The notes under the pieces were generated by a model. That model ran no database searches. It saw only the letters and a program-made list of their open reading frames with translations, and was not told where the DNA came from. A stretch of DNA of 57,955 bases, filler included, from Basidioascus undulatus (lineage: Eukaryota), in the NCBI GenBank assembly GCA_000826855.1. It is 4 parts of 4 records of this genome, joined end to end, with 100 filler letters (N's around TTAATTAATTAA, not from the genome) between each part and the next. Parts side by side here need not be neighbours in the genome. Positions count along the whole stretch, not along the records: positions 29,035 to 43,445 come from JTLS01000734.1; 3 more parts are not named here. One strand, given 5' to 3'. Position 1 is the first letter of the stretch. Each line of letters begins with the position of its first letter. A program made the translations under genes and the position numbers. Shown piece by piece: positions 1-57,955 of the stretch.

Positions 1-179
1 GACGGTTTGTGGTGCTTTGTGGGGGGGAGAAGGAGGGGGAAGGAGGAGGGGAGGGATGGGGAGGGGATTATGGGGCTGTTTGAGGTGGAGGATATGTATG
101 GGTTTGAGGAGGTGCGTTCTTTCTGGCTGCAGTCCCCTTTGCCTCCTGCCCGGTGATCGCTTACGGGATGGGGGAGCAG

Positions 180-885
180 GGCCACTACGACCAAGTGATC
201 ACCCTATACCGCGAATGTCCCATCTCCTCCTTGTTGCTCCCCACGGCTCCCTCAGACACTCCTACCCCACCGCCACTCCTCTCAGCACTCTCCAAGATCT
301 TCGCTCTCTTCCCCTCCACCACCACCTCTCCATCTCCCTCATCCTCTTCCCCAACCCCTACTCCCACGATCGACCCCCTCGCCGTCCCCCCGCACCTCCA
401 AGCGCACCTCCTGCATCTCTCCGCGCGCGGCCACATCGGCCGGCACGTCGATAACCTCGGCGCGTCGGGGAGCGTCATCCTCGGCGTCAGTCTGGGCGGG
501 GAGCGCGTCGGGCGGTTCGAGCGCCAGGCTTCGGAGGGAGGGGAGAGGGAGCGGTTCGAGGTCCGGTTGAGGAGCGGGGACGTGTATCTGCAGCGGTGCG
601 TCTGCGTTGGAGGGGAATGTGGGAGGGAGGGAAGGAGAAGCTGATTGGATGAGGCTGTGGTGGCATAGGGACTCGGTAAGGTACGAGTGGGAACACTCGA
701 TCTTGGAGCGGGGGATGTTTGCGGGCGAGGAGGTCGGCGGAGGACAGAGGCTCAGTTTGATGCTGAGGGTACGTGGCTTGTCTTGTATTACTCTGCCTTG
801 TTTCCAAGAAGAACGGGGCTAAGTATGATAGAGCGTGGGCGGGCAGGACTTGCACCCTTCGGGCGCAAGGAGGGGTGGCTTCTGA
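180..885 (+). CDS. AlkB-family 2OG-Fe(II) dioxygenase, ALKBH7-like (5' part lies beyond the contig start)
   Basis: Spliced reading GHYDQVITLYRE...HLLHLSARGHIGRHVDNLGASGSVILGVSLGGER...LRSGDVYLQR / DSVRYEWEHSI...QRLSLMLR / DLHP...TGA. Has HxD, distal His and RxSxxxR motifs. GT-AG introns at about 596-668 and 769-846. Confidence 0.85.
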
Positions 886-1851
886 GCGAATGCATCGTAC
901 TTCTTCGACTGGTCCGAAGACGGTCTTCCTCGCTGACCTGAACGCAACTTCGCGTCGCCCGCGATCTCTGAGCTTCGGCTTTCATCGAATCCTTCGCTCG
1001 TTGATCAAGGCCGTCTCGCGGGGTAATCATCAAACCGAACTCGCACATCGACAGGCAGTAGTCCTCCCGTCTGTGGACTCGGACTCCGTGTTTCCCTCCG
1101 TCCCTACCGCCTTCATCCTGAGCCCCTCTCCACTATCCTGACTGATGAGGGGAAGGAAGGAAGTGCGTGGCGTTGACCGACCTTTCAAGCGTACAGCCCT
1201 TCACTCACCCATGCGGATGGGATACCTAGTTGGCGCTGAGTCTCGACATAAAGGGCGCTTTCGGTCGGCGTCTTTTGGTTGCAACCCAGTTTATTGGTCG
1301 GTTCCATGCCCGAAGGGCATATGCTACTCTATGCTAGATTCGGTCGGCATCGACCGATATGGTTGCGTTCACCAATGGCTGGTCAAGTTGCGGCCGCTCA
1401 GTCGCGCTCGGGTGTTGGCCTCGTCTTCCCGTGTCCGTCGATGGATCTGATACTCTCGATAGTAAATGCGATGCCTTTTGTGGGCTATCGTTTCATTTCT
1501 CAATTTGAAGTCGCACACCGAGCACAAGAGATGGAAAGGTTGGAGGCTTACGCTGCCCTCTCGCCACGCTGCACTATCGCCACCGCTGCGCCCTCGCTTC
1601 GCTTTCATCCACATTTCTAGCCCAGCCGTCACGCAGCACATCACCCAAACTCGCTTTCTGTTCCCGACCTTCGCCATTCACGTTGCGCATGTGGTCGACA
1701 TGCTTGCAAGGGACGGTCGCACCACACACTGACCAGGGCTCTCAATCGTTTGAAATGAGTCGGGAATCATCAGTCCTAGTTTCTTATCGTACAGCGCCCC
1801 CTTCATCTAATCGCATTCTACTCATCGCCGCCCCAACGGCTTCGCATTACC

Positions 1852-4251
1852 TCACTCAAACCGCTGTCCCGGCATCCACGCGAAGTTAGCGCCTACGCTA
1901 TCCTCGCCGTCCTTAACAGACCACGACACACAACTCACCTGCGGCCCAAATAGCGCCACGCTCGCCCGCGCGGCAGTGCGGATCTTTTCCCCCAACACGC
2001 TCTTCCAACTCCGGCGCCTCGACACGCCCGGGCGTTGAACCGCACTCGCGCCTTCCTTCCCCACCGTCACCTCTGAAACAGTCTCCATCCCCTCCTCCTT
2101 CACCCAGCCCTCGAAACCGCCCCTGACGCAGAACGCCTCGACGCCGCGGTGCCGCAGGATGCTCGTCGCAGCACGGGAGGACGAGCCGTCGTAGCAGACG
2201 CACACGACCGTCTTCTTCTTCCCCTGCGCCAGCTGATCCAGCACCGGCGCGGCGTTGAGCGCGCGCCACTGGCGCGCCATCGTCGGCGCGTGGGAGTACG
2301 GGTTGGGCTCGCCGGAGTTGGCTATGTCGAGGTTGACGGCGTTGGGGAGGTGCGCGGAGCGGAAGTCTGCGCGCGTACGGATGTCCAGCACCGTGATGGG
2401 CGACGAGGAAGCGTCGCGCAGCTTCGCGGAAGCGTCGACAGGGTAGAGCTCGTGCGCGTCCAGGTACGGGTAAAGGTCGACGTCGAGCAGCTCGGCGTTG
2501 TGCAGGGGCGGGAAGGCCTCCTTGAGCTTGGCTTTGTACTCCTGCGTAGGGCCAGGCGGAGGGTGTCAATGCGGCTGCGCGAGTGGGAGAATCGGAAACG
2601 GGGAATGAGATGGAGCAAGGGAAACTTCCTACGGACATTGATGTAGATGAAAGGCAAGTCGCAGCACATGAACACGCAGTTGACCTGCCCGTCTTCGCCG
2701 CGGAGGGCGTCGAGCTCGCCCTTCTCCTGTGCGCGCTCGAGGAAGTTGAACAGGCCTTGAAGGTTCTGATAAGATACAGCGTCAGCTTTAGCTTTCTGGA
2801 AACGTCAGGAGGGACAAAGATAAGATAAATTACGAACAAATCCCGAAGAAGGACCCGCAAGGAGGCCGTGTCGCGAGAGCTGCAAGCTCAGGCTGTAAGA
2901 TTCCTTAGAGCCGCACTCTTCGATCGTGTCGACTGTCTCGCGCCAGGGGTACCAGGTGCTGAAAGAGTTCCCTGAACCGTGTCAATGCAAAATAGGAAGT
3001 TATTCAGTGAGGCCGAGACGCACACAGGTTGGAGCATGCTGAGTGCCCGAGGACCCGGGACACGGTCGCCCGCTTGGGTACAGACGCTGTGGAGGAAAGA
3101 TGTATTCAGTATCCGACCCGACATGATGGCAAGAAAAGAGACAACGAGTTTACCCAACGTTGACGATGGAGGGCTTCGACTCTGTTGATTTGGAGTAAAT
3201 GCGGTTAATCAAACCGTGCAAGCCAAGCAGCCGACTGCGACGCACCTTTCAATGCCGACCCTGTCCCGGTCATCGTGCCCGACGTGCCCATGCCCGCGCA
3301 GAAGATATGGACGTCCGGGAGCTGGGCCAAAATCTGCTTAGCGGACCACCGCTTGTGGGCACCCGGGTTCTTTCGATGGAGCAAGATCGTCAGTTGGGCG
3401 CAGTCTGAAACCCTCCCCGAAAGGACTCACGTCGAGGTTCGCATACTGGTCCGGGTTGAACGATCCGGGCTGCCCGCCGCGCTCAGAGGCCTTATAGATA
3501 CCGCCGTGAACATCGGCAGGAAGAGGCTGCGACGGTCCGGCGTGCAGAGTCCTTGAGAGAGGGAGGACGGGAATCAGCAGAGTTCGCACGCTGCGAAGGG
3601 GCAGAGGCAACCGAACAATTCGAGCCCGAAGAAACGGAGGAGGTCGAGCTTCGCGGCCGAGGTCTGAGTATTTCGTTCCCATAAGCGAAATGAACATTTT
3701 GGAATTGGTAGACATATTTCAAATGCACCTTGTTGCTCAGATAAGCCTGCGTGCTCGAAATACCCATGCTGCGGGGAAAGGTCTGTAAACCGCAGTCCCT
3801 CGAAAGGCTGGGTTGTTGGCTCAGGGTCATGTCGGAAATGGATGCCTACAGTCTGGCGATGATGCCGAGGGACATAACGGTGGATCCGCTGCTGTATTCA
3901 ACGATCTCCTTGGTGTTCCCATCAACGACGCCGTCTTCCTGGGCGCGCTGGAGCATGTTGAGCGCAGGAAACGCCTGCGTAAAAAAAAATCGCGTGGATG
4001 CGGAATCAGTGATCAGACGTTGGCTTGCGTACTCGTTCATACGATGTGTAGATGTAGTAGATTCGCACCTTAACGTTGGCAAGAGGGTGCGCCGAATGCA
4101 TTTTGGCATAGATGCGGACCCCGGAGGAAGCGTATGGGTTCAGCGAGGCGGGCAGCTCGACAAGCGGCGTGGGCGGGGCACGATCGGGGTTGATGTAGTC
4201 AAGAACGGCGTTCGAGCCAGAATATACGTTCATAGGATTGTTCGTTACCAT
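1852..4251 (-). CDS. PLP-dependent cysteine-synthase-like enzyme fused to a C-terminal rhodanese domain
   Basis: Exons give PTPLVELP...RIYAKMHSAHPLANVK|AFPA (PLP lysine), EYSSGST, DQYAN, CAGMGTSGTMTG (PLP phosphate loop), GLLAGPSSG and FMCCDLPF, then rhodanese LDIRTRADFRSAHLPNAVNL...VCVCYDGSSSRAATSILRHRGVEAFCVRGG. About 10 GT-AG introns; exact 3' end uncertain. Confidence 0.88.
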
Positions 4252-4903
4252 ATCTTATCGTGTAATGTTGGGACCGTGAAATCGAAGAGGAATAAGGAAG
4301 AGTGAGAAACCGTCGAGCGCAGCCAGGCGTGCTTCCAGCTTTATGAGCAAAAAGCACACAGCCGTTGCACATCCGTGCTGCCGTGCGCTGGTCGCGATCG
4401 CTATCGGACCACAAAAAGGTTTTTGCTGCGCCAAGGGCCAAAGCGGTATCCACCTACAGCAGGAGCTCCCTGGGGTCAGAGCCCGCAAAGGGAACGGTAG
4501 CACGCGATCGGCACATTCGGGCTTGCGTCTCCGCGGACACGCTTGCCCTCGTAGAGCCCATCTATATGCAGCCAAGGGCCGTACGATATCGCTTGAATTG
4601 TTGACAAACCGCAACTGGTGCGGGCCTCAAGCGCCATGCAGCCCTGACTGAAAGGGTGCGTGTACGCTCGTTAGCGCGATGTTGATTGGATTCCGAAGCT
4701 ACGGATCGGTGAGATGCGTTCCGACGACTCCTCCGTTTCAGGTTTCAGCAAGGTCTGCGCCCGTTCTCATCATACTCTGGGCTGATCTTGGCCTTTTCGC
4801 TGGGTGTATATCGAGACGTCGCGCTAGGGTTGGGAATCGTAGCGATCGCCTCTGCATGCAGGTTCATGCGTTCGCTTCTGACCTTGCTTGTTCCTCGTAC
4901 AGA

Positions 4904-7900
4904 ATGTCGAACGGGTCGCCAGCTCATACTCTGAGCCCCTCCACTGCGACCATTGTTGTGCCGACCCACACTTTGGAGCCTTCTCTCGCCACAACTGCGG
5001 TGGAAAAAGAAGGTGCGCTGACCAAGCTGATGGCCTTTTCCTTGCTTCCGAATCATCGCACTCCACTCACGCACCCACCATACGTCCACAGACGCGAACA
5101 CTTTACAAGGTGAGCACGTCACGCCGCCATATCTACGCGCGATGATTGACCCCTTGAATCCCTGCAGACGTCGAAGCCCAGAATGACACGCAGCCGAAGC
5201 TCACCGATCAGACTAACTACCTGCCGCGGCGGAAGATAGTAATGGTGTGTTGCATCAACTTCAGTTCCGTGATTTTGGCTACTCCTGTGCTGAAGTCTTG
5301 TCTAGGTCTTCCTCGCCTGTGCATCGGTGGACTTTCTCGCCCTAATGGACCAAGTGAGATTTGCCAGCTTGGACCTACCTGTTTGTACAAGGCCCGCATC
5401 CACGCCTAGATTGAAATATGGACGCATTCGACAGACCAACGTCGCTGTCGCCTTGACAGCCATAGGGTCTGATCTCGGCGCTGGCAGTCAAGCAAGTTGG
5501 GTCGCCTCAGCATACTTCTTGACCTCAACCTGCTTTCAGGTACGCAGCCGGGTTCTGTATTGGACGAGCCATGCGCTTATTAACTCATTTGAGATGCTTT
5601 CAGCTGCTCTATGGGCGCTTCTCAGGTAAGGAAGAGACCTCATCAACTCAAACTGTGGCTGAAACTGAAAGTGCTTCGCAGACGTTTGGGGCAGGTACAA
5701 CTCCATCCGGCCTAGTTCCGCCTGGCTTCCCTAACTTCCTATTTATGCCCTACAGAAAATTTATCCTACTTGTCGGCCTGGGCATATTCTTCGTTGGGAC
5801 TTTGGCTAGCAGCGTTAGCGCAACGATGCTTCAACTGATCATTTTCCGTGCCTTCAGTGGGTCACTGTTGAATGCTGCCCGCTCTGCGTTCCGGTGCTGA
5901 CGATGACCTCTTACAGCTGGTGTCGGTGGAGGAGGCCTGATGAGCCTTTGCCAGGTTATTGTATCCGATGTTGTTTCCCTACGGGTATGGCTGCAGGTGG
6001 GCTTCTCACCGAAGTGCTGCAGCTGACGCCGTCTGTACAGGAACGCGGGAAGTACCAAGGAATTCTCGGGGCTGTTGTGGCACTTGCCAATGGTGTTGGT
6101 CAGTATACTGGAATACGTCGCGCTACTCCGGCACCTTGGCTCACTGGCATGTCGTTCTGCAGGGCCCGTCATTGGCGGAGCGTTCGCCGCAACCGACTGG
6201 TTGGTCGTCTGACTTTCGGAGGAGATGTCCGGCTGAGCTGATGCGGCGACAGGCGGTGGATCTTCCGTATGAACCTGCCCATCTGCGCGGTAACAACTGC
6301 AATGGTCTGGTGGATCATGCCGTTGAAAAAGGTCGAAGGCCATTGGAAGGAGTCAGTCGTCTACTTGCCACTTCCAGACCGATATTGACCCCGGACATCA
6401 CAGGAAGCTTTTCCGCATTGACTTCGTTGGCGCAGTACTAAGCCTAGCATCAACAACGCTGCTCATTGTGAGCCTGACTTGGCTTTTTACGTTGCGCACC
6501 TGCGAACCTAGAGGCTGATCCTACCCGTAGCTGGGACTTACATGGTACGTATATGTTCCCTCAACTCGTGAGGACAAGCTCTCAAGACGATCACCAGGGC
6601 GGGCGCCCAGTACACCTGGGACTCGACCCACGTCCTGTGCACGCTGCTCATCGGGGTTGCGCTCGCCGTGGCGTTCTGCTTGTGGCAATGGAAGGGCGCT
6701 ACACTGCCTATCATGCCCTGTACGCCCCAAGTAATAGCTTGATCTTTTCGGTGGCTTAATATTCCCTCGATGCAGTGTACATATTCAAGGTCTGCTTCAT
6801 ATCCCGAAGGCCAGGCCTACGCAGCTGACTCCGGCATCGCTTCGCAGTCCCGAATGGTCAACGGCGCTTGCCTTACCATGTCAATTAACGGCTTTTGCTT
6901 TCTTGTGCAGATCTTCTACTTGCCAAACTTTGTACGTGCTTGGGTGTTTTCCGTTGAACTCTTTGCTGACCGTCTTCCCCGTAGTACCAACTTGCTTACG
7001 GCTACAGCGCTGTCAAGAGCGGTGCCTTGCTCCTACCGCTTGTACTTGTTCAGAGTGCGTACGATTTGCTTTAGACTTACATTGTTACTTACAACAACCT
7101 CGTCTGCAGCGTTCATGAGCACCCTGTCCGGCCTTGTTGTAACCTGGCTCGGACGGTATCGCGTGAGTACATTCTCAAATCGCCGCCGGAAGAAAAGACC
7201 ATTGAGACATCCGTCGCAAACATCAGGAGATCATCCTTCTGGGATGGGCTTGCTGGGCGACGGGTCTCGGTCTGCTGTCCACGCTTAATGAATCCTCGTC
7301 ACTCGCAAAGCAGATTGGGTACTCGATCTTTACCGGTATGTCCCAATATCGAGTTTTTTCCGGTCATGGCTAACGCTCGTCGCAGGCTTCGGCGTCGGCA
7401 TGACCCTGCAAGCGTAAGTCCAATAATTATGGTGAGCAGTTGCAATCAACGTTCACCTCACTGTACTCCCGCAGGTCCCTTGTCGCAATTCAAGCTGCAG
7501 TGCCGCGAAGCGATATGGCTGTCGTCACCTCGACTCGAAAGCAAGTTGCGAGGTCGCGTATCCCCATGGAATGATGGACACTCATTATTTTTCCGACCAC
7601 ATACAGCTTCGTGCGCAATCTCGGTGGTACCCTTGGACTCGCCATCGCCGGTTCCATCTTGTAAGGCACACTCAGCAGATCTTGTTCTTGTCCCCTCAAC
7701 TTACAGTCGCCCAGGAACAATCTTCTGCGCTCTTCCCTGGCCGCTGTCGGAGTCTCCAACGCCATCATCCGCGCCGTGCAGGATGATCCGGGCAAGGCGC
7801 GCGACATGCTCGACGACGCGACCCGGGCCGCGGTCATCGCCGGATACAAGCGAGGCTTTCGAGCTATCTTCGTTACCTGCAGCGGTCTTGCAGGCTTGGC

Positions 7901-8054
7901 GTTCTTCATCGCGCTGTTCCTCATGCCACAGATTAGTTTGGATCGGAAAGACGACGCGCAGCTGAAGGCAGAATCCAAGGCCTGGCTGGCACAGCAGAAG
8001 GAGGCAAAGCGGGCGAAGCGTGGGGAAGCTGAGGCGAAGAATGAGGCGGCATAG
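4904..8054 (+). CDS. MFS drug:H+ antiporter-type transporter (DHA2/14-TM-like)
   Basis: Exon peptides DFLALMDQTNVAVALTAIGSDL, WVASAYFLTSTCFQ, LLYGRFS, QLIIFRAFS, GVGGGGLMSLCQVIVSDVV, ERGKYQGILGA, GPVIGGAF, WIFRMNLP, STRNFVRNLGGTLGLAIAG. More than 20 short introns including a GC-AG intron at about 7541-7606. Confidence 0.92.
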
Positions 8055-9566
8055 ATTTAAAGGATATATACAGTTTTGTTGTTGGAAGTCACAAGAGTGC
8101 GAGTGGTTTGTCCTGGCGTGGTCCGACTGTATGTGTTTCTGACAAGCGCCTCATCTCCGTGGACGATCTAACGATCTACCTATGGACTTGCAAAAGTCCC
8201 GAGAAGGTCTCTTCTTACTCAGGAGGATACATTCAGCTTTCAATTGAGTTCATTCCCAACAAATAACACCATTTTGTTAGTGGAACAGCGTCACAGCTAG
8301 AAAAGGCGCTCACTGGAGGACTGGACGAGTCTGACTCGCAGTTGAAACGCACCCATATGAGCCTTGATAGCAGAAGAAATGATATCGGTTCTGGCTAGGT
8401 CCAGCGTACCCGGAAAGTATCAGCTAGTTGCTCTTCTTAAAGTGTAGAGGTCCTTCCGGACTGCTTGCGAGCGAGATGCACCGACTTCGATAGCGTTTGC
8501 TGGAGAGGACGGGTAAAGAGTTTCTTACGTTAACAACATCAGTCGGTGAAAATGACACAAATCCAGAGGGGCGGCAACCTGCATGTACAGTTCGGATTGG
8601 TGTCTTCGCACTGATCCGCTGCGGCGAGCGGTGTACCGGGATTGTCACTGCAAGTTGCACACTCCCGATCGAGCTCCGTCCTCTCCGGACAGTAGAGTTT
8701 TCGTCCGTCACCTACAGGGTCAGTGCCTCTTCTTGGCACTCGCGACAGAATGTTGGATGCTGCTGTAAATCTGCTGCGAAGACCGCACATTCTCTGCACT
8801 GCGAAGCCACGGCAATACGCCTCCCGCCGCACAGGGTCGAGCCTGCGTGACCTTCGCGGTCGGACGTAGGTACACAGTCGCCGCTCTCCGTAGTTTAATC
8901 GTCCCACGTTCATAACGGACTTCATGGTCTGACAAGCACAGTGAAGTAAACACCTCTCACGTGCGCGGTATGTTGCCGCGCGAGTTGCGTCCGCATCTCA
9001 TCCGAGGTCGAGGAGGTTCGAGGCTCCCGAGGGTCTGCACAGCTTTGTCCTGAACTTCGCTGTATTCCCTTCTTATGCATCCGCAATGGAGCAGCCATCG
9101 GGCCTTCAAAATGCAGGGCAGCAGCAGACCGACGATACGCGTCCGGCTGTGTCGGTTAAAGAATCATGTGCCAGCGCCAGAGAGGACTGACAACAGCCTA
9201 GCGCGATTCCGCGATCTCGCCTGTCCGCAGTCGAGCTGAGGTTGTGGTTCGCCCAAGTCTTGTATAACGGTTATTCTCGGTCCATTGCCATCCACGTCAC
9301 TTTGCATTGGCATACACTACAATGCGGGCTGGGCGGAAAGGCTCGGCAGGTGGTGCAGGGCTCATTTAAAGCCTCGCTTGCGGATCTTGTTTCCCTTCCT
9401 GCTTTCCCTGTTTCTCCTCTTTCGGACCCCTCCTCCTGGTGCCTTACCTCACTCCAACCAAAGCGGAACCGCAGCGTTCCGTTTCCGGTCTCCTCCTTCC
9501 GCCCATATCTTCCGCCCCTCTCTCTTCCCATCGTCGCGACACCCTTCCCTCGTCTTCGCATCGCTC

Positions 9567-11585
9567 ATGAAGTCGGCCACTGCTCTGCTCGCAGCTGTGG
9601 TTCTTCCCGCCGTGTTCGGTGCTGCATTGCCGAAGCGCCAACTGGGGAGCGTAATCCGTGGTGTAAACATCGGTGGATTCCTGCTAATGGAGGTGCGTTT
9701 CGCAACATATCTGGACTGGGCGCGGGGCTCGTTCTGAAACGCTGTGAGGGCTCCCCAGCCATGGATAACCCCCTCAATATTCGACAACACGGGTAATCCG
9801 GCTGTGGTGGATGAATGGACGTTTGGTCAATATGTGGACCGAGGCCAGGCAGAAGTACGTCGCTCTCCCAGCGTGTTTTGTTTTGGTTGACAGCGAGCTG
9901 ATACCCCTCCTCACAGGCGGTCCTCGACCAACACCTCAACACCTTCTACACCGCCGCCGATTTTGCAGCGATCAAGGCCGCAGGGCTCACACATGTCCGA
10001 ATTCCTGTACCGTACTGGCAAGTCGATGATGGCTCCTTCCTTTTAATATCTGCGCTAGAGGCCGGAACCTGATACATCCGCTCTTATTCCAGGGCTTATG
10101 ACGTTGGATCCGGCGAGCCGTACATCCAGGGCAACCGAGTAAACAAGCTCAAGGAAGCGGTCGGGTGGGCGCGGGACGTAGGTTGTCTCGTCCTCGACTG
10201 CGCTGCTGCCGTGTTGCTGAATCGGTCCGGGGACAGAACGGCCTCAAGGTCTGGCTGGACCTTCACGGACTCCCTGGTTCTCAAAATGGGTTCGACAACA
10301 GGTACGCAAAAATAACTGATTACTCCACTTGATATTTGGCTCACTCTCTCCCGCCCGTGTGTAGCGGTCGTATCGGCGAAGCGACCTGGCACACTCAGCA
10401 GTCCAACATCGATCGCTCCCTCGCGGTCATCTCCCGACTTGCGGACGAGTTCAGCAATTCGGTGTACGGCGGGGCTGTAGAGAGTGGGTTCCTTCATTCA
10501 AACCCTCATTTGTTCCTTTTGGGTTATTGACGCAAAAGCCGTGCTGTACAGCCATCGAGCTAGTCAACGAGCCTGCCGGGTTCCGCTCTCCGGAAATTGA
10601 CCCGATTACCCGCCAATATTACCAGAACGGTTATAACGGTTCGTGCCCTCTGTATGGGCGTTGTTTCTTATACTGATATCAGTCTTACGCTTTTAGTGAT
10701 CAACAACCGGTTCGCGACGGCGATCGCGGATCTGTTCGAGCCGATCGACAACTTCAACGGCTTCATGACGCCGCCCCAGTACCGCGACGTATACCTCGAC
10801 GCTCATCGCTACCAGGTCTTCAGCTCCCCGGAGCTCGCTCGGTCAGACCAGCAGCACTTCCAGGTACGTATCCGCCCCAAACGCTGTCGCTCGATCCCTT
10901 GAATGTTGCGGCTTACTATTGATATGAGCTTGCACAGACGGCCTGCGCCGAAGCTAGTAACCTCGCTGCCAACAACCAGCACTGGGTGGTGTTCGGCGAG
11001 GTCAGTCTCTCAGTGCTTTACCGGCTGGGTTGCCTATCAGACCACTCACCCGTTGTATCTTCCCCTTGTACTTGCAGTGGACCCTGGCCAAGACCGACTG
11101 CGCTCGATACCTCAACGGCCGCGGCATCGGCGCTCGTTGGGTCAGTCTTTCGGCCCCTCCCGTTCACCCTCCTGCTGCCTCCTGAACTAGTACTATCTGA
11201 GTAGGACGGAACCTACCCGGGCTCTTACTACATCGACTCTTGCGCTCCGTATACCGGCAACGGCGACAACTTCAGCGACGAGTACAAGGCCTTCCTCCGT
11301 CAATACTTTGAGGCGCAAACGAGCACTTGGGAGCAGGGCCGGGGATGGTTCTTGTGAGTTTTCCCAATCCCTGAAACGCAAGCGGGCTACGTAACTGACG
11401 GTACCTTGATCACGCAGCTGGACGTGGAAGAACGAGGAGGCAGCGGAGGTAAGCTAGGACGCTGTCCGGTTGATCAGTTTGGCTGATGTTTTTGCGACGA
11501 ACAGTGGAGCTACAGTCGCGGTCTTGAGCTTGGTTTCATCCCTCGCAACCCGGCCGAGCGCCAGTACCCGAACGTTTGTGGTTGA
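9567..11585 (+). CDS. Secreted glycoside hydrolase family 5 exo-beta-1,3-glucanase (Exg1-like)
   Basis: Signal peptide [18 protein letters not shown] and Kex2-like KR, then [61 protein letters not shown] (acid/base), [14 protein letters not shown] (nucleophile), GWFFWTWK. GC-AG intron at 10018-10092. Confidence 0.93.
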
Positions 11586-11763
11586 GGTTCCATTCGCATT
11601 CAACCATCTCTCACCTAGTGTAGCATATCATGATTTACGCATCGTCGCATATACAAGCACGCGCAATAATACGATTATGTACAGGGCGTATTATCTTAAA
11701 GACACTATAATGATTTCACGTTCTCTATACTATGGCTCTGACTGTGAACGGGAGCCAAAAAGA

Positions 11764-11915
11764 GGCAGAGGGCCTGGCTACCCGAGCTGGCCGACGCGAG
11801 CGGGCTTACAACCTATCAGAGAGAGTGATTGAGTGGATGACTAGGCCACTTAACCACTAGATTCCAATAGGTTAAGAGCCCACTCGCGATGTACAGACCG
11901 GGCAGTACCACTGCC
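11764..11915. repeat. Nested imperfect inverted repeats forming a ~150 nt rod-like foldback (candidate structured RNA or foldback element)
   Basis: Arms 11795-11816 / 11867-11888, inner arms 11824-11836 / 11846-11858, outer arms 11778-11784 / 11899-11905 and 11764-11768 / 11911-11915. Confidence 0.65.
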
Positions 11916-12525
11916 ACGTTCGCGCACAATACCGTTGAGACATTCAACCGCTGCGTGTCCGCCGTGACTTTCACAACACGAGGCGCCGAAGCCAAGGCCT
12001 GGGATCGAAAATGTCCTTAATAAACAGTCGGTTAATGGCTTTGAAGAAGTTCATCAGCCTACAGAAAATGCCGCGGCGCAAGCCTTGCCCGCTAGAGGAT
12101 CTCCGGCGACGAGGAAGTACTCGTCCTTCAATTGGACAGTAATAGGATTGTCCTGGTGGCACACATGAATTGAAGAAAAAGATTAAAAAGGAATACATTG
12201 TCCAGTTGGTGCGTGGGGGTGTGAGTTAAGAGGTCACGTGCTACAAGCATGGCCAGCGCTTTACTGGCGACTTTCATGGAAAACTTGCGCGGGCTTCGGC
12301 TCCCTTTCTAACGTTCGAACCGCCGTGCCGCCAATGAGGTACATAATATTCAACTTTTTGCTGTATTTTTCAATTTCTTTTGGCACACACACATATTGCC
12401 GAGGTCCACTTCAACACCTTCAATAAGCGACCTCGGGCTGAGAAGTTTGACATGCGGGCACCCGGCGCGTTAAGTACCGTCGCCATCCGAGCGTCTTCTT
12501 GTCTTTCTTCGACCTCCCCGCTACG

Positions 12526-13070
12526 ATGGCCGCCCCGTTCCTCATTCAACCTTGCACGCCCTAAGACCTCCCTGCAGTCCTCTCCCTCTTTGACGGCGCG
12601 CAAGCATGGATGGTCTCCAACGGCAATACGCGCCAATGGGGCACCGTGCTGTTCTCGACCCTCCCCCACCGCGTGCAGTCCGTCCAAGCCGCGCTTGCGT
12701 CCTCCACGCCCTCAGTCCCTCAGGCCAAGGATTCGGTGCATTCTCCATGGCAGCCGCGGGGGACGGGGAAGGCGGCGAGATGCTCGGCTTCCTAGCCCTG
12801 AGCGACACTCATCCGCCTCTCGCTCCGCCCCCGCGCGAAGGGGACCATGAGCTGTACATTCGCATGCTTGTCGGCGCGCCGGGCTCGAGAGCTGCGTCAG
12901 GGGTGGGCCGAGCGCTGGTGCAGTTCGCGAATGGCCAAGCGCGGAAGGAGGGGAATAATGTGCTGCGGGAGGTTGCTTTGATGGGGAAGAGGGACAGGGC
13001 CCGCTAGTGAAGTGGGATGAGGGCGTGGGGTTCGTCAAAGCGGGGAAGGATAGAGGAGGTTGGACGATGG
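12526..13070 (+). pseudogene. Disrupted intronless GNAT acetyltransferase
   Basis: ATG at 12526, in-frame TAA at 12562, then DLPAVLSLFDGAQAWMVSNGNTRQWG; frameshift to ELYIRMLV...GVGRALVQFA...ARKEG..VLR; second shift to CFDG...LVKWDEGVGF. Confidence 0.72.
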
Positions 13071-14418
13071 GAGGAGGGCGTGAGGTGGGGTCGGTGGGGG
13101 AACTCCGACTTGTTGAGGAGGAGGGTTTCGAAGAGGAAGGAGCGAGTATGAGGCGGTTCCAACGCCTTGATGCAGATGCTGCCATGATGTGCTGCCCAAC
13201 TATGCTGCCTCGTGAAAAGTACTATATGAAAAAGCTATTTGGTCATTCAACCATCGAGTATCATTTGTAGCATCAGCAGTTTGCTTCCCCCACACAGCTC
13301 TACCTGCCGGGACTGCTAGCTGAATCTACTTTCCTCCAGCAGTGACGCCTAGCCCGCTCGAGGTCTTCCCAGACAGTTGAAGCACTTAGTCAAGCATCAG
13401 CAAAGTGCGAGACGTCGGATGGGTCAGGTTTCGAGGCCAAGAGAAGATCCACGCGTGTTGTTACGACCGACCGTTCTTCTGGAACTAAGGGACTGAAGTG
13501 ATGTGACCCTGAAGATTTTCGAAGACACTGAGAAAGGGATAAGACATGGGCACTTCGGTAGTGTTGTTGCGCAAGAAGTGGCTGACAGGAAAAAGCATGA
13601 AGCGTGAAGAGTATCTCAGCCACTGCGCCGGGAGTCGGGCATATGTGTCCAGGACAGACTTGTCAGCAGCGTGATTAACTTCAGAGGCCATACCCCTGGG
13701 ATGTGGTTGGTAAAAAGGTGTAGAAGGGCGTGCCGGCGTGCGGAAAGTAGCAGCAGCGGGAAGCAGCAGCGCAGCAAGTTCATGTCGAAGGGCCTCATAG
13801 TCCCAGACGCAGAGGATCAACCGTTGCAGGAAGAACACCAAGCAATTCACGAGACACCCCCTTGGCTCATTACCAGGGAGATTCTAAACGTGCGGTCGCA
13901 GAGAGCGAAGCCTGGCTCAGTGAGATTGAGTGAGAGGCACAGGAGCGGCGGTGACGAGTGTTGTACGTAACGTTGATCCAACACTCAAAAGCTCAAGATG
14001 GACAGACTGCAGAAGCATTGAAAGCTAGGTAGTACAACATCTCAAAACACCATCTTCCTGATGATTCCTGGGGCCTGAGCCAAACGTGCATGCATTTGGC
14101 CATGGCCCAAACCGGCAGACCCGCCCGGTCATGGCTTGCGTGCGAAGCATCAGGAAACTTCGAAAGCACCAGAACGAACAACCTTTATTCATTTCCCGAG
14201 GTTATCATGCCATTAAAGGAATGCGACGGTGACCTCGCTCGGTGGCCTGCGCCATGCTCTCCATAAACCCACAATCCACGTGCCCACCGCCCAAAAACAC
14301 AGCCTCCCCAAAAAGAAAGGGAAAAATATAGATAGAAACCAAAACAAGCCGCCACTACCGCTCGTCCCCGCATACTTACTGACATACATGACATGACACT
14401 AGCGGTACACAGTAAGAC

Positions 14419-14518
14419 NNNNNNNNNNNNNNNNNNNNNNNNNNNNNNNNNNNNNNNNNNNNTTAATTAATTAANNNNNNNNNNNNNNNNNNNNNNNNNN
14501 NNNNNNNNNNNNNNNNNN
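14419..14518. other. Artificial contig linker (N44-TTAATTAATTAA-N44)
   Basis: 100 nt spacer with stops in all six frames; identical at three places in the window. Confidence 0.99.
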
Positions 14519-14628
14519 AGAAATGAGCAACTTGTGAGAGGCAGAGGAGCAGGTGCTGGAAAGCTGGGTGCGAGAAGGGTCAGTTAAATTGGGCTTGGAG
14601 GGAGAGGGAGAAGAAGAGGAAGGCGCAC

Positions 14629-15621
14629 ATTGTTATCCGGATCGCCAATCACCTCCTGCGCGAGCGACGCAATCTGCACCTTGGCCAGCTCGACCCGCTC
14701 CTTCCTGCTCCCCGGGCGTCCCACAACATCCGCGACTGCCGGGCGCCCAAACCTCGCCGCGAACGCCACATCGCTCCTCGGCGGTTCCTCCCTCTTCGGC
14801 TGCTCCTCCTCCTCGTCCGACTCTTCCTCCGAAGAATCCGCCCGCGTCGAACGAAACGGGTCCGCTGGCAAGTGCGCCACCTGACCGGACGGCAACTTGA
14901 TCGGCAGGCGCTGGGCGGTGTGCGCTTCGGGCGGGGAGGGCGCGCGCACGCGGGAGGTGCGCTCGTAGGACTGCTCTTCGTCGGAGGAGTCGGCGGGGCG
15001 CTTGGTGCGTCGTCGCGCAGGGGCTGGTTCTTCGTCTTCGGAGAGGGATAGATCGTCGAGGTCGGACGCGTCAAGGTCGGAGGTGGAGAGATCGGAGAGG
15101 TCGGAGGGGAGGGTGGAGTGCGAGGACGAGGGCGAGGGCGAGCGGGCGCGCTTGGGACGCGTGGACTTGGGCTTCGTCAGGTCGTGGCGGCGGGCGAGCT
15201 CTTGCTTGCTCCTGGACAGTTTCCAAGTATAATTCAGTCAGCGCATCAGAATGTAAAACAAAAGAGAGAAAGTGTGCACGCACAGCGCGATACCCTCCTT
15301 ATCCAAGCTCCTCAAGAACCCCGGGGCCCTCTCGCCCCCCTCCCCAAACCACTCCACGTCCTCCTCATCCACGTCCATCCCCCCCTCGCCCCCCTCCCCA
15401 TACTCCTCCTCCGAGTCGGCAGCGTTGGGGATCTCGATGTGCGTGCGCTGCTCGGGCTTGATCTTCTTCTTGGGCTGCTCGTCCTCCGGCGCACGGGGGT
15501 TCGACCCGAGGTAGCCGCGCCCGCGCTTCGCCGCGGGCGTCCCGCTGGATTTGGACGGCTTGTGGCCTGGCTTGGCACCTGTGGTGGATTTGTTGCGCGG
15601 TTTGAGCGATTTAGGGGGCAT
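14629..15621 (-). CDS. NOC3: Nucleolar complex protein 3, N-terminal exons (gene runs off the contig end)
   Basis: Charged N-terminus, FLRSLDKEGI, acidic tract, RLPIKLPSGQV, then RVELAKVQIASLAQEVIGDPDNN followed by a GT donor. Matches the fungal Noc3 N-terminal pattern as I recall it. Confidence 0.78.
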
Positions 15622-15858
15622 GATGGGTGGGAGTGTGTGTGCAGAGAAGACGCAGGCGGCAAGTTTCGCTGGGATGAAATGCGGGGGAAAGTGTGTGTCA
15701 TACCCGTCACCAATCCGCGGATTTGACGAGGAAGATCACACGCAGCGACGTAAGGCAGGCCGCGCGTTGTGGGCAGCCTCAACACCCCCATCGCCCTCCT
15801 CACCACTCTACGCGCATTTCTCATCTAAACTCTCTGATCTCAACGTACTAGTACAGTA

Positions 15859-16667
15859 ATGGCCACCGCGATGCTCCCCCAAGCAGGCGGATTTGACTTC
15901 TCAAACTACCACCGGTCCGTCCCTGGCCTTCCCTTGGCCTCCCCTCCTCGGAACTGATCTCTCCCTGGATGCGAGGACAGCAACGCCGCCCTTTCCGCGT
16001 CTTCTTCCTCTGTGGCCCTCCCCAAGGCCACCTCCACCGGTACCACCATCGTCGGATGCATTTACAAGGACGGCGTCGTCCTGGGCGCGGTGCGTCGCGT
16101 GCTGGAAGGAAGGATGGGAAGGGTGGGCGCTGATGGGGAGGGTTGGATGAACAGGACACGAGGGCGACGGAGGGACCTATTGTGGCGGATAAGAAGTGCG
16201 TGTTGAACTCTCTTATTCCAATTCCTTATCCCTTTACTAAACCCCACCCGATCTAGCTGCGAGAAGGTACCCCTGCCCAGTTTCCCTGCCTTCCTCTCCA
16301 AGCTCACCCTTCTCCTCCCCCTCAGATCCACTACCTAACCGACAACATCCGCTGCTGCGGCGCGGGCACGGCGGCGGACACGGAGTTCACGACCGCGCTG
16401 ATCTCCTCCAACCTGGAGCTGCACTCGCTCTCCACGGGCCGCCCTGCGCGCGTCGCGACGGCGATGACGATGCTCAAGCAGATGCTCTTCCGCCACCAGG
16501 GGCACATCGGCGCCGCCCTCGTCCTCGGCGGCATCGACCCCACCGGACCGCACCTCTTCACTGTTGCCCCCCACGGCTCGACCGACAAGCTACCGTATGT
16601 TACGATGGGCTCTGGCAGTCTCGCGGCGATGGCGGTGTTTGAGGCGAGCTGGAAGCCGGGGATGACG
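15859..16667 (+). CDS. PUP1: 20S proteasome subunit beta2 (C-terminal exons missing here)
   Basis: [11 protein letters not shown]...[13 protein letters not shown]...[26 protein letters not shown]...[14 protein letters not shown]...[20 protein letters not shown]...[25 protein letters not shown]. Includes a 10 nt micro-exon near 16257-16267. Confidence 0.95.
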
Positions 16668-16926
16668 GTGCGTTATTCTCCGCCCGTGTTCATTCCGCAT
16701 CCTTCCCGTTCTCTCCCTCTCTCCCCTCCCCGTCTTCCTTTCCCCTTGCTCCTCCCCTTTTCTCTTGCCCTCCTTCTCCTTCTTTCTCTTCCTTGCCCCT
16801 TGCTCCTCCCCTTTTCCCCCGCCCACACTTCTCCGCAGTCTCAAACTACCCAAGTATACTTCAACAATGGCGGCAAGCAAAAAAGGCAAAAGCACAGCAG
16901 GCTGCAGTGAATGCTGAGGCAACGAT

Positions 16927-17947
16927 GCCTCATGCTCCGCCGCTGCCTCGAGTCGCCCACCCCACGCTTCGGGATGGTCCTCCCCTCGCGCGCGCCCGGC
17001 CCGCTCGGCGGCCTGTGCGAGTACGGGACCATGCTCGAGATCCGGAGTGTGCAGATGCTCCTCGACGGGCGCAGCCTCGTCGAGACTGTCGGGAGCTGGC
17101 GGTTCAAGATCCTCGAGAAGGACATGCGGGACGGGTACAATGTTGGTCGCATCGAGTGGTGCGTTCCTCTACCGTTCCTTGCTCTTCATTTTAGGCAACG
17201 ATGCCTGACAAGGTGCCGGTTCAAACAGCATCGACGATATTTCCGATGAGGACGAAGCGGAGCTCGAGCGTCTCGCGCTCGACCGCAACGCCGCGCGCTC
17301 AGCGGAGGCGTCCTCGTTCGCGCGGTCCGAGACGCCGGCGCCCACGCCCACGCCAGCCCTCTCCGCCCACGCCGTGGCTCCATCGATCGGCGTCCCCACC
17401 AGCACCGTGTCCGTCCCTGCCGCTCCCTCGCGCGGGCCCTCGCCCGCGCCCGCACCGCCGCAACCACCACAGCGCGAGCTGTCGACCGCGGAGCTCATGG
17501 CCAACTGCATGCACTTCGTGGACAAGGTCCGCTCGGGCTCGGCACCATGGCTGCAGCAGCGGTTAAACAGCACGCTCGGGCCAATGCCGGCCAACCCGCG
17601 CGAGTTCTCGTACTGGATGGCTTTGGTCCGTCTCGCACCTTTCTCTCTTTCCTCGGTTCCCCCCCCGCGCGCGATGGTGACCTACCCTGCGCTCTTTTGC
17701 AACAGGTCATGCCCATTGACGAGCACGAGAAGGCGAAGCTCCTGCCCATCCGCTCGCCGCGCCTGCGCCTGCGCCTCCTCGTGCACTGGATCGAGCAGCT
17801 CAACGGAAGCTGGTAAGCGTCGCTTCCTCTCCCCTCCTTTCACCCTTTCCTCTCCTCTATCACCCCGTCGGTCCGGGACTGAGCACGGTTTGTTGACACG
17901 GAAGGCACATCGGCAGGTGGTTCAACCAAGGCTGCGTCGTCCACTAG
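16927..17947 (+). CDS. C-terminal LON substrate-binding domain of a LONRF-like (RING-LON) protein; 5' part absent
   Basis: LMLRRCLES...FGMVLP...EYGTMLEIRSVQMLLDGRSLVETVGSWRFKILEK..RDGYNVGRIE, LRSGSAPW-like segment, FSYWMALVMPIDEHEKAKLLPIRSPRLRLRLLVHWIEQLNGSWWFNQGCVVH*. Confidence 0.85.
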
Positions 17948-18110
17948 TCGTCGCCAGCCGCACGCTCTCGCTTCCTTCCCCTTCGTCTGACACTGTACAG
18001 TGTACCCGAGCACTACCCCCTTTTTTCCTTGCTCCTTGATCTCCATTCCATCGGCGTCGGCATCGTTACCTTCGCTCCCATTCCCAGCTCACGACTTTTC
18101 ACGCAACCCG

Positions 18111-18146
18111 CACATCCACATCCACATCCACATCCACATCCACATC
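18111..18146. repeat. (CACATC)6 microsatellite
   Basis: Six direct hexamer units seen in sequence. Confidence 0.95.
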
Positions 18147-18806
18147 CTCATACACACATCGCGCACGTCTCGTTCTTTTCCCGTTGTTTCTTGATTGCTG
18201 CCCATTTATTTTCACACTATTCTATGCACTTTCCGCTTCACTGCTTCCCTTGCTCATCTCAACGTTTGGGACCTCTTCCGTTGTTGGCATAATTCGTTCG
18301 TTCTGCTCTTTTGTCTCGCACGCTGCACATGCACTTTTATTCGGGTACCCTTTGCTCAAGTTTGCTATCTCTTGCAGTTTGGGTTTGTCAAGGGCTTTTT
18401 ACCTACCACTTGGGATGCGTGTTGTCGCTCGACTCAAAGCTCAGTCCGACAAGCGCGTCGAGTTGTGACTTCGACTTCGGTCGAGTAGACGGACGGGTAG
18501 GAACGGGCCAATAGCGTATTGCATGCAGCCGGCAGGTCGGATATTCTAAGAATCCAAGGTATCGTAGTAAAAATGACAAAAGTACAAAGCAAGGGAGTAC
18601 GATGCGACGAAAGGAGGAGCAGACATGAAAGCGGCAAGTGCCGGGTAAAGGGCTATGGTAAGGAGAGTAAGGGTAATGTAGACGAGGGAAGAGGGAAACA
18701 AGGGTGGGTAAGACATTCGGTCGGAACGGGAGTATGAGAAGGGCAGAGTCGTCGAGTCCAAGAGCAATGAGCAGATCTGAACGGGAGGAGGTTGGACAAA
18801 GGGGGC

Positions 18807-21737
18807 TACACTGCATTTACCGAAAAAACGTCAGTCGCGCTTCACTAACACGATACGAGGAACCCCAACCAACGCACCGCTCTAACCACCCTTCGCCCTC
18901 AACCGAGCCTTCAAGTCCGCCGTCTCCTGTTGCAAGCTGTCCCCGCCGCCGCCCCACCGCACTCGATCAGCCCCGCTTCTCCAACGCAACCTCGTCTCCC
19001 ATCCCCCGTGCCCCAGCGGGGCGTCCGACCAACCTGTTGAGTTCGTCCAGCAGCCCCAAGTTCTGCTCCATGTGACTGCCTTGCGCGCGCTCGAGCTCGT
19101 CCTGCGCCTCCCGCAGCTGCCGCCGCAGGCCATCCACCTCCGCGTCGTGGCCTGCGCCGTGCGCAGCAGCCACGGACGCGCGCGCTTCCAGCTGCTGCGC
19201 CCGGCCGAGCGCCCGGTCGAGCTCTTCTTGCAGGCTGTTGAGCTGCTCGATTCTGGGCGATGGGAAGGCGGGCGGCAAGGGTCAATGTGACGCGATTGGT
19301 TTGACAGCGCCATGAGCGCAGCGAGGCACGCGTTGAGCACTTACAGGTCGGCTTCCGCAGAGGCGGAGTCTTCTAGTCGGTGCTCAAGCTCGGCCACTTG
19401 CTGCTTGTACGTCTCGAGGCTCGTCCGGCTCTCCATGACTAGTCTTTGGGCCTTCTCGGCGTTGCTCTGTCATCGAGCCCACTGAATGATCAGTCCCGAG
19501 CACGCCTGTAACCCACCTGCGCGCCTGGAAGATCTCACGCACCTTGTACAGATCCGTCGTCTCCCCGAAGCGAATCAAGCGAGCCACCAAAGCCTTGTCA
19601 TCCTCCACGAGCGCCTTGACGCGTTCCCCGAGCCGCTTGACGCTGAAGCGTTCGCGCTCCATGTCCGGTGGTGAAGCGCTATCGTAGAGGGCGCGCAACG
19701 CCTGAACATCGACAGAGGAGGAGGACGCTTTGTGGGTGGGTGGAGTTTTCTGGCCAGGTAGCTGGGGGGAGCGGCGCGCGGCGCGGCCGGAGGCGGGAGG
19801 GAGGATCCGCCAGAGATCGCGCAGGAGGCGGAGAGTCGCGGCGTATTCGGAAGGGTCGGAGGGGTCGGGCGGAATGGAAGGAGGTCGGGTGGCGAGGGCT
19901 TTTATGCGGTCGGCTTGCTCCTGTGGAAGAGGGATCGTTCAGCTTCAGTTCACGCCATATCTCAGGAAAGTAGGCTCGGAAAGACAAACGCACTGAGATG
20001 CGATCCTCGAGCTGCCTTTCCCGCTTCTCGCTCGCCTCCCTCTCCTCCTTCACTCGCCTCAACGCCTCCCTCAGCCCATCGAGCTCGCCCGCGCTCTCCG
20101 CCCGCAGCTTAACCAACATCGTCTCCATCTCGTCCGCCCTCTTCCGCTCCTCCCTCAAGCTCGCGGCCTCGCGCTCGGCCGCCAGCGCACGCGTCGTGAG
20201 GGACGAGAGGTGGTCCGAGAGGTGCCGCGAGAACGCGTCGACGCGCTGGTATGGGTCGCTGGGGAGGACAGCGTCCACGGCTCCAGCGTTCCGTTGCAAG
20301 ACGTCGGTCAGCCGCGCGAGGTCGCTCTCGAGTCGTTTCCGCTCGGCCTCGAGGTCAACCGAGCGGTCCGTCCGAGCAGTCTCGAGCGCCTCCTGCGCGT
20401 CCCGGACTTGCGCCTCCAGCCGACCCACGTCTCGTTGTCGCTCCTGCTCGACCGCTTCGAGAAGCTCCTCGGCTCGCCGAAGCCGCTCCTCCGCCTCTCC
20501 GTTGCTCGCCCCGCCGGATCGCAGCTCCTCCTCGAGTTCGGCTGCGCGCATCTCCAGCTCATCCATCTCCATCTTCATCTCCCCCGCGGAGCGCACGGCG
20601 TTCGTGGCACGCTTGCGCTCCTCGGCAAGCGTCACGTTCAACTGGGCGAGCTTCTCCTCCAGCTCGGCGACCGGCGCGGATCCGCGCCGAGACGCGAGGA
20701 ACTGCGCGTTCTCGTTCCCAGCGAACAGGTGCGGGCCGTCGAATTGCGCGGAGCGAGGCGTAGGCGGGCCCGCGGCGCGTCCGCTGCTGCCGCCCTCGAG
20801 CCGGCGGACATGGAGCGCGAGCACGCCCGCGTTGTGCTCGAGGAGGCGCTTCTGACAGTCCATCATGCGCTCGCGGAGGCGCGCGAGCTCGCGCTCGGCC
20901 GCTTCGACCTTGCGGTTCGAGGACTCGAGCTGGTCGGACGCTTGGCGCGACATGCGCTTGTGCGATGCGTGCAGCTTGTGCAGCGCCGCGGCGGCGTCGC
21001 GGATCTTGGTCTCGGTCGAGAGCTTGTGCTCCTGCGCTCGCATTCGGGAGTCCAGGACGACGTATTCCTAATCATGCCAGTCCTCCGTTATAAGCCCACC
21101 AGGTCGTCCCAATCCCGACACTCAGAGATGAGAGCCAGCGCACTTTCTTGAGCTCCTCCACCTCTTCCCCGCTCATCACCCCGAACTCCTGCGAGTCCAA
21201 GACCGCCTGGCTCGCCAGCAGGCTCATGAGCAGCTCATCCTGCATGTCAAGCAGCACCGACGACTGTGGCCGAGGCTGCTGGACCTTAGATACGGGTACG
21301 GGGGGCGGACCCATCGCCTTGGAAGGCGGCCACGGCTGAGACGGCGGAGCTGCGGCTAAGATGGAGGGCATCTGGGCCTCTGGCGCGCGCGGCGCGTACT
21401 GGCGCAAAGGAGGGGAGAATGGTCTGCGAGCGGGTGCAGCAGGAGCTGCTGGCGGGCGCGAGTTTCGGTTTCGAAAGAAGACACCGGCGTTGGTAACGCC
21501 TGAGGAGGCGCCCGCGGTGAGCGGGCTGGTGGGCGGGCTGGCGTATGGCTCGCCTGCGCTGAAGCCGTCAAGGCTGTCGCTGTCGTCGTCGTCGCCAAAA
21601 TTGTCGGCCGACGCGGTCGTGGATGTCGGCGAGAACGCGCGTCGGTTCGGTGAGGGCGAGGTAGCGCCCCGGGCGCTGGCTAGGCTCGTCGGCGCGCGGT
21701 CCTCTGCTGGGGATGGTGCCCACGGTCGGCGCAGCAT
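18807..21737 (-). CDS. Uds1 (up-regulated during septation) domain coiled-coil protein
   Basis: Pro/Ser-rich N-terminus, then LLASQAVLDSQEFGVMSGEEVEELKK|EYVVLDSR...KLSTETKIRDAA...RLLEHNAGVLAL, FDGPHLFAG, long heptad region, LLDELNRLQQETADLKARLRAKG. Last exon inferred. Confidence 0.82.
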
Positions 21738-22102
21738 CGACGCGTCTGTTTGGCGTAAAGTGTCGTGGAGTGGGCGATCGTATGGTCGTAAGAGTCTAAT
21801 GTACAGCAGTCGTCTCGGAGTATAAAAGCCAGAGGGAGTTGAAGGCCGAGATCAAGAGCACAAACAGCAGGGCACGGCTTCCTCCCAGTCGCATGCGATC
21901 GCGAGATGGCGCGTCAAATTGATAATTTTCGCGTCAGGCTTCACCCGACCTTCGCTGCTGGCCTGTCGAGCAGGCACTCCCGGCACGCTCATTCTTTGAA
22001 ATCAAGGCATCTATCACTGGGAGATATCTAGAAGGGTATCTGGGTTGTACATCCGTGTGCAATTGCTGGAACTCCGGCTGTGCAGTCGTTCGCTCCTGGT
22101 CT

Positions 22103-23302
22103 TCAGTTCCCCCAGAACTTCTTGTCGTTGTGCTTGCCATCGTGCTGTGGGAAAAATCCATATGTGAGTTTAGGAAAACATTGACTCAGTTTATTAAAAA
22201 CGCGTACGTCGTGGTGGCGTCCCTCATCGTCCGAGGAATCGTCCGAGTCGCTGGAGTCGGAGCCATGCTTGTCTCCGTGCCTGTGCTTCTTGCCACCCTT
22301 CTTATGCTGGTCCTTGAAGTCCTTGAAGCCGTAGAGACCGTCCTGGACCACCTGCCTGTCAAGAAACTGACCGCTGACTGAGAATCTACAGAGACAGCCG
22401 GCCAGCGTACGTTCTTCTTCTTGTAGTCGCTCGGCGAGTTCCACATGTCCTTCTTGTCGTCCTGTTCCCCGTGCATCAATGTCAGCACAGTCAGGTCATA
22501 TAAAATACGGGAAATAATACCTTGTGGTCGGCGTGCTTGCGGTCTTCGTCCTTCTTGCCGCCGAACTTGTAATCGTCGAAGTACTTCTTGTGGTCATCGT
22601 CTTTGCGATCACCGTACTTGACATCCCGGTAGTTGTCCTAAAGGAGTGAGTGTAAGGTAAGCATACAATCTCCATCAGAGAAGAGTTTCAGCCTGTAAAC
22701 CAGGGCCTTCACCTTCTTGTGATCATCATCCTTCTTTCCGCCTCCGTACTTGTAATCTTTGTCGCCGTCCTGAAGAAATTGCACGTTAGCAACAGTACCA
22801 GCTAGATAAACTGGAACCCGAGCCAGCAAGAACCCAGGATTCTCACCTTCTTGTACCCGCGCCCATCGCGCTCGCCGCCATCGCGCCCGTAGTCATCAAA
22901 CTTCTCATACTTGTTGTTGTCCTTGTGAATCTTTAGTTAGAACGCTTCCAAGGTCATAGATAAATCAGCTCAGTGAAGAAAGGGTCCTCACGTTCTTGTA
23001 CATGCGCCCATCGTGCACATCACCCCCGTGTTTGACGTAGTCGCCACGGTCGTCGTGCTTCTTGTCCTTCTGTCCAATTCAATAATATCAGTACCCCAAC
23101 AAGAACATCAGATAATCCTAGCTCCGCCCACGCCATAGTTGTAGTCCTTCTTCCCATACGGGTCAAAGTCCCGGCGAGCCTTGCTGTCCGGGAGCGTCGA
23201 CCTGCGCTGCGTGAGTAGGCTGCGCGGGAAGGGCTCACCAGACAAAGACGCCAGAGCGCTGGCGGAGATGGCGATGACGGTCAGACCGATGGTAGCGTGC
23301 AT
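22103..23302 (-). CDS. Secreted K/D/G/H/Y-rich repeat protein with many dibasic sites
   Basis: Signal peptide MHATIGLTVIAISASALA. Eight exons joined by phase-0 GT-AG introns, e.g. DGDKDYKYGGGKKDDDHKK and DVKYGDRKDDDHKKYFDDYKFGGKKDED, ending HDGKHNDKKFWGN*. Confidence 0.8.
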
Positions 23303-23389
23303 GGTTGCTTTGTGGGATTGTGTATGAGGGTGGAAGGGAAGAAGGGGAGGGATGTCGAGATGGGGATCTGTACATCCTTCCAGACCGAC

Positions 23390-23396
23390 TTTTATA
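23390..23396 (-). promoter_or_regulatory. TATA box (TATAAAA) upstream of the secreted repeat protein gene
   Basis: TATAAAA on the minus strand about 90 nt upstream of the ATG at 23302. Confidence 0.55.
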
Positions 23397-25495
23397 TGCT
23401 CTTGAAGCCAAGAACGGCGGCTGGACGTACAGGTGTCACATGAGGTGCTGAGCGAGAATACAGAGTGAACTTCGAGGTGGCAGTGGAACAGGCCGACTTG
23501 TCCGCTTCCAGCGGGCGGGACAGCCACTCTCGCTGCGCGGGGGCTATCGACCGCAGACACTTCCTCCTGCATCCTTCTTAGTCCAGAAAATGGATAGCTA
23601 ACGCAAGAGAATGGCGCTCAACTTCGGACCTGTGGCGGTGTGGAACTTCCGGGGTGGCCGTTTCGAGTATGGGCGGTCCGCCGCGCAGCTGCGCTCGCCT
23701 CTTCCGAAGGCTGTAATTTTGGAAGGCTCCTGAGGCACGTCCCCTTAGTAAATATTTTATTCCGACTTTTGGCACATTTCGGACTCAGTGATCTATCGAA
23801 GAGAAAAAGGCCGCACGAGGCAGGCCACCAGCGCAATACGAACAGATTTCGTTCCGGAAACTGATGTCAACAGTCGTGTTCCGCTTGATTGCAGCTCCAG
23901 CTCCCGCTCAGTTGATCAGTATCTAGGGTACCTCAGGAGTTCAACCAGGAGACACAGGGGATACGTTGCGAGCACTCGACAGCTTAGCACCGGTGTTGCG
24001 TCGCTGTATGCTGTGCCAGCCCTCGCCGTCAAGTCATGAAAGCGATCTATCTGGAGTCATTAACCTGTGCCCATTTTCATATAATCTATTTAAATGTTTA
24101 ATATATATACCTGTTATTGAGTTCCCAACTGGCTGCTAGCCCTCAGTTTGTCGTCCAGGCGGCACTGTGCCAGGAAGAAGGCAGTGTTAGCCAAGGTCCT
24201 GCTGCATGGCCTTAGTGGCGGCATCTGAAACGCGCACCACTGTACATGACCAGCAAGTGCAGAGTATCTGTGTGAAATGTTTTTTTTATATTTATTGCGC
24301 CAAGGTGGTGTCCTGGCAAGGTCGAGTCTTGCTTGGAGCGAGTGGCCTGCATCACAACCTGGGCCATTGCTTGCCGCAACCCTTTGCATCCCAGGCATTC
24401 TTCCGCCGTCAACTGGGTTCTTATACCTAGAGTAAGAGCTCGGGTTGTCTGGAGCGGGAAGCCCCCGTCATGATTTGTAAAAACAAAGGCGGACGAGGAA
24501 GGCCGAGAATCTACATCCCGCTGCAGCCGTACTACGCGTAACATGGAAGAGTAAAGGACGGGTTCGAACAATGCTACCCTTTTCGTGTCAATACATAATA
24601 TTACATCAATGCGCTGAGCCCACTGAGCCCTGGCCTGCCCTGACGACCTCGGCGCGGCGATGTTGAAAGTCTTGAGTCGGACCGGCGGCTGCGATCCGCG
24701 CAGCATTGCGTGAACAGCGTATGAGACCCGGACCACTGAGTAAAAGACCCGGCGAGAAAATGAGAAGTACTTCCACAACTCGGGTCTGGGAGGGACGGAA
24801 TCGTGTCCAACCAAATCCAACGTGTTGGTGACTGAATAGAGGAGTCCACCTGGGATTCCGCCGAGGCGCTCAAATGGCGCTGCAATCAGAGCGATGGCGC
24901 TGCAGAATATTAAAGTCAACTCGGGACCAGTTACCTGTATCCCCCAGCCTGATGAGAGTGTCAAAGAGTGTGGAGGTCGACTGAGGACTGAGAGGAGTTC
25001 CGGTGCGGATCCGTCTCAACAGACGGAATTGCGCTTCAAAGTTGCGACTGTCAGTTTCTTTAATGGAAAGATCCAGCGACTCCGGTTGGCACAGCACTAG
25101 GCCAACAGTGGTTCCGAGCCCCCATAATGCAAGCTCGTTTTCTGCTGTACATTCGCAGCTCCGCGTGAAGCTCGACGGAATTGCGTGTCGCAAATGCCGC
25201 GATTATAGAACTGGCCTGCGCTCAGCGAGCCACCCCGCACGACGATCACGCTGTCGCAATTGCATCCGCTCGCCCAAGTCCGAGTGCCTTCGGCGACTGA
25301 CCATTTGCCCGCCCACTCCGCCCGCTTACCCGTCTCTTGTCCTTCAGCCACCATCACCCCTCTTCACAGATCTAATAGGGGCCACTTGGATCTCCGATCC
25401 CTTCTTGCTTTCCAAACGCTACATAATCTGCAGTGAGCGCGCTACAGCGCCCACATCCACCTCCCCCACCCCCACCATCAATCCCTTAGCGGCTA

Positions 25496-28130
25496 TGCTG
25501 CAATCCACATCGCCCTCGAAGCGCCTGGCCTTTCTGCGCAACCCCGCGTCTTCCAGCTCCAAGACGTGAGATCCATATCACGCTGGGGGTCATTGTGGTG
25601 CTGGAGACGCTGACGGGGCCCGTGGTCGCAGCGCCCAAGCGAAGCCGCACAACTCGCCGGGTGCTCTCAAGGAGCGGCGGGAGGTCGATCCTGTGCGTTT
25701 CTAGACCACTCAATCCTCTTGTACCCTGTACCAACTCCACTTCCCATCAGACCCTCCCTTCGCTCCTCGCCAACCTCCCGACCGAGCTCCTCCATTCCAT
25801 CATCGACTGCGTAGCGGCTGGGTGCAAGCGAGCGGGGGACAGGACAGACCTCATCAGCCTGGCGAGTGTCAACCACCGCTTGCGTGACATTGCGTTCGGC
25901 GTCCTCTTCAAGAAGATCACGCTGTACGAGCCGGTGGACTGGAGGAGGTACCCGCAGTTCGCCAAGAACGTCGCGTGCGTTGTCTCTATTTCAAGCCCTT
26001 TTCATGGCGATGCAGAGCTCAAAACTGGCTTTGCGAATGAGTGTATAGGTCCTTCACGACGCACTGCGTCCCGCACGCCGAGTCTATGAGCGAGCTCACC
26101 CGGGTGGAGCAGTTCCGGTACGCCCTGAGACTCTTGGGTGAGCGCCCGCCCAGCTCACCTAGGACGATTCTTAGCTACTGGTGCAACACGCCGCTTTCCG
26201 CAAAGACTTCCCAGGCCGTCCATGACCTGCCCAGTCTCCGCCGGGTCCACTTCGACGTCACGCTCATTGAGAAGGGGTGGACGATGCCGGAGGACATCGA
26301 GGACCTCACGCTCTCCTTCCGCGATGACCGGGTGCGCATACATCTGGACCCTCCACCGCGTGTGAAAGATTATAGCTGAACTATCTGTGTTCTTCCAGGA
26401 TGTTCATGGCGACCACCCTCCCGAGTTGGTCCCTTCCCGCCCGAGACACCCAATTCGGCGCGCTGACCCCCACGCAGCCGCATGGAGCAGTATTCGGAGG
26501 ACGAGGTGCGCATATCCGACGACATGATGCTCCGGCTACGGCAGGCGCTGACCATCTATGTGTTGTGCCGCTAGATCTGGGAGACCATCGTCGAGATGGG
26601 GCTGTTCGTCTGCCGCTCAGCGAGCACTCTACGCAGGCTCAAGCTCAAGCTCCTCCTCCCGATCGACACCCTGGCCAAGCCCTTCTGGCCTCACCTCGAC
26701 ACCGTCCGTGCCATCCTACCATCACCCCACACCGCTCATCCTGATGCACAATCGCGTCTAGGTCTCCCTCGTCCGCTCCTTCCCCAGCAGCAGACTCAAG
26801 GCCTTCTTCCGGAACGCTCCGAACCTCACCGACCTGACCATCCACGGGCGCCCGCATGGCCGCTTCTGGCTGGACGAGTCCGACCGGGGCGTCCTGCCCA
26901 ATTTGAAGCGCCTCGTCATTGCCGCTGTGCCGCTCGAGGGGGACGCGCTCCTGCCGCTCTTGCCCAACCTCGAGTACTTCCGCGTCGAGGACCAGGTTTC
27001 ATACGCGGCTGGATTCTACATCGTCAAGTGCGTTTCTGTTGTCATTTACCGCTCAGCGAGGGGACGCAGCTGCTAATCGCGGGCGGAGATCAGGGCGCTC
27101 AAGGACTCCAAGCTCCGCGAGCTGCATCTCGAGCCGGTCGAGACCTCCGTCCTCTGGCTTGGGACGGTCGCCGACCATCTGCCGCACCTTGAGGTTCGTT
27201 CAGTCTTTCAACGCTCCTGATGGGCCGCTCACGACTGACATGCCAACCTCTGGACATCGCAGGTCCTCTCATGCCGGCATTCGCGCATGAAGTTCATCTC
27301 CCTGACCGACACTGCGGTAAGTTTGACATGCTACGCTTCCTGCATGTTCTTCCGCTATTGCTGACCACGCGCATGTCATTCGAACAGGACGCGTTTCTGG
27401 AGGGTGTCGGCAGGCTGAAGAAGCTCCGCTCGCTGTCGCTCGGCTGGCACCTGGACGTGTGCGTGTTATTACGCGCGGCCTCGTGGTGGACTCTCAAACT
27501 AACAGGACTTGCGCGCTTCACAGACAAGCGAACGACTCTGCTGCCGACGTTGCCGTCCGCTCTGCTTCCATCGAGCTGGAGGGCGACTCGTCCGCTCGCT
27601 CCCAAGGCAACGTCAGGGGCGAGGGCTCCGCGGACCCGAGCCGTCCCGACCCCCAGTCTCCTGCCAGCGACACGGACGTCGACAGCGACGAGTCGGCTCC
27701 CGCGTCTCCCATGTCAACCTCCTTCTCTTCCGCCTCCTCATCGTTCTCCGAAGTCACAGAGTCCACAGCAAGCTCGCCGGCACCCTCGACCCTGTCCCTC
27801 TCCTCGGCTGGCTCGACGGGCGCCCTGACCAAGTTCTACCAAGACCGCTCCTTCCGCGAGTCGCTCCTTGGCGCGTGGAACGTGCGCTCGGACCGGCGTT
27901 ATGCCGCCGCGACGCTCAAGGTCGCTGGGCTGTGTCCCGACCTCGAGCAGATCGAGTGGAAGCGCGAGGGCGTCGACGGCGGACAGGTGAGCGTCTGGCG
28001 CATCGGAAGGACGCCGGACGGGATGCCCTTCGTCTTGGACGATGCGGTCGGCTGGGGCATCGAGGAGCCGTTCCCGAGCAGTGCGTTTTCAGACCTGTGC
28101 GACTTCACCGCGCTGCACGATGGAGGCTGA
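25496..28130 (+). CDS. F-box-like / leucine-rich (RNI-like) protein
   Basis: LANLPTELLHSIIDCV...DLISLASVNHRLRDIA (F-box-like), followed by repeated LPxLxxLxL units (LPSLRRVHF, APNLTDLTI, LPNLKRLVI, LPNLEYFRV, CPDLEQIEW) over about 11 introns. Confidence 0.75.
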
Positions 28131-28934
28131 CGCTTTGCCCCCTTCCAGCCTCGGTCGCGTTCATGGGCGCCTAGGCTATGCTCCGGCTTGGCTGCGCGCC
28201 GGCGCTTCCTTCCTGGATTCATTTCGTGTTGCTGCATCCTTGCCCTGCTATCTATCATCTCTTCGTCTCGCGTATTATTTCGGGATTCTCTCCACCACAA
28301 TAGTCTTCGTCCTTTGAACCTTGTTTATCAGCTTCTCGCGTTGTCAACTCACATCGTTCTGTCGCTCGACTCCGCTTCATGGTTTCTACCCTACCGACAC
28401 TCCCCACACACCACGGATCTCTTCCCTCCCCTTATCCTCCGACGTTTAATGACCACACAGGCCTCTGCATTGCATCTCTCATCATTGTTGAAGCATCTCG
28501 TTTCCTGTACCCATCGCTGTATCGCCTCCCTGGCTTTTTGTGTTATTTCCGCGCATTGTTATCTCCCTATTGGATTTGTCCGCGCTCAACATTCGTTTTG
28601 TCACCCTCCATGGTCGCACAGCATCAATAATCCAATTTTTTGCACATTCTGGCGCTCCGGCTGTGCTTGCGAGCTCTGTTTGCCGCCGACCTAGCCGAGT
28701 TGCGCGTCCCGCGGTCTTCTCCCTTCCTGCCGACCTCGCCCGACCAGCTTGCGACCCGCCTACCTGCCTTCTACGCTCTTTGCCTCTCACCATTCCCTGA
28801 TTTTCTTGTTGATCACCACTCAGTTACCGGGCACTCTAGCCCACCCCCGCCTTTCAATGCTCAATGCGCTCTCACGACCGCAGCGGTCGAGCAGCAACCT
28901 GTCAGTCCTTCGGTCTGCCCCCCCCCCCCCTTTT

Positions 28935-29034
28935 NNNNNNNNNNNNNNNNNNNNNNNNNNNNNNNNNNNNNNNNNNNNTTAATTAATTAANNNNNNNNNN
29001 NNNNNNNNNNNNNNNNNNNNNNNNNNNNNNNNNN
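28935..29034. other. Artificial contig linker
   Basis: N44-TTAATTAATTAA-N44. Confidence 0.99.
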
Positions 29035-29379
29035 TAGGGGTAGGGGAGGAGGTGGGGGCTGTGTAGAGGCGAGGAATGCGATGTTGCGAGACCGGGCAAA
29101 AGACTTCCCCAGAAAAACAGTGTTTCGATGCGTATACCCCGCGATTGCACTCGAACGTTGGCTACCTGAACTTTGGTGCTCAATTACCGCTAAGCGGTCC
29201 GGCCGGGCATACGTCCCCAGCACCTCAAGAAGGAAATTGCCATCGGCCGAGTACCTTTATGCTTGCAGCATGGTGAAAGGGAGGGGACGCCTACAGTAAG
29301 CTCCCATGTCCTATAGCAAATCAAAATCCCTTGAAATGTAGGGCCGCGTCTGACCTCCCCTCCCTTTGCCCTCATTAAG

Positions 29380-30186
29380 CCGTCTTCTACGACGCGTTCG
29401 TCACTGCCGTATCGATGTGGAAGCTAGGCATCACCCGCTCTTCTCCCGAAAACGTGTTCAAAGGAATCCGCACGACCCTTATCCGCGATGGAATGGTAAG
29501 CATGTTTTTGCGTTCTCTGCAACAGGCTGCGGTAGCTCGGACCTCAGTGCTCACTGAACTCCTACCTTGTGTCTCCCGACTCTCGACCGACAGGGTTATG
29601 TCTTAATTGTCCTTATCCTCAACGCTCTTAGCCTCGCGTTCGCCGCCGCAAACCTGAACAACATCGCGCGTGCTGCTCACCTCGTCTGTTTCGTGAGCAC
29701 AGCTGACTACTCTTCCGTTCGTCTCGTGCGATTCACAAAGATGAGCGTAAGCCAGCTGCCTACATCTTTTGCCCCTGTAGTTAGCACTGAAGAGAGAGGC
29801 CCACATCCCAGCTCGTTGCAGTCGTAGTACTCGCCCCCCTTCGCTATCACTGAATAACCAACGGCCAGGCGCTGACCCTTTGTTCTCACTCAACAGCTAC
29901 CCTCCAGAACAATGAGCACGATCCTTTCCTGCCGCTCCATGGGACGTCTCCGCTTCTTGGCGGTTCATAATGCGTGAGTCTTACTTGGAACCTTCCCCAC
30001 TCGTCATACCTGTTGCCTTCCGCTAATGACGAGTTTTTGCCGTACATTTCCAGCAGCACTTCCCATTCGCAGTCCCGCGGCCCCCCGCACACGCGACAGC
30101 CGCCGGGTGGGGTCATTACCATCACAAGAGAAATGGACGTGAATTTCGAGCTTGAGGACAAGACGTACGGGTCCTCGGACGCTTGA
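29380..30186 (+). CDS. Multi-pass membrane protein, copy 1 (3' exons; DUF6533-like basidiomycete family)
   Basis: Exons VSMWKLGITRSSPENVFKGIRTTLIRDG / QGYVLIVLILNALSLAFAAANLNNI / MS, then a polar tail ending GVITITREMDVNFELEDKTYGSSDA*. Boundaries approximate. Confidence 0.5.
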
Positions 30187-30589
30187 GGCGTGCCAATAGT
30201 CCACCCGAGCACGCGGTCCAACAACGCTCGACCCGCCTTCTTTGAACATGTGTGATACTTCCTTACAGACGGACCTACACATCCTGTAACACTCCTTGAT
30301 GTCTTTCCCACATTTTCGGGTTTTCCTCTTGTCGTCGCCTGTGTCTCTTGAGCGAAGGCAAATCTCGACAGACGGCAGCTTTTGCTGGAGTGCCGAATGT
30401 GACAGTCGTTTTTATGAGTACTTCCGACCTTCAAAACTTGAACGGCCAGGTCTAATCTTTCTATCAGGTCTATTGTGAGGGCCTGTAGACCCTCGAGCTC
30501 ACCTTGCGGCGCGCTCGTCGTCGCTCTCTTGAAGGGATCGGGTCCAACCTCGAATGCCTACGCCTCCGCACCTTCGAGCCCTTACTACC

Positions 30590-32570
30590 TCAACAGGGCG
30601 GGGCTTCTTGGCTCCTTCGTCGTCTACTTCTGTATGTAAATGGCAATATCGCGCGTTCAGATCAGCATACTGAGGTTGGGTGGTTCCCACTATTACGCAG
30701 TACTTCTCAAAACCACGGTGAGTTCAGCCGTCTGTCGCCGCTTCCTCAGGGGTACCCACATCTGCTCCTCCACATCTGCCTCAGGTTGAGATTGAATGCG
30801 AAAGTGCGTCGTCTTAATCGTTCATAAGTGTAGTACGCAGGATTAATGCTTTTTCTCCTCAAAGCGGCCATCATCGTCAGTACTGCCCCCAACAGCGCTG
30901 CTCGCAAACACGCACAATCTTCACCGTCGTTGGAGCGATTAGGTGCTCGGCGTAACAACGCTGTCGATAGCAGCATGCTCTAGCGGATTTTTCATGCTCC
31001 GGTACGAGCTGAGTATCTGATCTTCTCAAAGTGCGCTGGCCTGATTGACCTTTTCTGTCACAGCACAATGGCGCTCTGGCGGGACAGTCGCTTGATGTGT
31101 GCCATGCTCGGCCGCCTTCAATGCAGCCAAGTTGCTATGGTACGAGACCCATCACTTGATTCCTATCTTGTAGCTGAAACATGTGGACGCCTAATATCAA
31201 TGGACATGGGGTATGATAATTCTGGCCAACCATTCAACGCAGTTCCCTGACCTCCGAAGTCTATTTCGCAGTCATCACGCTGGCTAAAGCGCAAGAAGCG
31301 AGTGTGCAGCATGTCGCCGCTAACTCAGACGTTGTGTACCTGGTCCTTCTTTACTTTACCTACACACTAACTTCATAGATCCTTGAGGTTAATTCTGGAG
31401 CAAACAACGGTAAGCTTCATGCCATCACTGGGAAGAGAAGTTGGCATCTCCAGTCTCACCGTTCCACTCTTTCTTTCGAATATGGGTATAGCTACTTATG
31501 CCTACAATAAGTCTGGCACAGTCGATCAACATCAGAACACCATTTCAGCTTCCGCTTAACATCCTTCTGCAGCTGTCTTCTTCGGCGGGTTTGTTACGGC
31601 GGTGTCGGTTTGGAAGCTCGGCATGACCCAGTCTTCTTCTGAAGGTGGGCTAAATGGACTCCGTTTGATCCTTATCAGATATAGAATTGGAAGTACTCTC
31701 CCATAATAATCAGAATTGCACTGCTTACTGGGTCCAATAACATGGCGCTCACATGGGCAGGGCTACTTCGTCGTTGTTCTCGTCCTCAACGGGGTGTGCC
31801 TTGGATTCGCGGCCGCATACTTGAACACCGTGCGGCTTCCAGTTTATCGTCCGGAATATATAGAACCGCTTTCGCGTAGATGAGCGTAAGCCACATTGCG
31901 TTGTTTACAGGAGCTTGCTTAACTCACCAGGACACCGGGCCCACCAAAGCTTGTGGTGGTTGTGAGTTTCATCTTGGAATGCGGCTTTTTTACATTCTTA
32001 TTGAACCAGCTTTCATCCCCATCTTCTTCTCCCCAGCTACCATCCACGACAATGACCACCATCCCTACTGCCGGTCCATGGCTAACCTCCGCTTTCAGTC
32101 CGCCCAAAATGCGTAAGTTAAGTCCTCCTAAATGCTCATTCCTCTCTCTTCTTCATCTATCTTTCTTTCCGTAGCCCAGAATCTTGCCTTACTGAAGTGG
32201 ACATTTTCGGTGCGTAATCCTGTCGCCCCCCATACACGCAAAAGCTATCGCAGGGCAGCAGCATCGTCCGGAGGGACGAAGTCGACTTCGAGATAGTTAA
32301 ACATACGTACGCACACTCTGGACTGCCCATGGTCCATTTGGGTGGAAGCAGGTGGATGTAGAGACGGGCACCAGGCCTCCGAACATGCATATAAGAAATA
32401 CATTCGATGGCCTCATACTTGGGTGTTTGAAGGAATACCGCCCCAAAGTATACTCTCATGAAGTGAGTGTCGTTGACCAAGAACGTCGACGCTGCGAGAC
32501 AGAACGTGCATCTTGGATCAGTACTGTTCCGCATTCAAGTTTGATCAATCTGAAACTTCAAAAAGACTAA
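30590..32570 (+). CDS. Multi-pass membrane protein, copy 2 (paralog of 29380-30186; may be degenerate)
   Basis: Exons FFMLR/TMALWR, VSVWKLGMTQSSSEGGLNGLRLILIRY, GYFVVVLVLNGVCLGFAAAYLNT and MS, with intron positions matching copy 1. Boundaries approximate. Confidence 0.5.
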
Positions 32571-32779
32571 AGTGAGAGAGCTATTGAGCTAAATGCCTAG
32601 CAAGATATCCAACTAGAAAAGGCGAGAGGAGCACCAGTTGAGAGGTGTGAAAGACTTTGAAAGTCGCGAAGGGTGCCTCTTGGTGGACAAATCTTCTCGA
32701 AGGATGACATGCTCTATTAAGCTGGAGGTTGACCACGACACAATTGGAATTTTCAGCAGGTTGAGTTCAGCGTGGTTCC

Positions 32780-34770
32780 TTCCCCAGGTGGAGGCTTTCT
32801 CCGAGACGTGGACATTTTCTTCACCAGGTGGAGACTTTCTCCACTGCATGGATACTGGTGAGGATCTCCACCGCATGGAAGTTTTGCCACCCGGGTGTGG
32901 TGGAGACCTTCTCCACCGGGTGGAGGCTGTCCGCTAGCAAGTCCACTCAGATGTCAACAGTGGGCATGTAAACTGAAATGTGCACTGGTATGTTAACTGA
33001 GATGGCACTTGAGATGTTGACTGGCATGTCAACTGAGATGTCAACCTAGACATCCACTCCCATGTTCTGGCAATAATACTTTTTTGTGCTGGACAGAGAA
33101 GCTCTCCAAATGCACTGGAAAATGCAGTGCCCACAGGTCAACAGGTGGCATCTAACCTCTGTACAGTGATATCCAGTACAATCCAGTCTGACGGTGGACG
33201 TCTGCAATGCGGTGAGGGCCATTGCTGATGTACCGCCGCAGCTCTCTCTTTCGGTGATCTCGTTTTGCTCTCTTACGCTCTTTAGTTTAGCGCATTCTGC
33301 CAAAGTATATAGGAGTGATTGGAGGGTTTCCTTTCTCTTTCCTGCAACTGTATCATCCCTATCTTTCATAAGAATTTACCCACTCAGGGCTTTTGTCCAA
33401 TGAACAGCCTGTGCGTTCATTGGTGTGCAGGAGTCTTACAGTTTCTCTCTCTTCTGTGGTGCTACACATCACATCCAGACTCAATTCAGACTCAAGGTTG
33501 ACATTCAACACCCCTTGCAGACTGACTTTTGCCATATCCACACCACTACCAGTACTACACCACATTGAGGACCAGGGTCAAAAATATATATAGTCTTCCA
33601 CATCTTGCCAGCTGCACTGGGACAGTGGGATGTGCTCTCTGTTGCTGTGTGTGCTGACCAACTTGCACAGACAGCACAGGAAACTACTCCAGCCCTGTCA
33701 GGGTGAACATGAAAGGTGCTCTGTTCAGGACAAAAGGAAGGCACAGACAAACAGCAGCTTCAAATGTTTCTGTTGCAGCAGTGTTTTCCTGGCCAAATGA
33801 AGAAGAGCCATCTTGCAATTGTTGTGACTCTCTGAACAAAACTGAACTGCCTAGAGTGTTTGGTCTGAACAGATGTGTGACCGCAAAACAGAGTGGGTTC
33901 TGGGAGCGAAGAGCATGACCAGGTGCGCTGCCTGTAGGTCTGTAGGCCTGTCCCTGCAGATCTCTGGAATCTCCATGTGCTGTGCTGTGAGTGAATGGCA
34001 CCTCATATCAGTGCCTCAATATGTTTGTCCTCACCTGCAGATCTAGAAAACAATTGCTTGATCTTGCTGCTGTTTACTGCTGGGCAATTGCACCACAGTC
34101 GGCAAAGTCGGACTATATACCCTTTACTACACTTTCTGACGGCAGACACTCCCTTGGTTCTGAACGGTGTATGGCAAGGCAGAACCTTCTTGGAACTGAT
34201 GCAATATCCTTTCAGTGATTCACAGCACATGTGCCCACCATCCCAACAGATCCACAACAGGATCAGTCAGCACTGCCCATTAGGTATTACATGATGCAAT
34301 TAAGAGTAGTACTAGAAGTGCTGAATTTTCACGCCAGTACAAGTGGTGGTGAGCATTGTACCCAGGCGGCAGTCCTGCACTCATGGTCAAAAATTTGTGG
34401 TTGTGTCTCGTGTGCTTCACAACACAGTGCTCTTGGCCTTCATTCAGATTATTTTCTAATTCATCCAGATGGAGAATATTGGAAGCTTCCCCTATGCTTT
34501 TCCAATGCCTATTGGTGAACCCTGAATCCCTTGCGGGGTTGCTTGACTTTGGCGCACAAACCACACTCTCCCTCTTTCTCCTAATCCAACGGAATCCTGA
34601 CCTCACCGCGCCGCGACATTGCGACTCTTGACAACCATGTCAAGGTGCCCCCTGACATTCAAGGGCTCGTCATTAAGGGCAACTTTTTCTAAGAGTTGCA
34701 GGGGGAATCCAATTGTGACGGAGGAACTGGCAGGAATCCAATTGTGACACAGGAACTGGCACGTTGAGGT
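32780..34770. mobile_element. CpG-depleted degenerate repeat / probable transposon relic
   Basis: No CG dinucleotide in 33416-33881 or 32941-33180, with TG/CA excess; decayed 12/24-bp tandem units at about 32946-33050; 29-bp direct repeat at 34704-34761; no intact ORF. Family not recognised. Confidence 0.5.
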
Positions 34771-36042
34771 GTAGCGGCTCGTCTCCTTTAGATTATAATA
34801 TATATACGGGAATTGGGTGTCTGATTTCAGTGCGTGCGTTCTGCCGCTTGGCCATCCTTTGCAACAGGGGACACAAGGTTGTGCTGCGTCCAGGGGCAGC
34901 TGCGCACATGGTTCTCTACTGTAGGTAGGTCAAGTTGCTCTTCTGGGAATATGCCTTTTCAAACTACTATATGTTGAATCAGCGACACCTCGAGGGTGGT
35001 CGGCTAGATAACTCAAGCATTGAGAGAAGGGAGGGTGCTGGCGAAGCACATATACAGACAGTATACCTGTACGCGTCATCCAAGCCACTAAGACTTGAGG
35101 TCGATACCGTACAGATTATATTGGACACAGCAAAGATTGAAGAGCTGGGAACGTGTTGCATCCCTATTATGGACACTGTGGGAATGAATGTCCAAGTCGG
35201 TGATGCCTTCACGGACACGATGCAGTACTCAAATATCCCCAAACGGTCTTCTTTTCCTAATGTATGCTCTTGACTGCCCTTAACCGAGGTTGGCCGCCAG
35301 CGTTGCCAGACGGACCTGCCTGCTGCCCAAGTGCAGTCGATCCCCGGCCCCGTCCTTCTAACTTACCAGCCCTATTTCACTTTGTGCGAGTTTTCACAAC
35401 CGAAAATTCTGGGATCAACGAACGCGCAAGTGGACCAGGAAGAGACGCCGCGTGCAATCTGTCCGTCGGTTCGGCAGTCCGCGGCGCTGGCAACGTTCAT
35501 TTTGCGCAATGCTGCTCGCCGCGGCCACGCAGGCGCAGGGCCACGCCAGGGCCTGCGTCCGGCTTCGCGCCGGACTCCGGTGGTCCCTGGCTTAAGTCTT
35601 TATTTTTGGGTGAAACACGGCATGAGAGGACGGGAACAGATTTTGAAGAGGTTGGGATTCCGGGAGGTTTCTGAGGAGGAGAAGGGGACGGTCCAAGGAC
35701 GGTCAGTCGCTGTGCTTGCTTGAGTCTGACCCCACAGCTTCCGCCTCGCTCCATAGCCTATGGACATGAATGACTGTAATCAACTCCTCGGAGCACCTCG
35801 CTCATCTCCGTTGATACGCATCACGGTGCTCCAACATTGGAGCACTGAATACGCTTTCGGACTCACAACTCAGCGCGGGCCGAAAGCCGGATTGCGCTGG
35901 ATCCCCAAACGACGTCACTTGGGAGCGGCGAGCGGCAATCCGCTGGCTTCTCGCTTCGTGCCCCTGTCCCTTTTCTCAACACCACCACCACCACCAACCA
36001 CACTTCCTCCCGCATACTTACCATCTGAACAGCGTTACGATC

Positions 36043-38740
36043 ATGTCCGTTTCGTCCCAGCCTACTGAGCGCCGCAGCTCCCGCCGCGCGTCTATCGACC
36101 CGGACAGGCTCCTCCCCATGGTCCGTGGTCGTCTTCTCCCCCGAAGAGAACTGGGATGCTAAATTTGTGCTGGTGCGGGGAACAGCACAAGTGAGTTTCA
36201 TGGATGTGTAGATGGCGATGGAGGGAGGTGCGGAGGGTTGAGGAGGGAAGAGGGTGCTGATGTGCGGTGCGTGGACGATAGGATCGAGCCGCAGCCGGGT
36301 CCGGACTTCAACGTGTGCGTCTCGTTCCAGTCTCCCTAAATCATGAAGTGGAACGGTAGAGTCTAACGCTGGTGTTGCGGCGTGCGTGCAGTATGATCAT
36401 CGGTGCAGATGCGTATTCCCTCTCTCCGCCCTACCCCGTGCTGCTCGACTAACACCCCCCTCCTCCTCCACGCAACATCAACTTCGGTTCCGACGAGGGT
36501 GTATGTCCCCTTTCCTCTCCCCGACCCCTGTTCTTGCCCGCTGACACGTCAACCCATCCTACAGCCTTGGAACCACTCGCAGCGCCTCGAGCGCAAGTGG
36601 GGCACGCGCCTCAAGGTCGTCGCCCTCGTCGACCCCTCCACCGCACGCGCGAACCTCGAGCTCGACAAGAAGCGCAAGAGCTTCGTCGCGCCCGCGTACC
36701 AGGACACTGCTCGTGAGTACCTCCCTCTCCCACCCCATTCAAAGAAGGCGCCTGATCCCCTCTCGCTCTCGACACGCCGCAGACTACAAGACGATCCAGG
36801 AAGCCGTCGAGCGTATGGACGAGGACGAGAAGCCGCACGCGATCATCATAGGTGCGCCCGCGCAGTTCCGCGGGGGGACTCAGCCCGGTAGGGACCTCGA
36901 GCTGCAGCTGCTCGAGCACTTCCCCGGCTCGGCCCTCTTCGTCGAGAAGCCCGTCGCGACGGGCCCGAAGGAGGAGACGATCGCGGAGGCGAAGGAGGTC
37001 GGGCGCCGCATAGCGCAGGCGGGGACGATTACGAGCGTCGGTGAGTTGTGGGGAGAGGAGGGCAGAGGAGAGGAGAGATTCTGAGATGGTGTGGGATAGG
37101 GTACATGCTTCGGTACTCGAAGGCCGTGCAGACTATGAAGCGCATCTTGGAGGACAACGAGCTCGAGGTCATGGTGCGCCGGTCTCTTCTTTCTCTCCTC
37201 CCTGTCCCTCCGCTTATGTTCGACCTTCCTCCGCCAGGCCACCACCGCCCAGTACATCTGCGCGTACGAGAAGATCGCGTGCGTCCTTACCTCCCTCCCA
37301 CTTTCGCTCTCTCCATCCTTCCATTTGCGGACTTGTTAGGCTAACGTTCGTATTGGCTACAGCAAGGAGGACTGGTGGGACAAGGCGCGCACGCTCGGGC
37401 CGATCATCGAGCAAGCCACGCACTTCGCCGACCTGAGGTACGTTCTTCCTCTCCTCCCCCTCCTGCCTCTCCTCCCGCTCCTCTCCCACCTCCCTCTTCC
37501 CTCGCCTCTCCTCCGCATTCCTAACCCCCTTGCCCCCCTCACAGCCGCTATTTCGGCGGTGACGTCGACCTCGCCTCCGTGCAAGCCTCCGCGCTCGAGT
37601 GGAACGAGAAGCCGGGCAAGCTGCGCAAGGTCCCCATCGACGAGGGGAAGATCCCGCCCGAGCAGCGCATCCCGCGTGCGACGTCCGCGACGTGGAAGTA
37701 TGAGTCTGGCGCGGTCGGCAGCTTGACGCATGCGGTCGCGCTGCAGGGGACGGATTATTATACGACGTTGACTGTTTGTGCGTTGCTGCGTTGCTGCGTT
37801 GCTGCGTTCCTGTCCCCTTCTGGTGTGTTTGCGGGCGCGGGAGACTGAATAGGCGGGGGTGCGTTGGGTACTTTTGCGGGGACGCAGACGCCGACGGGTA
37901 CCAGCTCCGCCTTGTGGACCCGTACAACGACCCGCACCTCTACGTCCGCCGCCCGGGCTCGGATAGCGAGTGCGTCGATGTTTCCTCTCTCCCTTCCTTT
38001 CTTGACCCACTTCACCCTTCCCTTCGACCTCGTTTTCGTGTCCCCTCTGTCCTTGCCCCCTTCCCCTTCCCTTTCCCCTGTTCCCCGTACCCTTCCCCCC
38101 TTCTGCCCTTTTGTTTCCCTTCACCCTCCCTTCCTTTTCGCCTTCGGCTTTGCCTTGTCCCTTCCCCCTTGCTTGCGCTTCCCCGACCCTCTCCCTTCGT
38201 CCACTTTTTCACCCTTTTCCCATGTGTCCTCCCCTTGCCGAGGCCATATACTGACGACAGTCCCCGCTGCGACCAACAGGGAGATCCACCGCTTCCACGA
38301 CGACGACCCCTTCTTCAGCGAGATCTCCAACTTCGGCGACCTCAGTACGTCCCCTCGCTCCCCCCTCCCCCCGCCTCCCTCCCTCCCCTCCTTTTCTTTC
38401 CTCCTCTCCATATGGCCCCCCCTCTCCATACCAGCCAGACTACTGACTGACATCGCCCGACAGTCGAGTCCACCGCGTCGTCCCGCGACGCGATCGGCGT
38501 GAGCGAGGAGGACACCAAGATCCTTTCGTCGTACGAGGACGCCGTCAAGACGTACGAGTTTACGTGGGCCATCGTGCGTTCCCTTATTTCTCCCTCTTCC
38601 CTCCCCTCTACCCTCCCCTTCCCTCTCCCCTTCCGCATTCCGGCGCTTGTTTGAGGAACGTTACTGACGAGCGGATGGGGACGGGGTTTGTGTAGCGCGA
38701 CGCTAGCGAGCGCAGCAGGAAGAAGCCGGCGCAGGAGTGA
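36043..38740 (+). CDS. Gfo/Idh/MocA-type NAD(P)-binding oxidoreductase (fungal YMR315W-like family)
   Basis: Spliced: FNVMIIGAGNINFGSDEGPWNHSQRLE...ALFVEKPV...VGYMLRY...WWDK...GPIIEQATHFADLSRYFGGDVD...RIPRATSATWKYESGAVGSLTH...DGYQLRLVDPY...DDDPFFSE...ILSSYEDAVKTYEFTWAIR. Confidence 0.92.
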
Positions 38741-40024
38741 GCGCGAGAGGCGAGAGTTGGGGGAGAAGAAAAGAATGGAGAGAGGGAGAACGGGACATAG
38801 ATGTGAAATGCTTGATGTTTCTTGATGAAATGCTTGACGAGACTTTGAAGAGGTGTGGTCTGTGGGCAGGTTTGGCTTGCGTGTAAGGGAGGCTGTCGAG
38901 TTTGTGGGAGTGGGTGAAAATTTTCAAGGGGTGCTGATCGTCGAATAAGAGAGTCAGCGGAGCTGTGGAAATGATGCGAAGAGTTTACGAATAGTTTTAG
39001 TCCGTTGTTCGCGGCGCCTAGGCGAGGGCGTCCAACCTTCAAGGCGGTGCGGTCTGCGAGCGAGGAAGGGTTCGCCCCTCGCGCCTCGCACGCAAGAGGC
39101 AGGACGCCTGCCGCTGTAAACAGGAATGAGTCTTTGCACCCGATGGAGCGTTTTGAAAACGGTATGCGATACTTCGAGGTGCTCTTTCACCTTTTCGCCG
39201 CCAAGTTCGGCAGCACGGCCTTCCTTTTGCTGCTTGCGAGCGCAGGACGACGAAGGCAGATCATATCCTGGGAGTCCCTTGTTAACGAATTCACATGGTA
39301 GTATAGGGCTGTGTCAAGGACGAATGGGCTTCTTGGATTTTCTCCTATTGGCACAGTATTGGCGAGCCGCGAGCGACTCGCTGGGAACCACTCGTCTGAG
39401 CCTCGTCATCCAGAAACGACAAATCGTTGGCCTCGCTTCTTCGTTAGGTTAGAAACGCGTGGTCGATTGCTGGGTCGTCGCCGCCAAAGAAGCCTCGGTT
39501 CTCCGGTGTGCATTCAGCTCGCCGCCTCTTGCTCCTTACGCCCACCCAGTCCCTCACAGACCAACTCCCACTGCAGATCCTCCCTTCTCCTCTTCCGACT
39601 TGCGCCTAATATCCCGTCCTTCCCTCCATCTGCTCTCCACTCGTCACATCCAGCCCTGACACTTATCCTACCCGAGAGGACATCGAGGCGATGGAGTCCG
39701 TCAACAGGGTGAGCACATCTCCGGGATAAGCAAGCTGCGTTAGAGCGCAATGACCCATTTTTGGCTCTTTCCCGTTGCTTTCGAGATTGTACCCCGGCCT
39801 GTCCATCGCTCTCCACCTCGGCCCCAGCGCCCTACCTTCTGTTGAGCCTTCGGCCTCGACACAAGCGAGCATGGACTGCCTTTTCTGGGCACGAAGCCGA
39901 CCACTGATGCCGGGGCGTCCCTTAGGTGTCCCCGTCGAACAGCGTTTCGCCCGCCTCTTTCACTCTCCCATCCCACCTCCCCGCGGCGTTGCACAAGGTG
40001 AACTCCTTGTCGGTGGGAGTACGT

Positions 40025-40445
40025 CGCCTCTGCTAAGTGTGTGGGGGAAATCCGCAGTTGTTCTCGCCTGAAACTACCCCTCCACCCCCTCCCTCAACCT
40101 CAACGAGCGCTCTGCGGCGTTGAAGGCGTTGGGTATCGTGAGCTGCTTTCTGTTGGGAGACACGCAGCCTCAGCTTAACTTGTGGGAGGTTCGCAGTTGC
40201 CCCCTTTCGGTACTTCACCTTCTCTATCGCCCGGCTCGCTGATGCGTTAGAGACGTTGGGCCTCGTGAGCTGCTTTCCGGTGGGAGAGGGGCGGCCTTAG
40301 CTTAATTTGTGGGACGATCCGCAGTACTCGACTGTCAGCATTTCTATCCTCAGCCCCTCCCAGGTCTTTGTGGCGGCGAAACTCGTGAGCTGCTTTTCCG
40401 TGGGAGAGAAGTTGCCTCTGCTTGATGTGTAGGCGGTCGCAGCTG
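40025..40445. repeat. Degenerate ~120-125 bp tandem repeat (3 full plus 1 partial unit)
   Basis: Core GTGAGCTGCTTT(C/T)...GGGAGA...GCTT(A/G)A..TGT recurs at about 40138, 40265 and 40385. Confidence 0.75.
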
Positions 40446-41595
40446 TCACTCCCCGACACTCACGGCCCCGTCCTCCGGCTCCCGCCCACGCGAGAGGAAG
40501 CTACAAGTGTTCTGATCGGATTCTCTATCTCGGCTTTGTCAGGACTCGTCCTTCGGCATCGCCCTGTCGACAGGCCCGACCTCCGAGGCTTCCGCGATGC
40601 CGAGCAGTGTAAGCGGCACTTCGTGCGTCTCCGAAGCAAAGCACAGTGAATACTGATGGTGCGACTCAGGCACTCTCTCTCAGGCTTTACCCTCTATCGG
40701 CACCTCTCGCGCTTCTCCCTCTGTCTCGCCCAGCCCAAGCGGCAAAAGGCAACTTCAGTCTCCAACAAAGATGTTAGTGCAGTGCTAACATCACGGTTTG
40801 GGTTTAAACCTGGCAGATCCCGAAGACCCGTCCCACCGCGCCTCCGCCGCGCAAGTGGATCGCGCTCAACGCCTTCGCCGCGCGCCTGATCTCTTCTCTG
40901 GAGCTCTTCAATCTCTAAGGAATTGGCAGCTCCGTACTGCGCTTGAAAACGACCCGCCGGCCGAGGCGCGCCCGCCGCTGCGCAGTGGTTCGAGCACGCC
41001 GCGTTCGCGCTCCGGGAGTGCGGGGAGGACTTCGGGGGCATGGGCAAGGGCGGGCAGAGGTGGAAGGACGGTAAAGGCGGATTTGATGAGGGAAGGTGGA
41101 TGGTTTGGGAGAGAGGATGGGAGGAGCTGGCGGAGGAGACGGAGGGAGAGGAGAAAGACGTTTGTGAGCGCGCGCTGAGGAGGATGCGCGAGGCAAGGGA
41201 GGGAAGTAAATAGTTGCGCTTTGAAGGTCATCGGCGAAGGTCAGTCAATTCACAATAGTGAGCGCGCCTTTTGATCAGTTGTCGACTGCATGCGTTGATG
41301 CCGGGCCTTTTGAGCCGGTAACCAACATCATTTCACCATGCGTCCAATCGCAACGAATCGGAACTTTGCGCGCGTCAGTTCACGTCGTGCAGTGCACATA
41401 AGGCATCGCTATAGTGACAATACAGCCAGCGGAAGTGACTGCCAGTCACGCACATGAGCCAGACTTGTCCTCATTCATCGCAAGCATTCAAGCGTCTGTG
41501 TCCGTAATCAAACGAGATGTGCTCCATTTACGACTAGTCCTTCTGCAATCACACATCCTGCACGCCCAACTACGTTTGACCTTGACGGCAAGACC

Positions 41596-42100
41596 ATGGC
41601 AGTGTCCTACTTTTATGCAGATGACGGCTCTATCCTGACTCGGACGCATGCAGAAGCGGTGAGTCTCCTGGCACGGGCTGAGGCCTGGGCAGAGGAGAAC
41701 GGCATGCGCTTCAATGTCGCGAGTGTTGGGTGGTTTCTCGTGACCCGACACCGCACACTCTCTATAGACAGCCGCTTCAGTATGTCCCTGCCTATAAGTA
41801 CCTTGGCAACCCCCGCCGTGTAGGTGGAGCTGACTGGGCAGCTCGATGCGCTCATTTACAGTCAAGATGGATAGGCTCCTCCGCTTCTGCCGGTCCAAAG
41901 GTGGGCGCTGATCCCCTTGCACGCGGCTGACCATCTACAGGACATCAATCCGGCCCCTCATCGAGTATGCAGGGCCTATCGCCTGGCTCTCGGCCGGTAA
42001 GGTGCGTGAGCGCCAGTTCATGCTCGAGGACACTCATAGGGTCTGGGTTGATGCCGTCACCTTGGTGATTGCTAGCCGGCCGCAAGAAGCCAAGGTAGCA
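41596..42100 (+). mobile_element. Non-LTR (LINE-like) retrotransposon reverse transcriptase fragment, frameshifted
   Basis: FYADDGSIL...LLARAEAWAEENGMRFNV (RT domains 5-6), then PLQYVPAYKYLG (domain 7) in another frame, then IYRT.IRP..EY-like residues. Confidence 0.85.
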
Positions 42101-43445
42101 GCAGCGGTAAAGTCTTCCGCGCCATCGAAACCGCCGTCCGTCCAACTGCCGAACGCGGTCTTATCCCCACTTAGATAAGTCGTTCCCTTTTGCTGCCTGG
42201 TCCAAAGCTTTTCTCCCTCGGGGTTTTGCTGCTGGCCCAGCCTTTTGTCTTCACCCCCCCCGTAGTCTACCCCGCCTGTATACTCTTGAGGCCCACTAGC
42301 AGTGTCGCATGCAGAGCTCTTGTGCCTAACTAAATCACAGATGGAGGTGATGAGATCGCTGCGCGAGCGCAGAAAATCTGCAGTGGACTCAGACGCTGTG
42401 GGCCGAAGTCGGGAGCGAAGAACTATACTTCCTCGCAATCCTCTGGCAACACGAAACACCCCTCAAGTTAGGCCGACTGTCGACGCCGTCCATCTATCTG
42501 GACGAAGCTCAACAGCCTGCTCCAGCGCAGCGTCGGCGAGTCCCCATGCATTGTGCTGCTTCGAATCTGCTGGGCAGGGCGTGTGTCGTCGGCCTACTCG
42601 CCTTCTCCCCTTCCCCAGGTGGACATGCAGAAAGCGATACGGATGTGAAGCCGCGTCGATCGAAGATTGCCCGTGCCCCGGCAGAGGAAACGGATAGATG
42701 TGAGATGTGCGTTATGCGATGCGACACGCGAGCACTTCGCTCGGCTTGGATGAATGAGATGTTGGACGGGCCCAGAAGGGCGTGAGCTCGGAGCATCAGC
42801 GCGCTGTGCGTACCGCAGCACGGCAACCATCCCCGACCCTCTCCGGCGCATGGATCTGGACCCCAGAGCGCGGTGCGGAAACGGATAAGTAAAGCCCAGT
42901 CGATCGAGCGCGAGCTGGACGTTCGATGGCGAGGCGAAGGCGAGCAGGAAACGCAAGAGTCGATGGACATGCGATCGAGTCTTGAATCGACGCGATGCGG
43001 GAGCGAGAGCGGAGAGCGAGGGTATGAGCGAGTTCGGGAACGAGCACGAATGCGAAGTGCGACGGAATCCATCCACAACCCCCTCCCCTCTGCATCAGTC
43101 CTCCGCCAGCCATCACCACACATGTTCCTCAACCCACCATCGCATGCATCCGACCAATAAAGACTCTCCCGCACCCCGCTCAGAAATCCCGCCTCCTCCA
43201 AGTCCTCCACGTATCCCACGCAAGGCGCCAGTGCCGCACCTGTAGGCTAGGGTCGAACGCGTCAAAGTCGACTGACTCGAGGCGGGAGAGGTAGGACTGG
43301 GTTGGGACCTAAGTAGACCCATCTTCCATCTTCAGTATTGAACCTTGGGGACACGGAGAAGAGGAAGGGGAGGAGGAAGGGGAAGGGAAGGGGGACGAGG
43401 AGACGGTGGAGGGGAGGGGAAGGAGCGGGAAAGAGAGTTACTGAG

Positions 43446-43545
43446 NNNNNNNNNNNNNNNNNNNNNNNNNNNNNNNNNNNNNNNNNNNNTTAATTAATTA
43501 ANNNNNNNNNNNNNNNNNNNNNNNNNNNNNNNNNNNNNNNNNNNN
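43446..43545. other. Artificial contig linker
   Basis: N44-TTAATTAATTAA-N44. Confidence 0.99.
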
Positions 43546-44411
43546 GCAGGCGGGGATGTGCGGGGGAAGGGTAAGAGGAAGCTGATGGTGATGGTGAGAG
43601 GAAGGGACGCGTTTTTCGAGACAAGACATTTAAGAAACTCGGAGGGAGGGCGAACAGAGGCCTGGGATGAAAGGCGGGGGTGCAGCGGTTCAAAGGCCAG
43701 CGATGGGATAATGTAGACGCGAAGTGCGTATGAAATTAACGAACATTGTGGTGTTGGTTTAATTTGCTCAGAAGGGAATGTTACATATTCATCTGGCTCA
43801 AATGTGGCCCGACGCCACAGCACACTGTACACTGTACTCCTGCCGTTCATCAACACGGCTTAGTCAGGCGGCTTCTTCGAGCGCTTGTCGGTGCTGCCGA
43901 ACGCAATATGCAATGCAATATGCAATCCAATTGTCGTAGGATGCACAGAAACATGTTATGGCTGGGGGGGTATTCATCAAATCTCCAGTGACACTACTCA
44001 AGGCCTTTCTTCAGAAGTATGCTGAGCAGGCGAACGCACTGCATTTGCGAACACGCAGAAGGAGCGCAGGATGTTGTGGAGGCGACAGGACTGCACGTCG
44101 CACGCGTGCTGCCCATCAAACACACACGGTAGAAAGTCCGTGGGGAGGTTCACGAGTATCGCAGAGTATAGAACTCTCAAAGTCACCAAGATACAAACAG
44201 CCGCCCTCTCGTTCCACCAAGTAATCGTCTGCAGGTGAAGCCACACACAGTGGTATCGTTAAGCTTTGTGCGTGCGAGGCGTGCAAGGCTGTGTTCCGAG
44301 TCGCCCGGCTTCGTCCTGACTCGGTCACCACCGCTTCTTTCACTTGACCACTACTCCCATCTCCCTCCTCGTCAGACCCTCACCTTATATTCCATCACGC
44401 ATCACACCAGC

Positions 44412-45660
44412 ATGGTCGAATTTTCAACGCTCCCGTTCTACTTCTGACCAAAATCGCATCCCATCTCGTCCCCCCTCCGCAGGGGAGCCTCCGCGCACGC
44501 AAAAAGGCCGTGTCGCTAGCTGCCTTTTCGACTGTCAGCAGATATACCCCATGCAGCCGCACTCAATTTCCTCTTCGGCTCGGTCGTTTTTGATAGACAG
44601 AGCGGCGTGCGAAACTGGAGTCGTGGTGCGGGCATCCGGCGCTGGCTCAGCACCTGCAGTACGCCTGCTCTATCTACGAAGAAGGCGACCTGCATAACGC
44701 GGACCCAGATGGAATGCTTGGGAGGTATGCGGAGGGCCAGCTGCGGGAAGTCACCGAATACGCGCTGGGTTTCGTGGCTGCCGTCGCAGGCACTTCGGAG
44801 CACCTCGAGCTCGACATTTCGAGCGTTCATCGGTCGAGCGAACTGGCGCGCCCACTTTCTCAACTCCTCCCCTCTCTCAACCGTCTCCGGCACTTCGACC
44901 CCATGCTCTCCCTCGATCATTGCACCCTCTTTCAGCTCGATGCCATCCCCAAGACCGCCTACGTCTTCGCCGAACTTCGAAAGCTGCATCTTCGCCTATG
45001 TGAGAACCAGGAGATATACATGGTCCCGGACCCGGCTGCGGTGCCTTCGCACTCCAGCATCTGCGCATTCTCGAGCTCGGCGCACAAAAGTCCTCCAGGC
45101 GGGGCATGCGGAACTTGCTGCCACTGCTCAAGGACAAGCCGCTCACTCGTTTGAAGCTCGAGATTGATTGGAGCGTGGCTGAGCTCTTTGATTTGATTCG
45201 GCTTTTCCTTCCTCGGTTGGATGACCTTGATATGTGGTTTGAGGGGACGCACGAGGCGTTCATTCAAGTACTTAGGCCTTTGCGTACCTCTTTTCCTCGA
45301 TACCGCTGGTTTTTACTTCCCCTCCGCTTTCCTTGGGTGGCAGCCATCTGTCCTCTCCATTCTCCCCTCCTTCCAACATCTCCGCGCCCTCGCCCTTGAG
45401 ATCTCCGTCCCCGTCCACAAAAACACCGACCCCTTCACCTTCTCCATAACGTACAGGTCCTCCACAGAGGAGTGCGCCCTGTGGGCCGAGATCGTCTACC
45501 CGCGCATCGCAACCGCTGCTGAGACGGTCGCAGGCGCAGCGCCCTCCCTTCGCAGCTTGGAATGGAGGCTCGCTGTGGGTGAAGTTTAGGGTCTTGCGTA
45601 CGAAGTTGAGAGGCGCGCGGATGGAGCCGTACTGGTTCATGGGCCTATGGACTCAATGAC
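44412..45660 (+). pseudogene. Degraded F-box-like/LRR paralog (copy A)
   Basis: Starts MVEFSTLPF with an early frameshift/stop. Aligns by eye to 52199-53775 (GQLREVTEYALGFVAAVAGTSEHLELDI, LLKDKPLTRLKLEIDWSVAELFDL) but lacks several hundred bp near 44665. Confidence 0.75.
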
Positions 45661-46620
45661 TCGGGCGAGACCAGGGACGATGTGCTGGGACGGCTTACCT
45701 GTATTAGAGATGTTTAGACTGCCGCAATATTAACAGCGTCCCTCGCGCTAGCTAGAAAGCGTGCAGCGTGCAGCGTGTTTGAACAAAAAAAAAATTGACC
45801 GAGACCTTCACATTCAGATCTTATATTTTTCGTTGTCGTTTCTCAACTGAATATGGAGTAATGTTCTGTTAGGAAGACTACGGAGACCCAGTGCCTAGAG
45901 CTGAGGCGGTGACCGTTTGCGGATGTGCTTCCCGGCCTTTCGCGCTGTAACAACAAAGCAGAACGGAGAGCTATTCTTCCAAGTACAGGCTCTCCGCCCA
46001 GCGATACGGGCGTGGATACAGCTGAGGCATCTGCGTAGGCCAGCGACCGGTTGTCCATCTTCGCAGCCTCCCCTTTTGTATGCTTCTTCTTTCTCCAACG
46101 CCGCCTACTTACGTCCTTGGCACCAAGACCATCATCCAAAACTCTCTTTACCATTTTTAGGCCTTCCAGAAGACAGACAATAGTCAAGGGAAGGCTGTCG
46201 ACGGCTTCGAACGCATAACTTCAGCGCAGTACAGCCTTTCTGCGCCTGCAGTCCTACAGCGTTAGACGGGGTTTGCACAGTTCAGTCAATTCGCCTGCCA
46301 AGAGCTCGGCTTCAAAGCGTTCGTGGAGGAATGGGATGGCTGACGCAGGACGCAGCTGAGAAGGCAACGCATGCAGTCTCGTTCCATCTAAGCACGAACA
46401 CGAGCAGTCGCATTTCAAACGTAGTACAGATCTCATTTTCAAATCATGCGAAGGTGATATCAAAAAGCACATGCGACAAGTCAAAAGTACGGATCAGAAT
46501 ATGCAGCGAAGGTCAAGGCGGAGATGCAGCGAAGAAAGCAAGTCCCAAATGCAAGTCGAGCAGAACGAAAGAAAGCAAAAAAGGGCCTAAGGAGGGAGAG
46601 CAAGCGGTGGGTGGGGCAGA

Positions 46621-48044
46621 TCACCAGTCGATCTCCTTCGGGAAGTACTTGTCGATGAGGCCGAGGTAGTACGGCTTGAGCTTCTCGACGCTCGGAGGCT
46701 CGTCCGACTTGGAGTAGAGGTCATACGGGTTGAAGGCGAGCTGTTGTTGCGCTCCCACGAGTCAGCGTATGTTTCAAAAGAGAAAACAGAAGCGGAGTGG
46801 AGTGGCACAATAGGGAAGGGGGAGGGGGAGGGAGGGGAAGAGGGAGAAAGGGAGACGCACCACATCCTTGAGCGCCTGGTAGTCCTTCTCCTCCATCAAG
46901 TGGCGGTACGCGCCCTCGCGGTGCCACGGGTAGAACGAGTGGTAGCGGATCATGTTGAGCGCGGCGGGCGGGAGGGTCGACTGCGCCTTGCACACGTGGT
47001 AGAGGTACTCGTCGTGGCCCCAGGAGATCCTGTCGTGGCGCGAACAGCACGTCAGTGACGTTGTACAGGCGGGGTAGATGGTTGCAGATAAAGTAGAGGG
47101 AAGAAGGGAAAGGGAGAGGGGAGGGGGGTGGGGCAACGGGAGAAGGAAAGGGGAGAGGACGAACATGACGTTGTCGAGCCCGCAGTTGGGCGAGTAGATG
47201 CCGTACTCGGTCGAGTAGATGGGGTGCTTCGAGTCGGGGTTGCCCGCGAACGTGTCGGGGTAGATGATCTGCCATTCATGAACACCGCTTCAGTCAGTCA
47301 TGCAAAGAAAAGAAGGAAAAGTAGAGGGGGGAAAGAGAAGGCAAAAGGGGAGGGAGACGCACCCCGTCCGCGAACTTGCAGCCGACGACGAACGTGTCGC
47401 CCACGACGTCCCACTGCCCCTGCGCGCCGAAGAAGTACAGCAGCTTGCCGAGGTCGTGGATGAGGCCGGTGAGCTGCATCCATTCGGGCCTGGAACACGC
47501 AGTCAATACGTCAGCGTCCGACGGCGAAACAGCGAGGTAGATAGCGCGAAGAGGACTCACTTTCCGTCCCTCCGAATGGCCTCAGCAGTCTGCAGCAGAT
47601 GCTCGATCTGGCTGACGTCCGTGTCGGGGTCGCTCTCGTCGACAAGCGTGTTGAGCATCTCGATCGCCTCCCACACGCCCATGCGCGCGCGCGTCTTCTC
47701 CGCGTACTGCTTGCGCGCGTCGACGTTGAACGCCACGGTCTGCTTCTCATGCTGCTCGCGGTAGAAGTTCTTGACACGGTCGCACGCGTCGAGGTACTGC
47801 CGGAACTGCGTCTTGTCCTTGTCCTTGTCGAAGACGGAGGCGTCGTCCCAGGAGACCTCGCCGCCCTTCTGGCCCTTCAGGACGTTGACGGCGTCCACGG
47901 CGTCGGAGGTCGAGTCGAGAGCACCGCCGTCGCGCTTGAAGAACTTCTCGACTGTCCAAGCACACAGTATGTCAGTACCACTCATTCATTCGCCAGAGAC
48001 CCACCCCAGAACGTATGAAACACACCTTCAGGCGCGTGCACCAT
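46621..48044 (-). CDS. MIOX: myo-inositol oxygenase
   Basis: FRQY...VKNFYREQHEKQTV, LVDESDPDTDVSQIEHLLQTAEAIR, PEWMQLTGLIHDLGK, QWDVVGDTFVVGC, SWGHDEYLY, MIRYHSFYPWH, FNPYDLYSK, LKPYY..LIDKYFP..IDW*. The HD-fold di-iron ligand motifs are present. Confidence 0.97.
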
Positions 48045-48901
48045 GGTGGATGTCGACAGTGGAGATGGAGGAAAGCGAGATCTAGCGTTCTGCGTTTGCG
48101 ATAAGCCGGTTGCGGGAGGGTGTGTCTAGCTCGGCTGGTGTGTGCTGAGTGCGCAGGGTAAAAGTCAGGGACAGGAAGCTGCCATCCTCAAATCGCTTTT
48201 GTATGTTCCAGCATCTCTGGCAACGGCGGAAGAGCAGCGCAATCCGCCGACGCATAACCTCCGCAAAAGTGCGGGGTCTCCAGGCTCTCTCCGAGCAACT
48301 CGGAAGACCCGCCCCTCGGGCCGGTGGAGCGTGGCCAATCATAGGAGGGCAGAGTGCATGACGAAAGGTGATGGACCCCGGAGCTCGGACCGGTACGGTG
48401 CCTGTGCATCTGAACGTTTATCTCAATTATCTCGACTTTGGGAAGAGCTTCAGGAAGTTTGCGGATCGTTCTGCCTTTGAAAAAGAAGTGATTTTCACTT
48501 TCAAGGAGAAGACATGGAGATAATGGTGTTGAAGGCAGTTAAGAAAACAAGTCCGATTTCATCGGGAGTCGGCGACGAGTTCTTCCATGGGCAGCTGCCG
48601 ACTGTCAGAGGGGGCGGTATGATGCCGCGGCTCACACGGCGTGTGCTTGCAAGCCTTGACCCTCATCAAGTCCGATCTGGAGCATGCAAGTTCGCGAAGT
48701 TCCGTTCAAGTTGTTCTTTTTACTCGGGTGAAAGTAGAGTTCCAAAAAGCAGTTCGAGATTGGGGGTCGTTCAGAAGATCGCTTGAAAAGGCGCGGTCAC
48801 ACTCCGTGCCACAGTTTTCTTCTGCCATGGTATCTACTCATTCATGCTTCGAAAGTCTACTCGGGATCCTTGCCGCTCCGTAAGATCCGTCCTCACACCG
48901 T

Positions 48902-50510
48902 TCACTCGTAGGTCCACTGTCCATCCCCATCCGCACATCGTCAGTCCCGGGCTCCTCAAGCTGTAAGGCAAAGAACAGACGCACGTCGTCGAACCCGAGG
49001 TCGAAAGGGCGCCAGTCGGGCTTGATCTGTGTGCGGAGCGAAGGTATCAGGGGGGCAAGGAGAGTGGAGGAATAATGAAAAGGGTCGAGGGACGGATGGA
49101 AGACGCACAAACCGTTTCGCCTTCCCCGCGGCTGCGAGGCTGTCGAGCTTCTTGACGTCCTCGGGAGCTGATTTAACACCAACAATCAATTTCCGCCTGT
49201 GGAAACAGAACAGGAAAGATTGAGACGGATAACACACTGAGGTCCACCAGCCCAATGTTCTCCTTGATCCTGCTCGGCGTGACACTCTTCGGGAGTACGT
49301 TCACGCCGCGGGCGACCTGGTACGAGATGAGGACGTTTCCGACGGACGCCTTGTGCGCGTCCGCGATGGCGGTGATCTCCGGGTCGGAGAGGAGGGGCGA
49401 GCCGGTCGACCCAAGCGGGGAGTACGCCTGCGGGAGGATGCCTTTGGACTTGCAGTAGGAGACGAGGTCGTGCTGCGGGAGGTAGGGGTGGAGCTCGACT
49501 GTGGGCGGGCGGAGGTGTCAGCGGTGATGCTCAGGTCAAAAAAGTGAAGGAGGAAGAGACGGAGTAACTTGGAATAGTGAAAAGCGAAAAACAGAAAGGA
49601 AAATGAAAGCGAGGGACGACAACACACCCTGGTTGGTAGTCGGCACGACCTTCGCGACCTTCAACACGCGCTCGAGGATCTTGACGCTCGCGTTGGAAAT
49701 GCCGATCGCGCGGACCTTGCCCGTGTCGAGGAGCTTCTCAAAGTCCTTCCACGTCTCTTCGATCGTGCGCGAGTGCAGGATGTCGCGCGACCCGTCAGGG
49801 TGCTTCGGAAACTTGTCGTCGTTGCCGTTCGGGTTCAGGGCGATGGGCCAGTGAATCTGCGGATGCGACCAGGGAAATCTTAACGCCGGAAACTTTTGTA
49901 CTAAAAAAAATGATGAGACGCACGAGGAACAGGTCCAGGTAGTCTGTGCCCAGGTCCGCGAGCGTCTTATCCAGCCCCTCCTCCGGGCGGGTGTGATACT
50001 ACAAACAAACACGGCCAATTCAACTCAGATAGAACGCGCTAAGGGAGCCAGTGTCAACGTACCGTCCCCCACAGCTTGGAGGTGATGAAGATCTCCGAGC
50101 GGGGCACACCAGACTTCTTGATCCCCTCGCCCACCTCCTTCTCATTCCCGTAGCCTACCCCCACGCCGCTCACACATCAGCATCCCTCCGCCCGCGCAGT
50201 ACCAGGACAGCAACAACGCACAATACGCCCCGTCAATGTGGCGGTATCCCGCCTCCTTGATCGCGTACGTAACAGCGTCGGCGACCTACCCCTCCGAGAA
50301 TCGTTAGTCCGAGGATGCGGGTGAGACTGGGGATGAGCGACGCACCTCGCCAGGCTTGGACTGCCACGTCCCCAGACCGACCGAGGGGATCTTAGCGCCC
50401 GTGTTGAGCTCAAAATGCGTCGGGAGCTGGCCATCCGCCGTCCCCGAATCATCAGTCTCCCACCTCATCATCATCGTCCCTCTCCTCCCATCCAGGGTAC
50501 GTACGACCAT
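48902..50510 (-). CDS. Aldo-keto reductase (GCY1/AKR1A-like)
   Basis: [101 protein letters not shown]. The D-Y-K-H tetrad is intact. Confidence 0.95.
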
Positions 50511-52198
50511 GTTTAATTCTATAGAATGTATCTCTGGGAGAGGTATGCAGGATGAGAAGAAGGATGAGGGGAAAAGAGGGAAAGAGGGAAGAGGTGGGCA
50601 GAGAAGACGTCGGTTGAAGGGGGCACGTAGTGTTGGGCAGTCGCGGATCATGCAGTGCGGGCCGGTCCTCCGATTGGGCGGTCCGGGAACGCCGGGGCTG
50701 CAAGTTGGCGAAGATTGCGAGTGCCAACGAGCGCGAGTCGAGCTGATGAGTTCGACCGTACAGAAGGTGTTAATAATTGGGCAGGAAGTTGAAAGTTTCT
50801 TCCTCTTGGAGAAACGGAGTCTACGTGGAGCAAAATGCATGGAAAACACAGGTAAGAGCTAGATGACATGAAAGTCACAGTTGGCTGGCCTGTCGGGAAA
50901 TCGCCACAGATCGTCTGTCCTTTGCCGCAACGGATGAGTGTCAGGGAGCAGTGCTGGAGGTTCTTAACTGGACCGAATTGGAAAAGAAACGGTGAGCAAG
51001 TGAAGACAAGCTCATTGCGTAGCAGCTTGAGCCTTGAACTTGCATCAACGGTAGTCTTTTCAGGACAGCGTACGCCTCGTCAATGGTGAAGGCGGAGAGA
51101 TTGATAGGTCCGTCGAGGGAACCACTGTCAGGTTGTTCAGGTTGTTAGAAACAAACTAAAGTAATGGCACTTTGGAGCTCTTTTTGAATGGTTGTTGTAG
51201 GGGAGTGTGAATGAAAGGTGAGACCGTCCGCCTGTGCCTTTGCAAAGGGCGCTGTGAACGTTTTATGCACTTGACATACATAGAAGATTAGAAGGTAAGC
51301 GCGCCTACACTGGGTCCGACAATTTCCAGACTTGGAAAAAGAATTCCAAACAAAGAAACCACCTGAAGAAGCCGAGGCGGCGCAGCGCGCAGTCCAGCTT
51401 GCTACCACATGAAGGAGCACGCAGTCGAGCTGGATAAATGGTGCAGAAGGATCATTGGGTTTTCAAGAGCTTAAGGAGATGAGGAAGAGTGAGGGCTCGG
51501 TATTCGATTGCAACGAGAAGAGGAAGTTGGCCCAGTGATTAAGCCGACAACGCAGAGAGCACAAATGCGGCGGCGGTCAGAGGACATGAAAAATGAGGCT
51601 TTCTAAGCACGAAACAGGGCTTATATAAAATATGCCTTCTTATAGGCTTGATCCCGATCCTAGAATTTTGCAGCAACAGGCCCATGAACTGCCTGCAAGC
51701 TTCTGCACTGGTGTTCTCAGAGCCCACTTCAATCCTACGTCGTTACACATACCGCCATCTAGCCACAAGCTCTGAATTAACTGAGCAAGATTCCTTGAGA
51801 ATGATAACGTCTGAATGTGTACACAGCCCCGTGTGGGCTCCTCGCGTTGAACACCAACCTGTGTTTTATACAGTGCGCGACCATTGCGACGTTGTCTGTT
51901 GTTTCACGGTGAAAGCCGTAGTTGCATAGTACAGCCGTACAACGACCACAACAGCTTTGTAACTCAATGTCCAAACTCAGAGACTCCTGCGCATACTGAC
52001 GACGGCGTCCTTGAGCCGTGCGAGGCTGTGTTCCTTGTCCCAGCTCCGCTGCCACCCTCACTCCGGCTGCGTTCGCTTCCTTTCACTCGACCACCTTCCT
52101 TTCACTCGGACCACTCACCTCATCTCCTCCTGGCTTGCATATCTCCTTGAAGCGCACTCACCTTGAGTCGTGGTCTACTTTCCATCGATTCACCCGGA

Positions 52199-53775
52199 AT
52201 GATCGAATTTTCATCGCTTCCATTCGACATCCTGACCGAAATCGCGTCCCATCTCGCTTCGCCTCGTCTAAGCAATCACCGCGACCACAAAATGGGCTTA
52301 TCTCTTGCGGCGTTTTCGGCTGTCAGCCGGGATACTCGTGCCGCTGCACTCCTGTTTCTCTTCGACTCGGTCTCGTTCGATGGCGGGGACGGTGAGGTCG
52401 ATGGAAGCTGGATCTGTGGTGCGGGCATCCAGTGCTGGCTCAGCAGCTCCAGTATGCTCCCTCTTTTCCTTGCGCACCTTATAGGGTACAGGTGGACTCA
52501 CAAATGGAGGAAGTTTCAGATCAATCGACATCAGCTTCGGCGACTACGCTGTCGCCCTCGCTGCGGCGTTTGCCAGCTTTCTCCCGCTGACCCGCTCTCT
52601 CCGCCATCTCCTACAGACTTTCGGCCAAACCCCACTTCCACTTTCGCCTGCGATTTCGCTAACGGAGCTTCCCCTCCTTCGGGAGTTGGGCTTCTACTTC
52701 GATTGTTGGGGCTGTTCAGGACCCTGTTCTTGCATCGCGCCTCCGCCGCCGGGTCGCACCTTTCCTTCCCTCGTGTCGCTCTCGTACATCCATTACGACG
52801 AGGGTTGTTGGAAGACGAGGGAGATTATGAGGGAGCTGGGAGCTACGAGGATGGCCAGCTGCGCGAAGTCGCCGAATATGTGCTCGGCTTCGTCGCCGCC
52901 GCCGCGGGCACTCTGGAGTACCTCGAGCTCGACATTGCCAGTGTCCACCGTTCGGGATGGGCACGCGAGTTCGGCGCCGAGTTCTCTCAGCTCCTCCCAG
53001 CTCTCTCCTGTCTCCGCCATTTTGACCCGATGCTCGCCCTCAATCATCGCACTGTGTTCCAGCTCGATCTCGTCCCGAACAGGCCGCCGTCTTCCCCGAA
53101 CTGCTGAAGCTGCAACTCGCTTTGCGAGGACGACACAATGAGCGTGTCCCCGATCCGGCCGCACTGCCTCCACGCTTGCTGCGCGACTGCGAGCATCTGC
53201 ACATCCTTGATCTCGGGAGCCCTGCATCTTCGAAGCGAGCCATGCTAGTTCTGCTGCTACTGCTTAAGGACAAGTCGCTTGCTCTTTTGAAGCTCAAGGC
53301 CGACTGGAGCGTGGCCAAGCTCTTCGATCTTTTGCAGCTTTTCTTGCCCCGGCTGGAGGCTATCAACTTTGCCTTCGAGGGGACTCACAAGGCTATTTTT
53401 GATGTAAGACCTCCTGTGCTCTGATTCAGGAAAGCCACAAACTGACGTACATGCATTTGGCGTTCCTTCTGTGCAGCAATCCGTCCTCGCCATCCTTCTT
53501 TCCTTCCAGCGTCTCCACACGCTCGCCCTCCAGACCTCGGTCTCTGAAAACACAGACCCCTCGACCTTCACTTCAACCGTTCTCTCAACGCGCGGAGAGT
53601 ACGCCCCATAGGCCGACATCATCTACCCGCGCATCGCAGCCGCCGTGGTGATCGCAGGCGCATCGCCAGCGCTTCGCAGCCTGGAGTGGAGGCTGGTTAT
53701 GGGGGGCGAGGGTTTTGGATACGAGGTTGAGACACACAGAAGGGGTCGTACTTCTTCATGGGCCTATGGTGCTGA
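52199..53775 (+). pseudogene. F-box-like/LRR paralog (copy B), apparently frameshifted
   Basis: MIEFSSLPFDILTEIASHL...LAAFSAVSRDTRAAALLFLF (F-box-like). Frame breaks near 53085-53130 relative to copy A (VFAELRKLHL). Confidence 0.65.
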
Positions 53776-54699
53776 TAGACTGGGAGATGACTAGGGAAGA
53801 GGTGCTGAGTCGGCTCACATGCAAAGATGTTTAGGCTGCGGCAATGAGTCGTGGCTGCGTTGCAACGGGCAGCGTGCATGTTGTTGCAGCTAAGACTGAC
53901 TGCACTCATGGTTAAACAACTTGGATGTCGTTTAAATTGCCTTCGTCCATAGAACAACAAGGGCGTGAGCTTGGCTGCGTGACTTGCCGTCCTTCTCTGT
54001 GACATTCGCACTCGACTTTGTGTGGCAGACTCACTTCGTTGGAGAGCTTCACGACCTTCACTGAAACTGAGAAATGGATGGCTGGAAGCTCAGGCTAGCT
54101 GCCAGCGAGTTCGAACACGCGGAGACAGCGTGCTCGTCTCATGTCCGAAGACTCCCAGGAAAGCTTGTGCTTACAGAACCCTTCTCAAGTGTCCAGTACA
54201 ACATCGGGTTCCTGCGGGAGAAGTTCCATGCGCCCTAGAAAGGAAAACTGTCACTGCGCGGTGCAGTGGTGCGTCCTGAGGCCGGGATGGCAGCTGGCAT
54301 TGCTCTGAAAAGGGGAGATGTATCGCCTTGGGGGCTTGTAACCCAGTTTCACAGGCCGGGTTCACGAGCTCCAGATGTAATGATCAGTGACGACCAGTTT
54401 TCAATACACCACGTAGAACGTGGATCGCACCCAGCTTCATGGATGGAGGCCATCCTCAAACATACGCATGAACCGTGAGCGGTTATTCTACAGCCTTGGA
54501 GGTATTTTCTAGACTTCCGAGAATACCAAACTCGAACAAAGATTGGCAGCCTGTTCTGGTCCCCCTAAAATGAAGGCATACGGTCCGAGCTTTTCTCATG
54601 CAGCGACCGCTCACTTTGACCCCGAAGTATGTGCTCCACCTATCAACACGAATGATTCAGACGAAACCTACTACTTACCGTCGAATTCCAGGTGAATAG

Positions 54700-56186
54700 C
54701 AAGCCCACTGGCTGGTACAGGGGTAGTGCCACTACCCCTGTACCACCGCATCATTCCACACCCCAAACGGAGCATGTCTCTCCGCCGGATCATAGTATCC
54801 GCCCTCCAACAGCTCACTATACTTCACGGGAGCTTTGGTCTCCCAGAGATACCCGACCAATCTCTGGCACTGTCGAATGCTCAGGATGCGTTCTTCCAGG
54901 TAGATCACCAGCGGCTGGAGGAGAAAGAAGAGCAGCGTGCCGAGACCGGCACAGCTGCTGGTTATGACGAAGACGTTGGGAGGGGTGAAACTATAAGGGT
55001 CAGGGAAAGATATATGTGGAGAATCGGCCGAAGTTGGCAAGGAACAAGGAAAGACGTACGAGCCCGGACGTAGCGAATGCGCCGAATAATACGGTTCGGA
55101 GTCGGCTCAAGGCAGAGAGCTTGCAAGGCTGTCGAGACGATGAGAGTGAAAGCGTTCAGACAAAACCGGATGATCAGAATTAAACTTTGGTGTGCGGATT
55201 AAACAAGTGAAAGCGGGATCACCTTGCGATGAAGCTGATGCCAAGCCCGTCCCCAAAGCCCCTCGAGCACCACGCCTCCCCCCAACTCCCAAACACCAAA
55301 CTCTCCCGCCTCAGCCCAACAGAAGGTCTAAGTCGCTCGGCGTCAAGCGTGTATCCCGAAGGGACGTTGGAAAGGTCCAAGGACGCGAGGACAGGCTTGA
55401 ATGGAAGTGGATTGACCGAGTTGTGTTCTTTGAACGTGAGCGTGTTAATGCTGCGCGGGAGGCATTCGAGTGACATTGGCGTGGCCGCCTGGTTGCTGCC
55501 GCGGACAGATGACGCTGAGCTCCTAGACGCCCGCCAGGTAACTGAAATCGAACCTGCGAACGTCGATATTGGGCGCAATGAGTGCACTACATTGATCATG
55601 CAAGTCAGTTCGGTCAAACAAAGATTAAGGGTTTGCGAGAGCGGTAGACGCACGCAACCTCCATGAACTTCAGGGCCGGTGCAGCTCTGCGGATGCTCGC
55701 AATGTGGTGCTCATATCCAGACGCTTACCCCTACGGGGTACTCATAGTCCAAGGCCCGCACGCCTGGAGCCTTCGTAAGACGGTGAAGAAGACCTGGAAG
55801 GACGGGTTAGCGAGGGGCACCTTCTCGGCCCAAGAATCACAACAGGACATACCATGTACGAGAGCGTCAAGCGTGGGAAATCAAGCCGGGAAACCAGTCC
55901 CAGCAGGTTCGACAATTTGGTCACAGACGTTACGCAGAACCGGCACCACGCCGGGTGAGACGCCAGCCGCTCCACGTTTCGAGCACCGCGTCCACATTAA
56001 ATGGGCTGCTGAGCGCCAACATGAACGAGTCGAAGAACCTCGCGAAAACAGGTCGTGCAAAGATCGAGCGGTCGTGAGAGGAGCGACAGCGAGGCAAGAT
56101 CGAAGATCGTCGTCTTCTTGATAATCGTCTAAATACGACACGATCTCGGTCCAAATTTCGAGCGGCAGGATATCGAGATAAGGCAT
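54700..56186 (-). CDS. F-box-like/leucine-rich protein
   Basis: MPYLDILPLEIWTEIVSYLDD...DLRSCLAVA, later LECLPRSINTLTF and PVLASLDLSN with GT-AG introns. 3' end not resolved. Confidence 0.55.
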
Positions 56187-57409
56187 GCCAGCCACGATCG
56201 AGAATACTGAAAGAGCGAGCGAGGAGGTAAAGGATGTCACGAGGTGGAAGGTGAGCCAGATAGGGAGATGGAGGAAAAGAAAAAAGGCCGCGGAACCCAA
56301 AACGTCAACGCAGAAGATCTCGCGGTTGGACTGCGGGCAGTAATCGATGGACTCCTGCATCGCCAAAGAAGGCAGAAGCACTAGAACATTCCTTCCGACA
56401 AAGAGAACACACAGCATGCTTTTGGGATTTTGAGGGTATATCCTGCACTGACAGCCAATTCACACCGTCCTGTGAACATCCAGTCCCGCAGGACGCTGCA
56501 CATCTAAACCGCTTACTCGCCGGACATCCGCATGAGCATCTACTTACCTAAGGGACATCAATTTCACAATAATTGTCTAGGTTTTGCTTCAGTATCGTTT
56601 ACGGAAGGGAGGATGCCGAGCTGTGGATCCCGTGAGGGTGGAAGGGTAGGTTCGGGAGTCAATCTTGGGCCAGCAGGTGGCCCAATGAGCTTGAGAACAA
56701 AGGAGTGCTTACTGAGGTTGAAGAGAAATTGCGCGGTGCTACGGAAAGTTGGAAGACGGGATGACAGAAAGACGGGTTCAGGAACACCACACACCATGGC
56801 TCACCGTGCTCCACGTATCATACGCCTAGATAAAATAGCACCTGTAAGATTCGCTTTTGCGGGTAATGGAGCTTTAAGACGCTTTTAAATATTCAAAGAC
56901 GTCCAATGCACTGCGAGTTCCGATTGTACAGCAGACAGTCCGTCATGGCATGTCAATGTGCCCCGCTTGCGGAAGGCTCACCTCAACGCGAGTAAGCCTA
57001 CCTGATAGACGAAAGGAAACAAAATTCCTATAATGTGTCTTTCTTCGCTGAGAGGAGATTCCTGAAAAGACAGGCAAGGTCTCTCTGGATGTACTGGACC
57101 TTTTGCGAGGTGCATTGTTATTCAATCCATTTATGCTCCAGTATAGTAAGCGGGTACATATTGGAGCCAGTCCGGGCGCATGCGAGCGCAAAGGAAAGAA
57201 AGAGATAGCGGGGAGGTGGGGTAGAAAACAGACAAGGAGACCACAAGACACGAAGATGGGAAGAGTCAAACCGGGAGAAACGAGGCGGGGGAGGGGGAGC
57301 GGGGGAGTCTGGTGGGGGTGCGAAGGATGGCATTTGAAAGTTGCATGGCCTCTGCGGCGGCGAGCGTAGCCCTTAGCGGGCTTTTGAATGTATTGAGGGG
57401 CGGCGGGAG

Positions 57410-57955
57410 AGGAGGGGGGGCCGCTGGTGCTGGGGTGGGTCGGAGAGGGGAGGGGCGCGGTGTAGAGTGCTGGGTCGGTCGGGGAGAGGGAGAAGAGGAG
57501 CGTGTTTGGTGGAAGGGGAGGGAGGTGCGAGAGCTGGGTCGTGAATGGGGCGGGGTCAGGGAGTGTCAAGAAGGAGAAGACAATAGGGTGAAGGGCAAGA
57601 GAAAGAAAGCGATAGGAACGCACGTCGTCCGCTACCTTCCGCAATCCCCTCAGATCCACATCCCACTCCACAAGCAACCTCCAGCCCTCCTCCTGCGCCT
57701 CCCGCCCAGCAGCGCGCACCCAAACCTCCACGAGCATTCTTCCGCCCCTCAGCGCCGCCTTGCCCTGCGCCCCGCCAACGAGGAACTCGTCCGCGGGCGC
57801 AAGCCCGGCAAAGGACGGGTTCGGGCTCGGCGCGTGGATGGGTGAGACGTATAGGGGCTGCGGGGGCGGGGCGAAGGAGGGCAGCCGCGGGCGCGGCCGG
57901 CGGGCGGCGGGAGAGGAGGGTATGGGGGAGGTGTGGGTCTTGAGTGATGGGGAGG
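57410..57955 (-). CDS. UVRAG/Vps38-like protein, internal fragment
   Basis: PLYVSPIHAPSPNPSFAGL...MLVEVWVR...WRLLVEWDVDLRGLRKV|LSHLPPLPPNTLLFSLSP resembles the N-terminal region of basidiomycete UVRAG/Vps38 as I recall it. Coding character ends near 57410. Confidence 0.62.

Follow-up and report, generated by a model that had tools for sequence, protein, structure and literature searches.

An AT-AC intron, probably of the U2-dependent kind, in the glycine loop of a Gfo/Idh/MocA-type oxidoreductase gene of Basidioascus undulatus

The closest described counterparts of the intron presented here are the U2-dependent AT-AC introns ('AT-AC type II'), which have been demonstrated in the human genes SCN4A and SCN5A (PMC1557818). 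The survey of Sheth et al. counted 15 U2-type AT-AC introns in human, 6 in mouse and 3 in fly, and it names fungal xylanase genes as hypothesised cases (PMC1557818). What marks an AT-AC intron as U2-type in that survey is a donor that, its ends aside, fits the U2 type well, and U12-type donors were searched for by ATCC at positions +3 to +6 (Sheth et al. 2006, PMC1557818). As described by Turunen et al., U12-type introns have no distinct pyrimidine tract, and the optimal distance between their branch site and the 3' splice site is 11-13 nt (PMC3584512). Work in yeast and human, cited by Sheth et al. as their references 52-54, found that a G-to-A change of the first intron base is rescued by a G-to-C change of the last (PMC1557818). 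For fungi, Frey and Pucker report that AT-AC introns are rare in annotations (PMC7072748); 13 of them (0.014%) are reported for Ganoderma lingzhi, one confirmed by RT-PCR and Sanger sequencing (PMC11590231), and long-read gene models of Coprinopsis include an AT-AC subtype (PMC12230235).

Here we describe a 63-nt AT-AC intron from the basidiomycete Basidioascus undulatus, located in what we call the window - the whole stretch of DNA analysed, 57,955 nucleotides long with the filler between its four parts. We consider it a genuine spliceosomal intron of the U2-dependent kind, and put the probability of this reading at roughly 0.88. The initial annotation of this DNA had overstated its novelty, since such introns are documented, basidiomycetes included, in the sources cited above (PMC1557818, PMC11590231).

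The oxidoreductase gene and its spliced contig

The gene that houses the intron (Table 1) is densely divided, with 12 introns in about 2.3 kb and, towards its 5' end, exons of 5, 17, 29 and 33 nt; the surrounding window DNA is GC-rich (49-67% in 2-kb bins) and holds many short introns. The exon lengths given by the splice joints are 78, 5, 33, 17, 29, 148, 258, 74, 41, 75, 233 and 82 nt, and from the ATG at 36043 the spliced exons form an open frame without a stop. Two exons carry the domain matches: PF01408, the Gfo/Idh/MocA Rossmann fold, on 36785-37039 (E 6.8e-09), and PF08635 on 37546-37776 (E 2.6e-34). Homologues, found by searching with two exons, have both domains, and usually PF22725 too. 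About 9-12 kb from the Gfo/Idh/MocA gene by window position, a myo-inositol oxygenase gene (PF05153; 46777-47985, minus strand) adjoins an aldo/keto reductase gene (PF00248; 49539-50024, minus strand), and these may be neighbours in inositol or glucuronate catabolism.

Table 1. Features of the AT-AC intron and of the gene around it, in window positions
Feature	Position	Strand	Description
Gfo/Idh/MocA-type oxidoreductase gene	36043..38303	+	ATG at 36043 to the end of spliced-contig cover; the gene's 3' end lies further on
Micro-exon CACAA	36186-36190		5 nt, between introns 36121-36185 and 36191-36281; intact in the X3 contig
Upstream GT-AG intron	36315..36391	+	77 nt; GTGCGT ... CTAAC ... CAG
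Exon, 17 nt	36392..36408	+	its letters stand within joint 36314>36472 of the X3 contig
AT-AC intron	36409..36471	+	63 nt; phase 1, within a Gly codon of GAGN; from the sequence and the X3 contig joint 36408 to 36472
5' splice site ATGCGT	36409..36414	+	preceded by exon end CAG; equals GTGCGT with A at +1
Putative branch site GACTAAC	36447..36453	+	branch A 36452, 19 nt before the intron end; predicted from the sequence
Polypyrimidine tract	36455..36469	+	15/15 C/T
3' terminal AC	36470..36471	+	from the sequence and the X3 contig
Exon, 29 nt	36472..36500	+	joints 36314>36472 and 36500>36565
Downstream GT-AG intron	36501..36564	+	64 nt; GTATGT ... CTGAC ... CAG

Inspection of the 63 nt bears out everything that the initial annotation had stated about their letters. 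They start with ATGCGT and close with CCAC, following an exon that ends in GGTGCAG (last base 36408) and preceding one that begins with GCAAC at 36472; CTAAC stands at 36449-36453 and is followed by a run of 15 pyrimidines. No AG occurs within them, the first one downstream of 36409 being at 36496, and the unspliced frame from the ATG at 36393 meets an in-frame TAA at 36450-36452. Taken alone, the AT-AC pattern has no significance: ATGCGT, CTAAC and YAC at the same spacings give one match against 0.20 expected, and at least one match arises in 17 of 100 shuffles. A pattern so unremarkable by itself leaves the case to depend on its context and on RNA.

Three contig sets were compared over 35900-38900, namely X1 (study P1, 2014) and the two sets X2 and X3 from one sample (study P2, 2025). 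The kind of all three was guessed as 'DNA?', and X3 contains 0.27 of the words. Record 17 of X3 (1073 nt, depth 167.4) spans 36067-37969 piecewise and lacks every one of the gene's 12 introns, crossing them at ten listed joints: 36120>36282 (with CACAA between), 36314>36472 (with 17 letters between), 36500>36565, 36712>36783, 37039>37099, 37172>37237, 37278>37363, 37435>37543, 37777>37888 and 37969>38280. The stretch of 17 letters matches 36392-36408 exactly, so that 36314 meets 36392 and 36408 meets 36472. At this last junction zero letters fit both sides, and the borders of the intron are therefore fixed: the 63 nt are removed exactly at their AT and AC ends, as had been proposed from the sequence. 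The other 11 introns have GT..AG ends once the named cut shifts are applied to their joints.

Other ways of cutting the transcript were rejected. Alternative splice pairs find no AG before 36496, and the X3 contig fixes the borders anyway; moving the borders by one base would turn the ends into GA..CA or TG..CG and alter an invariant Gly; and the GT at 36403 is without an in-frame AG partner. Three further joints (36960>37409, 36960>37545 and 37435>37545) were disregarded, their sides being 23-24 nt long and lying on CT-rich repeats from other loci. The introns 37970-38279 and 37438-37544 are long, CT-rich and of low complexity, and they attract contig pieces of 23-36 nt from other loci, which gives rise to spurious joints.

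The two remaining sets speak for the DNA. Record 1 of X1 (36007-37050) and record 8 of X2 (36007-38900) are colinear with the window and show 0 other letters, keeping both AT and AC, so that A36409 and C36471 - the two bases singled out for confirmation by the initial annotation - are present in DNA contigs, which may be the window's own source and are then not independent of it.

Could the joined form nevertheless be an artefact, be it a processed copy without introns in the DNA, a chimeric assembly or a jump of reverse transcriptase, with the gene itself a pseudogene broken at the GxG loop? X3 is not recorded as RNA, and the spliced form comes from one contig of one sample, a kind of record that hides rare forms. 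However, no splice joint occurs in the X1 and X2 contigs over 35900-38900, which argues against a DNA copy lacking introns; X2 was made from the same sample as X3. Record 17 of X3 skips all 12 introns, 11 of them GT-AG, and keeps the exons of 5 and 17 nt intact. The two AT-AC junctions share no sequence (no repeat, no microhomology), which argues against template switching or a reverse-transcriptase jump. The spliced frame, moreover, is open and matches the orthologues along its length, in agreement with the earlier view of an otherwise intact gene. We therefore regard an artefact as very improbable; judging by its missing introns, X3 behaves as cDNA and is, we infer, derived from RNA, and a genuine intron excised from the transcript is the reading that we retain.

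The glycine loop and its orthologues

The GxG glycine loop (GAGN) at the start of the Rossmann domain exists in the spliced reading only. PF01408 begins six residues before GAGN in two homologues (P0043 and P0027), where the motif takes profile positions 7-10, and the intron thus splits the nucleotide-binding glycine loop, in phase 1 of its second Gly codon. When the spliced translation was aligned by script with 97 homologues (360-530 aa), GAGN was contiguous in nearly all of them, and none of the 97 carries an insertion between GA and GN; the motif is missing from 15 of the rows, which are truncated or faulty models together with three variant motifs. In an alignment of 32 orthologous sequences the G, A, G and N are invariant. 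The placement of the intron inside the Rossmann GxG, and the restoration of the motif by its excision, had both been recognised at the outset and stand.

Several public models of the orthologues are themselves faulty at this place. Two skip 20 residues after GA (P0017, P0050), three skip 12 residues around the GAGN loop (P0019, P0028, P0045) and two run into non-coding sequence around it (P0053, P0055); the sources of the seven are Tilletia horrida, Phenoliferia, Meredithblackwellia, Sporobolomyces salmonicolor and Rhodosporidiobolus nylandii. The form of these errors suggests that tiny exons or odd introns may lie near the loop in those genomes too. Predictors limited to GT-AG or GC-AG ends will likewise break the B. 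undulatus gene at its cofactor-binding loop and, as public models of orthologues are already faulty near tiny exons, the site is useful as a warning for annotation.

Splice signals and the spliceosome

Among the 11 GT-AG introns of the gene, four start with GTGCGT, three with GTGAGT, and one each with GTGCGC, GTCCGT, GTATGT and GTACGT. Across the window GTGCGT has 63 occurrences where 29.4 would be expected, and 0 of 100 shuffles attain 63. Being the commonest donor in the gene and enriched in the window, it makes ATGCGT the usual local donor with G changed to A at +1. Judged qualitatively against the donors of the same gene and window, the site is thus a good U2-type donor apart from its end. 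The rest of the intron reads in the same way, with an ordinary branch site and pyrimidine tract as far as sequence evidence goes. From the putative branch A to the 3' end there are 19 nt, and the gene's other introns with CTAAC, CTGAC or CTGAT have 18-27 nt. The initial description of a usual GTGCGT donor with G1>A and a U2-type CTAAC branch site is in keeping with these figures.

Two signals are stronger here than elsewhere in the gene. The AT-AC intron alone among the 12 follows an exon ending in CAG, and it has the best pyrimidine tract of them all, with 14 pyrimidines out of 15 from -18 to -4. The CAG exon end and the best tract may be compensation by the remaining signals, in analogy to the account that Sheth et al. 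give of GC-AG introns.

Is the minor spliceosome a credible agent? The classic minor class has AT-AC ends, the last letters of the branch motif are TAAC, and a little-sampled basidiomycete lineage might have kept a U12-type machinery, the more so as no close sequenced relative of the organism appears among the matches. The named fungal best matches of the oxidoreductase exon (120 listed) and those of the proteasome beta-2 exon 16323-16670 are all Basidiomycota; identities reach at most 90% (Wallemia hederae) and 89% (Pterulicium) for the proteasome exon and about 64% for the oxidoreductase protein. The top two proteasome beta-2 matches (P0128, P0129) are filed under a sturgeon, in a record that its source marks as UNVERIFIED_CONTAM, and under a marmot, at 78-80% identity. 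Minor introns were not found in Basidiomycota by the survey that addresses them, which reports them as absent there and allows for rare exceptions (PMC10639083). The signals themselves depart further from the minor class: positions +3 to +6 read GCGT, agreeing with ATCC at 0 of 4 places; there is a 15-nt pyrimidine tract; and the branch distance is 19 nt, not 11-13. Rfam snRNA matches number 0 in the window, a count that says little in 58 kb. A U12-type intron is, on this evidence, hardly to be expected.

With the U2-dependent reading, the major spliceosome would recognise the intron by a donor that is in other respects an ordinary local one, exon CAG followed by ATGCGT, and would use the yeast-like branch site GACTAAC with the long pyrimidine tract. 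In the non-Watson-Crick contact made by the two terminal bases of an intron, its first A and its last C would then stand in for the G and G that are usual there. We infer the spliceosome type, the branch point and this A-C contact from the signals above. The protein requires excision, which rejoins the Gly codon that the intron splits in the nucleotide-binding GAGN loop, and translation of a transcript retaining the intron would stop at a TAA 14 codons into it.

The initial annotation added that the splice might be rate-limiting; in a fuller form of this idea, the AT-AC ends would make it slow or regulated, and it would determine how much enzyme is made. In the yeast and human tests cited by Sheth et al. 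(2006), A-C ends splice less efficiently than G-G ends (PMC1557818), and retention would lead to a premature stop. Against this, the spliced contig is unbroken through the site and the intron interior is without X3 cover: the bin 36405-36505 has a depth of 48.1, which is what 29 of its 101 bases at depth 167.4 would yield by calculation. This gives heavy retention no support and proves nothing, as contigs cannot quantify splicing and the points against a brake are accordingly not decisive. The intron also has the strongest auxiliary signals of the gene, and this resembles a compensation in favour of efficiency more than a brake. A rate-limiting role is in our view unlikely.

Origin of the intron and its place among known AT-AC introns

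The comparison of intron positions in orthologues that the initial annotation had proposed was run on metagenome contigs. They yielded 76 loci, 72 of which cover the motif and are contiguous through it in one frame (59 + 13); the other four (L045, L051, L060, L065) end short of it. None of the 72 orthologous loci is interrupted at the AT-AC position by an intron of any form, GT-AG included. As none of these loci is close to the window (best identity 66.7%), it follows that the position is not widely shared, and nothing more. At least 21 of the loci are genomic, their frame breaking right after the Phe-Gly that follows the motif, where an intron probably lies. Its position differs from those of both window introns and precedes the one at 36501 by 12 nt; intron sliding or an independent gain could be behind the difference from the latter. 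The genomic orthologues with this Phe-Gly frame break are apparently Agaricomycotina (L028, L029, L037, L042, L043, L046, L050, L052-L059, L061, L066, L067, L069, L071).

A search for copies of the intron elsewhere in the window returned low-complexity matches of 9-14 nt, and no repeated, introner-like element. Perhaps this poorly sampled lineage of basidiomycetes acquired the intron and both of its ends then switched together, or else it was AT-AC from birth, with the strong auxiliary signals keeping its splicing efficient. We offer this scenario tentatively, as a possibility on the unlikely side. If true, it would provide a natural, selectable case of co-variation between the two terminal bases of an intron, in a fungus that lacks the minor spliceosome, of use in tracing the origin of U2-type AT-AC introns.

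For the field at large there is no surprise in this. Knowledge of splicing is unchanged, the flanking signals look compensatory, and the variant is a rare but already documented one that ordinary splicing machinery can manage; on our reading, the short list that Dikarya have of U2-type AT-AC introns gains one natural case supported by a transcript.

How, then, does the intron stand beside its described relatives? With U12-type AT-AC introns, as characterised in PMC3584512, it has the terminal dinucleotides alone in common: donor, branch motif, distance from branch to 3' end and pyrimidine tract all differ. It has more in common with the animal type II introns, a very rare class that accounts for 0.003-0.008% of introns in the surveyed animals (PMC1557818). 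Like those of human SCN4A and SCN5A and of human and fly TAF2 in that account, the window intron combines AT-AC ends with a donor whose remainder is of the local U2 type, and with an ordinary branch site and tract. It differs from them in being fungal and 63 nt long, and in that its dependence on the major spliceosome is read from its signals. Several of the animal introns are reported as conserved between species, in contrast to a position found in 0 of 72 orthologous loci here. The engineered double mutants of yeast and human offer the same terminal base pair on an otherwise U2-type intron; those were made in the laboratory and are described as spliced with reduced efficiency, whereas the window intron is natural and apparently well spliced. 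As to Ganoderma lingzhi, the account consulted assigns its AT-AC introns no spliceosome type (PMC11590231). Lineage and gene are different, the confirmed intron there belonging to a gene with a DNA polymerase zinc-finger domain, but both fungi are basidiomycetes with AT-AC ends, and in both the gene model fails if the non-canonical intron is not recognised (PMC11590231).
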